A stretch of DNA of 64,000 nt from Mustelus asterias (GCF_964213995.1 NC_135830.1:14074001-14138000); one strand, 5' to 3'. Positions 1 through 64,000 are shown, numbered from the stretch's first letter. Program-made: numbers and translations. Notes: generated by a model not told the origin, from the sequence alone.

Positions 1-258
1 AAGTCTTCAGAAGGGCAATTGTTTCACACATAGGGTGGTAGGTGTCTGGAACAAGCTGCCAGAGGTAGTAGTAGAAGCGGGTACAATTTTGCCTTTTAAA
101 AAGCATTTAGATAGTTACATGGGTACGATGGGTATAGAGGGATATGTGCCAAATGCGGGCAAGTGGGATTAGCTTAGAGGTTTAAAAAAATGGGCGGCAT
201 GGACAATTTGGGTCGAAGGGCCTTTTTTCCATGCTGCAAACCTCTATGACTCTATGAT
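1..258 (+). mobile_element. CR1/HER1-type LINE 3' end
   Basis: Encodes an FTHRVVGVWNKLP-type RT C-terminus, followed by a 3' UTR and a (CTATGACT)n tail; same family as 8540-8680 and 26340-26590. Confidence 0.85.
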
Positions 259-451
259 TGCCCTTCACTAATTGCCTTTGTAAAAGTGATAGTGAGCTGC
301 CGTCTTGGACTGCTGCAGTCCATGTGTTGTAAGTATATACACAAAACTATTCCGGAGAGAGCTCCGCATTTCGACCTAGAGACAGTGAAAGGAAAACGTT
401 ATAGTTCTAAGTTCTAGCCCTTCGCCTCTTGAGAGGTGTTGGTGGGCTTTC

Positions 452-765
452 TTATATATAGCGCCGGCGTGGATGGATCAGGACGAGTTGTTGGTGATCT
501 GGACATCGAGAAACCTTGAAGCTCTCGACCATTCCCACTTCATCCCCGTTGATGTCGATAGTGCATGTCCGCCACTACGCTTAATGAAGTCGATGACTAT
601 CTCTTTCGTTTAACTGACATTCAGGGAGCGACTACTGTCCTCGCACCAGTTCACCAGATTCTCCATCTCTTTCCTGCCTCATCATTGTTTGAAATCCGAC
701 TCACCACGGTGGTGTCATCAGCAAACTTGAAAATTGAGTTGTAGGGGAATGTGGCCATACATTCA
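452..765 (-). mobile_element. Rex1/Babar-like LINE RT fragment
   Basis: Reverse strand reads KFADDTTVVSRISNNDE...ENLVNWC...LNVS.TKEIVIDF, typical of Rex1-clade RT. Confidence 0.65.
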
Positions 766-974
766 CTGTTTCATTCATTGTTTCCCTTCTCTGACTCCGC
801 TGTACAGATTGAGCAGCTAAAGGACCAACGCTGGAATTATTGCACAGAGAGTACTCAGGTTAAGATGAATAAAATCACCTTTCACTCCGCGTGGAGGGTA
901 GGAATTGAAGATCCAAGGAGTTTGACATTATTGGTTGAATCGTTCGCATATTTGTTTTAGATGATTCAATGTCA

Positions 975-1005
975 ACTGATGACGCACGCGGCGAAGAACC
1001 AATCA
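975..1005 (+). promoter_or_regulatory. TCR V promoter: CRE-like TGATGACGCA plus CCAAT box
   Basis: Lies ~100-130 bp upstream of the leader ATG at 1105; CRE-like elements are typical of TCR V promoters. Confidence 0.5.
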
Positions 1006-1104
1006 GAAGAGTAGTGGGTGTTGCTCACCCGCTTCTCAATTCTTGAGTGAAAACTTTCGGCCTCAGCCCATTGGTGTTGACTGTGCTATGAGGTCTCTGA
1101 AAAC

Positions 1105-2048
1105 ATGTCTCCTGTCACTTTGTGTTTATTCCTCACAGCGGCTGCTCTGTTAACCGGTCAGTTCACAAGTTTCACAAAGCTGTGTTTCATATATTTACCA
1201 CACATGGCATCATCACATCGGTAACAATGGATTGATCATAAATTAACCCTCACCACTTTACCGCCACACACCCTGTGACAAACAATGGACTTGAAAACCT
1301 ATGGACAGTTGTCAGTTTCCCCTAATTGCAGGAAACGCTAGAGGGGAACTGAACCCGATAGATGGCGCCAATTGTGCATTCCAGAAATCCTATTATTCGA
1401 ATCAAATATAATCAAGTTATAATCCCAGAGATGTTGGAAATATGTTTCACTTTCGTTGCACCAAGTTATTTATCCGGCTGTTGCGCAGGGCAAAATGCAG
1501 ATTCTGTGTGATAAACGTAGTTGTTTGACATCGTTTAATTTGTTGTTACTCTGAATACTTTCAGGATATTGTGGAGGAGATTCTGTTACACAGACACCAG
1601 CTGCAGTCACAGTGAGTGAACGACGTGACGGTCAGTTGTTCTGTAACTTTACAGCTACAACCAGCGACGACCCAGCGATGAGCCAGAAAATAAGAGAAAG
1701 TGTCAACATTTTAAAATTATCTAATCTTCCCTTCTGATTTTAATACAATGCCAGCAAATCTCAAGTAACATCTTACCGGAGTTTGTCAGACTAGCTAAGT
1801 ATTTCTCAAGATTTGTACTGCAGACATTAGGCTTTCTGGTAAAATTCACGTATTCTATTCTGGTATCGTCAGTATCCCAGCGGGTCCATGGAGTTTCTGT
1901 ATCAGAAAAGTAGATACAGTGGGAACACAGAAAGATTCCGAGGGGACCGTTTCTCTGCAGAGTTTGACTTTATGAAGAGCACCATTCCGCTGAATGTGTC
2001 TAAGATAGAGCTGGCAGACTCCGGGGTGTATTACTGCGCACTGAGACC
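1105..2048 (+). pseudogene. TCR alpha/delta-type V segment 1, disrupted by an insertion in CDR1
   Basis: Leader exon 1105-1156 (MSPVTLCLFLTAAALLT, GT donor). V exon from 1565 (tttcag acceptor): GDSVTQTP..LFCNFTATTSDDP / ~177-bp insert with in-frame stop / ILFWYRQYP...ELADSGVYYCALRP, then RSS. Confidence 0.9.
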
Positions 2049-2087
2049 CACAGAGACACAGAAATGGGCTGAACCTGTACAAAAACT
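2049..2087 (+). other. 23-bp-spacer recombination signal sequence of V1
   Basis: CACAGAG + 23 nt + ACAAAAACT directly after the YYCALR codons. Confidence 0.92.
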
Positions 2088-2339
2088 GTCAGAGCATTAC
2101 TCAACATTCCAATGTGGCAGTTGAGTGAATCATTATAGAATATTTATATGCCGACTTACCGGATGTCACACAATGTGTTTAATGTCACTCATACGATGAA
2201 TGAAAAAAACACAAGCCAATTTGGCCCCCACCATGGTCCTTCAAACAACATTATTATGCATAGCCTGTTTCAGGACGTTTATTCTTGGGTAGTTATTGAC
2301 TAGAGCAACTCTACTGCTCTTCTTCGAAATAGTGTCCTT

Positions 2340-2500
2340 GCGCACTATCACGTCCATCTGAGAAGGCAGTCGGTGCCCTCGATTTAACATCTCATTCGGC
2401 ACCTTTGACAATTCACCATCCGCTGCGGAGTGCACGGCCGCATCTGAATGGATCCTGTGACTAGAGGCTCCTCAAATCTTCTGCTTCATCGGCGGTAAAA
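2340..2500 (-). mobile_element. Degenerate Deu-domain SINE fragment
   Basis: Resembles the reverse complement of the conserved Deu core (ctcgatttaacatctcattcggcacc); a similar head lies at ~37490-37620. Confidence 0.35.
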
Positions 2501-3428
2501 ATAACAACGGAACCTAGCCTGGCAAGCGTTGTGTGTAGATTAGCGCGTATATTGTTAATTCTGAGGTATTTACACTGTTTTGACAATTTATATATAGTTT
2601 ATATTTACACATGCCGGATTGATGCAACGGTTAATCGAGGTGATCAGCCTGATAACTGAGAGATAGATAGGAGCAACCTCTCGATGCCTCAGTCACTTTC
2701 CATCAGCGTCACCCAAGTACCTTCTGGCATTGTTTTTCCTGAAAGAATCCGTGTGTCTTGTGGGGAGGAAAGAATCTCGGAATAGACTGAAGACTGAATC
2801 CTGGATATCCCAGGAGTCAGTGACTGTTCATCCACCCAATCATGGATTAAAATAAAGAAACGGAAATTTAAAGCAGCAACCTTTGCTGGTCCTGATGGAA
2901 GCGGCCGGATAACATGTTTAACCTTTGGAATCAACTATTACTCTTCAAGGGAAATAAAAGTTTTTTTTACTGGTCTCGCGCCCTTGATGGATTCTGGACA
3001 TCTGAAAGCACTTTACAAATGATGGAAGTTTATTTCCAGTGCAGCCGCTGTGTGTGCTGTTTGAAACATTATTTATACAGAGGACACGGGGCATTGTGGA
3101 TCACCGCCACAAAGAGTTGTCTCTCTGACGCTCATAGCGAAATGAAGAGATTTTCAAGTCCTTGTATTTTCTGGATACTTTGTGTTTGTGAACAATCGTA
3201 ACCAAAATCTTACATCACAAGCATGGGAACCCGCACGACCTCTCTCTCACAGACATACCCTCCCTCTCTCTCTTTTGCTGTCCTCCTCACTGATCAACGC
3301 TATTAATTAGAAACATTGCGCTGATTTTTTCCTTCAGTAAACCCTGTGACCGTGCACCATGAAATGCAATGGCTGGCAAAGTTCACTCTCCAAGTCTCCT
3401 TTGCCATAACATTGACAATTCATCGACG

Positions 3429-3483
3429 GGTGCTTGTCCTAAATATACCACTGTTCACAGTGAAGTGTCACACCACAACATTA
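3429..3483. other. Back-to-back RSS-like element (heptamer-heptamer fusion)
   Basis: GGTGCTTGT-11nt-CACTGTT|CACAGTG-12nt-ACAACATTA. Confidence 0.45.
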
Positions 3484-3564
3484 TTTCCTGTAATTTACAG
3501 CTGTCACCTGTGAGAGCGGTGAACTGCAGTTTTACGTACTTTCGGTCAAATAAAAGTTTCTGGA

Positions 3565-3578
3565 GCGCCACCTAGTGG
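3565..3578 (-). promoter_or_regulatory. CTCF-binding motif
   Basis: Minus strand reads CCACTAGGTGGCGC, matching the CTCF core consensus. Confidence 0.65.
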
Positions 3579-4105
3579 AATGATCTGCGTAAACACAATT
3601 ATTCTCGAATACTGCAGCATACTAAAATATTACCATGCCAGATTATTACGGATGTTATTGTTTTGATTTTATTATTCCTGATGCTTATGCCTTTTTCATC
3701 ATTTCACTTTTGTTACGCTGACTATTTAATATTAATTCCGACATTATTTTCCTAGTTTGCTGCCAACCGAAGAAACTAAAATTGAAACAGTACCATTTAA
3801 ATCTCGAACGAATGTGTGAACAGGGGGTATATTTACATAATTGGCATGTGTTGTTGTTTTAAAATCTGGATTTCATTGGGACCTTGGCGGATTCATATCG
3901 CTAAAGCAAGCTTCGTGATCCAGAGTGGCTGAGGCATTACAATAAATCGGCAGTGTTTAAGATAAAAATGGAATTAGCTCTCATGTATACGTTCATTGCA
4001 TTGCAACAATAACAATATTTGCAAGAATAATGCGGCAGAGTCTTGTAACAACATATTTCAGGAACTTGAGAATTCGGTGATTGTCCAGGAATTAGCCTCA
4101 CATAG

Positions 4106-4119
4106 CCACCAGATGGCGG
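4106..4119 (+). promoter_or_regulatory. CTCF-binding motif
   Basis: CCACCAGATGGCGG matches the CTCF core consensus. Confidence 0.6.
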
Positions 4120-4264
4120 TGTCTCACCATGTTTGTTTGTTTACTGCAGCGGGTACTGGAACGATAATATTGTGGTTCTGCAGCTAGTCTAGTATTCCAG
4201 AGGGACAAGCGGCTGGCCGAAATCACCCTTTCCTTATCACGTGTTATGTTATATAAGACTATAT

Positions 4265-4845
4265 AACTATTTGCAGCTCTTTAAGACCCTGGTCAGACCA
4301 CACTTGCAGCACTGTGCTCAGTTCTGGTCGCCTCATTGCAGGAAGGATGTGGGAGCCATAGAAAGGGTGCAGAGGAGATTTACAAGGATGTTGCCTGGGT
4401 TGGGCAGCATGCCTTATGAGGATAGGTTGAGTGAGCTCGGCCTTTTCTCCTTGGAGAGACGAAGGATGAGGGGTGACCTGATAGAGGTGTATAAGATGTT
4501 GAGAGGTATTGATCGAGTGGATAGTCAGAGGCTTTTTCCCAGGGCTGAAATGGTTGCCACTAGGGGACACAGGTTTAAGGTGCTGGGGAGTAGGTTCAGA
4601 GGAGATGTCAGGGGTGAGTTTTTCACTCAAGGGGTGGTGGGTGCGTGGAATGGGCTGCCAGCAACGGTGGTGGAGGCGGATTCGATAGGGTATTTTAAGA
4701 GACTTTTAGATAAGTACATGGAACTTAGTAAGATAGAAGGTTATAGGTAAGCCTAGTAATCGCTAAGATGGGGACATGTTCGACACAACTTTCTGGGCTG
4801 AAGGACCTGTATTGTGCTGTAGTTTTTCTATGTTTCTATATTATG
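4265..4845 (+). mobile_element. 5'-truncated CR1/HER1 LINE (RT C-terminus + 3' UTR)
   Basis: ORF 4241-4750 LVRPHL..C.QFWSPH..ERVQRRFTRMLPG..RGDLIEVYK; tail (TTTCTATG)n. Confidence 0.92.
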
Positions 4846-4899
4846 TTATTTTATTTCTCCATCTGGAATTCCTGAATCAATTTTGGACATTGCTTTTCT

Positions 4900-5190
4900 C
4901 AATGCGCCCCTTCGTTTCTCTCACTGTATAGCTCTCTGTTTCTCGTGTTCACAGCCTTCTTGTCTCTCTTCGTTTCTTCACCGTTTCTTAATCTAATTCC
5001 CTTCCTGCCTCCGCCTCTTTTTCACTCCGTGTCAGTCCCACTATTTATCTCTGTTTCTCGCTCATTTCTATCATTCCGCTTCCTCTTTACCTCCCCGAAT
5101 CTCAATCCGTCTCTCCCTATCTATGTACCTATATCTACCACGGTCTCTGCTTTTGATTCACTCACTATCTTTCCATTTGCTTAGCTTCAT
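4900..5190. repeat. CT-rich low-complexity tract
   Basis: Pyrimidine-rich degenerate (TC)n. Confidence 0.6.
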
Positions 5191-5482
5191 TTCTTGTGTC
5201 GTATTTCTCCTTGCGACACGTCAAATATCAAATATTTTCCACAGTTCTTTCATAACAGTATCTTTAATTTTAAAATAATGATTGTTTCAATCTCACCTTC
5301 ACGTTATGTTCATGTATTCGACAAAACTGGGACAGAGGAAACGTTTCCCAGTGCAGTACCTGGGTTGCTCTCGACTTGCTAATAATTTGGGTTCATTTTA
5401 AATCATAGCAACCTACAGGTAGGTTTGGAAATTCCAGGTTTTCCCCTTCTGCCCAGCTGTTCCCTTTGTCACACTGCGGTAG

Positions 5483-5521
5483 TTATTTTGCACGAGGCTT
5501 CCTCTGGTTCTGGTCACTGTG
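5483..5521 (-). other. 23-bp-spacer RSS of V2
   Basis: Minus strand CACAGTG + 23 nt + GCAAAATAA. Confidence 0.85.
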
Positions 5522-6053
5522 TCTCTCAGTCCGCTGTAATAAACCGCGCTTTCAGACAGCTGCAGCTCACGTGGTGAAATTTCCCTGATTTTTCGAAGTG
5601 TTCAAAGATGCAGCAAATCGAGCCCCCACGCCCTCTGCTCTGACAACATCTTCGTAATTGGGGATGTAGATCAAGAATGTGGGGACGTTATACAGGTCCT
5701 GGTGGTAAAACTGAAAAGAATATGCAGCAGCTGTGGTCGAATAGCTGAAATCAATACACACCGATTCTCCTTCAAACCTTATCGCTGTAACCGGTCCCTG
5801 GGAGACCAAACCTGCAGCACTCACACCTGCAAAAAAGAATAGAAATACGAAATTTAATTTTTCTTTTCACTTTGTCAGAAACAACGGGATTTAGGTAATT
5901 GAATATATTACAAATAGATGGAAAAACAGTTCAATGGAAAGATGTCTATGTCAGTATCGCGAGCAAGCGGCAGAATGTGCAACTTGGGAACTTACCAGTT
6001 AAAAGAGTTGAAGCTGTGAGGAACTGGTAAAGAGTAACACACAAAGTCTTCAT
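5522..6053 (-). pseudogene. TCR alpha/delta-type V segment 2 (pseudogene)
   Basis: Leader exon 6053-5996 (MKTLCVTLYQFLTASTLLT, GTAAG donor). V exon 5826-5522: VSQGP...IDFSYS..FQFYHQ..; frameshift near 5570, then RELQLSESAVYYSGLR. Both canonical Cys and the FR2 Trp are substituted. Confidence 0.88.
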
Positions 6054-6139
6054 AGAGATTATGCTGGATCTGAACTCAGTGAGTTCAAGCTCCATATTTA
6101 GTTCAGTGTTCAGAAAATGTTGAGAAATATCCGGCCTCA

Positions 6140-6260
6140 AGCGATTGGCTCGTTTCTGACAGAGCCAGCGGGAGACACCCAATCAGCTCACAGATTCATT
6201 ACCCTCCATTTCATCCAATCAGCTCAGAGTGCCTTCGCTCACCAATCCATGACGTCAGAC
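6140..6260 (-). promoter_or_regulatory. V2 promoter: perfect CRE TGACGTCA (6250-6257) and several CCAAT/ATTGG boxes
   Basis: Motifs seen 90-200 bp upstream of the leader ATG. Confidence 0.6.
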
Positions 6261-6264
6261 GGAG

Positions 6265-6455
6265 GAGCCTTAATTGCCCTCCATTTGAGAGGACATTTAA
6301 GGATCAACCACATTACTCTGGCTCTGGAGTCACATGTCGGCCAAACCAGCTAAGGACGGCAGATCTCCTTCCCCCATGACATTAGTGAACCGGATGGGGT
6401 TTTGCAACAGTCGATAATGGTTTCATGGTCATCATTACACTTTTAATTCCAGATT
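6265..6455. repeat. Unclassified interspersed repeat (LINE-UTR-like)
   Basis: Similar sequence recurs at ~43860-44085 (ggagtcac..ggcagat.tccttc..ttagtgaa..aattccagatt). Confidence 0.55.
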
Positions 6456-7094
6456 AATCACATCAAAACCTGAAAAATGTTCAATCTGAGAGCTGGAGTT
6501 TCTTCATGCTGACGTTAATAATCTCCATAACTTGCTGCTTTTGAATATTCCGATATGTGTCAAATGAACTAATATTGTTTCAGGCACAGAGTCAGTTCCT
6601 TCATTTCTCCAGGATAGGAGCAGATTAATTGCTAACCTGTCACTGGCTGTCACTCAATGCTTCATCTTTATTATTTTCTCCTTTCTAACTGTCTCGATCA
6701 TTTCATTTCTTGGACCTTCAGCTATTCTGTTGAACTCATACCTTCCAAAATGTCTTTCCAAGCCTTGGGAACCAGGGAAGGCATTGATAACACATCCGGG
6801 TCAGTAAACACAAAACACGGCCGTGATGTGCTGGACCCCATCATTGAGAGTGGGGATGTTTGTGGAGCCTCCCCTTCCTGTGGTTCCACTTTGGATGGAA
6901 ATCAGTGAGGTCTGAGAGTGGTTTTCTATTTTTCATATACTCGTAAAACAAATGAACTGATAAACTTGTTGAAATCCTCTTAAAACAGCATTGTAATAAA
7001 AAGACAGAACTTCAAGGAAAACATATTAAATTAAAATATTTTCCCTATTTATACTCTTTATTCCTTGAACTGGGAAATTATCAACGCAGTCAAA

Positions 7095-7600
7095 CTGGGG
7101 AGAGGTCATTCACCGTCGCGAAGGGTGGAGATGGATTTAATCAGTTGTCCCTTCTGTCAACACACCAGCAAGTTCATACTGGGGAGAAGCTGTTCTGATG
7201 TTTTAAATGTGCGAAGGAATTTGCTTACTCATCTGACCCGCTGGCACATGAATGAGTTCACACAGAGGAAAATGCAGCCACCTGCTCTGTTTGTGGGAAA
7301 GGATTCGCTTAGTCATCCCAGCTCACTAAGCATAAACTTGATCACAGTGATCAGAGTCCTTTTAAATGTTCTGATTGTGACAAGAGCTTTAAAACAAGAA
7401 GTATATGTGAATAAAACAACAGCTTCAGACTGGAGTGAGACGGTTCATATACCCGGAAAGTGGGAAAGGATTAATTCAGTCATCGGATCTGCTCACACAC
7501 CAACAACGTCACACCAAGAAGAGGCCGTTCACCTTCTCTGAGTTTGGGAAGGGATTCCAGCCGCTTCCTGGCACACCAGCGTGTTCACAAATGAGCGGAG
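7095..7600 (+). pseudogene. C2H2 zinc-finger gene remnant
   Basis: HTGEKLF*CFKCAKEF..H..VHT; CSVCGKGF*SSQLTKH..H; PFKCSDCDKSF; [11 protein letters not shown]. Contains stops and frameshifts. Confidence 0.85.
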
Positions 7601-7604
7601 GACA

Positions 7605-8180
7605 TTGCAGACATGACGGGAACGGTTGAACGGACACTGCACAACAATCGCCAGGCGGGAGTGTTCCCTTCCAGTTGGGGAGCTCTTCAGCGGTCCAGGA
7701 CATTCAGCCTCCAGTTTTCGGGTAAGCGTTCTCCAACGCGGCCTTCAAGACATATGGCAACGCAGAATCGCCGAGCAGAAACTGAGAGCCAAGTTCAACA
7801 TGCATGAGGACGGCCTTAACCGGGATCTTGGGTGAATGTCGCACTACTTGTAACCCTCATCATACTGCCTGGGTTTGCAAAATCCTACGAACTGACCTGG
7901 TTTGAGACAATTCACACCCCTTTAAATTGTAATTGTCCCTCGCTCCACTCACACTTCGCACCTATAAAAACTTGATTATTTACTTTATATTTACCTGTAA
8001 AGACTCATATTAAATCACTCTTCACATACCAATCTGTAACTATCTTGCAGTTGTGTCTTTGATTATATATACTGTGCTTGCGAACTAACCTTCACGCACC
8101 TGATGAAGGAGCAGCGCCCCGAAAGCCCGTGATTCCAAATAAACCTGTTGGTTCTTAACCTGGTGTTGTGTGACTTCTTA
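7605..8180 (+). mobile_element. Penelope-like element 3' part (GIY-YIG C-terminus + pLTR with hammerhead motif)
   Basis: LPVGELFSGPGHS...AEQKLRAKF..HEDGLNRD; hammerhead core CTGATGA...GAAA at 8100-8124; aaataaacctgttgg end. Confidence 0.8.
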
Positions 8181-8539
8181 CATTGCTGCAGTTACTCACG
8201 CCCAGGACTGAACTTGGAGGTTAATCCTGAGGTGTGTAAGGAATGTGTGCGAGCCGCTCTCTTCCATGGTTCAGAGCTCCGAGACACGGAAGAGAAGCTC
8301 CTTTACAACTGTGTTCGGAGTCAGGAGAGCAATGTTGAATACTGCAAACGTGCTGTAAAATCAGAGGTTGGTGTAAAATTGGTCTGTTCCTGAGAGTGAA
8401 ATGGTTTAAGTTTCCAGACTGAAAATGTTTGTGTGACTTTCCTGAATCTACTAATGTAAGTAACATCAAGTTACATTTCACTCTGGAACTTTGAACCATT
8501 CTGTTTTGGTTGAAAATATTTTGTTGAAAATGTTGAAAA

Positions 8540-8680
8540 TGAGATGGGTATAGAGGGATATGGGCCAAATGCCGGCAATTTGGATTAGCTTAGGGTTTTA
8601 AAAAAATGGCGGCGTGGACAAGTTGGGCCCAAGGGCCTGTTTCCATGTTGTAAACCTCTATGATTCTATGACTCTATGAC
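8540..8680 (+). mobile_element. CR1/HER1 3' UTR tail
   Basis: Near-copy of 120-258, with a (CTATGACT)n tail. Confidence 0.8.
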
Positions 8681-9257
8681 TCTTTCTCCCACCTTCCATT
8701 GACTTCAATGTGATGGAAACTGACTGTTGGAACCTGTGAACATTTGAAATATATTTACAAATGATTGGAGGGTTTCTTCCAGATGGATCTTTCTCTGTTC
8801 TTTCTACTGGTAGCGTTAGAAAACATACTTTCTCCTGTGAATATCCAGCTGGAATATTCGGCACTGATGTCTTTCCTTGTTCATCTTTTTCACTCGAAAT
8901 ATTGAATATTTTGGTTTCAGACAGCAGATAATCAAACTCCCAGCAATAGACAGTCTATTACTGACTTTATTAACAGCACTGCAATAATACAGGGTAATTC
9001 CAAATTAGTTCCATTCCTTAATGAAGTATTTAAATGATGGCATCCATTTGTATTTCAGAGTCAGTAACATAGAAATGGTGTACTGGTCTTTAATTTCGAT
9101 ACAATTTTAATTCAATGTTCCTTCTTTCAATATCCTTTCCACCACTTCCCCGTTACCTGATTAATTTGAGATACCAGCAGACACAATGTAAATCACAGTT
9201 GCTGTGGGCAATTGACGTGTTTGTGGCGTCAGTTTCCGAATATCAGGGCATCGCAGC

Positions 9258-9329
9258 TTTGCCGTAGTGTAGTGGGTATCACGGTCGCTTTACACGCAAA
9301 AGGGTTCCTGTTGGATCTGGGGCAGGAAT
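9258..9329 (+). pseudogene. tRNA-Val(TAC) pseudogene
   Basis: CCGTAGTGTAGTGGGTATCAC..GCTTTACACGC; T-arm degenerate. Confidence 0.75.
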
Positions 9330-9336
9330 ATTTACC

Positions 9337-9545
9337 AGAAAAACAGAAATTTCTGGAAAAACTCAGCCAGTATGATAGCATCTGTGGGGAGAGAGTGGAA
9401 CCAACATTTCAAGTCTGGATGACCCTTCGTCAGACTTCTTGATTCGACACAATGGCTCGATTCTCTCATCACAAGTGCTGGCAGACCTGCTGAGATTTTC
9501 CATTATTATCTGTTTGTGTTTCAGGTTCCAGCATCAGTAGTAAAT
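9337..9545. mobile_element. Palindromic Penelope-derived element with hammerhead remnant
   Basis: Inverted arms (ggaaaaactcagc / gctgagattttcc); minus-strand CTGACGAAGGGTC..GACTTGAAATGTT. Confidence 0.65.
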
Positions 9546-9999
9546 TATTTTTACAAAAAACATTTCCAAATGTTATCAATTTCAGAGTGATTGGGCTTTC
9601 AGAATTTTTCGCACATTTGTCACGAAACTGACCTGTGGAACATTTTCAAACAACGAACGTTGCAGTACAATTATCATTTTCGCTTCCGATGGTTCGAAAC
9701 AGGAAAGAAATATTTCCAAATACTTTACAATTCGGAGTGAGGGAAAAGTTTCGTAATTCAGTGGCAGTGTAAACGGTAAAATCTGACCTATTACCAGACA
9801 GATTTTACCTTGCAACAACATCTCAATCGTTCGTACTTTGCAGTCTTAATTCACCAGAAATGTTCCACACCCAGAAGCACGCTGCACCACTATCCAAAGC
9901 ACTGCGTTGCTTTCAAAGGCAACTCTCCTCTTAAAAGGTTGCACACTCTCACTCGATGATGGTGAAATGTGACAGACAAATAGATAGATAGCGAGGTAG

Positions 10000-10000
10000 G

Positions 10001-10031
<31 letters not shown>

Positions 10032-10337
10032 TGAATAGANNNNNNNNNNNNNNNNNNNNNNNNNNNNNNNNNNNNNNNNNNNNNNNNNNNNNNNNNNNNN
10101 NNNNNNNNNNNNNNNNNNNNNNNNNNNNNNNNNNNNNNNNNNNNNNNNNNNNNNNNNNNNNNNNNNNNNNNNNNNNNNNNNNNTGGGCAGACGGACGGAT
10201 GGACGGACGGATGGACGGACGGACGGATGGGCGGATGGATGGACGGATGAATGGATGGGCGGATGGACGGGCCAACGGACGGACGGATGGATGGATGGGG
10301 AGAGGGAGAAGGACGGACGGAGGAATGAACGGACGGA
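10000..10337. repeat. (GA)n and (GGAC/GGAT)n microsatellites flanking assembly gap 10040-10183
   Basis: Seen directly. Confidence 0.9.
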
Positions 10338-10386
10338 AAGGAACATTTCACTGACTGAGAATAAGTAACATTCACCTTAGTTCAGC

Positions 10387-13093
10387 CTATGCGCAAAATT
10401 TTAAAAAATTAACAAATTGTTTGAGTGGATATTTCACCAAATTCTTTAACTCGGCTCTGATTTTACTCTGGGTCCCAGCATAAATCAATGGGTTGATGCA
10501 GGAACACAAAAACAGAAGCATATATCCAGTTTCCTCAAGATTAAATGTATTACTGAAACCAGAACCTGAGAAATAAGTAACTTTCGCAATTCGGACATAG
10601 ATGATAGTTATAAAAAATAACAAGTATAACAGGATGAAATTTCCTGAAATGGTGAAGAGTAAAACAATGGACTTTTTCCGCTTCTCCACCTCTGGGTCAC
10701 TCTGATTCTTTCCATTGTTCTGGGCCCGGAGTCTCCTGCGGGCTCTATTGGCCGCTAGAATGTGTCTTACAGTAAGAGCATTCAGCAGCAAAATCAAAAT
10801 GAATGGAAGGATAGGAGTTACAATACAACGCATCAAGTCATAAGCAGCCCAGAAAGGGGATGTGTAAAATATTAACTTTACATTGCAGAACCAGGGTACA
10901 TCGTCAATTATGTACAGGGGTTCATAAACAAAGTACACAAAGACATTTTTTACACAGGCGAGTGTGGACACGATTCCAATGACCCACGTGGCCACATTTT
11001 CATTACAATATTTAACTTTGAGCTTCTGGCAACAAATAGCCACAAATCTATCAAACGTGAAAGCGACGGTTAACCAGACAGAGTTGTCCATGGCGGTAGA
11101 ATGTAGGACTGTACGGACGCTGCAAACTGGTGTGACAGACAAGAAGCTCAATGGAAAAAAGATTCCCGCAATCCGGTTTAATATTACAGCAGATATTATG
11201 TGCAGGAGATCCACCACCGCTATGGACACAAGGTAATACGTGATACATCTGGAGAGACCACAACTTTTTCTTGCGAGGACCATAATCACTGCTGTGTTAG
11301 CTGTAATAGAGGGAAAGAGATTGTGAGAATTTGTGCATGACGAAGCATGGGAAGTGGAACATTCATCGCAACAAAACAATCCATGATGTTGAATTCTGTG
11401 TGATAGGTGCAACATTTATACCTGATCTCAGGGACACTTGTTTCTGCTTAATAACAATATCTTTATTAATAATAAGGAATGTTAACGAAAGTGATTGCAT
11501 TTTTAATGAGAACTGAGAGAGGAATAATGCGAAATGGAAAGCATATCAAAACCAAAACTGAATAATTAAATGCACAATACAATGACATGTAAACAACTAA
11601 TTAAAACATATTGGAGAAGATAAATTGGAAAATACCCAATAATAAGTGCGGATGTTAATATGGTCACGGATTATACTTCAATGGGTATTAAATATGGCTC
11701 CATGAATGACAGCAAAATTATTTACTTTTGGAAACGTTTGCAGTGAATTTTCTCGAATAAATCCTCAAACAAAGGCAAATAAAAGGACAATTGTTAGCAG
11801 TTGTCGGAACTTGCAGATTTAGGAAGCAGCGCCAAGACTGAATTGTATCCCTGATAATCATCTGAAATATCCGGTGAAATATGAAACGAAAGATTTGACG
11901 AGTTATTTTGCTTGACTCTTTGCAGAGAACAGAACAATTTGAAACGATACTGGGTTCTGGGACAGAAAGGAATCAAGCAATCAGGAGCAGCAAATGTGAA
12001 ATAGGATTCCCGGGCGGAGCCAATGAGTGTTTGGCACTGGGAGCAGGCACAAATTGTTGTGAGTTCGGGATTAATAACAATCATTCATCAAAGGATAACT
12101 GTTTGCATTATTTCAGCCTTCTACATATCCATCCCTGACGTTCGGCCAGAACATCCCATCCATGCCCTTCTGTCCGCCCTGTCCCTGTAATCCCGCGCAT
12201 TTACCATTGCTAATCCAACTAACATACACGTCCATGGGCATTAAGGTGCTTCTTTACGCGGCAAATCTACATAACTTGCGCAGTTTTGTATTCTGGGCAC
12301 CTGGAGAAAACCCTCACGCACACATGCGAAGAATATGCAAACTCCACTCAGACAACACATCTCTGGAATTGACCCCCTGTTTATTGTGCTATGAGGCAGC
12401 AGTGCCAACCACAGTGTACCTCTGCTGCTCAGTTTGAGAATTCGCCCAGAGGAATACTGTCAACGCCAACACAACAATCATAATAACTTTATAAACAACA
12501 AACATAAATAACAAAACATAAATAACAACATTGAATTGTGTTTAACCATTATAACAGAACGGAAATGTAAATCAGAATGAGTAACACAATAAAACCTCGA
12601 CTGTCAGATGTTACTGGTGAATGGGACAGGTTATATTACCAATTGATGAAATGGTACCTGTCACAGCACGGTTGTATAAGGTTAACACGGTGAAACCATG
12701 TATTTAATGTGAAGGAACTACGGTAGGAAAGACGTAAAATTATACCGTTAAATTTGTAGAATTTATGGAATGAACATCGAAAAATTATGTCAGGGAATAG
12801 CGAAATTATAATGCCAAATATGGAATTGTCTACTGAAGTAGAAACGGGACATTTTCGAGGAATACGTTAAAGGGCAGAAAACAGAACTTTGACGGGGAAA
12901 CCTATATCCCTTTCAATGAGAGGAGGAACTTGGTGCTGTTGAGATAAGGTGGTAATAAAGTGGAGGAATTAATGCAACCAAACAATATTTTTCGCCAGCA
13001 ACTAAATAACTGAGATATTTTACCTGAAACTCCGATAGCTGCTATGACTGGATAATAAATGGCAAACACCAGACCTTCTGGTATTCCATGCAT
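10387..13093 (-). CDS. GPR139-like class A GPCR, copy A (2 exons: 13093-13024, 11300-10387; 327 aa, intact)
   Basis: 70-nt exon 1 MHGIPEGLVFAIYYPVIAAIGVS, GT-AG phase-1 intron, 7TM exon 2 with AFTFDRF and NPLIY; open frame. Confidence 0.92.
12140..12430 (-). mobile_element. Degenerate HE1-like SINE in GPCR A intron
   Basis: Reverse complement of HE1 body (tgcaaactccac..gaca, gaggcagcagtgc.aacc). Confidence 0.55.
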
Positions 13094-13144
13094 TTCTTAC
13101 AGAAGCGCTGATCGTGGTCTGCACTACATTGAAAAATTGTCACA

Positions 13145-13204
13145 TTTATACGTGGTGTCATGCTCCAGGGAGATAATTAGGTTGCTTGATCTTTCGCATT
13201 AATT
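13145..13204 (-). promoter_or_regulatory. Conserved GPCR core promoter (AATTAA / TAATTA / EBF-like TCCCTGGAG / TATAAA)
   Basis: Same motif order and the same 23-nt TAATTA-to-TATA gap upstream of copies B and C. Confidence 0.6.
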
Positions 13205-13238
13205 AAATTTAAAAGAACAAAGAGATTATTGCAACAAC

Positions 13239-13337
13239 GGCAAGGTGACACAATGGTTAGCACTGTTGCGTCACAGCGCCAGGGACCCGGGTCCAATTCC
13301 GGCCTCCGGTCACTGTCTGTGTGGAGTTTGCACATTG
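13239..13337 (+). mobile_element. HE1-type tRNA-derived SINE, 3'-truncated
   Basis: A/B-box head and ggtcactgtctgtgtggagtttgcacatt, cut off by telomere-like repeats. Confidence 0.85.
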
Positions 13338-13428
13338 TAACCCGAACCCTAACTCTAACCTTGACACTAAAACTAACCCCAACCCGAAATAACTAACTAA
13401 CCCGAACCCTAACATTAACCCTAACCCT
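13338..13428 (+). repeat. Degenerate interstitial telomeric repeat (TAACCC)n
   Basis: taacccgaaccctaactctaacc...taaccctaaccct. Confidence 0.8.
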
Positions 13429-13429
13429 C

Positions 13430-16400
13430 GGTGACATAAAGCCTATAAAAAAAACAAGAATACGGACTTTAAAAAGGGGAAAGGAAAGAATCCAAAATGA
13501 AACAAAGAAAATATTCCACCACTTAAAAAGCAAATAGTCTCGTCGACAGAGAATAATCTCTCCCTAAGCTACAGACAAAAAGATTCATTGCATCCCCCAG
13601 AACACAACACCACCCAGATGATACGAAGCACCCACCCCCACGCCCCCCGCCCCCCGCCCCCCCCCCCCCCACGGCACTACACGTACCCAAAACCATCAAA
13701 AAGACACCCTGCCCCACAAATAAAACCCCACTACCCAAGCCCAACACCATTACAAAAGATGTCCCACCAACCCTCTGCTTGGTTCACCTCGACCCTCCCA
13801 CTTTCCCCCTCACGAATCAATAAGAAAAAACAGGAAGATGCTTCGCTCCCTTACCCTCCAAGCTCCTGACCAGACCATATACAAGGACGAGAGGCAACCA
13901 CACTTGAAGACTTATTGACTGCCAGACACTGCCAAAGCCTCCAAAAAGAGACCAAGAGACCACCACTGGCACAGAATATCACAGAGGGAAAAAGGAATAT
14001 CCCTCCCCCACAAATACCAGGAATGCAACGCAAGGACTGAACCAGGAACCAAAATATTAAAAGAGGTTACCACACAGGGCATAAGGGGACAACAGAGATT
14101 CGAAAGCAGAACCAAAAAAACAAACACCCGCCCATCCAAGCAAAAAACATCCTCAACCCGCCCTAACCACAGAACCATAGATTGAGGGAACACAAAACTG
14201 AGAACACAGCACACCGTTTCCCTGTCAGTCAATGATTGGGAGGGGGTGAATTCAAAAGCTACAGAGAACCAATGCGTTTCAACAGCTTCCTGTCACTCCG
14301 GGACAAGAATTGGCGCTACTTAAGGCCATATGCAGTACAGGTGGAGAGGGGAAACTTCCTTTACCCGCAGAGGTAGCACGGAACACGAGCTGAACACAGA
14401 GCACTCACTCACCCCAAAATTGCTGGACGACACACTATCCGAAAAGGCCACGAAAAGCACACGAAGGACAGGACAGTGAGAACAACTCTCCCTTCCCTTG
14501 ATGAAGCGTAAGGAAGCAGCGAAACCGGTCGGGATGCAAGCTAAATAAGCAAGATTAAACCCCAGTTGGGACTCTACTGGAGAGGAAATGCAAGAATGGC
14601 CTGACACTATCCACCGCCAGCCTTGGAAGTGGGACGAATGGGAGCTAAATGAACCTCAGCTGGATCTGGCCTTGGCACCCTACAGCCCTAGGGTGAGTGA
14701 ATTTTCCACATCCACACATAAATAAAGACTCTCAGACCGTGTGCCCTGGACACGGTCCGCGGATTGACATAGGTTCACCTTAATCAATGGGGCTAATCCA
14801 AAACACATAGGGACCTAAAAGAACGGTAGAAATAATCGACTCGGCGATGTGTGAACCACTAAAACAAAATATAAATCTGTATTTTTTTCATGTAAGATAT
14901 AAAATGGAGGACACAATGGCCACATGGCGACTCTGTACAATCCACGGGCAGGTCTCGGAAAAATATCAATCATTAAGTATTCGATCACCCGAATCAATAG
15001 GACAAACCTGGACACAGGATAGCTTGTCGCAACTAACAAACGGGCTCTCCCTTAAACATGCGAATGTCTATATTCTTTGAATCACCTTGAACAATGGAAC
15101 GAACCCTGGTCACAGAGTAACACACAATAACTGACAGATGAAACTCTCCTAAGAAGGGCAACAACTAACCCACTGGATCACTTTAAAATGATACAATACA
15201 TGTGAAATCATTAATTTATGGGCCGGGACGGTGGCACCGTGGTAAGCAGTGCTGTCTCACGGCGTCAGTGACCCGGCTTGACTTGGACCATTGTGCAGAG
15301 TTTGCACGTTCTCCCCGTGTCTGCGTGAGTTTCCTCCAGGTGCTCCGGTTTCCTCCCACACTCCAAAGATGTGTATGTTATGTGGATTGTCCGTGATAAA
15401 TTCTCCCTCAGTGTACCCTTTCACAGTAACTTAATTGCATCGTTAATGTAAGCCTATTGGGACACTAATTAAGAAATAAATAAATGGTAACAGAAGTCAT
15501 TTTTGTCCTGCCAAAAGTTCTTGCCTCATGACAAACCCATGAACCACCCAAATAAACGAGGATGCCCGTAGACTCCCTCGCTCCGCCAACCAATGCCTCC
15601 ACACCAATCCGACACATACCACCCGAATCCACACAACACCATCCTGCCCACCACAACATTGAACACTCAGAAATAACAGGTCACTCGATCCCAAGTGGTC
15701 CGGGAGCCCCCTCACCCCGTCCACCCTTGGAGACACACACGGGAGGCGAAAGTGTCAAGGCATGGGAAGACAACAAACCACCCTTCAAAACACAACATAA
15801 CCACCAATTTTCTGATCAGGAAAGCCCCAAGAATTCCCCCCACAACCTCCTGAGCTGCCCTCAGTAGCCCACCTGCTACCACCAAACCACACACCCCAAT
15901 CCCCGCACCCCCCGTCCGTCTGCCCAGAAAACAAAAAAAACAGAGTCTCACTCCGCAACAGGCACCAAACCTCCCCATCCAGGAAAGCCACAAAAAACTC
16001 TCCAGCGCACACATTACCTTAAGATTTACGCCAAAGCCACAGAAACACAGAAACCCCAACCTAACCGTCCCCTCCCCCGACACACACGACCTCAACAACT
16101 ACCTCCCCCCAACCACCTACAATACGGCAGAACTCGACCATCACTCTGTCTTCCTCCTCTCCCCCCACAACCCCATCTTAATTCCACTCACACGAGATTT
16201 TAATTGCATTTGACTGCGTTATTTTAAATACTTTGTCGGCGTCGCCATTCACAACTAACAAGAGTAATCATATTCATTTTAAAAAAAGGAAAAGGTCCAG
16301 GAGACAAGAATACAATAAGCCAAAATATAAGGGCAAGGGATCACAAGGGGCATCAAGGATTGGACGTGGGCCGAAAGCAAAATGGCAAAAAACAAAGAAA

Positions 16401-16500
16401 AGGGGACATGTCCTCTTTCTGTCCGACTCCAAAAACCTAACCGATGCGTTCCTTCAATCCACAGGAACCACGACTCTCATCGACCTAATATTTGTTTAAA
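13430..16500 (+). mobile_element. A/C-skewed block, probably a decayed L1/Tx1-clade element
   Basis: Strong strand skew; Cys/His knuckle-like HFCP..GCP (~15500-15570), Pro/Thr-rich linker, endonuclease-like DFNC (~16197) and IDLIFV (~16480). Confidence 0.4.
15222..15482 (+). mobile_element. HE1-related SINE with alternative 3' tail
   Basis: HE1 core plus ttcacagtaacttaattg..gtaagcct tail, also present at 49905-50165. Confidence 0.8.
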
Positions 16501-16559
16501 TTGTGAACGATAACTCAGTGGGTGACATCGGTAGGGAGACTCCCTGCCCTCTGTGTCTT

Positions 16560-16875
16560 TTCTGACACTGTAGCACATTAGGTAGCATTGCTGGCCCACA
16601 GCGTATTGGTGCAGAATTCAATACGGGTCACTGTCTGTGTGGAGTTTGAACATTCCCCCCGTGTCTGCGTGTGTGGAGAGAAACCGAGCACCCAGCGCAC
16701 AATGCAAAGTTGTGCGGGTTAGGTTGATTGACCATGTTGCATTGCCCGCAGTGGCAGGGAGCAAACAGGGCACATATGTGGAGTTACGGGGATAGGGCCT
16801 GTGTGGGATTGTTGTTGGTGCAAACTTGATGGGCCGAATGGCTTCCTTCTGTACTCTAAGGCTATCTATGTTTCT
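16560..16875 (+). mobile_element. HE1-type SINE
   Basis: Core gtcactgtctgtgtggagttt and CR1-derived tail gatgggccgaatggcttccttctg. Confidence 0.8.
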
Positions 16876-17070
16876 GCCACTGAGCTCTTGGTATTCTGAG
16901 CAATCGTCTTCTGGGGCTGATGCAATGACGCCAGGAGAGTCATTCGCTGCAGCGTCTGCAATGTGATTATGGTGGAATTTGGTGAATTTTTCTCAGTGTA
17001 CCACGTTCTGAGGATTTTGATTAAAATGCCCTTGAGTAAAAACAATCAGCGGCTTCAGCAAAGAAAAGCA

Positions 17071-17142
17071 ACGTCCCACCAAGATCTAAACTTGAATCGC
17101 TGGATTCAGAGTCCAGAGTTCTGGCCATTACAACACAGAACC
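17071..17142 (-). pseudogene. tRNA-Gln(CTG) pseudogene
   Basis: Minus strand GGTTCTGTGTTGTAATGG..CTGGACTCTGAATCCAG..; T-loop mutated. Confidence 0.8.
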
Positions 17143-17259
17143 CAGAAGCCAGCTGCAAGTGGTCACTCAAAGCACGTGACCCCTTTCATTCAATGTGGCA
17201 GCAACAGCAGGAAGGTCAAATCCTTTAAGCGGCCATTTGCAGCCGGCTCCAATGTTGGA

Positions 17260-17292
17260 GGTTCTCTGGTCCAATGGTGAGCACTCTGAACC
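17260..17292 (+). pseudogene. tRNA-Gln 5'-half fragment
   Basis: GGTTCTCTGGTCCAATGGTGAGCACTCTGAAC, with an upstream flank homologous to that of the 17071-17142 copy. Confidence 0.55.
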
Positions 17293-17339
17293 AGACTGAT
17301 CCTTGCTTTTCTTTGACGTTGCTGAGGGTTGATTTGAAT

Positions 17340-17665
17340 CTTAGAAACCCTACAAGCACAGAAAGAGGCCACTTGGCCTATCGAGTCTGCACCGACCACA
17401 ATCCCACCCTCATAACCCTACATATTTACCCACTAATCCCTCTAATCTACGCATCGCACGACACTAAGAGCAATTTTAGCATTGCCAATCAACCTAACCC
17501 GCACATCTTTGGAATGTGGGAGGAAACCAGACCACCCGTAGGAAATCCACGCAGGCACGAGGAGAATGTGCAAACTCCACACAGACAGTGACCCAAGCCG
17601 GGAATCGAACCCAGGTCTCTGGAGCTGTGAAGCAGCATTGCTAACCACTGTGATACCGTACCGCC
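17340..17665 (-). mobile_element. HE1-type SINE
   Basis: Full head, core and tail in reverse orientation. Confidence 0.88.
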
Positions 17666-17918
17666 CCATTTGTTGATGGACATTTCGTTTAAATTTCTCA
17701 CAAAGCAGGAATGCCAACGACAATTTTGTCAGCCTGTTCAGCTGCTATTACAATGCACATTGCTGAGCCTCTGGCGACAGATGTCTGCACCATCAGTGTT
17801 TTTTTTCATCTTTTCGCTACCCTTTAATTCCTCTGTTGAAAGAAAGGGGCAGTTGGTGTCACACAACCACAACCATTGGGCTGGAGTCCGGCAATTATTG
17901 ATCAAGTTTGTGAGTTTC

Positions 17919-17942
17919 TGTGTGTGTGTGTGTGTGTGTGTG
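17919..17942. repeat. (GT)n microsatellite
   Basis: Seen directly. Confidence 0.9.
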
Positions 17943-17996
17943 CCTGTGCATAGGTGCGTTTTGGGAGATCAGAGTGTCTTATATCAGAGTGCTATC

Positions 17997-18029
17997 GGTT
18001 CTATGGTGTAACGGTTCACACTCTGGACA
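17997..18029 (+). pseudogene. tRNA-Gln 5'-half fragment
   Basis: GGTTCTATGGTGTAACGGTTCACACTCTGGAC. Confidence 0.55.
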
Positions 18030-18318
18030 TTCGGCGTCCGAACAATTGTTTAAATTGGGACAGGTGGGTGACTGAATGGCACCCGTAGGTGGACCCCTGT
18101 CCGCTGTGGCTTCTCTGCCTCTCAGCGCTTTTTCTTCTCGAGCAAACGTCCTCTGGGCCTGATGCAATGACGACAGGGGCGTCATTCGTTGCATCATCTG
18201 CAAAGTGATTGCGGTGGAATATGCCGAAATTACCTCAGTGTTTAGATTTCGACTTTCTGAGAATTTTAAAAAAAAGTCCCTTCAGCAAAATCATTATCGG
18301 CTTTGGGAAAGGAAGGCA

Positions 18319-18390
18319 AGGTTCCATCGAGATTTGAGCTCGGATCACTGGATTCAGAGTCCAGAGTGCTCACCATTACAACATAGACCC
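18319..18390 (-). tRNA. tRNA-Gln(CTG)-like gene, probably a pseudogene
   Basis: 72-nt close match to vertebrate tRNA-Gln; B box GCTCAA instead of GTTCAA, acceptor-stem mismatches. Confidence 0.75.
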
Positions 18391-18454
18391 AGGAACATGG
18401 CCACCAGCTCCAAATGAGGACACACAAATAGTTTGACCTCTTTCATTCAATTAC

Positions 18455-19760
18455 CCGTTTTATCCACCTGTCGTGCGACATTCAGGGACCGCTATACATG
18501 CTCACTAATGTCCCTCTGAGATTCCCAGGGTCCTGCGTTTATCATGTATTCCCTTGCCTTGTTTGTCCTGCCCGAGCACATCGCCTCACATTGAGCCGGA
18601 TCGAATTCCATTTGCAATAGCCCAGCTTATCTGACCAGGTCATCTATATCCTTCTGTGAACCAGGATTACCTCCGCCTTATCTACCACCTCGCAAATGTT
18701 TGTATCAAATGCCAATTTATTGCTCAAGCCTCGAACATTCAAATCGAAATCACTCATGCAAACCGCAGATGCAAAAACACTGATCCCTTGGGGCCCTCAG
18801 GAGACATACTCTTCCACTCCGAAAGTCTGTCACAACCATCACCGTCTGCTCCCTGCCATAAGAGGTCACAAGATATCGGAGCAGAATTAGGTCATTCGGC
18901 CCGTCGAATCCGCTCCGCCATTCAATCATGGAGGATATGGTCCTCATCCCAGAACCCTTCAACCAATTAAAAATCTGTCTCATTCCTCCTTAAATTTACT
19001 CACTGTCCCAGCATCCACTGCACTTTGGGTTAGCGAATTCGACAGATTCAAAACCCTTTGGGAGAAGTAGTTCCTCCTCAACTCAGTTTAAATTTGCTAC
19101 CCCTCATCCTAAGTCCATGACATCCCATCTTAGAATGCCCCAACAGCTGAAGCATTCGTTCCACGTCTACCTTATCCATGCCTTTTATCATCTTGTACAC
19201 CTCAATTTGATCTCCCCTCATTCTTCTCAATTCCAGAGAGTACAGGCCTAAACTGTTCAATCTCTCTGCATGCGACAAACACTTCATCTCTGGAATCAAT
19301 CTGGTGAACCTCCTCTGGACTGCCTCCAATGCCACAACATCTTTCCTCAAATAAGCGGAACAAAACTGCGTACAATACTTCAGGTGCGGCCTCACCAATA
19401 CCTTGTATAGTTGCAGCAATACTTCCTTGTCTTAATATTCTATGCCTTTAGCTATAACTGCCAACATTCCTTTCGCTTTATTTGTCTGCTGTCTGCATGG
19501 CAGATTCCTGTGACTCATGAACGAAGACACCCAGATCCCTCTGCACCGGAGTATCCCAAAGTCTCTCCCCATTTAGATAGTAAGTCGTCTTCCCATTTTT
19601 CTGACCAAAATGCATGATTTCACACTTATTCACCTTAAACTCCATCTGCCACATTTTCGCCCACTCTCCTAACCTACTTTTTTCATTATTAAGTTTTTTT
19701 ATTTCCTCCTTGCAACTTACTGTCCCGCCTATTTTTGAGTCATCTGCAAATTTGGCGATG
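18455..19760 (-). mobile_element. Two CR1-type LINE fragments (RT region; 3' end with tail near 18860)
   Basis: ORF 19078-19419 LYKVLVRPHL..QRRFTRLIP; KFADD-type motifs. Confidence 0.85.
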
Positions 19761-21693
19761 TTGCCTTAATTTCGAGTTTATTCAGGAGGAACTTCTCTTT
19801 CAGAATGTCAATGTTCCGACGAGAGAGCGGGAGAAACTTGATCTCCTCTTGGGAAATAAGGAAGAGCAGGTGACACAAGGAGAGTGAGGGATCACTTTGG
19901 GACGAGTGACCATAATTCCATTAGTTTTAAGATAGCTATGGAGAACAATAGGTCTGGCCCAAAAGTTAAAATTCTAAATTGGGGCAAGGCCAATATTAAT
20001 GTTATCAGACAGGAACTTTCAAAAGTTAATTGGGGAATTTGCTGGCAGGCAAAGGCGTCTGGTAAGTGGGAGGCTTTCAACAGTCTGTTAACCAGGTATC
20101 AGGACAAGCACATTCCTCTTACCGTGAAGGGCAAGGCTGGTAGAACGAGGGAACGCTGGATAACTGGGGATATTGAGGCCCTGGTCAAGAAGAAGAATGA
20201 GATAAATGTCATACACCGGCAGCTGGGATCAAATGCATCCTTGAAGAATATAGAGGGTGTAGAAGCAGAGATAAGAGGATTCAGGAGAGCAAAAAGAGGA
20301 CACGAGAATGTTTTGGCAGATAAGGCAAAGCAGAATCAAAAGAGTTTCTACAAATGTATGAAGGGTAAAAGAGTAACTAGGGGAGAGAGTAGGACCTATT
20401 AAGAATCAACAAGGCAATTTATGTGCGGATCCACAAGAGAAGGGTGAAATGATAAATGAATATTTCTTATCGGTATTTAGTTTTGTAAAAGGCAAAAAAT
20501 GTTCGGGAACTTAGGGAAATAAATAGTGATGTCTTGAGGCGTGTAACAGAGACGGAGGTGCTGGATGTCTTAAAGTGCATCAAGCTAGATACATCCCAGG
20601 GACCTGATGAAGTGTATAACAGGACGTTGTGGGAGGCGGGGGGGGGGGGGGGGGGAGAGGCGAAAGAGGAAATTGACTTTCCCCTGGCAGAGATATTTGA
20701 ATCATGGCCAGCCACAGTGAGGTGCCTGAAGACTGGAGGGTGGCAAATGTTGTGTATTTGATTAAAATGGGCTGCACGGAAAAGCCTGGAAACTACAGGG
20801 AGATGAGCCTCATATCTGTAGTGGGTAAGTTTTTAGAAGGCATTCTGAGAGACAGGATCGATAGGCATTTAGAGAGGCAAGGACTGATTAGGGAGAGTCA
20901 GCATGGCATTGTGAGTGGAACATCATTTCTCACAAATTAAATGCAGTTTTTTGAAGGGGTAACCAAGAAGGTACATGAGCAATGCAGTTGATATTGACTA
21001 CATGGGCTTTTGCAAGGGCTTCGACAAGGTATCACATGATAGGTTGTTGCATAAGGTTCATTCTCACGGAATCCAGGGTGAGATGACAAATAGGTACAAA
21101 ATTGGCTTGATGACAGAACACAAAGGGTGGTGCCAAAAGTTGTTTTTCAAACCCGGAGGCCTGTGACCAGCGGTTTGTCTCAGGGATCGGTGTTGGGTCC
21201 ACCGTTTTTGTCATTTATGTTCGTGATTTGGTATTTNNNNNNNNNNNNNNNNNNNNNNNNNNNNNNNNNNNNNNNNNNNNNNNNNNNNNNNNNNNNNNNN
21301 NNNNNNNNNNNNNNNNNNNNNNNNNNNNNNNNNNNNNNNNNNNNNNNNNNNNNNNNNNNNNNNNNNNNNNNNNNNNNNNNNNNNNNNNNNNNNNNNNNNN
21401 NNNNNNNNNNNNNNNNNNNNNNNNNNNNNNNNNNNNNNNNNNNNNNNNNNNNNNNNNNNNNNAATGAGTGCCATGTTCGAGTCTTTACGTCGCTCGTCGA
21501 CGTGTTTGTCTACCTCTAGCGAATCCACAGTCAAGGGACTACTAATCTAAACTGAGGCCAGATTATAAGGTCAAATCAGGGGTACTACCCTCCCAAGATC
21601 TAATTGGGGCTACCGAGCCAAGTTGTTGGTACCCAGTGCACGAAACTCCACCACCTCAGGACTGATAGAATAGGCCGAATCAAGACTGAAAAA

Positions 21694-22194
21694 TTAAAAA
21701 CTATTAACTATACTACCCTTAGTTCGGTCCTGAGTTGGCTCTATGCTAACAGTCTCGATGAAGGTACCAGAAGTACCAACATCGCTTACGGTATTTTTGC
21801 TTATTTCTAAGCTTCCCAAACCCATATTCTGGGCTTTATAGGCCTTATTATAGAAGGTAACTGTAGTTAACTCAACTACGTCATCCGTTGGATGGGCCGT
21901 CCGAACGGGCTCCTCTACAATAGGTTCAATGTCCTCAACTACTGGGGTAGCTACCTTACCTGGACTGGGACCAGAATATACCACCCAATAGTGCCGATAG
22001 TTTAACTCGGGTCTCAAGACCGTCTCTTCTGTTTGAGTGGAGACGGAACTTGTCTCTAGCTTCTTAGGGCTAGTTCTAGTATAGCCTAACTTTTTGAATT
22101 TTTCCCAGAGAGCGGCTACAGACTCATCTGGGGGGCTGTTATTTAACCGGGACCCAACCCATCCGGATTCCCCCTTTTTGGGAGTATTATTCAT
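21694..22194 (-). CDS. 166-aa ORF of unknown function in the R2-like element
   Basis: ATG ~80 nt after the ribozyme; S/T/P/V/E-rich; SVSTQTE motif; no zinc-finger, Myb or RT motifs. Confidence 0.45.
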   Translation of the reverse strand: MNNTPKKGESGWVGSRLNNSPPDESVAALWEKFKKLGYTRTSPKKLETSSVSTQTEETVLRPELNYRHYWVVYSGPSPGKVATPVVEDIEPIVEEPVRTAHPTDDVVELTTVTFYNKAYKAQNMGLGSLEISKNTVSDVGTSGTFIETVSIEPTQDRTKGSIVNSF

Positions 22195-22271
22195 TTCGCT
22201 AACCGCCTATATCAAATCGCACAAATCTCTCTGTGGACTATCTATCTACGGTCTCTGCGTTGTTTTTAACA

Positions 22272-22437
22272 AAGTTGTTTAGCCCTTGGTGGCAAGCCAC
22301 CAAGGTTACCGACGGGGCCGCGAGGAGGCACAACTTCACTGTGAATGCCAAAACACGCCAATAACATTCACAGAGGTAACTACCCAGAGATGACTCTCTA
22401 GTGAGACCCTTCTAAGAGAGTCATAGTTACTCCCGCC
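22272..22437 (-). ncRNA. HDV-like self-cleaving ribozyme (R2 type)
   Basis: P1 GGCGGG/CCCGTC; P2 AAGTTGT/ACAACTT; P3 GCC/GGC with L3 TCCTCGC; GG for P1.1; P4 CCTTGGTGGC/GCCACCAAGG; J4/2 GCTAA; two hairpins in J1/2. Confidence 0.88.
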
Positions 22438-22670
22438 AATTTAGGAGGTACAGTTTGTAAGTTTGCAGATGACATCTAGATAGGTGGCATAGTGGACTGT
22501 AAAGAACGGTTTCAAGGACTGCAAAGGGATTTTGATCAATTGGGCCAGTGGCCTGACGACTGGCAGATGGAATTTACTTCAGATAAATGTGAGGTGATGC
22601 ATTTTGGTAGATCGAACCACGGCAGGATTTACTCAGTTCATGGTGGGGCGTTGGGGAGAGTTATAGAACA

Positions 22671-25600
22671 TAGAACATAGAACAGTACAGCACAGAATAG
22701 GCCCTTCGGCCCACGATGTTGTGCCGAGCTTTATCAGAAACCAAGATCAAGCTATCCCACTCCCTATCATCCTTGTGTGCTCCATGTGCCTATCCAATAA
22801 CCGCGTAAATGTTCCTAAAGTGTCTGACTCCACTATCACTGCAGGCAGTCCATTCCACACCCCAACCACTCTCTGCGTAAAGAACCTACCTCTGATATCC
22901 TTCCTATTTCCCACCACGAACCCTATAGTTATGCCCCCTTGTAATAGTTCCATCCAATCGAGGAAATTGTCTTTGAACATTCACTCTATCTATCCCCTTC
23001 ATCATTTTATAAACCTCTATTAAGTCTCCCCTCAGCCTCCTCCGCTCCAGAGAGAACAGCCCTAGCTCCCGCAACCTTTCCTCATAACACCTACCCTCCA
23101 AACCAGGCCGCATCCTGGTAAAACTCCTCTGCACTCTTTCCAGCGCTTCCACATCCTTCTTATAGTGAGGTGACCAGAACTGCACACAATATTCCAAATG
23201 TGGTCTCACCAAGGTCCTGTACATTTGCAGCATAGCCCCATGGCTCTTAAACTCCAACCCCCTGTTAATAAAAGCTAACACACTATAGGCCTTCTTCACA
23301 GCTCTATCCGCTTGAGTGGCAACCTTTAGAGATCTGTGGATATGGACACCAAGATCTCTCTGTTCCTCCACAGTCTTCAGAACCCTACCTTTGACCCTGC
23401 AAGCCACATTTAAATTAGTCCTACCAAAATGAATCACCTCACATTTATCATGGTTGAACTCCATTTGCCATTTTTCAGCCCAGCTTTGCATCCTATCTAT
23501 GTCTCTTTGCCGCCGACAACAGCCCTCTACCTCATCCACTACTCCCCCTATCTTGGTGTCATCAGCAAATTTACTGATCCACCCTTCAGCCCCCTCCTCT
23601 AAGTCATTAATAAAAATCACAAAGAGCAGAGGACCAAGCACTGATCCCTGTGGCACTCCACTAGCAACCTGCCTCCAGTCCGAAAATTTTCCATCCACCA
23701 CCACCCTCTGTCTTCGATCAGGTAGCCAGTTACCTATCCAATCGGCCAACTTTCCCTCTATCCCACACCTCCTCACTTTCATCATAAGCCGACCATGGGG
23801 GACCTTATCAAACGCCTTACTAAAATCCATGTATATGACATGAACCGCCCTACCTTCATCAACACACTTAGTTACCTCCTCAAAGAATTCAATCAAATTT
23901 GTGAGGCACGACTTGCCCTTCACGAATTCGTGCTGACTATCCCGGATTAATCCGCATCTTTCTAAATGGTCGTAATCTCATCCCTAAGGACCTTTTCCAT
24001 CAATTTACCAACCACCGAAGTAAGACTAAACGGTCTATAATTACCAGGGTCATTTCTATTCCCTTTCTTAAACAGAGGAACGACATTCGCCACTCTCCAG
24101 TCCTCGGGCGCTATCCCCGTGGACAGCGAGGACCCAAAGATCAAAGCCAAAGGCTCTGCAATCTCATCACTTGCCTCCCAACGAATCCTAGGATATATTT
24201 CATCAGGCCCAGGGGCTTATCGACCTTCAGTTTATTCAGAACTGCCAGGACATCCTCCCTCCGAACATCTATTTCCTCCAGCCTATTAGCCTGTAACACC
24301 TTCTCTTCCTCAAAAACATGGCCCCTGTCCTTGGTGAACACTGAAGAAAAGTATTCATTCATCACCTCGCCTATCTCTACTGACTCCATACACAAGTTCC
24401 CACTACTGTCCTTGACCGGCCCTAACCTCACCCTGGTCATTCTTTTATTCCTCACATAAGAGTAAAAAGCCTTGGGGTTTTCCTTGATCCGACCCGCCAA
24501 GGACTTCTCATGTCCACTCCTAGCTCTCCTATGCCCCTTTTTCAGCTCATTCCTTGCTAACTTGTAAGCCTCAATCGAGCCATCTGAACCTTGTTTCCTC
24601 ATCCCTACATAAGCTTCCCTCTTCCTTTTCACAAGATATTCCACCTCTTTCGTGAACCATGGTTCCCTCACACAGCCATTTCCTCCCTGCCTGACAGGGA
24701 CATACATCAAGGACACCCAGTATTTGTTCCTTGAAAAAGTTCCACTTTTCATTAGTGCCTTTCCCTGACAGTTTCTGTTCCCATCTTATGCCCCCTAATT
24801 CTTGCCTCATCGCATCATAATTACCTCTCCCCCAATTGTAAACCTTGCCCTGCCGTGCGGCCCTATCCCTCTCCATTGCAATAACAAAAGACACCGAATT
24901 GTGGTCACTATCTCCAAAGTGTTCTCCCACAACCAAATCTAACACTTGGCCCGGTTCAGTTCCCAGTACCAAATCCAATGTGGCCTCACCTCTTGTCGGC
25001 CTATCCACATATTGTGTCAGGAAACCCTCCTGCACACACTGCACAAAAACTGCCCCATCCGAACTATTTGACCTACAAAGGTTCCAATCAATATTTGAAA
25101 AGTTAAAGTCCCCCATGACAACTACCCTGTGACCCCCACACATATCCATAATCTGCTTAGCAATTTCTTCCTCCACATCTCTATTACTATTTGGTGACCT
25201 ATAGTAAACTCCTAACAACGTGACCCCTCCTTTCCTATTTCTAAGCTCAGCCCATATTACCTCAGTGTGCAGATCCCCCTCGAAGTGCCTTTCCGCAGCC
25301 GTTAAACTATCCTTGATTAACAATGCTACTCCTCCACCTCTTTTGCCAGCTTCCCTACACTTACTGAAACATATATACCCCAGAACATTCAACAACCATT
25401 CCTGTCCTTGTGCTACCCACGTCTCCGCAATGGCCACAACATCGTAGTCCCAAGTACCAATCCACGCCGCAAGTTCATCTACCTTGTTCCGGATGCTCCT
25501 TGCATTGAAGTAGACACACTTCAACCCACCTTCCTGCTACCGGTACCCACCCTTGACCTTGATACCTTCCCCAATACCTCGCCACCCTCAACACTGACTT

Positions 25601-25867
25601 CTGGATTACAACTCCTTTTCCCACTACCCTGACAAATTAGTTTAAACCCCCCTGAAGAGCCTTATCAAATTTCCCTCCGAGGATATTGGTGCCCCTCTCG
25701 TTCAGGTGCACCCCGTCCTGTTTGTACAGGTCCCACCTTCCCCAGAATGTGTTCCAATTATCCACGTATCTGAAACCTTCCCTCCTACACCATCCCTGCA
25801 ACCACATGTTTAACTGCACTCGCTCCCTGTTCCTCAACTCGCTATCACTACAGCGAGTTAAATATAT
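22671..25867 (-). mobile_element. Younger CR1 LINE: ORF1 esterase C-terminus + near-complete frameshifted ORF2 + (TGTTCTA)n tail
   Basis: DGVHLN..G (SGNH esterase); APE YFNARS..GDFN..SDHN; RT QGSVLGP..FADD; TSD AGTTATAGAACA at 22659-22670 and 25868-25879. Confidence 0.95.
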
Positions 25868-26829
25868 AGTTATAGAACAAAGAGATCCAGGGGTACATCT
25901 CATTGAAAGTGGAGTCACAGGCGGACAGATTGGTGAAGTGGGTATTCGGTATGCTTGGTTTCATTGGTCGAAACATTGAATTCAGGAGTTGGGACGTCTG
26001 CTTGAAGTTGTACAAGACAAGTGAGGCCACACTTGGAATATTGAGTACAGTCCCGGTCACCCTATCATAGAAACGATATTATTGAACTGGAAACAGTGCA
26101 GAAAGGATTTACGAGGATCCTACCGGGACTTGATGGTTTGAGTTCCAAAGACGGGCTGGATCGACTGGGACTTTTTTCTCTCGAGCGGAGGATGCTTCGG
26201 GGTGATCTTCGAGAGGTCTATAAAATATTGAAGGGCAGAGATCAGCTACATAGTCAATATATATTTCCAAAGGTGGCGGAGTCTAAAACTAGAGAGCAGA
26301 GTTTTAAGGTGAGAGGGGAGAGATACAAAGGAGTGCAGATGGGCATTTTGTCACACAGAGGATGGTGAGTGTCTGGAACAAGCTGCCGGAGGTAGCAGTA
26401 GAGAAAGGTACAATTTTGCCTTTTAAAAAGGGTTTAGGCGGTTACATGGATATTATGGCTGTTGAGGGATATGTCCCAAGCGCGGGCAATTGGGACTAGC
26501 TTAATCATTAAAAAAGGGTGACATGGGCATGCTAGGCCGAAGGGCCTGTTTCCACATTTTAAACCTGTATGATTCTATGAATCTATGACTGTTAAATATG
26601 CTATGAAATGGCCCAGCAAAATATTCAGTTGAAGGGGAAAGAGGGATGGCCAACAAATACTGGCCTTGGCAATGAAATATATTTTGCATCAGCAAAATTT
26701 TATGAAATGATTTACTCTCATTTTGTTTCATTTCATATCAAACAGGGTGACGTATCCTGGTGTCTTATTATTTAAAACTTCAGCACTTTAACTACTTAAA
26801 CAGGTAAGGTTCAGTCAGAGAAAACTCTG

Positions 26830-27105
26830 CTATTTGTGATGTATATAAATGATTTGGAAGAAGGGGTAACTGGTGTTATCAGCAAGTTTGCGGATGACAC
26901 GAAGTTGGCTGGACTTGCGGATAGCGATGAACATTGTCGGACAATACAGCAGGATACAGATAGGCTGGAAAATTGGGCGGAGAAATGGCAGATGGAATTT
27001 AATCCAGGTAAATGCGAAGTGGTGCATTTTGGAAGAACTAATGAAGGGGGGAGCCATCAAGAGTATAGAAACACAGAGGGACCTAGGTGTGGAAGTCCAC
27101 AAATC
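26830..27105 (+). mobile_element. CR1 RT fragment
   Basis: YINDLEEGVTGVISKFADDTK; nearly identical to the 51929-52888 element. Confidence 0.9.
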
Positions 27106-27296
27106 GTGTAAATCACATTAAATGATCACTGCCTGCCATGTGTCTGTTGTGTGATTCTTCTTCAGAGCTTTTTGTTCATGTTACATCTCTGATTTTCCAG
27201 CTCTGATACACGTTTCCCCAGTTCGAAGATTAATTTGTTACTCCGTTCGCAGAGGCGTGTTTCCACTTAATGAAGAACTAAATAAAAAGTTATTAA

Positions 27297-27359
27297 TTCC
27301 ATGACTGGAAATTAAGCCCGGGTCACAGTGCCGAATCCTGACCACGAGACTCAGAGGGA
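27297..27359 (-). pseudogene. tRNA-Glu pseudogene with anticodon arm deleted
   Basis: Minus strand TCCCTCTGAGTCTCGTGGTCAGGATTCGGC...CCCGGGCTTAATTTCCAGTCATGGAA. Confidence 0.6.
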
Positions 27360-28757
27360 AGCACATGCAAGAGATTTGCAATTAGTTGAACATCTTTCTA
27401 CTCGTTGCATCAGTTCAAGCCTCTTGAGCTGTAGACATTGTAAGACATTCATTTGTTGCCGAGTGATTCCTGAGTTCACAATTAGAAAATGCAACAAGTG
27501 CTCTGCAGCTCAGTAAAGTTGGTAACCATTAATGAAATCCGAATGGCATTGACATTAAAAATGTATGGAAATGCTTCTGATCAGTTTCGAAGTGGGGATT
27601 CTTCCGCGTGTAAGTCAAACGTGACAACCATTACACTACAGAAGCACTGCAATATTGTTACCTGAAGCAAGTGCTGTTTTCTGGAGGGGAAAGTAAACTG
27701 GTTCCACAAGCCCGTCTCTTGTCCACATGAAGTTATATTTACAATGGTCCTCCCGTTTCCTCCTATCAAAATGAATAATGATACACCCTGTGGCGTTATT
27801 TTCTGCTGACTTGATCAACGAATTGTATTCCATGACTTTTAAAGTAAATTAACATTTGAAAGTGATATGATTAGATTCCAATATTTCCCCGCTATTATTA
27901 CGCTGGATTCAGTGCCTTAGACGACCCAGCAACGCTACCACAGGAAGCAAATGGTGTCATATCTGGGCTGCCAGGAAACAGAATTAATGGAGTAAGACAA
28001 AGTCATGTATCCCATTGAGCCTCCTCCACCATTTAATGAGGTCATGGCAAATAAAGTCACCATAGTCCCAGATCAACATCGGCTGTTATTTATTCATCTG
28101 ATAAAAAACAAAAATACTGCATACGCTGGAAATCCGAAATAAAAACAGAAAATGCTGGATCAACTCAACAAGTCGAGACAGAAACAGAGTTAACGTTTCA
28201 GAACTTAATTATCATCCTTCAGGGATATTCACCTTAGTTGTGTAGCTTCAGATTAATATGCTATACAAAGGTAAACAGAACAGTGCAAAAGTTCAGGACA
28301 TTTCTTATTAAGTAGCTGAGAATGCCCGAGGGGCCAAATGACCCACCTCTGTCCATGTTAACCATACGCTAATCAGTGCAGTCAAAACAATGGTTAAGGT
28401 GATGTCATGGTGGCAGTGTGGCTGGACGAGCTAAGGTATTTTTTCAATTTCTAGTGTCTGTGGTGATTCGGCCTCAGTTCCCGCCTCTGCCAATCTTCCT
28501 GCTGGTTTACCCTTCATGTCAGCAGGTCATGTGTCTGACAAAATGTTTCTGACAAAAATAATGAAGATGAACTATGCAAGAGGAGTTTGTAAACTTTGGA
28601 GGGAGGTGCAGCATAGAAGAGTAAGATGTGAATAATGTTAATGATAATTGAGAAGAATGCATTGTAACCTACGTGGAACATATTCCCCACTTTGAAATTT
28701 GAACAATCTGAGATGCCAGATGGAAAAGCACATTTTGAAATGCCGCTGACGCAATGT

Positions 28758-28829
28758 GCTTAGCGAGCTCAGTCGGTAAAGCAGAAACTCTTAATGTTAA
28801 GGTCGTGGGTTTGAGGCCCACTTTGGGCG
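28758..28829 (+). pseudogene. tRNA-Lys(CTT) pseudogene
   Basis: AGCTCAGTCGGTAAAGC..ACTCTTAAT..GGTCGTGGGTTTGAGGCCCACTTTGGGCG, followed by a T5 Pol III terminator. Confidence 0.8.
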
Positions 28830-29282
28830 TCAGTGTTTTTAAACTTTTCTGCTTTCCTGTGTGAATTCCAGCTCTCCATTCCTCCGGCAATGTCACCACT
28901 CAAACTGGGTATTTCCCCGTGCTGCTTTGTGAAACCCTCAGTTACTGGTTTCTGAATGAAAACTGCCTGTCCTCCATTGGAAGCCGAAAAGTTTGGTGCT
29001 TAATTCAGCTAGAGGTTTGTTTTTAAATCATTTAGCATCATATTTGGACCGGGATCTGTGATATACTTCTGTCAGTGGAAAAAATAAAATCTACGCATTA
29101 TTGGCCAGATTTTACCTTGTATTGCCATCTCTATCGTCAGCGCTTTGCAGCCGATCACTGTCCTTTTCCTGTTCTTGATCTTCTGAACGTGACATTTCCA
29201 ACTCAAGCACAAAGTCGTGCATCTCCCTTACTGGTACTGACCACAAAATCAATAATGGTTGATGCACAATAATAAAATTGCT

Positions 29283-29354
29283 TGCCCTGACAAGAAATCG
29301 AACCCAAGCAGTAACGGTGCAAGCGCTGCATCCTAACCACGAGACCACTAGGTA
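29283..29354 (-). pseudogene. tRNA-Glu-derived gene with TGC anticodon (probable pseudogene)
   Basis: Glu-type body GGTCTCGTGGTTAGGAT..GCGCTTGCACCG..GGTTCGATT; stem mismatches. Confidence 0.75.
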
Positions 29355-29984
29355 AAATACGAGGTGCTGATTTTTTCGAATATCTAATTGACAATTGAAA
29401 CCTTTGACTTTCATTTTCTTTTCAGACTTTTTTTCCCCAGAAACAAGTTTCTCCTTGAAATTGTCAAGTTTAAGCTGAGCAAAATTGACTTCTTAGCCAG
29501 TGGAAACACGAATGCTGTTAACTGGAACATGAAATTAGCAGTGCGATGAAATAGTCCCATAAGCTGCTGATATGTAACTTTCAATTTCTAAGTCTCACCA
29601 ACCTCATCATTGCAGCTCATGTGATACGTATGAGGCAACACAAGGCAGACATCGGTCACTGAAAGCAATTGACGCAGATCATATGTTAAACATTTTAATG
29701 TCGCATCTCTTTACGTTTCTGTTGCTGCCTCTCCTTCTGCTCCCTCTGACCGTCCAGCTCCTCGGATCAATTAGCTTCTTGTGGCAGACCCAGATAGTTG
29801 GAGGGAGGATCGGGGATTATAGGACACAACGTTGTGTGAAGAGAGGGAGTTCACAGATGACAGGGGATAGAGACACCAGGATCTTATCTTCCTAATTCTC
29901 CAAGATGCAGATTACAGGAAGTTGCACAGTGCCAATTATTCGCAGTCACGCTCTCCTTTCAGTCTTTTGTACGGAGTCAAGTTT

Positions 29985-30860
29985 CGTAACCTTTGAAGCC
30001 TTGCTGCATTTGCTCCGGGTATTGCCAATCCCTCATTTGGAATATTGTGTGCATTTTTGGTGTTTCACATTTAAGACAGGATGTGCATCTAATGGAGACA
30101 GTACAACAAAACTTCACTGGGCTATTCTCTGAGATGAAGGGGTTGTCCTATCATGCGAGATCGGGTAAATTGGGCTCAATTTCTCTGGAGTTCAGCAAAA
30201 TGATATACTATCTCATTGAAACATACACAAGAATGAATGGAATAAATCGGATGCATTCTGAGATGTCATTCGCATTCTCAAATGATTTAAAATATGGGAC
30301 ACAGTCTCAGGATAAGGGACAAAGACTTTAGGACATTTAGGACTGAGATGAGGAGAATAGTTTTGTTGGTTATATATCCAATTCAATCCAATCAAAGTCC
30401 AATTCAGTGTCGCAGCAAGTGATACATACCCGGTCCAAGCTGACAAGACAGGGATCTCACCTCCTATCTTGGACTTGATCTATAGGATCCAAGCTGATTG
30501 GAGTAGGCATTGCACCTGCTCCAAGGCTTGATCTCATTTGCATCTCAGCCAAAAGGCCGAGATGCTGCTTTTAAAAAATGCTTCAAATGAAGCTACAATG
30601 TAACCTTGTGGCTTCAACCAAGTACAGCATGTCGATGCTGCACTTGATCTTAGCCAAAAGGCTGAGAAGCGATGACGAGAAATTACTCCACTCAAAATGT
30701 TGGGAATCGTTGGCATTTTCTCTTCCAGAAGGTTCTGGATGCTCCATCATTGAACACATTTCATTGTGCGATAGACAGATTTCTTCTGTCCAGCAACGAA
30801 GGGAAGCAGGCGGGAATATCGAACTTAAACAAATGCTCAGCCACGAATTAATGTTTCAAC
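29985..30860 (+). mobile_element. Degenerate CR1 3' fragment interrupted by a U2-headed element
   Basis: IPHLEYCVHFW; the LINE sequence resumes after 30674. Confidence 0.7.
30358..30673 (-). mobile_element. U2-snRNA-headed short retroposon
   Basis: ATCGCTTCTCAGCCTTTTGGCTAAGATCAAGTG (U2 nt 1-33), a second U2 piece at 30542-30562, ATTGG-repeat/A-rich tail, TSD-like GATGAGGAGAA / GATGACGAGAA. Confidence 0.75.
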
Positions 30861-30885
30861 ACTGAATCTTACGTTTAATAGCATA

Positions 30886-30889
<4 letters not shown>

Positions 30890-30944
<55 letters not shown>
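30890..30944. repeat. (AT)n microsatellite
   Basis: Seen directly. Confidence 0.95.
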
Positions 30945-30945
<1 letters not shown>

Positions 30946-31455
30946 TTCATTTAACATGTATACAATGAACATTTATGAATTAAATAACGTTGGTAACGCT
31001 GGGAGACATTTTTAAGGGCGGCCACGGACCCATTACCAACCCGCAAATGTTTGCGTATGAATGCTGCTGGGGAGTAAACAGTAGAATTTCCGTCCCTGGA
31101 TTATTTCGAACTACCAATCGTTCTTTCAATAGCCGAGCTGCAACAGGTATCTTAAATTAGGGCGTTAATCATTTCTCTACAGATTCGAGCAAATTCTATT
31201 GCTGCAAAAGCTGATCCAGAACGACAGCATGACCACATCGTTTACAATTCCATACAAGTGCCTTCCGTTATTTTGTTTCCACATGGTTGCTGTGTGTGGG
31301 GGGTATTCCCTTTCTCCTACGAAAAAGTAAAATGAATCCATGCCTCTTACGGCAGGGAGAAATTAAACGGTAGAGAATAGAATTGACCACCAGAAGCCCA
31401 AGGCTACAGGACCTTCAAGTCATGATGTGGAGTTGCCAGCGTTGGACTGGGGTAG

Positions 31456-31626
31456 GTACAGTAAGAACTCTCGCAACACCAGGTTAAATTCCAACAGGTT
31501 CATTTGGCAGCAAGAGCTTTCGGAGCGCAACTCCTTCACCTGATGTAGGAGCAGAGCTCCGAAAGCTCGTGCCACCAAATAAACCTGTTGAACTTTAACG
31601 TGGTGTTGTGAGACTACTTACTGTAC
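31456..31626. mobile_element. Palindromic Penelope pLTR-derived element with hammerhead motif
   Basis: Inverted arms gtacagtaag...cttactgtac; CAC-CTGATGT-AGGAG..CTCC-GAAAGCTC-GTG at 31537-31571; homologous to 8095-8180. Confidence 0.75.
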
Positions 31627-32640
31627 TTCCAACTCAATCATCAATAACATCATTCACAGCTGCATCTTGTTCCAAGCATTGTGAACCATTTTACTCAGGA
31701 ATTATTCCTGGATTCATATTTTCCTCCTTTGTGTTCTCATTTTGAAATGAGATTCACTTCAATCTCCAACAAAAATCGAATTGCAAACCAGGCGGAAAAC
31801 CAATGGGAAACAAATCACTGGGTAAGACAGATTCATTGGCGCTCATTGCAGATTCACAACACTCAGCTTTTAAATCAAATTGAGGAATTTTACACCGAAA
31901 ATTTTAAGAAAGTTGTTGTGGCTTTTTTTTGTGACTCACACACTCCGGTATTGTGTAAATGCAGCTCGGACGTTCAGTGAGCCGTTTTATCATCTACCTG
32001 TGTTTTCCTGAGCCTGTGCTCGGTGTATTGAGAGGATTGTCCTGGGTTGCTGTTGTCGCAGGGATGGGGAGCCACCCGCTGATTGAAGCTGCAGTCGCCG
32101 CTATCTGGTGGCAGTGGGTGATTGGAGATTGCGGGGTAACATTCTGATGCTTGTCTCTGTCTCACTCACCGTAGAGCTGATTCAGGAATGTGATTATATT
32201 TATGATTAGTGTTGCTTAACCCCCTTTGAATTTAAAATCACGCATGTTAATTTGTTAACCCACTTTTGAACGAGCATCCTTTGCATGCTAAGTAAATGCA
32301 ACAACGACGACACTTCAGTAACGATGCCATAGTTGGTATATCTAATTCCTTCCTGCAAACATATAATGTCATCACCTCCACCACGAAATCCGCAGGCTTA
32401 CCACTCTCTGCGTGAAAAGATTTCTCCTTATCTCAGTACTAAAATGTTTACCCATTATCCTTAGAGGATGACACGTGGATCCGGACTCCCCCACATGTCC
32501 CACGAGTGGATAAAAAAATCGGTCAGGATTACATTCATGGGAGTTCAGAAGAATGTAGACTGGGAGAGGAGGATGCCGTATAAATCTGTAAATTTCTAAC
32601 AGGGCAGGACATGGTACAGGCTGGAAGGATGCTCCCATGG

Positions 32641-33947
32641 ATTAAGACAAGTCAGCATGGATTTAGTAAGGGGAGGTCGTGCCTGACAAACCTGTTAGAG
32701 TTCTTTGAAGAGATAACAAATAGGTTAGACCAAGGAGAGCCAATGGATGTTATCTATCTTGACTTCCAAAAGGCCTTTGACAAGGTGCCTCACGGGAGAC
32801 TGCTGAGTAAAATAAGGGCCCATGGTATTCGAGGCAAGGTACTAACATGGATTGACGATTGGCTGTCAGACAGAAGGCAGAGAGTTGGGATAAAAGGTTC
32901 TTTCTCAGAATGGCAACCGGTGACAAGTGGTGTCCCGCAGGGTTCAGTGTTGGGGCCACAGCTGTTCTCTTTATATATTAACGATCTAGATGACGGGACT
33001 GGGAGCATTCTGGCCAAGTTTGCCGATGATACAAAGATAGGTGGAGGGGCAGGTAGTATTGAGGAGGTGGGGAGGCTGCAGAAAGATTTAGACAGTTTAG
33101 GAGAGTGGTCCAAGAAGTGGCTGATGAAATTCAACGTGGGCAAGTGCGAGGTCGTACACTTTGGAAAAAAGAATAGAGGCATGGACTATTTTCTAAACGG
33201 TGACAAAATTCATAATGCTAAAGTGCAAAGGGACTTGGGAGTCCTAGTCCAGGATTCTCTAAAGGTAAACTTGCAGGTTGAGTCCGTAATTAAGAAAGCA
33301 AATGTAATGTTGTCATTTATCTCAAGAGGCTTGGAATACAAAAGCAGGGATGTACTTCTGAGGCTTTATAAAGCACTGGTTAGGCCCCATTTGGAGTACT
33401 GTGAGCAATTTTGGGCCCCACACCTCAGGAAGGACATACTGGCACTGGAGCGGGTCCAGCGGAGATTCACACGGATGATCCCAGGAATGGTAGGCCTGAC
33501 ATACGATGAACGTCTGAGGATCGTGGGATTATATTCATTGGAGTTTAGGAGGTTGAGGGGAGATCTGATAGAAACTTACAAGATAATGAACGGCTTAGAT
33601 AGGATGGACGTAGGGAAGTTGTTTCCATTAACAGGGGAGACTAGGACGCGGGGGCACAGCCTTAGAATAAAAGGGAGTCACTTTAGAACAGAGATGAGGA
33701 GAAATTTCTTCAGCCAGAGAGTGGTGGGTCTGTGGAATTCATTGCCACAGAGGGCTGTGGAGGCCGAGACGTTGAGCGTCTTCAAGACAGAAATTGATAA
33801 ATTCTTGATTTCTCGAGGAATTAAGGGCTATGGGGAGAGAGCGGGTAAATGGAGTTGAAATCAACCATGATTGAATGGTGGAGTGGACTCGATGGGCCGA
33901 ATGGCCTTACTTCCGCTCCTATGTCTTATGGTCTTATGGTCTTATGG
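32641..33947 (+). mobile_element. Young 5'-truncated CR1 LINE with uninterrupted RT-to-stop frame, nested in an older CR1 (32370-34250)
   Basis: ORF 32611-33858 QHGF..GRSCLTNL..DFQKAFDKVPH..QGSVLGP..FADD; tail (TCTTATGG)n. Confidence 0.95.
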
Positions 33948-34469
33948 CAAGGTCATCCAGAACCACGGATCAATGTTGAAGGATGCCAGATAAAAACATT
34001 TTGGACTGAGACGAGCAAATACTCCTTCACCAATAGATTGGTGAGCCTATGCAATTCACGACGACAGTAATCCGTCGAGGCTAAAGCCTTTCTTGTCATC
34101 ACGAAGGAGTTGTATACAACCTTGGAATCAAAGGGTAAATGGTGGTAGGGGAGGGGGGGGGGCGTTTGGGGAGCAGGTTTTACTTAGTTTGATGCAGGCG
34201 GAGCAGGATCACAGGGCCGAATAGACTTCTTCTGTTCCTATTTTCTACTTTTTTATCTGCATGTCTCTCTGTATTTCCGTTTGTATCTCTTTCGCTGTAT
34301 ACCTCTTCGTTTATGACAGTTGTTGTGTGCCAGTGTGCCTCTCTCTATATGTCGTTCTGTGTATAAGCCATTGTATTATCTTTGTCTGCAATGGGAAACT
34401 TCCGTTTGGGGTTACGATTGAAAAACGGTGAAAGCCTCTCTCCCTGAACTGTGTTTCTCTCTCATGCAG

Positions 34470-34773
34470 TGACAGGACCTGCAAAGAATTTAATAAGAGA
34501 GTTAAACAAAAACTCTTGGGAATGTTTTTAACAGTTTGGTCTGTGGAAAATGTGTTGTTCATAAGACGCTGGGGGAAGATGTTTCTATCTGATAAATGAC
34601 TCTGGAAACCTGAGTAAGCTTTGCAAGCATATGTGAGGGAGAGGTTTGAATGGACATTCAGGTTTTTGGCTGATTGTAGTGTCAATTTGTTTACAGATGC
34701 TATTTACAGTGAAGGGCCCGAGACAATGAATTGCCTCCAATATTTCAGGAACGTGAAAGAAGCAATTCATAAA
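34470..34773 (+). pseudogene. Possible decayed TRIM RING/B-box exon
   Basis: Acceptor-like start; LTVWSVEN..KMF..KP..AL and ..YFRNVKEAIHK|GTGAGA resemble the end of TRIM exon 1. Weak. Confidence 0.3.
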
Positions 34774-35656
34774 GTGAGAAATACTGGAAAATCACTAACT
34801 TGAAGTTGCGAGGCCTGATCACTTCTACCTGCTGCTGTTTATATTTTTTTTACATTTTTAAGAACTATCACATCTTGCCCTTGTTACTCTTGTTGGAAAT
34901 CTCACTGTTGTTTTAGAAAAGATAAACACCGATCCCACACTAAATACCATTCAACTCCAACCCCCTGTCCCCGCCCTCCCCCCAAACATAGGACTGAACA
35001 GAGATTGTGAGCTGTAACTGGTGGCAATGAGAACTATGTTTTAAATGTGGATAAGGAACACATCTCCATTTACAGATCTCTGCCCTGTTTATAAAGTGAC
35101 GAGGACTCTCCCGGCACTCACTATCTATCCTGAATTGGTCGCTGTTCCTCACTGTCTCACTGTTACTCTCTGCATTAATTTTACTCTCTCCTTCGTCATC
35201 ATAGTTCATCGCGCTCTTTCCAAGAGAAAATCTGCCGGGGGCAGCAAAGCAGGAAAAGGGCAACCTGCAGTTTGTAAACCTCACTGAGCCTTGAAGAATG
35301 ATGGGATTAAAGACGAGTGAGTTTGTGGCATTTGACATTGGTGAGATTCAGATAGATTACCGTAAGTTAGAATTTTAGGCACCTTCCCAAATTCCAGGTC
35401 GTGCGAATTAATGCATGTGGCATGATGTGCTAGTTTCAGATGGTGAGAGCATAGCCCCCATGTTTCCCAACACATTTCCCTTCTTTAATGAGTACTTGCC
35501 TTTCTGATGTCTTGCCTTCATGGACATCATGAACCGCCGCCAATTCAGGCACCTTGGACCACAGAGGAAAGAAAAAGCGAGAGAGAGCAAGAACACAGCC
35601 CATTGTAGAGGTCACGTGTAAAATGAACAGCAAAAGCAATGAATGTCACATGATGT

Positions 35657-35975
35657 TGGGCAGCACGGTGACACAGAAGTTAGCAGTGCTGACTCACAGC
35701 AACAGGGGCCTGGGTTCGAATCCCGGCTTGGGTCACTGATTGCGTGGGGTTTACAAATTCTCCTCGTGTCTGCGTGGGTTGCCTCCGGGTGCGCAGGTTT
35801 CCTTCCCCAGTCCAGAAATGTGCGGGTTAGGCAAATTGGCCATGCTAAATTGCCTCTTCGTGTCAGGAGGGCTAACTAGGGTAAATGCATAGAGTTATGG
35901 GGATAGGGCCTGGGTGGAATTGTGTTCCTGCAGACTCGATGGGCCGAATGGCTTCCTTCTGCACTGTATGATTCA
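35657..35975 (+). mobile_element. HE1-type SINE
   Basis: Head with GGTTCGAATCC B box, core and CR1 tail. Confidence 0.88.
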
Positions 35976-36009
35976 TGTTTTATTCGCATTATTTCTATGT
36001 CGATTAGGA

Positions 36010-38327
36010 TTATTTCAATCGTTTAAATATCAGACAGAATGGGTATGTCAGCCAAATCTTTAACTCCTCCCTTACTTTACTCTGGGTGCCTGCGTAAATG
36101 AATGGGTTAATGCAGGAACTCAACAGCTGAAGCATATACCCACCTTCGTCCAGAATAAAATTCGATTGATTGTAATTGGTGCCCGAGAAATAGCTAACGT
36201 TCGCAATTTGGACACAGAGAAAAGTTGTAATTACTAACGAATATAACAAGATGAAACTTCCAGAGACACAGAAGAGTAAAACAATCGACTTTCGCCTCTT
36301 CTCCACTTCAGGGTCCCTCTGATTCTCTGCATTGCTTTGATCCAAGAGTCTGCTCCGGGCTCTGTTGGCTATAACGATGTGCCTTACGGTCAGTGCATTA
36401 AACAGTAAAATCAAAATGAATGGAAGACAAGGATTTAAGATGACGAAAATCCAGTCAAATGAGACCCAAGCAGCTGTTGTGTAATATGTTGTTTTTAAGT
36501 TGCAGTACCATGGTGTCTCATCGATGAAAAATGCAGGCTCATAGATAAAGTACAGCGGGATATTTCTTACACTGTTCAGAGCGCAGGCAGTTCCAATAAC
36601 CACAGCTGCTGTTTTTTCTGTGCAAAATTTGGTTTTCAGTTTCTGACAACAAATCGCAACAAATCGATCAAAGGTGAACGCGACGGTGACCCAGACAGAT
36701 GAATCCCTGACCCCATAAATCAGCATAAGACTAACACGACAGACCGGAGTGATGGACAGGAAACTGAATTGGAAATAAATACCTATAATCCGGTTAACTA
36801 TTACAGCAGTGATGATTACGAGGAGATCCGTTACAGCCATGAATACCAGGTAATAAGTGATACATTTGGAAAGGCCACATCTTCCTCGAGGTAGGATCAC
36901 AGTCACTGCCAAATTAGCTGTGACAGGAAAAACAGCATGTGAATAATGCTGGAAAATAAGGACAGAACATAAAATATTGCAATGACTCAGAAGTCGGGAA
37001 ATCATCGCAGAGAGAGCAGTTTTAGCATATCAGGTGGATTACCTGCCTCGTAACTGGAGGAAATAAAACCACTCAATGCACACAGCTGCTGGCATGTTGC
37101 TGCAATATTAGGAAGATTTTTGTTTCTCTCATATGGCGGACACTGAACTTGGTACTTTGCAGATCATTGGCAGGAAATACAATTAATTATCATCTGTCTC
37201 AAATTGTAGAGAAGAACAAAGATAAGAAGAGTCATTGCGAATCATTGCGAATTCGAATGGGCTCTAATACTATATTGACCAAGGAATTGGGCAGAAAGAC
37301 AATATATGACATTGAGTGTTAAAGAAGGGAAATGTTTCACACAAAATAAAAACAGAAAGAAACGATGACTGAAATATAAACGACCCATTTGCTTGGGAAG
37401 AGCTCGACTCCTGATTGATAATGATCACAAACTAATATATCAATAATTTGCATAAACCAATAAAGAAACTCAACATGTAAATATCTCATTGCAGGTCAGT
37501 CAGCAGTACCCTCGCTTCAGACCTGGAAGGTTCTAGTTTCATGTGCTCTTCCAGGGCTCGAGCAATATAACATTGTTGCACTTCCAAGGCTGCCATATTT
37601 GAGCCATGATAATTAAGCCAGAAGCCAATTAATAAAATAGTCATGGACAATTTCAGCTATTTGGCAGAAAGCTTCCACATTCAAGCGCTGGGACCAAGGT
37701 GCGCGATGGTAACATTGAGCAGGTGCAACAACGCCCACATAGCAACAATGACAAGTATGCAATTGAAACTCAATTAAACTTCAATGACCACCAATAGTTC
37801 ACCGAGAGAAATTCTGTCGCCAATATAAAAGGATTATCTTTATACCTTGAGCTGGAAGTAATAAATAGAAGAAATACACAATTGCAAGGATACAATGATA
37901 CTCATCATGGGACGATAGTATAACAGCACGTTAAGCAACCTTTGTGGTTCAGTGAAGAAATTACACCATAAAAGTGGAGAAAAGTCACTAATAATGTAGT
38001 GTAATTGTGTCAATAAAAGGGATAAGTTATGTTGTTGTTCAGAGCGTGAAAACGATTGAAGTGGGAAAATGATACTATCTCAGCTGCATTGAGTGTCCCA
38101 TTAAAAGCCAAATATTGCCCGATTAATGAGGGAAAAGAATATACCTGCCGTCTAGAAGCAGTTCTTATATATGACAGAAGTGATAGAGTAACGTCAGATA
38201 TGAGAGAAAATATTAGACAATTATATTCACAATGAATAAGTAGTAAAATTACTGTACCTGGAAACCCAACAGCTGCAAGGATAGGATAGTAAATTGCAAA
38301 CAGCAGACCTTTTGGTATTCCATGCAT
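36010..38327 (-). CDS. GPR139-like class A GPCR, copy B (2 exons: 38327-38258, 36917-36010; 325 aa, intact)
   Basis: Exon 1 MHGIPKGLLFAIYYPILAAVGFP, GT-AG intron, exon 2 with AFTFDRF and NPFIY. Confidence 0.92.
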
Positions 38328-38892
38328 TTCAAGCACAAACTGAGAATGTGTTTTGCACAACCCCGAAAGATTGTCACATTTATACCAGATCTCAGTCTCA
38401 GCGGACATAATTACATGGTTTGATGTTGCACATTAATTGCACATGTTCGTTTAATATCCAACATCACCCTATGATGCTGCCGAAATTGCTGGTGTTTTCC
38501 TTTTAATTTAATAGACATTTTATTGAAAAGTTCATCCAGCAGTTGCCAGGTAGAGTAAACAACTAGATAAAACTCCACTTCAAAAATAAAGTTATACGAG
38601 CAATGTGGAACGTTTTTTGTCGAAACAACTCTGATGTGGAACCAACATATTGTACTGTATGATTGCTAGGTGATAACGTATAGCCCAACAGGCCGTTGCA
38701 AAAGTGAAATAGAGAGTTATGCATAAGGAGTCCATCAAGGGTAACTCAAACCAATTCAGCTGAAGGTATAACTGACCAGAAGTCCGAAAGGCAGATGTAA
38801 CCAAGTTCGAGATCCCGATCATTATTGACAGAGCGTAATCACCGATCAAACTGCAATGTGGGCCCAGATCTATCTGAAACCTCGACCCGGAA

Positions 38893-40640
38893 TCACAGAA
38901 CAACAGAATAATACAGTGCAGAAAAGACCCTTCCGCCCATCGAGTGTGTACAGACGCATGAAAGGCCCTGACCTGCCCATCTAATTCCAATTGCAAGCAC
39001 TTGGCCCATAGCCTTGTATGCTATGGAGTGCCATGTCCACATGCAAATATTTTGTTTTGAAGGATGTGAGGCTTCCAGCCTCTACCAACCTCCCAGGCCG
39101 TGCATTCCAGACCGTCATCACGCCCTGGGTAAAATAAATGGTCCTCAAATTCCCCCCTAACCTCCCACCTCACTTTTCATTTGCGTCCTCTCGTAACAAA
39201 CCCTTCAACAAAGGGGGATAGCAGCCTTCTATCCACCTCGTCCATGTCCCTCATAATTATGAACAACTCAATCAGGTCGCCCTTCAGTCTTCTCTGCTGC
39301 AGAGAGAAAAACTCAAAGCCTGTCCAACTTCTCTTTATAACTTAAATGCTCCATCACAGGCAACATCCTCGTGAATCTCCTCTGCACCCTTTCCATTGCG
39401 ATCACATCCGTCCTATAAGGTGGCGACCAGAACTGCACAAAGTACTCCAGCTGCGGTCTCCCCAAAGTTCTATACAACTCCATCATGACCTCTTCACTTT
39501 TGTAATTTATACCGCGATTGATCAAGGCGAGGGTGCCACATGCCTTTTTCATCACCCTATGAACCTGCCTTTCCGCCATCAGAAATCTATGGACAAATAC
39601 GCAAGGCCGCTTTCTCTTCGGAACTTCCCAGTGTCAGATCTTTCATAGGACACTTCCCTGTCAAATTACTCCTTCCGAAGTGTATCACCTCACACCTTTC
39701 AGGGTTAAATTCCAATTGCCACTAATCAGCGCATTTGGCCATCTCGTCTATATCTTGCTGTCCCCCAAGACACTCAACCTCACTGCTAACCACCCGGCCA
39801 ATCATTGTGTCATCAGCAAACTTACTGATTTTATCCCCCATATATCAATCTATGTCATTTATATCAATGACTAACGATTGGGGGGCCAACACGGGCCCCT
39901 GTGGTACGTCACTGTTCACTGGCCTCCCCACACTAAAGCAGTCGTCTGTCATCACCCTCTGTCTCCTATCGCTAACCCATTATGAATCCACCTTATCAGA
40001 TCACTGTGTATCCCGTGTGCACTCTTAATAAGTTACCTCTGTCGGAGTTTGGCAAAGGCTTTGCTGAAATACATGTAAGCTACATCAACCACGCTATCCT
40101 GAACTACACACTTGTTTACATGCTCAAACAATTCAATCACATTTGTTAGGCATGACCTCGCTCTGACAAAACCATGCTGACTATCTCTAATCGTACGTTA
40201 CCTCTACAAATGGAGATGGATGATCTCGTTCAAAATCTTCTCCAGCAGTTTCCGAACCACAGACGTAAGATTCATTGGTCTGTCGTTCCCCCCTGCTCGT
40301 CTTTTTTTTTAAATAGTGGGACCACATTAGCTCTTCTCCAGTCCACTGAGACCTCTCCGGTGGCTAGCGGGCAATTTCCTGCGTCGCCTCCCACAACAGC
40401 ATGGGTCACAATTGATATGGACCTGTTGACTTGTCCACTTTTAGCCCGCCAATTCCTTCCATACCTTGTCACTCCATATGATAATTTGCTCTAGAACCTC
40501 ACAGTCTCTCTCCTCGAGTTTCATAACTACCTCTTCATTCTCGTGGGTGAAGACCGATGTGAAATATTCGTTTAACATCCAACAACTGGCCTCTGCCTCC
40601 ACCAACGGATTTTCCCATTTATCCTTAACAGGCCGTATTC
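38893..40640 (-). mobile_element. Degenerate CR1 LINE (RT to 3' tail)
   Basis: DWRRANVVPLFKK; LYRTLGRPQLEY..QFWSP..ERVQRRFTRMLP. Confidence 0.88.
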
Positions 40641-41054
40641 TTTGCCTGGGTACCCTGAGCGATTCTGCTCCTGTAAAATTCTGCGATAAAATTTCACTTA
40701 GAAATTTTAGAGAATGGAAACTTTGTTATGTTCCTGTCTCACTTTGTATATTCCAAACTCATATGTTGCAAAGCAGAGAAATGCATCTTGCTATTCATTT
40801 AGTGCTTCTGACTTTGAAAATATTCTGGACAATACAGTGATTCACAGGATATATAATGATCCACACACACTCCAAATGAACTTATTATAAGAAGCACAGA
40901 GAAAGCCGGACCTGAAAGTACAGGAGAAATTGTTCACTTCATATCTTAATTAGCTGAATTTAGGAATTTTAAGGAGTGATTTTGTTCACCATTCAAACCC
41001 TGATTTCCATCCCACCTTTAATTTAATGTTCACGTTCAATTGCAGTTTAGACAG

Positions 41055-43625
41055 AGAAACATAGAAAAGCTACAGCACAAACAGGCCCTTCGGCCCCACA
41101 CATTGTGCCGAACATATCCCTACCTTCTCGGCCTACCTATAACCCTCCATCCTATTAAGTCCCATGTACTCATCCAGGAGTGTCTTAAAAGTCCCGATTG
41201 AGTTTGCCTCCACCACCACTGATGGCAGCCGATTCCCTCGCCCATTACCCTCTGTGTGAAAAACGTCCCCCTAATATTTTCCCTGTACCTACCCCCCAGC
41301 ACCTTAAACCTATGTCCTCTCGTAGCAGCCATTTCCACTCTTGGGAAAAAGCCTCTGAGAGTCCACCCGATCTATGCCTCTCAACATCTTATACACCTCT
41401 ATTAGGTCTCCTTTCCTCCTACGTCTCTCAAAGGAGAAAAGAACGAGCTCCCTCAGCCTATCCTCATAAGGCATGCAACTCAATCAAGGCAACATCCTTG
41501 TAAATCTCCTCTGCACCCTTTCAATCATTTCCACATCTTTCCTGTAATGAGGCGACCAGAACTGAGCACAGTACTCTAAGTGGGGTCTGACGAGGGTCTT
41601 ATATAGCTGCATTATTATCCCCGGACTCCTAAACTCGATTGATAAAGGCCAGCACACCATACGCCTTCTTAACCACCTCCTCCACCTGCGGGGCCGATTT
41701 TAGAGTCCAATGGACCCGGACCCCAAGGTCATTCTGATCCTCTACAGACCACTACGCATTGATCTGGGTTGAAGTCCATCTGCCACTTCTCCGCCCAGTC
41801 TTGCATCCTATCTATGTCCCTCTGTAACTTCTGACATCCCTCCAGACGATCCACAACCCCACCAACCTTCGTGCCGTCGGCAAACTGACCAACCCATCCC
41901 TCCACTTCCTCATCCAAGTCATTTATGAAAATGACAAACAGCAAGGGTCCCAGAACAGATCCCTGGGGCACACCACTGGTGACCGACCTCCATTTAGAAA
42001 AAGACCCATACACACTCTCTGGCTCCTTTGGGCAAGCCAGTTCTGGCTTCACAGGGCAGCAGCACCTTGGATTCCATGCCCTCTCACTTTTGCTAGAAGC
42101 CTTGCATGGGGGACCTTATTGAACGCCTTGCTAAAATCCATATAAACCACATCTACCGCTTTCCCTTCGTTAATGTGTTTAGTCACGTTTTTGAAGAACT
42201 CCACCAGGCTCCTAAGGCAAGATCTGCCTTTGACAAAGCCATGCTGAGTATTCTTGAGCATACTAAGCCTCTCTAAATGCTCATAAATCCCGTCCCTCAG
42301 CATCTTCTCCATCAGTTTACCAACCACTGAGTTTAGACTCATTGGCCGGTAATTTCCTGGGCTATCCCTATTCCCCTTCTTGAAAATAGGAACCACATGC
42401 GCAATCCACCAATCCTCCGGCACCTCTCCCATCTCCATCGATGACGCAAAGATCATCACCAGAGTCTCTGCGATCTCTTCCCTCGCCTCCCACAGTAACC
42501 TGGGGTACAACCCATCCGGACCCGGCGACTTATCAATCTTGATGCCATTCAAAGATTCCAGCACAACCTCTTCCTTAAAGTCCACATACTCAATCTTTTC
42601 AGTCCACCGCAAGCCCGCAGTACATCCACCCAAGTCCTTTTCCTCTGTGAAAACCGAGGCAAAATACTCATTAAGCAGCTCTGTCATTTCCACTGGTTCC
42701 GTATAGACTTTCCAACCTTCAACTTTTATCGGCCCTATTCCTTCACGTCTCATCCTTTTACCTTTCACATCTTTATAGAACGCCTTAGGATTCTCCTTAA
42801 TCCTACCTGCCAAGGCATTCTCGTGACGCCTTCTGGCTCTCCTAATTTCCTTCTTTAGTCCCTTCCTACAAGCCGTATACTCATCTAGATCCCTATCTTC
42901 GCCAAGCTCTCTGCACCTTTTGTACGCTTTCCTTTTCTTTGCGACTAGGTCCCGCACAGCTTTCGTGCCACACGGTTCCTTTAACCTACCAACACCTCGC
43001 TGTCTGCTCGGAACATTGTCCTGCAGAACTCTAGACGGACATTCCTTGAAAAACTGCCACCTCTCTTCAGTACATTTCCCCGGGAATACCTCCTTCCAAT
43101 TTACTCCTCTAATTTGCGGCCTTATGTCATCATATTTCCCCTTACTCCATATAAACGTTTTCTGAGCTAGCCTGATCCTCTCCTTTTCCAATGCAAGCAT
43201 AAAAATGATAGAGTTATGATCGCTATCCCCAAGATGCTCTCCCAATGAGCGATCTGACACCTGTCCAGGTTCATTGGTCAGTATCAGATCAAGTACAGCC
43301 ATTCCTCTTGTAGGCTTGTCCACATGCTGTGTTAGGAAACCCTCCTGAACACACCTAACGAACTCCTCCCCATCCAATCCCCTTGCCCGAGGGATATTCC
43401 AATCTATGTTTGGGAAATCAAAGTCTCCCATCACAACAACTCTGCTATTACTGCATCTCTCCAGGAGCTGTTTCCCGATCTGCTACTCCACCTCCCTGTT
43501 ACTATTGGGCGGCCTGTAGAAAACTCCCAGCAAAGTGATCGACCCCTTCCCACTCCGAACTTCCACCCACAGAGACTCTGTAGACAATCCCTCCACAGCA
43601 TACACCTTCTCTACAGCTGTGATTC
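41055..43625 (-). mobile_element. CR1 LINE, most of ORF2 with frameshifts and deletion, (TTTCTATG) tail
   Basis: ORFs 42049-43434 (GDFDFP..SDHN..KSPGPDG..QHGF) and 41729-42052. Confidence 0.93.
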
Positions 43626-46423
43626 CCGCCTTGGTCAATGCGCAACCGTTATCCTACCAGTGGCTGCTGCAAAGTAACTTCGTCAGGTGGTTACTTCGAA
43701 TTGCTTTCTTCCTCAGAAGCGACTGTCCGAGCTCTTTAGAACAATGTTGGTCTAAATAAAGGGTGATTGTACTCTTGCCAAAAATGTATGAAGCGTCAAC
43801 TTCGCTGCAAAAGAATGTTGTAGTTCGAGAAGTTCCGTTTCCATTCGTTCATACAATGTGAAAATCGCTGGCAAGGCCAGAATCTGCTGCCCATCCCTAA
43901 TTACGCTTGTCAGAAAGTAACAACCCAGCACATTGTGATGGCTCAGGAGTCACTGGCGAACAGATTATTGCGGATGGCAGATTTCCTTCGCTAAGTGAGA
44001 TTAGTGAAACTCGTGCGTTTTTATAACAACGAATGATAATTTCATAATTACCATCCCTGCGACCAACTTTCAATTCCAGATTTTAGTACCATGTGTCGAC
44101 AAATGAGAAAACTGTGTAATAAACTTGGAATGTTTAACATTGGAAATTTGGACAGAGGAGGCAGCTAAAGTGGGAAAGGGATTTAGTTCTCAAAATGTGT
44201 GCAGGATAACGTTCTAACTCACTTAAAAATAACATCCCAGGAAGTGAAAATCAACTATTGGATGTTATGATGGAGAATTAACCCGAGTGAATAAAGGAAT
44301 AAGAGTAGGAGGGAAATAAGAAGACAATACTCACCATAAAATATTAAACTTAAACTTCCAGGGAGCTACATTCAGGGACAGATTGCAGCTCGGGACGGGA
44401 GACTGGAATGGCGGCGATTACATTGAATAAAATCCTGCGCCAGCATTCGACAATGCAATCGGTTAAACTTGCTCATCACTAAAAAGAAACTTGCACAATA
44501 AAATGACCCATCGAAAATGCAGAATGTGCTATAGGTATGAGCGAGATGTGAACAACAAACGAAAGCTGAAAAATGAAAAAAATCAGAGAAAAATAAATTG
44601 GTGTCGATGATAATGAAATAATATTTAACAAAGTGTACGTGAAAATAGATAACTCTTTAAAGCAATGAATGACAATGTAATGCAGCAATGAGCTGGAAAC
44701 AAGCACATTTATTAGCAGGAAGATGAATATCAATGCAAGTAGTAAATTCACATTCGTCGGGCCAGATATTCCTGTCAGTACGACTGGCAGATTTATTAAT
44801 GACACTGTTTTTCTCACTCTTTCCTGTCTGACGAAGAACTGAATTAAATTTGGACGAAAAACTCCTCAAATCTGTTTCCCAGGTTTGTGATTGAAGTGAG
44901 AGAATGCTACCACCTGCTGGCGGCTCACAGCTATTGCAGGATCGGGCCTTTTTGAGTTTCAGAGAAGTTCAGTGACTCCATGGTTGCATCTGCAAGCGGT
45001 TCCTGAAATTTGAATACTGAAATGCATCGTTAGGGATGGATGTTTTCAGCAGGAGCTCGTCTGCTGCGTTCCAGTGTTTTGTCGCAGTCCATTGTGACGT
45101 GAATAATTTCAGGAGGATGTCCCGAATATACTCCCCTAATCTCAATAAATTGACCACCAGGAGCCTCTGGCTCCAATGCTTTCCAGTGAATCATCAAAAC
45201 CAACATTCGCAACTTCCACTTCTTAGCTGTAACCCTTCCCAAACATTTTGATCTATTTTACTCAGAGTTTGTTCTTGCATTTAATATTTTCTTGCATTGT
45301 GACCTCATTTTCAAATCAGATCCACTTCAACATCCAACACATCGACTTCCTTCTTTTGCGAAAATTAGAAATTCGCGAGAAATCTGTCAATGTCCAAGGG
45401 GGTGTCTCCATACTGCGCAGCTTGCTGATGGCTGAGGAGGATAATCCTGGGATGCCGATTCTGACACAAGTGCTGGAATGAAGCTGCCTGATGTGTTTGT
45501 GGGTTAATGCTTTTTCCTTGGTATCTCTTTGCAAACCACTGTAACCACTGCCAATCTTGGTGATGCACTGCACCCCAATGGAAGTGTCGCCATTCTGTCT
45601 GGGGTCAGTAAGTGTAATTCCGGTACGAAAATCGATACCGTGGATATCTGTATCACACTCACAGGCATGAAAAAGCAAGAACTATGAGCGTCTCATTGGC
45701 CTCTTGTACCCATCTGCCTCACTATGCAGGAAGTCGTTGTATTTGTGACAATCTTCCATCCCGTGGGCGGGGCGGCGCATAGCCACTGAAAATGCATCTA
45801 TTTAACAGACATGGAAGCTGAGGACAGAATCAATCCTAAATTTATCCAGCCAGTAGGTACCCACAATGCACCGCAAACACTGCGAATATGGAAATGATTG
45901 AGCTTATTTTCTGAGATCTATGAATCTTCAATGTTTCACAGTCGCACGACAAGGTGCTGGGGTCGCAGAACCTGTACAAAATCAGCTTGGTCCTCAGGAT
46001 CAGTAAAGTATCTGCTCTGGATGAGCCCGTTGGCTGCATTGCTCTATAAGTACCACACGCTAAGCGATTGCGTCACCGGAGCGCATGAACCCGCCACGAT
46101 TTGGTTTGATTCCATTTTCCACTGAATACTCGTGATCGATGTGATTTTTTTCCTAACTGACCGAAGAGTTCCTTCTGGAAACCCAATGCGGATTCCACAC
46201 ACTAGGGGGCACAATGGGCATGAGCTTCACTGCACGCTAACGACAAGAGGAATGCAGAGAACAGCATCAATCCTTGTGTATGGCCTTCTTTAACCTCACA
46301 AAAGTTTTCAATCCTTTCTCTTTTGAGGGATTATAGAGCACCTTCCTCAGACTTTTGCCAGCCTCAAATTGGGAATTGGGAGGTGGAGTTCATCTGTGAA
46401 AACAGCGAAGTCTAAAACAATTG

Positions 46424-46496
46424 CGCCCAATTTGGGGCTCGAACACCGGACTCTGCGATTGACAGTCGTATGGTCTACTGACTGAGTTCAAAAGAC
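46424..46496 (-). pseudogene. tRNA-Lys-derived pseudogene
   Basis: Minus strand AACTCAGTCAGTAGACCAT..GTTCGAGCCCCAAATTGGGCG; upstream flank homologous to that of 28758-28829. Confidence 0.7.
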
Positions 46497-47054
46497 ACAC
46501 AGTGAGCCATCTTCCAAAATTTAGTGAGGCGAATGTTGTTTTACATCTTGTGCTTTAGCTTTTCCAAAATTACAAAGTGCAGAATGTAATTAACGTGCAG
46601 TATTCCTAAAATTGCAATGCATTCATTTCAATCATCAATAACATCATTCCCATCTTCCACTTATTAGCTGCACCTCTTTCCAAACATTACAACACCCTTC
46701 CAGGTTTTTGTTCGGCCATCAATATTTAATAATGTTTAATTATGTGTGCTCTCATGTTTAAGGAGCCCATATCACTCCTAGTCACTCTATGAGATGGTGA
46801 ATAAAAATGTTTATATGTTGCAATAAACACATTAAATTATCTAACATACTATATGAAATGTTGATGTGTCTGCCCAATGACAGTCAACACTTTCGTCACT
46901 TGATCTGCCCCGAGTATCATGAACTTCGAACGCTTCTAATTTTGCTGCTCGCATGATAAGAGCAAGGTTTAGCAAGTTACTTATGTCATGAGGAATCGGC
47001 TGCCGCCGTTACCAATTTAACAATAAAAGCAGAATGTGCTGGTGTAGGTCACAT

Positions 47055-47600
47055 GAGAACATAGGAACCAGGAGCAGGAACAGGCAATTCAGCCCCCGAG
47101 ACTGCTCTGTCATTTAATACTGTTATGTCTGATCTTATCTCGGCATAAACAACATTTTCCGACGCGCTCAATCTCGTCCTTTCAACCCTTGCTAATTAAA
47201 AATCTCTCTATCATCTCTCATCATCTCTGTTTTAAATCGCCAACTCCTTATTCTGAAGCTATGACCTTTCGTTCTACATTGTCCGACAAGATGAAACATC
47301 CTGTCTAAATCTATTTTGTCAATCGCCATTTTCACCTCGTAGACCCTAGTTAGATCTCCTTGCATTCTCTTAAATTCCAAGGACTATAGGCTTAAACTTC
47401 CAAATCAGCCTTCAGGAGACAATGCGCTCAACTGTGGAATCAATCTGGCAAACCAGCTCTGAATGACCTCAATTTAACTACATCCCTCTTCAATTGAGGG
47501 GATTAATACGGTACGCTATATTCTAACTGTGGTCTCACTAATGCTTTGTCCAATATCAGCAATCCTTCATAACTTTTATATTCTATTTCGTTAGCAATGA
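47055..47600 (-). mobile_element. Degenerate CR1 3' fragment
   Basis: EFKRMQGDL..VY..GHSFRIR..FKTEM; tail near 47060. Confidence 0.75.
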
Positions 47601-48973
47601 ATCTCACAACTGCTTGAAATTAAGGCCTGAAAATCTTGCCGACGAAATATTAGAACACTTTTCAAATGATGCACGGTAGGCTGAAGGGGCAGTAATTTGG
47701 AGAACAGGATTTGTCTTTTCTTTTTCTCGTGGACAGGACATACTTGGAATATTTTCCACATTTTCTTTTGTGTCAGGAATGGAATTGCTTGTACATTTGT
47801 CTGGCTACTTCGGAGACAACGGTCTGCATTATCGCTGCCCAGATGCAACCACGTCCCATAGTCGTTTCTGTACACAGAGCCCTCAACCGTTTGTTGATAG
47901 CACGTGGACCAAATAATATTCGCAGAAGTTTGAAACTAATGATGCTGCAATCCGCGGGAGTCGGAACAGAGAAAATCTCGTGTATCCAATGCAGTATAAT
48001 ACAGTGAGAAATTGCAAATAAATCACTGTTCCGCCTCAATTTAAATTTAAAAGTTAAAATGTAATTGGTAAATTGTCTATAGTTATATTTCCTCCACTTT
48101 CATGGGAATGCTTCTTCCGAAAAGTAATTTATCACGTTATCTCAATTGAGAAGGAGACCAAAAATATTAGGTAAACTATTGCTTCTTAATTTTGAAAAGG
48201 AAGTTGGATAAATGGTTTCATTGGAAGCGCGTTGGCTGTGGTGTTAATTACACTGAATGACCCATTGTTTGTGGAAGATAGTGGAGTGCTTCCCAAGACA
48301 AGGCAAAAGTTCCTGTCCTTGTAAGAGGAAGAAAAACGGAGAATATTAATATGCGAAGTAGGGTGGGGATTCCACAGCTCTGGTGTCCATCAAGCAGGGT
48401 GGGATGAACACTCGTGGCTTCGATAAATATTGAACTGTTGGAAACGGTGGCTGTCTCATCGGCCCAATAACTACCTAAATGAAGGAAATGCGAGCAGAGA
48501 ACATAAAATGCGAGAGGAAAAAGAATGGGAGAAAGTGCAGCTAAGGAAGCTGTCGGATTTACAGGGCGATTTAGTGGATAATAATTACCAACTTCTAGCA
48601 AGAAATATACAAGGCAAAATCAATCGAAAGTGCGGAAACTTTAGAGATCGACATTTGGAAGGATTGGAAAGGGAATATTTTGGATGCAATTGAGCAATAT
48701 TTCAGTGTTGTTTGTAAGAGTGGGAAACAACACTGAGTTAAGGATATTTTAAACACAGCGTGAAGGAAATGTTGAGCAGGGCTAGAACAGGAATGAAATA
48801 AAACAGATATAGCACAGATATAGCTATGTCCTTACACATAGCAATGCCTATTTATTCAATCAATTGAGTGTTTTTTTTAAAGGGTAAGATCTTCAATGTG
48901 ACATTTACTTCCAATACTCCTGGGGCTGGTCATCAGCAGAGTCATGATTGAACTGGGAAATTAATAGTTAGAG

Positions 48974-49150
48974 GAGAAAACGCTGGAAAATCTCAGCAGG
49001 TCTGGCAGCATCTGTAAAGTTTTGACACAGTGTCAGCTGGACTCGAAACGTCAGCCCTTGTCTCTCCTTACAGATGCTGCCAGACCTGCTGAGATTTTCC
49101 AACGTTTTCTCTTTTGGTTTCAGATTCTAGCGTCCCCAATAATTTGCTTT
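48974..49150. mobile_element. Palindromic Penelope-derived element with hammerhead remnant
   Basis: Long inverted arms (ggaaaatctcagcaggtctggcagcatctgtaa and its reverse complement) around GGACTCGAAACGTC. Confidence 0.75.
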
Positions 49151-49904
49151 TATAAATTAATAATTGGACTTGTTTCAACCTACATGTAACCACTGTGAAC
49201 AAGACGCACCTTAACTGAATACAGCAATACAGAAAAATCGCTGTTAAAATGCAATATATTTGAGCTCATAAAGCTGATTTGCATAATCATTGGTAACTTG
49301 TTCTAACGGTCCCGTGAGAACTGAATGCAACAGGAGGCATTAGTAGATTCCATAAACTGAATTTGAAAGACAAAATGCCGGAAGCATTCAGGAGGATGGA
49401 TAATAACTGTGGCAAAATATTTCGTGTCCGTTTGATTGAGAATCCCAGCAATTTTGTCTTTAATTTCAGAAGATATGTATAATCTCAGTGACATGAACCA
49501 AACCATTCAGTCAATGATGGCGTTCTGCACCACTGGCCACTTTGGAAAAAAAAAACTCATCAAACCAGAGTAATGAATTTTGTAATCGGACCAATGTACA
49601 GTGGGTGTAAACAATGTCTGATGTGTTGGTCTACATTTAATGTCACCATGTTGAACTGAATCAATTCATAGAGAATCTAACTCCTTTAAACTGAACAGCG
49701 CTTTGCAAAACAGAATGAAATGTACTGAACAGACACTGTTAGCCAGAGAAAAACGGTGGCCTAAAGAGCAGGTCAGAGATGAGAAAACTTCCGGGCCAGT
49801 AACTCAACTCTTCCTTCCACAATTAAAGTCCACAATCTATGAGGCACAATGGTTGTGATGCAGTGCGCATGTCTGACGAATGCAGCTCCAACCAAGCTCA
49901 TAAA

Positions 49905-50165
49905 TGTCAACACCATCGACTCCCAGCTTGGGTCGCTGTCTGTGCGGAGTCTGCACGTTCTCCGTGTCTGCGTCAGTTTCCTCTGGGTGCTCCGGATTCC
50001 TCCCACATTCCTAAAGACGTGCTGATAAGGTACATTGACCGTGCTAAATTCTGCCTCAGTGAACCCAAACAGGCGCCGCGGTGTGGCGACTAGGACATTT
50101 TCACAGTAACTTAATTGTCGTGTTAACGTAAGCCTACTTGTGACAATAATAAATAAACTTAAAAT
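49905..50165 (+). mobile_element. HE1-related SINE (same tail as 15222-15482)
   Basis: Core plus ttcacagtaacttaattg..gtaagcctacttgtgacaataataaataaac. Confidence 0.8.
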
Positions 50166-51855
50166 ACGTTGTTGGACAAAACTCTGTATCCAACATCTTC
50201 TGACCCATATCCTTCACAAGTGTCGCACACGAGAACACTGTGTGTTAGCTCCCACATGCATTGCATTCATTCGCCAAGCTTCCTTCGACAACACAATGTA
50301 AACCAGCAATCGCTAGCACGAAGAGGACATGGGTTGTGGACAAATGAAAACAACACCACCTGCAGAATTGGACATGAACCAGAAATGATCCTGACTTGGA
50401 AATCTGTCGTTCTCCATGGCTGTTGGATCAAAATCCCGCAACGCCCTTAAAACAGTGATGCTTGTTTCAATTCTTTCAGGACCTCGGTGTCGATGTCCAG
50501 GCCTGGAGTTTTGTTACCCGCACCTGATTGTTCTTGGGAAGGGGGCAATGAGCCACTTTCTCGAAAAGCTGGAGCCCATAGACACACAGGCCTTTGAGGG
50601 ACGGATAGCTCTTTCTGCATTGCGCGTGTAGTTAGACCACGTCGATAGCAACAGTTTAAGAAGAAAACAAACCGCCAACTTCTGTAAGGCAATTCTAAAT
50701 GGTCAATAAGACTGATGACTTACGCAGCGATAACCACCATTAGTGGAGGAGTTATCAAAAGCCTGTGACCACGCTGACCACTCTGAAGCGCACTTTAAAA
50801 TTGATGAATCTTAACTGCCTGCATGTAAATTAATTGTTACAATCCGGATCTCCGTACACACAACAGAAAGTGACGCAACTCATGTTGCATCTAGCTGCGC
50901 TGAGAGTTGATGTAATAATCTGCAAGTGACCGAACTGGAATTAATCATAATTAATAGCTACCTGCTATTAATGCCATTCTATGCCACTATCCTTGAATGT
51001 ATTTGATCCAGAATGAATTTGCCAAAATTGCGAAATATCATTATGCTGAAGTAGATAAGTATACATGGAATTTACAGGCATTGAGGAGAAGTCGGCACCC
51101 AAAATAACGGTGCTAAAATGGGCATGAGTAGAATGAACACAGCTGTGTTTTGCTGGTGCTGCTCATTGTAAATTGGTGTTGTTTGCATTGAATATAACAG
51201 CACACTCCAGGTCTTTGGAAACATGGCGACAGGAATAGATCACTTGATCCTGTCCAGCCTGCTACGCCACTCAATTAGGTAATGGAAAATAATCTACCCC
51301 AATTACCATTGGCGAATGGATACCAAGGTATCCTATAACCGTGCTGACCTGTTCAGTCCACATAGACTTCAAGGTGTTGAAACTCATCTGTCCACATTTC
51401 AATGAAACGTGACAACCGAGACCTCACAACAAGGAACACAGGTGCCAGGAACGGACACTGAGTCGGTTGTACTTGATGTAATTGCATTGAAACACACCTG
51501 ACCACATTACGTTAGCATAGCAGAAAGTGTGCTGTCCATATTCGATGCGGTCTTGCCTGATATGATTTTGCCAACATTGAATAGAAAAATACGAGTCTGA
51601 AATTGTGTACAGCTAATTTCACCAACTTAAATTAGAAGATTGAAATGACAGATAGTGAACACTACATGTCGGCACCAAGAATATAAGTACTAGCTGGACA
51701 TGTTTGCACTGAATTCAACTGTGCTGTCATCGAGCTGGTCACTATGAATTGCACTGGTATATGTCGAATATGATGGCACCCTCCAGGGCAACATCAACAT
51801 ATAGACAGGAGTAGGTCATTCGGCTCGTTATCCTGCTCCGCCATTCAATTAGATC

Positions 51856-52975
51856 AAAGAACAAAGAACAGTACAGCACAGGAAACAGGCCCTCCGGCCC
51901 TCCAAGCCTGTGCCGCTCCTTGGTCCAACTAGACTAATCGTTTGTATCCCTCCATTCCCAGGCTGCTCATGTGACTATCCAGGTAAGTCTTAAACGATGT
52001 CAGCGTGCCTGCCTCCACCACCCTACTTGACAGCGCATTCCAGGCCCCCACCACCCTCTGTGTAAAAAACATCCCTCTGATATCTGAGTTATACTTTGCC
52101 CCTCTCACCTTGAGGCCGTGACCCCTCGTGAACGTCACTTCTGATCTGGGAAAAAGCTTCCCACCGTTCACCCTATCTATCCCCTTCATAATCATGTACA
52201 CCTCTATTAGACCTCCCCTCATTCTCCGTCTTTCCAGGGAGAACAACCCCAGTCTACCCAATCTCTCCTCATAGCTAAGACCCTCCATACCAGGCAACAT
52301 CCTGGTAAACCTTCCCTGCACTCTCTCTAACGCCTCCACGTCCTTCTGGTAGTGCGGCGACCAGAACTGGACGCAGTACTCCAAATGAGGCCGAACCAGC
52401 GTTCTATACAGCTGCATCATCAGACTCCAGCTTTTATACTCTATACCCCGCCCTATAAAGGCAAGCATACCATATGCCTTCTTCACCACCTTCTCCACCT
52501 GTGTTGCCACCTTCAAGGATTTGTGGACTTGCACACCTAGGTCCCTCTGTGTTTCTATACTCCTGATGACTCTGCCATTTATTGAATAACTGCTCCCTAC
52601 ATTATTTCTTCCAAAATGCATCACTTCACATTTATCCGGATTAAACTCCATCTGCCACCTCTCCGCCCAATTTTCCAGCCTATCTATATCCTGCTGTATT
52701 GCCCAACAATGCTCTTCGCTATCCGCAAGTCCAGCCATCTTCGTGTCATCCGCAAACTTGCTGATTACACCAGTTACACCTTCTTCCAAATCATTTATAT
52801 ATATCACAAATAGCAGAGGTCCCAGTACAGAGCCCTGCGGAACACCACTGGTCACAGACCTCCAGCCGGAAAAAGACCCTTCGACCACTACCTTCTGTCT
52901 GCTATGGCCAAGTCAGTTCTCCACCCATCTAGCCACTTCTCCTTGTATCCTATGAGCCTTAACCTTCTTAACCAT
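51856..52975 (-). mobile_element. Young 5'-truncated CR1 LINE with open RT frame, nested in an older CR1 tail
   Basis: ORF 51929-52888; tail (TGTTCTT)n. Confidence 0.95.
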
Positions 52976-52996
52976 GGGCAATTATTTACATCAACA

Positions 52997-53158
52997 TCAC
53001 CTTCCTGGCAGGGGGGAAACCATGATCATGCAGGTGGTTCGCCCAGGACGAGGCTAGCCCGTTTCAATTAAGGTGTGCTGACACCTACGATGCCCCCTGA
53101 TGCCGAATACTCGACTGAAACATTTGTAGTACTCGTTGCTGCGCTTGCGCTAAAAAAA
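52997..53158 (+). pseudogene. U1 snRNA processed pseudogene
   Basis: CCTGGCAGGGGGGAAACCATGATCA..GGTGGTT..GAGGCT..TGTGCTGAC..CTCGACTG..ATTTGTAGTA..CTGCGCTTGCGCT + A7. Confidence 0.88.
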
Positions 53159-53956
53159 CAGAGCCCTACGCTATTTCCATATTAGTTGATGTCAACAACT
53201 CCCAGAAATCAGCCGATTTATCTACTCAACTGTTAAATTTCCACATCTCTGTAGTGGAGAAATCTAGAATGGTGGAGTATATACCGCGAAAGGGTCTGGG
53301 TGAAATCGTTGTTGATGGAGATTGATGGGCTGAATGGCCTCCTTCTGCATTGTACGGATTCTATGAAATATATTCTATGATCCACCCTCTGAGTGAAGAA
53401 ACGTCCCATAATCTCAGTGTCAAATTATTGACCCCGTTATCCTGAGATTAAGTCCCCCGGTTTTAGATTGTAGGTCTGCATTGCATTAATTGTTGAATAA
53501 GTCGCTATACTTCGAGTGTAACATTACTTAACTGTACCTGACCACAGTGAATACAAAGGGTGTAAATTCTTGGAGAGATTCACAACGTGCGTACATGTGA
53601 TCAGTGATCGCAGGGAGAGGATAATTGACAAAGCATGAATTTGGCATCATTTTGCCAAGAACATTTTCAGTTCTGTTGGCCTGACCCCAATATTAAGATG
53701 CTAATGGTTATAGAAACAAGTATAACTGAGATCCTTCTTACTTTCTTGACAATTCGCATTAGAGCTCTGTTAAGTCTCAATTCAACTCGATAAAACAAAA
53801 ACACCAAATAAACAGCAGCTGGACTCATCTGTTTGTTACAATAACTTCAATTAAGACAAAAGTTAAGACGACTAATTAAATCTCTAGAGCCTGTTATGGA
53901 GTATAATAGCGACTATTTTCAGGGAATTGCAGAAAACGCTCAGAGTTTTGACAGAA

Positions 53957-56470
53957 ATGCACGCAATACCGAAAGGTCTGGTGTTTGCCATTTACTATCC
54001 TGTCCTTGGGGCCATAGGGGTTCCAGGTATGAGATTGTAATTTTGCAGTTAGTTAATAGCTAATTATCGTTCAGCTGAATCAATGCTGTCTTTGTATTCA
54101 TATCACTTCTTCAAGTTACATACGTATTTGCTTGTGTTTAATCCCTCCAGCAATATAAATTGTTTTATTTGAAGGATATACATTATTTTTTTAAGTACAA
54201 TTCTTTATATGTAACTGCATTAATTCGTCTTTTTAAAAGTACATTATCAGACGTTTGTTAATATAGTTTAGCGTAATTAACGTTAAAGTTTCAAACCTTG
54301 AATGTTTTCATTGCACCTATTTCCCCACATAGTTTCTTCACTTGAATGCACTTTTCACTGACACCATCTTCCTCCGATAGTTATTATTTAATCGCGGTAC
54401 TTATAGAATTTCACCAATTTACTTCTCAGATCTCAGTGTGTATCTTCAATTTTATTGTTTAATAGAACCGCTAGAATGGATTAATTAGCTTACTATTAAC
54501 ACCGTATAAATGCAATTCATTTTTTTTATTTTCAGAACTGTAGACGTTATTATGGTTTTATTTAGGTCCCTTGTGATTGTCCCAAATAGTCAATTCTGAC
54601 ACGGCTATCACAGAGTCAATGGACTGGCATTGTATTCTCGGTGCGGTTACTTGCAGTGACTTTTAAACTTTCGTATCACGTTGTTTTTGTAGATTTATTG
54701 TTAACACGTGTTGTGAAGCAATAATTCCCTCAAATAATTCAACAATTGAGAAGATTGAACCACTGAATAATCCCAAATTGAATTGTATCAAATCGTTTAT
54801 TTAAGGAACGTTAGGAGGCATGGCGGTTGACAGACATGTAAGCAATATAATTGTTGCCCTCTAATGGATGACTGATATTACCCTTCACTCACCGAACTCA
54901 GTGCTCGTATTCTCAGCCGCTAACGCTTATAGACACTGGATTTCTCATGAAGAGAGCTCCAGTTTGCCCCTGCATAGCACATAAAATGTCCCCGGCAATT
55001 TCACAGAAATTTTCATCGTTCATTCTCTTCCCTGGGATGGTATTTTTGTGCAAGTTTATTCCCAACCTTTCGAAAACAAGTGAATGATTTTACATCACTT
55101 AATTGATAGGACCTGCTTTACATCGACTGTGAGATATAATCCGTGACATTGTTACTTTCCAATCTCATTTTTGGCTGGTTTGCTGTTTATCTACTGTAAT
55201 TTTTTTTCTTCTTTTATTTGTTGTGGATATTTTGGTACACCTCCCTTTTTATTCTTTGCATTCTGTCGGCCGCGTTCAATCCTGCTCTGTCAGTAGTGAT
55301 ATAAATTTGATTTCTTCTAATCGTTTATTTGGGCATCATGGAGAATTTTGCATGATTATTCTATTGCCCTATCTAATTATCTAATAAAGATGACTTTTTC
55401 AAAACAAGTAAGGAATTGTCCAGAGCGGAATGACTCACATCCAACCTAATATCAAGTCATAATGCTTTACATTTCACACACAATACTAAAACACTGTTGA
55501 TTTTATTGCCATTCGAAAAACTAACTCTCTCTGTTTTTTTCTCTCTCCCTTTCTTACAGCCAACTTGGCAGTGATTGTGATCCTGTCTCGAAGAAGATGC
55601 GGTCTCTCTGGATGTGTCACTTATTACCTGGTTTCCATGGCGGTAACGGATCTCCTGGTGATGCTCACGGCTGTAATATTAAACCGAATTGCTGGCATCT
55701 ATTTCCCCTCTAGTTTCCTGTCTATCACACCAGTTTGCGGTATTCGTGCTGTCCTGAATATCACAGCAATGGACAGTTCTGCCTGGTTAACGGTCGCTTT
55801 CACCTTTGATCGATTTGTGTCCATTTCCTGTCAGAAGCTGAAATTAAAATATTGCACAGAAAAGAGAGCGATGCGTGTAATAGGAATCGTGTCCATTCTG
55901 GCCTGTGTAAAAAATATCTTCCTATATTTACAATTTGAACCTCGGTACATCATTAATAACGTACCCTGGTTCTGCATGATAAGAGGAATAATTTATACAT
56001 CACCAGCTTGGGCAGCGTATGACTGGATCCGTTCCACTTTAACCCCTTTTCTTCCTTTCATTCTGATTGCATTGCTCAATGCTCTGACTGTCAAACACAT
56101 TCTAGCGGCTAATAGAGCCCGCAGGAGACTCCGGACCCAGAGCAATGGAGAGAATCAGAGTGACCCAGAGGTGGAGAAGAGGAGAAAGTCCATTGTTTTA
56201 CTCTTCGCCATCTCGGGCAGTTTCATCCTATCTTATTTGTTATTTTTTATAAACATCCTCTTTGTGCGAATTGCTAAAGTTACTTATTTCTCGGGTTCGA
56301 ATTTCAGTAATTCCACGTTCATTCTCTCTGAGACTGGATATATGCTCCAGCTCTTGAGTTCTTGTATCAACCCCTTTATTTATGCTGTGACCCAGAATAA
56401 AATCAGAGATGAGTTAAAGAATGGGATGAAATATCCACTGAACGTATTTGTAAAAATATTTATGTCTTGA
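53957..56470 (+). CDS. GPR139-like class A GPCR, copy C (2 exons: 53957-54026, 55560-56470; 326 aa, intact)
   Basis: Exon 1 MHAIPKGLVFAIYYPVLGAIGVP, GT-AG intron, exon 2 with AFTFDRF and NPFIY. Confidence 0.92.
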
Positions 56471-56870
56471 AATAGTGCAATTCAACGTTAGCTGAATTGC
56501 ATATGGCAGAATGACCTAATTCGTCCATGCCACTCACAAAATCGCTTCCAAAGTGCATTTTCTTTTAATTTCTGTTCCAATGTCTGAATTGAAGATCATA
56601 TAACGAAATCTAAATCAACACAGCATCAAGTGCAGTAAGAAAACCAGTAAATGCTGTAAAATCTCAGCAGGTCTCAGAGCAGCTGTGGGGAGAGAATAGA
56701 GCCAAAGGTACGAGTCTAGATGACCATTCATCAGAGCTGACTGTCCAGTTCAATATTTTGATCTGTTAATATCCAGCTCCCTTACCAGTGCTGATTTGAT
56801 ATTTGTGCATTCCCATCTGCCTCGAGGGCGCTGGAGGACAAAAGCCCGAGGAAGCAAAGTGTAGGCAATA

Positions 56871-56927
56871 TTCTTCTTCTCCTCCTCCCCTTTTTTCTTC
56901 TTCTTCTTCTTCTTGTTCTTCTTCTTC
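56871..56927. repeat. (TTC)n-rich microsatellite
   Basis: Seen directly. Confidence 0.85.
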
Positions 56928-59559
56928 AATGTTTTTTTCGTTTCTAAGCTATGTTTCATGGGCTGTGACCATCGCTGACAAAGACTGCATTCGTTGTGCA
57001 TCACTACTTCCCGTTCTCGAGTCAGAGTCCTGGCTTTGTTCATAAACTGCATGGACTCAACAATCTCTGAATGTTGTGGCAGACGTTCACGCACCTCATT
57101 CCACAAAAGCTTGAGAGATTGACATTCTTAATGTGAAGAGTCCACCAAAAAACGATGGTTTCCCCAAATTTCACTGAGAAATAATATAAAATAGCATTTG
57201 CAGTTTTATCTGGATTCAGATTGACACGTTATGGAACTTACCCGAAATAGACACGTTGGAATTTACAACTATTTATGTGATGCTAATTAAATGTTTTCTG
57301 AATTATTTTGACCTGACCACCTGCTAAATGCGTTTTTTTATGTCAATTGCCTGATTACTGAAAATAACATAATTGATTTTGAAATTAACTGTCATTGACA
57401 TAAAGTTAGCGACCACAAAAATAAGCCAGTGCCAGGAAGAAGCGATTGTCTGTGTAACGTTGAAATTATGCTGGCAAAGCTAGACTGGACACAATTCAGT
57501 AAATTATTCGTGTGCCTCGACTGGAAAGGTACTGAAAAGTTCTGCTCTGTATTTAGACTCTTGTGTATTATATTTCATAGAATATCTAAATTGATAATTG
57601 CACTCGCCATTTATTGTTGAACGTTAATGCTTCTCTCTAGATACCGTCCTTTTGACTAAGTTAGCCTGCCAGGAAACGCTACTATTTATGAAGGATTATT
57701 TTGTCTGGAAAATTTGATTAGTTAAATGAGCAAAGAATAATGGATGTTCGTTTTGATCATAGTCTTGATACTCACAGCGACATATTTGTATGAGCAATTT
57801 AACAATTTTGTGGGCTTTATTTGTGAAAGGTTAGGCAGTAGTTCAGGTGGTCTTTGGATCATGGTGGCCTTGCGAAGTGATTGGCGCCGAAATGGTTGTG
57901 GAGCTAATCTGAAACTGAGCTGGTCGAGGAGCAGCTGCAATGCCAGCACTGGTGTTCGTGATGCCGTCATGAATGTTGTCCGTTCTGCCCAATTCCCTCC
58001 TCTTCAAATCCTGACAATTGTGTCTTGTTGCCAACTTTGGTAGCCATGCGTTATTTAAATCAGCAACTTACATTTGGCATCTTGTACGTCACGTTTTGTG
58101 TTTTAATCTAGGTATATAAAATATAAAAACTTTGTGTATTTACGTAGTTATATATCGTTGTCTATGTCTTTATATGGTATGCCTCTATGTACATATTGTT
58201 GCCAGCCAGTTAAGGACGAGTAATGTTTTCTCTGAATTGGGCAAAGTTTGAAACCTCAGTTCTCACTGGAATGATGTCAGAGCAGCGCAAACGTAAAGCC
58301 AAGAGTGTTATTTACAAAGTGTGAAAACGTAAAACAAGTTATAAAATCTTATATGTATTCCGAGAATCAGAATTTTCATGATGTGAATTAAGGACCAGTG
58401 TCTTTTCCGAAAACACTTCACTATCTAGTGAATGGCAAATAACACAGGCAACTGTGAGGTTTTGTCAGCAACTCACCCAGATGTCAGTGAATACGTGGTG
58501 TCCAAAGATCTCGTGAAAACTGCGTCTCCGCTGTGAGCAACTTCAGATTTTCATTATTTAAGATCTAACCTCTGATTTCCTTGAAAAGTATTCCGACTGG
58601 GACTACCTCAATGTCTGCTCACTTCCGATGGTTTAATCTCCTCTCCAGGATCTCTGTTCCAAGGCTTTCCGAAGATTGATCTCCTTCCTTTTGATGTCGG
58701 CAGCATTACAATTTTCGAAAGACTTTAATTCATTCAGTTGACATGTTGCCTTGTTTTTATTCATATGTGGTTTATGGGTGTCGCTGGACAGAACATCATT
58801 TATTGTCTATTTCGAGCTGCCCTTGAGAAGGTGCTGCTGACATTCCTTCTTGAACCGCTGGCGTCTCTGCGACATGCAGTCCGTCGCCTGTGTCGGATTA
58901 TAACTGTCTGCCACCTCTTCTCGGAGTTGTACCTTTCTTCATAGCCAAACAGGGCATCCAGGACTTCCCTTGAGCTCAATTGCCATTAACTGTTGCCAAG
59001 GCATCTACACAAGCAGAAAAGGACACAAATTGTTAATGACAACTGTAGCAATTGGTACCTCTGCTTCTTTGAGGTCGAGGTTCCTGGAGCCACCTAACAG
59101 CTGCATCATTTATGTATAATGCCTTTGCCTCTTTCAGAACACCACTTCGCCTAGCTAACACACGAATAAGTTGCATGTGAGTGAATTTTCTAAAATCCCA
59201 TCCTTCTCCATGATATGTAATCTTTTAGGGTTCATTGAAAGCTTTTAAATTAATATGGTCCCTTCTCCCAAAAATGAACCATCTCATTGCACTGCAGCTC
59301 TTTTCAAACAGTGTAACAATAGATCTGTAGTTGTGCTTTTAAGTGCATCTACTTGTTTCATGTCTCCGTGTAACCTACCTCAGTCTATTAAACAAGGAGT
59401 GGTAACCTTCTAAACTGCTGTTCCTGGAGAGGCATTGGTAAATTCTAAAGATTAGCCTTTCTGTTTCCTCACTCTTTACAACTTTAGACTTCCATGAACC
59501 CGCAGAGTGTCTCTGCCCCTTCAAAATTAATTCATGTCAGTGAAGAGAAAGATAATAAA

Positions 59560-60560
59560 AAAATTGGAGCACATGGAGGTCATGCTGCAAATTGAGTCTG
59601 CTTTTCATTTGGTTAGATCATTAATGATCTAACTATGGCCTCTCCCTTCTGGTTTACTGCTTCAAATCTCTTGTCAGTCAAGAATCTATCTAATTTAGCC
59701 GTAAAATATCCCAACTTTTCCTTCCTCCACTGCTCTCTTGGAAAGGGAATTTCACAGACAAATGACAAGTGACAGATACTTGTAGGCACATCTCTGTAGT
59801 CCTTCGATACCACTGTATATTTTGGACACAGGTACCAAAACTGAATGTGAGCGAATTGAAGAGAGTGCAGAAGAGGGATGAGAAACGTCAGTTATGACGA
59901 TCGATTGGAGTGTTTTCGAATTTTCCTTCTGGGGAAGATGGCTTAGATGGCATTTGATAGAGATGTTCAAAACCATGAGGGGAATGGGCAGGTCACATAG
60001 GAAGCAGGAATATGTTCAAGCTCATCACAGAAGCAAGAACAAAGGGGCACAGATATAAAGAGATTTGCAACAGAAGCAAATGCGATGTGAAGAAAAAACA
60101 CACGCTGTAGAATGCATTGCATCATACTGTGGAAGTGTGATGGAGGCATTTTTAATCGAGGCATTCGATGATTATTTGAATAGAAACACTGGGCTGGACT
60201 ACGGGGAAAAGGCAGGGTAAACCATCTTGCTCGATTGGGGAGCCAGTACAGTAATACCAACACAAATTTATTCCATCTGCATCGAGAGGATTATTTGAAT
60301 CTGTGACTTGCAATCACGCGCGCAAAGAGAAACAGCATCAACCTATCTAGCCCCTCGTGATCATGTATTTTTAATAGGATCATCACCCATTCTTCCAAAT
60401 TCAAATGAATGCATGTCAAACCTTCCAAACTTTCACGATAAGATAAGTGTTTAATCGAGTGAATCTGTTGATTATCCTTCCCTGAACATCTTCTGTTACA
60501 TTTATCAAATTGCTTTGAGCAGCATGACAAGTATGTTCAAAATTCCACATGCATTCTCAT
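59560..60560. mobile_element. Cluster of highly decayed CR1 3' fragments in both orientations
   Basis: ttgatagagatgttcaaaaccatgagggg-type RT C-terminal remnants and tail-like sequence. Confidence 0.5.
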
Positions 60561-61649
60561 AAAAATATATGATACTCTCGCAAAACATCCCTAGCTCAGA
60601 ATTGAATTCCTCTTCAATTGAGCGACAGCGACCCCTTTGCTTTTCTCGTCGCTATCCATCACTACATCTGCAATGTTTTTATCTGAGAACATTAGTTTCT
60701 ATTGCCCATTTCAAGAACAACTTAATCATTTCCTGTACCCTTCACAAAGTCCAGTTAATAATAAGTTTTAAGGAACATAATGAAATGCAAGGCGGTGAAA
60801 TGCAGCTCAATGATCAGTGCTACATTTCTGTTCGCAAGCAGTTTCTAGGTTAGAGTAGGTTCACTTTGTCCTGGAGACTTTACTTTTCAAATGAATATTC
60901 GAACCAAGAGAAAATCTCAACATTTCAGGCTCCGGATTTTATATTGGTAACGTTTACAGTTTTACCATAAATATATTTGCAAGAAAGTGTGATCTGTTTT
61001 GTACAATGTCTCGTCCTTTAGCTATGGGCAGTGGTTTGAATAATTCACACAAATTTAATTCAATATAAAACTATAGCGACAGATTTACATTTAAAAGCTT
61101 AATGTGTCAATGACATGTTCACAAATCTTTTTAACGGGTTTTCCACAATATCAGGCATTCGGTTGTTGCAAAGGTCAAAGGCAAATATTCCCATGTAGTT
61201 TTCTGTCGCTTCGTAACTGAGATATAAGTTGGGAGGCACATGCGACCATAGTATTATCGCCCATGAGATTCCCGTGTTCAATGGCAACACAACGGATTTT
61301 CTTGCACTGAATCGAATCACACCTGACCCTGCAATCATCCGCTTTGTTCACGTTCACATTCTGAGCCAAGAAATCCACAACAGCCAACACCCAAAATGAT
61401 ATCACAATCTATGCCCTATTGTTCATTAATGGGAAACCCTCTGTCACCTGGATCCTTTTCGCAACCTATCTGCAAAATAGAGAGGGGGAATGACTGGCAA
61501 AACTCTCTGCGGGCAACATGCCCATCCGACCACTCTCTTTTGACATCTCGACCTGAGCAGTGGTGCACACATGAACAGTATCAATCATCTTTCACATTGT
61601 GAATCTGTTCCAGTCCGTTGAGTCATTGCACTCTCAGATATTCACAACC

Positions 61650-63262
61650 ATATGAGCAGGGAGGTTATGATGGAGCTGTGTGTAACATTCGTTAGCCCAG
61701 AGATAGAGTGTCGCGTCCAATTTTGATTGTCACAGGAATCATAGGAAATAAATGCTTGCATTAGGAAGGGTGCCCAGGAGATTGACCAGGATGTTGCCTG
61801 GGTTGGAACGTTTCTGTCCTTCCTTGCTTCTATGTATTTGATAAGAACCGCTTGGGAGACTGATCAAGGAGGTTGAAGCAGGTGGGACCCAGGGCAATTG
61901 GGAAAAATTAGATTAAAAATTGCCTTATCTCTGGAGGCAGAGTTTGATGGCCCAATGTTTTACTGTGACTGGAAGACTGCGTCCATTGATATACTGGAGG
62001 GATTGGTACTGGGACTCTGGCTGTTTCTGGTGTAAATCAATGTACTTCAGGTGCGCATGTGAGGCATTAGCAGGAAGTTTGCAGATGACAAGAAAATTAT
62101 TGGTTTGTTACAGAGCAAGGTGGACAATTTAGGATACTGCAGCACAATATAGAAGGGCTAAATAGATGGGCAGAAGGGACGGCACGGTGGCACAGTGGTT
62201 AGCACTGCTGCCTTGCAGCGCCAGGGACCCATGTTAAATTCCGGCCTTGGGTCACTGTCTGTGTGGAGTTTGCACGTTCTCCCCGTGTCTGCGTGGGTTT
62301 CCTCCGGCTGCTCCGGTTTCCTCCCACAGCCTGAAGATGAGCAGGTTAGGTTGATTGGCCATGCTAAATTGACTCTAGTTTCAGGAGGATTAGCAGTGTA
62401 AATATATGGGGTTACATGAATAGATCTTGGGTGGAATTGTGGTTGGTGCAGACTCGATGGGCCAAATGGCCTCCTTCTGCACTGTAGGGATTCTAGGATT
62501 CTAGGAAGTGTGGAAAATTGAATTTTACCTTGAAAAGTGTAAGGTGATGCATTTTGAGAAGGATTAACAACGCAATGGTAGGACACCAGGCAGTCCAGGA
62601 AAGCTGAGATACATTGGGGTTCATGTCCAGAGAGCGCCAAAAAATATGGTAGCTCGGGAGGCTCATGAGATACATTCATTTGATAGCCGAGTCACAGCAG
62701 AGAAGTTCTGATCAAAAGCGCATTCTGCCGGTTCTGTATCAAACGCGCATTCTGCCGCAGGGCGAGTATCGTGTGCATTTCTGATCGCCACACTATAGGA
62801 TGGACGTGATTGCACGAATGGTAGGACACCAGGCAGTCCAGAAAAGCTGCGATACATTGGGTTCCATGTCCAGAGAGTTTCCCCAAAAAATATGCCAGCT
62901 CGGAAGGCTCATGAGATACATTCATTTCATAGCCGAGGCATAGCAGAGAAGTTCTGATCAAACGCACATTTTGCCGGTTCTGTATCAAACGCACAGTCAG
63001 CCCCGGGCCGAGTATCGTGTGCATTTCTCATCGCTACATGATAGGATGCACGTGATTGCACAAAAAAGTGTGCAGAGGAGATTCACCAGGATGATGCTTG
63101 TGGGTTTCAGCTATGAAGGGAGGCTGGTTAGTCTTGGATTGTTTTCCTTAGAGCAGCAAAAGCTGAGTGGAGATCTAACTGATGTGTGCAAAACTCCAAG
63201 GGAACTAGTGAGAGTTGATAGAAAAAAATGTTTTCCCTCAACAGAGGGGTCAATAACTGTGG

Positions 63263-63294
<32 letters not shown>

Positions 63295-63535
63295 CTGTGT
63301 GTGCGGAGGGGGGGGGCGGAGTTGTCTGGGTGGACTGGGGGAGACATAGATTTAACATAAGATGCAAGACATTTAGAGGGGATCTGAGGAAAGAAATGTT
63401 TCTCCTATGGAGTGGTGGGAAATGTACATGAAACTGTCTCCATATTTAAGAAGCACTCAGATGAAAACTTGAAACGCCATCAGAACTAAGGCGACGGGCT
63501 CAGTGCTGGGAAATTGGATTAGAATAGAGTATCTT
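61650..63535 (+). mobile_element. Decayed CR1 with HE1 SINE insertion (62176-62500), 243-bp tandem duplication (62574-63060) and (GT)n (63264-63303)
   Basis: RT remnants (KFADD, QRRFTRM); duplicated unit starts AATGGTAGGACACCAGG at 62574 and 62817. Confidence 0.8.
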
Positions 63536-64000
63536 AATGGACGGTGCTGAAACCACGGCCGAATTGCATCTTTCTGTCCTTGAAATCTCTGACTTTTCCA
63601 GTTTTATTCCAGCATTGGTGGATGTCTGCGTTTCCACTCCGCTCCAAGTCTCTGCCTTTAAGCTTGTACTTGTAAAATAAATTATATTTTGAACGTATAT
63701 AACTTCTCTGAGGATCATAAAATACCTCCTGAAGTGTGTTTTTCGCTGTCAGGCCTTTCAACATGTTATATTATGTATGTGCTGCCACTCAAAAATTCAT
63801 TTCACACAACACAATATATAGGCCTGTCCTGCCAGTAATATAATCCTCTTTGCACTCTTGCCAACAGACAAAGATTAATTGATCAGAACGCTGATGATAT
63901 AACCAACAGTTCGAAGCCGCAGATATGACATATAAATTCACCATAAATAATTAACATCCTTATTGTATAGCACCTGTACAATTATATTTGCAACTGCAGT

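Follow-up and report, generated by a model that had tools for sequence, protein, structure and literature searches.

An internally deleted R2 copy in a CR1-type relic

The window, the whole 64-kb stretch of Mustelus asterias DNA that was analysed, carries on its minus strand a 1,206-nt insertion made of 25 nt of 28S rRNA, 700 nt from the 5' end of an R2 element, 264 nt of R2 3' UTR and 217 nt of downstream 28S, all inside a relic of a CR1-type reverse transcriptase (RT; Table 1). The original prediction had placed an R2-related element of about 1.2 kb outside rDNA and within a CR1 relic; the CR1-type flanks and the mapping of the insertion as two arms on a full-length R2 (L031 2064-2788 and 6893-7375, 99% identity) bear this out. 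A run of 226 N had been taken for an assembly gap that might hide a normal 3-4 kb ORF. Instead, the genome assembly (G000) fills this run with the final 14 nt of R2 followed by downstream 28S. Thus rDNA-derived sequence is present at the 3' end of the element too, and the remark that no other rDNA was visible holds for the rest of the 64 kb, where we found no other 28S or R2 except for host-repeat pieces also found in the R2 3' UTR. The last 3 nt of the 28S tail are common to the host repeat, so that the insertion reaches 21232 (21229 counting the shared bases) and not 21237 as first proposed. Compared with a public contig and paralogous repeats, the insertion replaced about 5 nt of the host relic, with no target-site duplication.

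Table 1. Features of the insertion and its host relic. Positions are counted from the first letter of the window.
Feature	Position	Strand	Remarks
28S rRNA head, -28 to -4 from the R2 nick	22413..22437	minus	compared with uninserted 28S unit L103
First 6 nt of 28S head, 5' strand of P1	22432..22437	minus	
HDV-like ribozyme fold (predicted)	22272..22437	minus	P1, long J1/2 with three stems, P2, P3/L3, P1.1, P4, J4/2 with conserved C
P1	22437-22432 with 22316-22311	minus	
P2	22336-22330 with 22278-22272	minus	
P3	22329-22327 with 22319-22317	minus	
P1.1	22325-22324 with 22310-22309	minus	
P4	22305-22296 with 22293-22284	minus	
First 700 nt of lineage-A R2	21713..22412	minus	L031 2089-2788, 99% identical
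166-codon ORF	21694..22194	minus	R2 ORF codons 1-161 and 5 codons of 3' UTR; no Pfam match
Joint of 4,104-nt internal deletion	21712..21713	minus	L031 2788/6893; one shared T, not GT-AG
Two arms predicted to pair (5' ORF piece and 3' UTR piece)	21650..21775	minus	z -3.12, prediction
Last 264 nt of R2 3' UTR	21449..21712	minus	L031 6893-7155
28S rRNA read-through tail, +1 to +220	21229..21448	minus	one mismatch; read from genome assembly G000
Host CR1-type RT relic, right-hand part	22438..22674	plus	tblastn with CR1-type ORF2 of L097 (RVT_1, Exo_endo_phos)
Host CR1-type RT relic, left-hand part	21094..21231	plus	joint 21231-22438, 5 letters between

The surroundings are rich in repeats. A younger CR1-type RT stretch (22677-23974 minus and neighbouring pieces; 71% aa identity to L097 ORF2) lies head to head with the host relic, and more CR1-type pieces occur at 19087-20722 and 24189-25000. 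The 3' UTR of the parent R2 (L031 6630-6820) contains a piece of a common host repeat, presumably SINE-like, which is also seen at window positions 15298, 17463, 49931 and 62250.

Where does the element come from? We searched the genome with its readable 975 nt and found, among 40 scored of 104 candidates, that its two halves lie on rDNA contigs with 4.1 kb between them, as parts of a 5,067-nt R2 between 28S positions -4 and +1. A stop-free frame of 1,297 aa is present in 6 of the 9 loci scanned; by motifs from an alignment to R2Tg it encodes three zinc fingers (CCHH, CCHC, CCHH), Myb, RT, a zinc knuckle and RLE, with RVT_1 at E 7e-36. The closest solved relatives are vertebrate R2 proteins (735, 734 and 728 bits, against 281 bits for insect R2). 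Alignment scores assign this parent to R2 lineage A, and L031 has both the canonical 28S site and the full domain set of that lineage. Full-length and 5'-truncated R2 copies lie at the 28S site, so the element is not of the R2NS type, which has no 28S-site copies.

The window copy has neither the intact ORF nor the 28S target site. Because 4,104 nt are deleted and the flanks are of CR1 type, it is a derivative and not an autonomous R2 member; nor is it a new lineage as first proposed, being 99% identical to a full-length rDNA R2 of the same genome. The small ORF believed to be the element's own is the beginning of the R2 ORF (Table 1), ends just before zinc finger 3 and encodes no functional domain. 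Away from rDNA, the copy would also have no rRNA co-transcript.

At least three R2 lineages use the 28S site in this genome: A, which is young; B, whose full-length element (L101, the second found) measures 4,731 nt and has an intact ORF with 67% aa identity; and an older set near 70% identity, mostly strays (loci noted for the three lineages together are L101, L056, L095, L042-L057 and L071). L071 joins an A-type 5' part to a B-type 3' end. Several loci are composite: an R2 that has an in-frame deletion and 630 nt of 28S as a tail is fused to a full R2 at L036 (2518-10000), an inverted truncated R2 to a deleted R2 at L070 (3284-9901), and the 3' end of one lineage to the 5' end of another at L049 and L050. 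Such head-to-tail and inverted arrangements fit template jumping.

The deletion joint occurs three times in the assembly, in the window and on contigs C90 and C108, each time within the same non-rDNA flanks. All 18 kb fetched from C90 and C108 (window 13121-31151) match the window at 98.9-99.8%, and the flanks of the three copies, each of which holds all junctions, differ by 0.2-1.1%. Since the joint is confined to the window and two segmental duplicates, it marks one event and not a replicating family; judged from the assembled sequence, this is one insertion that was duplicated later. The assembled rDNA contains 150 exact 28S heads and 122 empty sites, none with the window joint, and is incomplete, so that a unit with this joint may be missing from it. 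The 5' junction is spanned by one public contig (sample S2), which extends 118 letters beyond it in one direction and 306 in the other, and one contig of sample S4, from the same study, covers the deletion joint with a short side of 29 letters, below our threshold of 31; run X4 had no coverage over the R2 part.

The predicted ribozyme and the ends of stray copies

The 28S head and the adjoining R2 sequence are predicted to fold into an HDV-like ribozyme. All HDV helices named in the original prediction lie where it put them on the minus strand, with P1.1 in addition, and both back-pairings of element sequence onto the 28S-derived bases are present. The 168-nt strand folds with a z of -4.53, and none of 200 shuffles was equally stable. 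The five helices form a nested double pseudoknot, and the L3 U and G and the J4/2 C and A of HDV-like ribozymes are in place. We aligned 19 related heads from the same genome, some partly decayed. Pairing of the pseudoknotted structure is retained in 91.8% of cells and two-sided changes affect 11 of 54 pairs (P2, 3; P4, 2; P1, 1; one J1/2 stem, 5), against at most 48.9% of cells paired and at most 6 two-sided pairs in slid-partner controls; because the heads are related and partly decayed, this covariation counts as support rather than as a probability. All 19 heads keep the J4/2 C and 18/19 the L3 G, and the first P1 pair, G-C in the window copy, is G-U in 13/19. A covariance-model check proposed earlier gave a weak match: the Rfam HDV model RF00094, which does not include the 95-nt J1/2, scored 16.4 bits (E 2.7) with the window ribozyme, short of the curated cut-off of 50, and nothing relevant was found among the Rfam-type matches. 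The ribozyme call thus rests on the helices and the covariation, which hold, and not on Rfam.

In the young lineage, the 3' strand of P1 (window 22316-22311) is altered, which makes the first pair G-C and the second one G-U. Of the three headed strays of this lineage, two begin at -27 (L063 and L070 are the loci noted), and 4/4 copies of the 90% stratum begin at -28; on these small numbers, the cleavage position may be moving by one base in the young lineage. A 156-nt fragment running from 28S -21 to inside the last P2 strand is 100% identical at L059-L062, which are four duplicated regions (G000 C71, C107, C170 and C132).

A search with the element without its 28S head gave 40 matches (40 of 46 candidates scored): 10 rDNA-type loci, the window and its 2 duplicates, the 4 duplicates of the 156-nt ribozyme fragment, and a remainder of 23 whose identity ranges from about 70 to 100%. 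We counted 19 heads, that of the window and 18 of the 23, excluding two that are fused to the rear of another R2, two in which 28S continues upstream and one that is 5'-truncated. In these copies outside 28S, identity to 28S steps from 1/19 heads at -29 to 13/19 at -28, which confirms that the element begins at the first G of P1. Four heads found later (L097, L106, L107 and L108) also start at -28, L106 being preceded by a C that matches -29, and T precedes 11/11 clean -28 heads. In the accessible text of PMC3774820, -28 is the commonest R2 cleavage site, shown in vitro for several arthropods. With its 5' end at -28, the window copy still looks like a reverse transcript of a ribozyme-cut RNA, as had been suggested.

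At the 3' side, 20 of 22 loci tried could be parsed. The next bases of the 16 copies without a long tail match 28S +1 in 12, +2 in 10 and +3 in 8; the other 4 have 28S tails of 14 to 550 nt. Paralogues were found for 7 of 14 copies compared, and 5 copies have both flanks in one repeat: these resolved sites lost 0 to about 8 nt and show no duplication and no poly(A). At L047, the same comparison found unrelated flanks. By analogy, the stray sites match the off-target pattern of engineered avian R2, whose off-target insertions are described as having little target likeness beyond primer-complementary bases (PMC11371274). An RNA route for the strays is well supported.

The flank upstream of the window copy is no more 28S-like than chance (9 matches, p ~0.34). 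Over the upstream flanks of 24 copies, 28S likeness for -25 to -7, an interval picked post hoc from four tried, was 9.46 versus 8.01 +/- 0.24, a value reached in 0/300 random sets. Three held-out heads were not above chance, the likeness was absent in 5 truncated copies and in the window copy, and head duplications could mimic such a signal.

Alternatively, a piece of rDNA with a deleted R2 might have moved as DNA, by repair capture or as a circle, or the locus might be misassembled. Long 28S on both sides of some strays (L069, L093, L096) indicates that DNA-level or long-RNA transfer happens, and the 3' end of the window copy lies at an arbitrary 28S position. However, its 5' end falls on the exact -28 base common to 12 other strays, and the -28 step argues against random DNA capture. 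Misassembly would have to account for three assembled copies with diverged flanks and for the contig that bridges the 5' junction. We therefore regard both as highly improbable.

As for the enzyme behind the insertion, the same RNA could have been copied into a break by the RT of another LINE (CR1, L2 or L1 type) or by a repair polymerase. CR1-type elements are abundant, and priming 220 nt into 28S would be far from the R2 3' end bound by the R2 protein. The T found before clean -28 heads points in the same direction, and three sites read TT/A, which recalls an L1-type cut. However, the 5 resolved sites lack the target-site duplication and the poly(A), and most strays run to the R2 3' end and continue into TAG-like bases, as expected from R2 priming. 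Untemplated G and T are, moreover, known at R2 5' junctions (PMC13000458, accessible text). A foreign enzyme is therefore distinctly unlikely.

Recurrent loss of the R2 coding body

Five independent lineage-A copies, including that of the window, lack nearly the same 4.1 kb. Their 5' breaks lie at 2788, 2871, 2796, ~2826 and ~2731 and their 3' breaks at 6893, 6893, 6886, ~6905 and ~6950 (range about 6884-6950). Three other deleted copies (L036, L047, L053) break at different places, and under a crude uniform model, 5 of 8 copies clustered like this in 0/200,000 simulated sets. Each of the five deletions has its own joint. L063 and the window differ at 5 sites at which L063 retains the older state, so their deletions are separate events and descent of the window copy from the L063 deletion is ruled out. 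Splicing is ruled out as well because the joint is not GT-AG.

The 3' breaks fall in a tract of 82% A+T. When 223 windows of the parent RNA were compared as partners for the UTR immediately beyond the break, 2721-2780 came first; this pairing is also the top of 3,648 window pairs, by a small margin, and ranks 2/137 and 1/88 in two older copies. A fold of the whole RNA, which is unreliable at 5 kb, contains the helices 2747-2778:6914-6944 and 2865-2885:6870-6889 among 10 long-range helices. As modelled, these two bracket 4/5 joints, and the inner one was equalled by 4/100 shuffles. The arms predicted to pair within 21650..21775 would thus form a long-range helix in the full-length RNA and a local hairpin in the window copy. 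No comparable helix was found at the lineage-B joint or at the joint of the older copy L047, which speaks against long-range pairing as a general cause of deletion. In these models, pairing may sharpen the deletion site in lineage A; alternatively, the geometry of the RNA-protein complex, or selection acting on precursors that resided in rDNA, may be what the deletions have in common. About 12% of R2 products made in vitro are reported to carry internal deletions, and the in-vitro jumps described had microhomology (PMC13000458, accessible text), unlike the window joint with its single shared base.

We consider it probable that the window copy is a single internally deleted lineage-A R2 copy in a CR1 relic, likely made by the R2 RT from an rRNA co-transcript predicted to be cut at -28, and likely a dead end. 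It is a young, SIDE-shaped, one-off stray of a known element kind and not a new lineage. In the proposed course of events, an R2-bearing rDNA unit would be transcribed and the predicted ribozyme cleavage would free the 5' end, the RNA 3' end lying 220 nt or more downstream within 28S. A host strand with a nick or break would then pair with 3 bases of the 28S tail and prime cDNA synthesis. Having copied some 480 nt, the RT would skip the coding body from within a U-rich stretch of the 3' UTR and resume 725 nt from the 5' end, a step that we find somewhat more probable than its absence; otherwise, the template would already have been deleted in an rDNA unit. That predicted long-range pairing sets the place of the skip is a rather doubtful addition. 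The cDNA end would be joined bluntly to the host, and the region would later have been duplicated twice.

Miniature R2 forms and known systems

Deleted R2 forms also occur elsewhere in the genome. A 966-nt deleted lineage-B form lies at the 28S site, identical in 4 rDNA units (40 of 97 candidates scored): three neighbours on C347 (L098 822-1787, L099, L100) and L102 on C1591. Its 5' junction repeats part of the head, and its 5' break and that of the window copy fall at one and the same ORF position. As the copies are identical and adjacent, amplification by rDNA recombination fits as well as retrotransposition.

A family of about 1.35 kb gave at least 47 matches (40 of 67 candidates scored; L106 1477-2840 minus, on C5 at 87.8 Mb, L107-L125, L097, L096 and L093). 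It has a 28S head at -28, an HDV-like fold that includes the J4/2 C, two more ribozyme-like relic repeats that lack this C, and an R2-type 3' end. Full-length alignments at 69-90% identity were obtained for at least 8 near-complete copies from unrelated sites, and relatives occur at 28S-site fragments (L093, L096, L111). Of 10 family loci screened with the 19-head model, 8 have a first ribozyme unit that scores between 15 and 60 bits, and two (L113 and L116) are missed; L096 is also unmatched. No R2 ORF remnant was found in the family by tblastn with two R2 ORFs (one 23-aa match, E 0.03) or by a 6-sequence N-terminal HMM. Replication of the family as a unit is well supported, we infer that R2 mobilised it, and it is the best candidate for a true vertebrate R2 SIDE family. 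The kind of short R2 parasite that the original prediction suspected in the window thus seems to exist in this genome at other places; the window form itself is known from three joints within the same flanks.

Could the window copy nevertheless have escaped from a non-autonomous R2 family (SIDE) that replicates? The deletion would then be older and located in an rDNA unit, the RNA would be mobilised in trans, and the clustered breakpoints would reflect the least sequence needed. The window copy has the make-up of a SIDE, a 5' R2 ribozyme and the R2 3' UTR end joined by an internal deletion, with no functional ORF. Deleted forms do reside in rDNA here, the 966-nt form in four units with the same ORF break position and lineage-A deletions on rDNA contigs (L070, L036), and the older non-coding 1.35-kb family has spread. 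However, several independent insertions are not seen for the window form, nor is the 28S-site position, since all 3 joint matches, with their constant flanks, are non-rDNA in an assembly whose rDNA is incomplete. Each of the five clustered deletions has a separate joint, and only 2 changes are common to the three duplicates and absent from every rDNA copy compared. Such an escape is therefore unlikely, and a one-off deletion product of R2 remains our preferred explanation.

A broader proposal, possible although we lean slightly against it, is that all stages in the life of vertebrate R2 parasites can be seen in this genome: the RNA ends are held together, the RT repeatedly skips the coding body and the products are SIDEs. 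If this were true, the first 650-800 nt of the R2 RNA would be held beside the last 200-300 nt, and the kept ends would mark the minimal cis-acting RNA of vertebrate R2. The window copy and the four others would be newborn SIDEs, the 966-nt lineage-B form a rDNA-amplified one, and the 1.35-kb family, with one intact and two relic ribozymes at dozens of non-rDNA sites, an established one.

Lineage-A vertebrate R2 proteins are under development for writing genes into rDNA. What is known so far of their off-target behaviour and deletion products comes mostly from short experiments in cells. This genome is a long natural record, in which stray 5' ends map the predicted ribozyme cut in vivo, a few bases at stray 3' ends pair with the rRNA tail, and deletions have arisen repeatedly at one position. 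The window copy and about twenty other strays likely record target misses of R2 and the origin of miniature forms. By itself, the window copy is probably a dead-end by-product, and its value is as a marker of the series elsewhere in the genome. Descriptions of R2 SIDEs so far concern Drosophila and present them as rare; with a vertebrate series, the questions of the least template and of trans-mobilisation would become directly testable.

R2, SIDEs and off-target R2 copies are already-known kinds. In the literature searched, which included few subscription papers and had Repbase, Dfam and supplements outside its scope, we came across neither a described vertebrate R2 SIDE nor a naturally occurring collection of strays headed at -28, and the accessible part of a 2026 review (PMC13580325) has nothing on these points. 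R2 itself is known from cartilaginous fish (PMC5035012, PMC13188248, accessible parts). The parent resembles the lineage-A vertebrate R2 of known structure (R2Tg of zebra finch, PDB 9DOU and 9NL3, and the protein of 9NL2; PMC12180492, accessible text) in its 28S site, its ZnF3-ZnF2-ZnF1-Myb-RT-RLE ORF and a ribozyme that uses upstream 28S. In contrast, the window copy lacks 4.1 kb and every domain, lies outside rDNA and has a 28S tail.

The available text on Drosophila R2 SIDEs (PMC3414825) describes elements that likewise join a ribozyme to a 3' UTR by internal deletion, with a template jump or recombination as proposed origin. Those SIDEs are at the 28S site, old and multi-copy, with ~25% ribozyme divergence from R2, whereas the window copy is one young event at 99% identity, outside rDNA, that keeps 161 codons; the Drosophila model better fits the 966-nt lineage-B form and the 1.35-kb family. 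Extra-rDNA R2 and R1 copies of Drosophila, as far as the consulted portion of PMC2718515 goes, are strays outside 28S and often incomplete, as here, and the R1 strays carry upstream and downstream 28S bases. Many strays of the present genome, in contrast, are 5'-complete, mark -28 and range from ~70% to 100% identity to the current element. Off-targets of engineered avian R2 (PRINT; PMC11371274, accessible text) likewise use few primer-complementary bases, and gapped copies were seen among them; the events described here are natural, in the germline and from native co-transcripts. Finally, R2NS-1_SMed and R2NS-1_CSi (PMC5035012, accessible part) also have R2 copies at unrelated sites, whereas the lineage studied here still inserts at the canonical 28S site, its strays being a by-product and not a loss of specificity.
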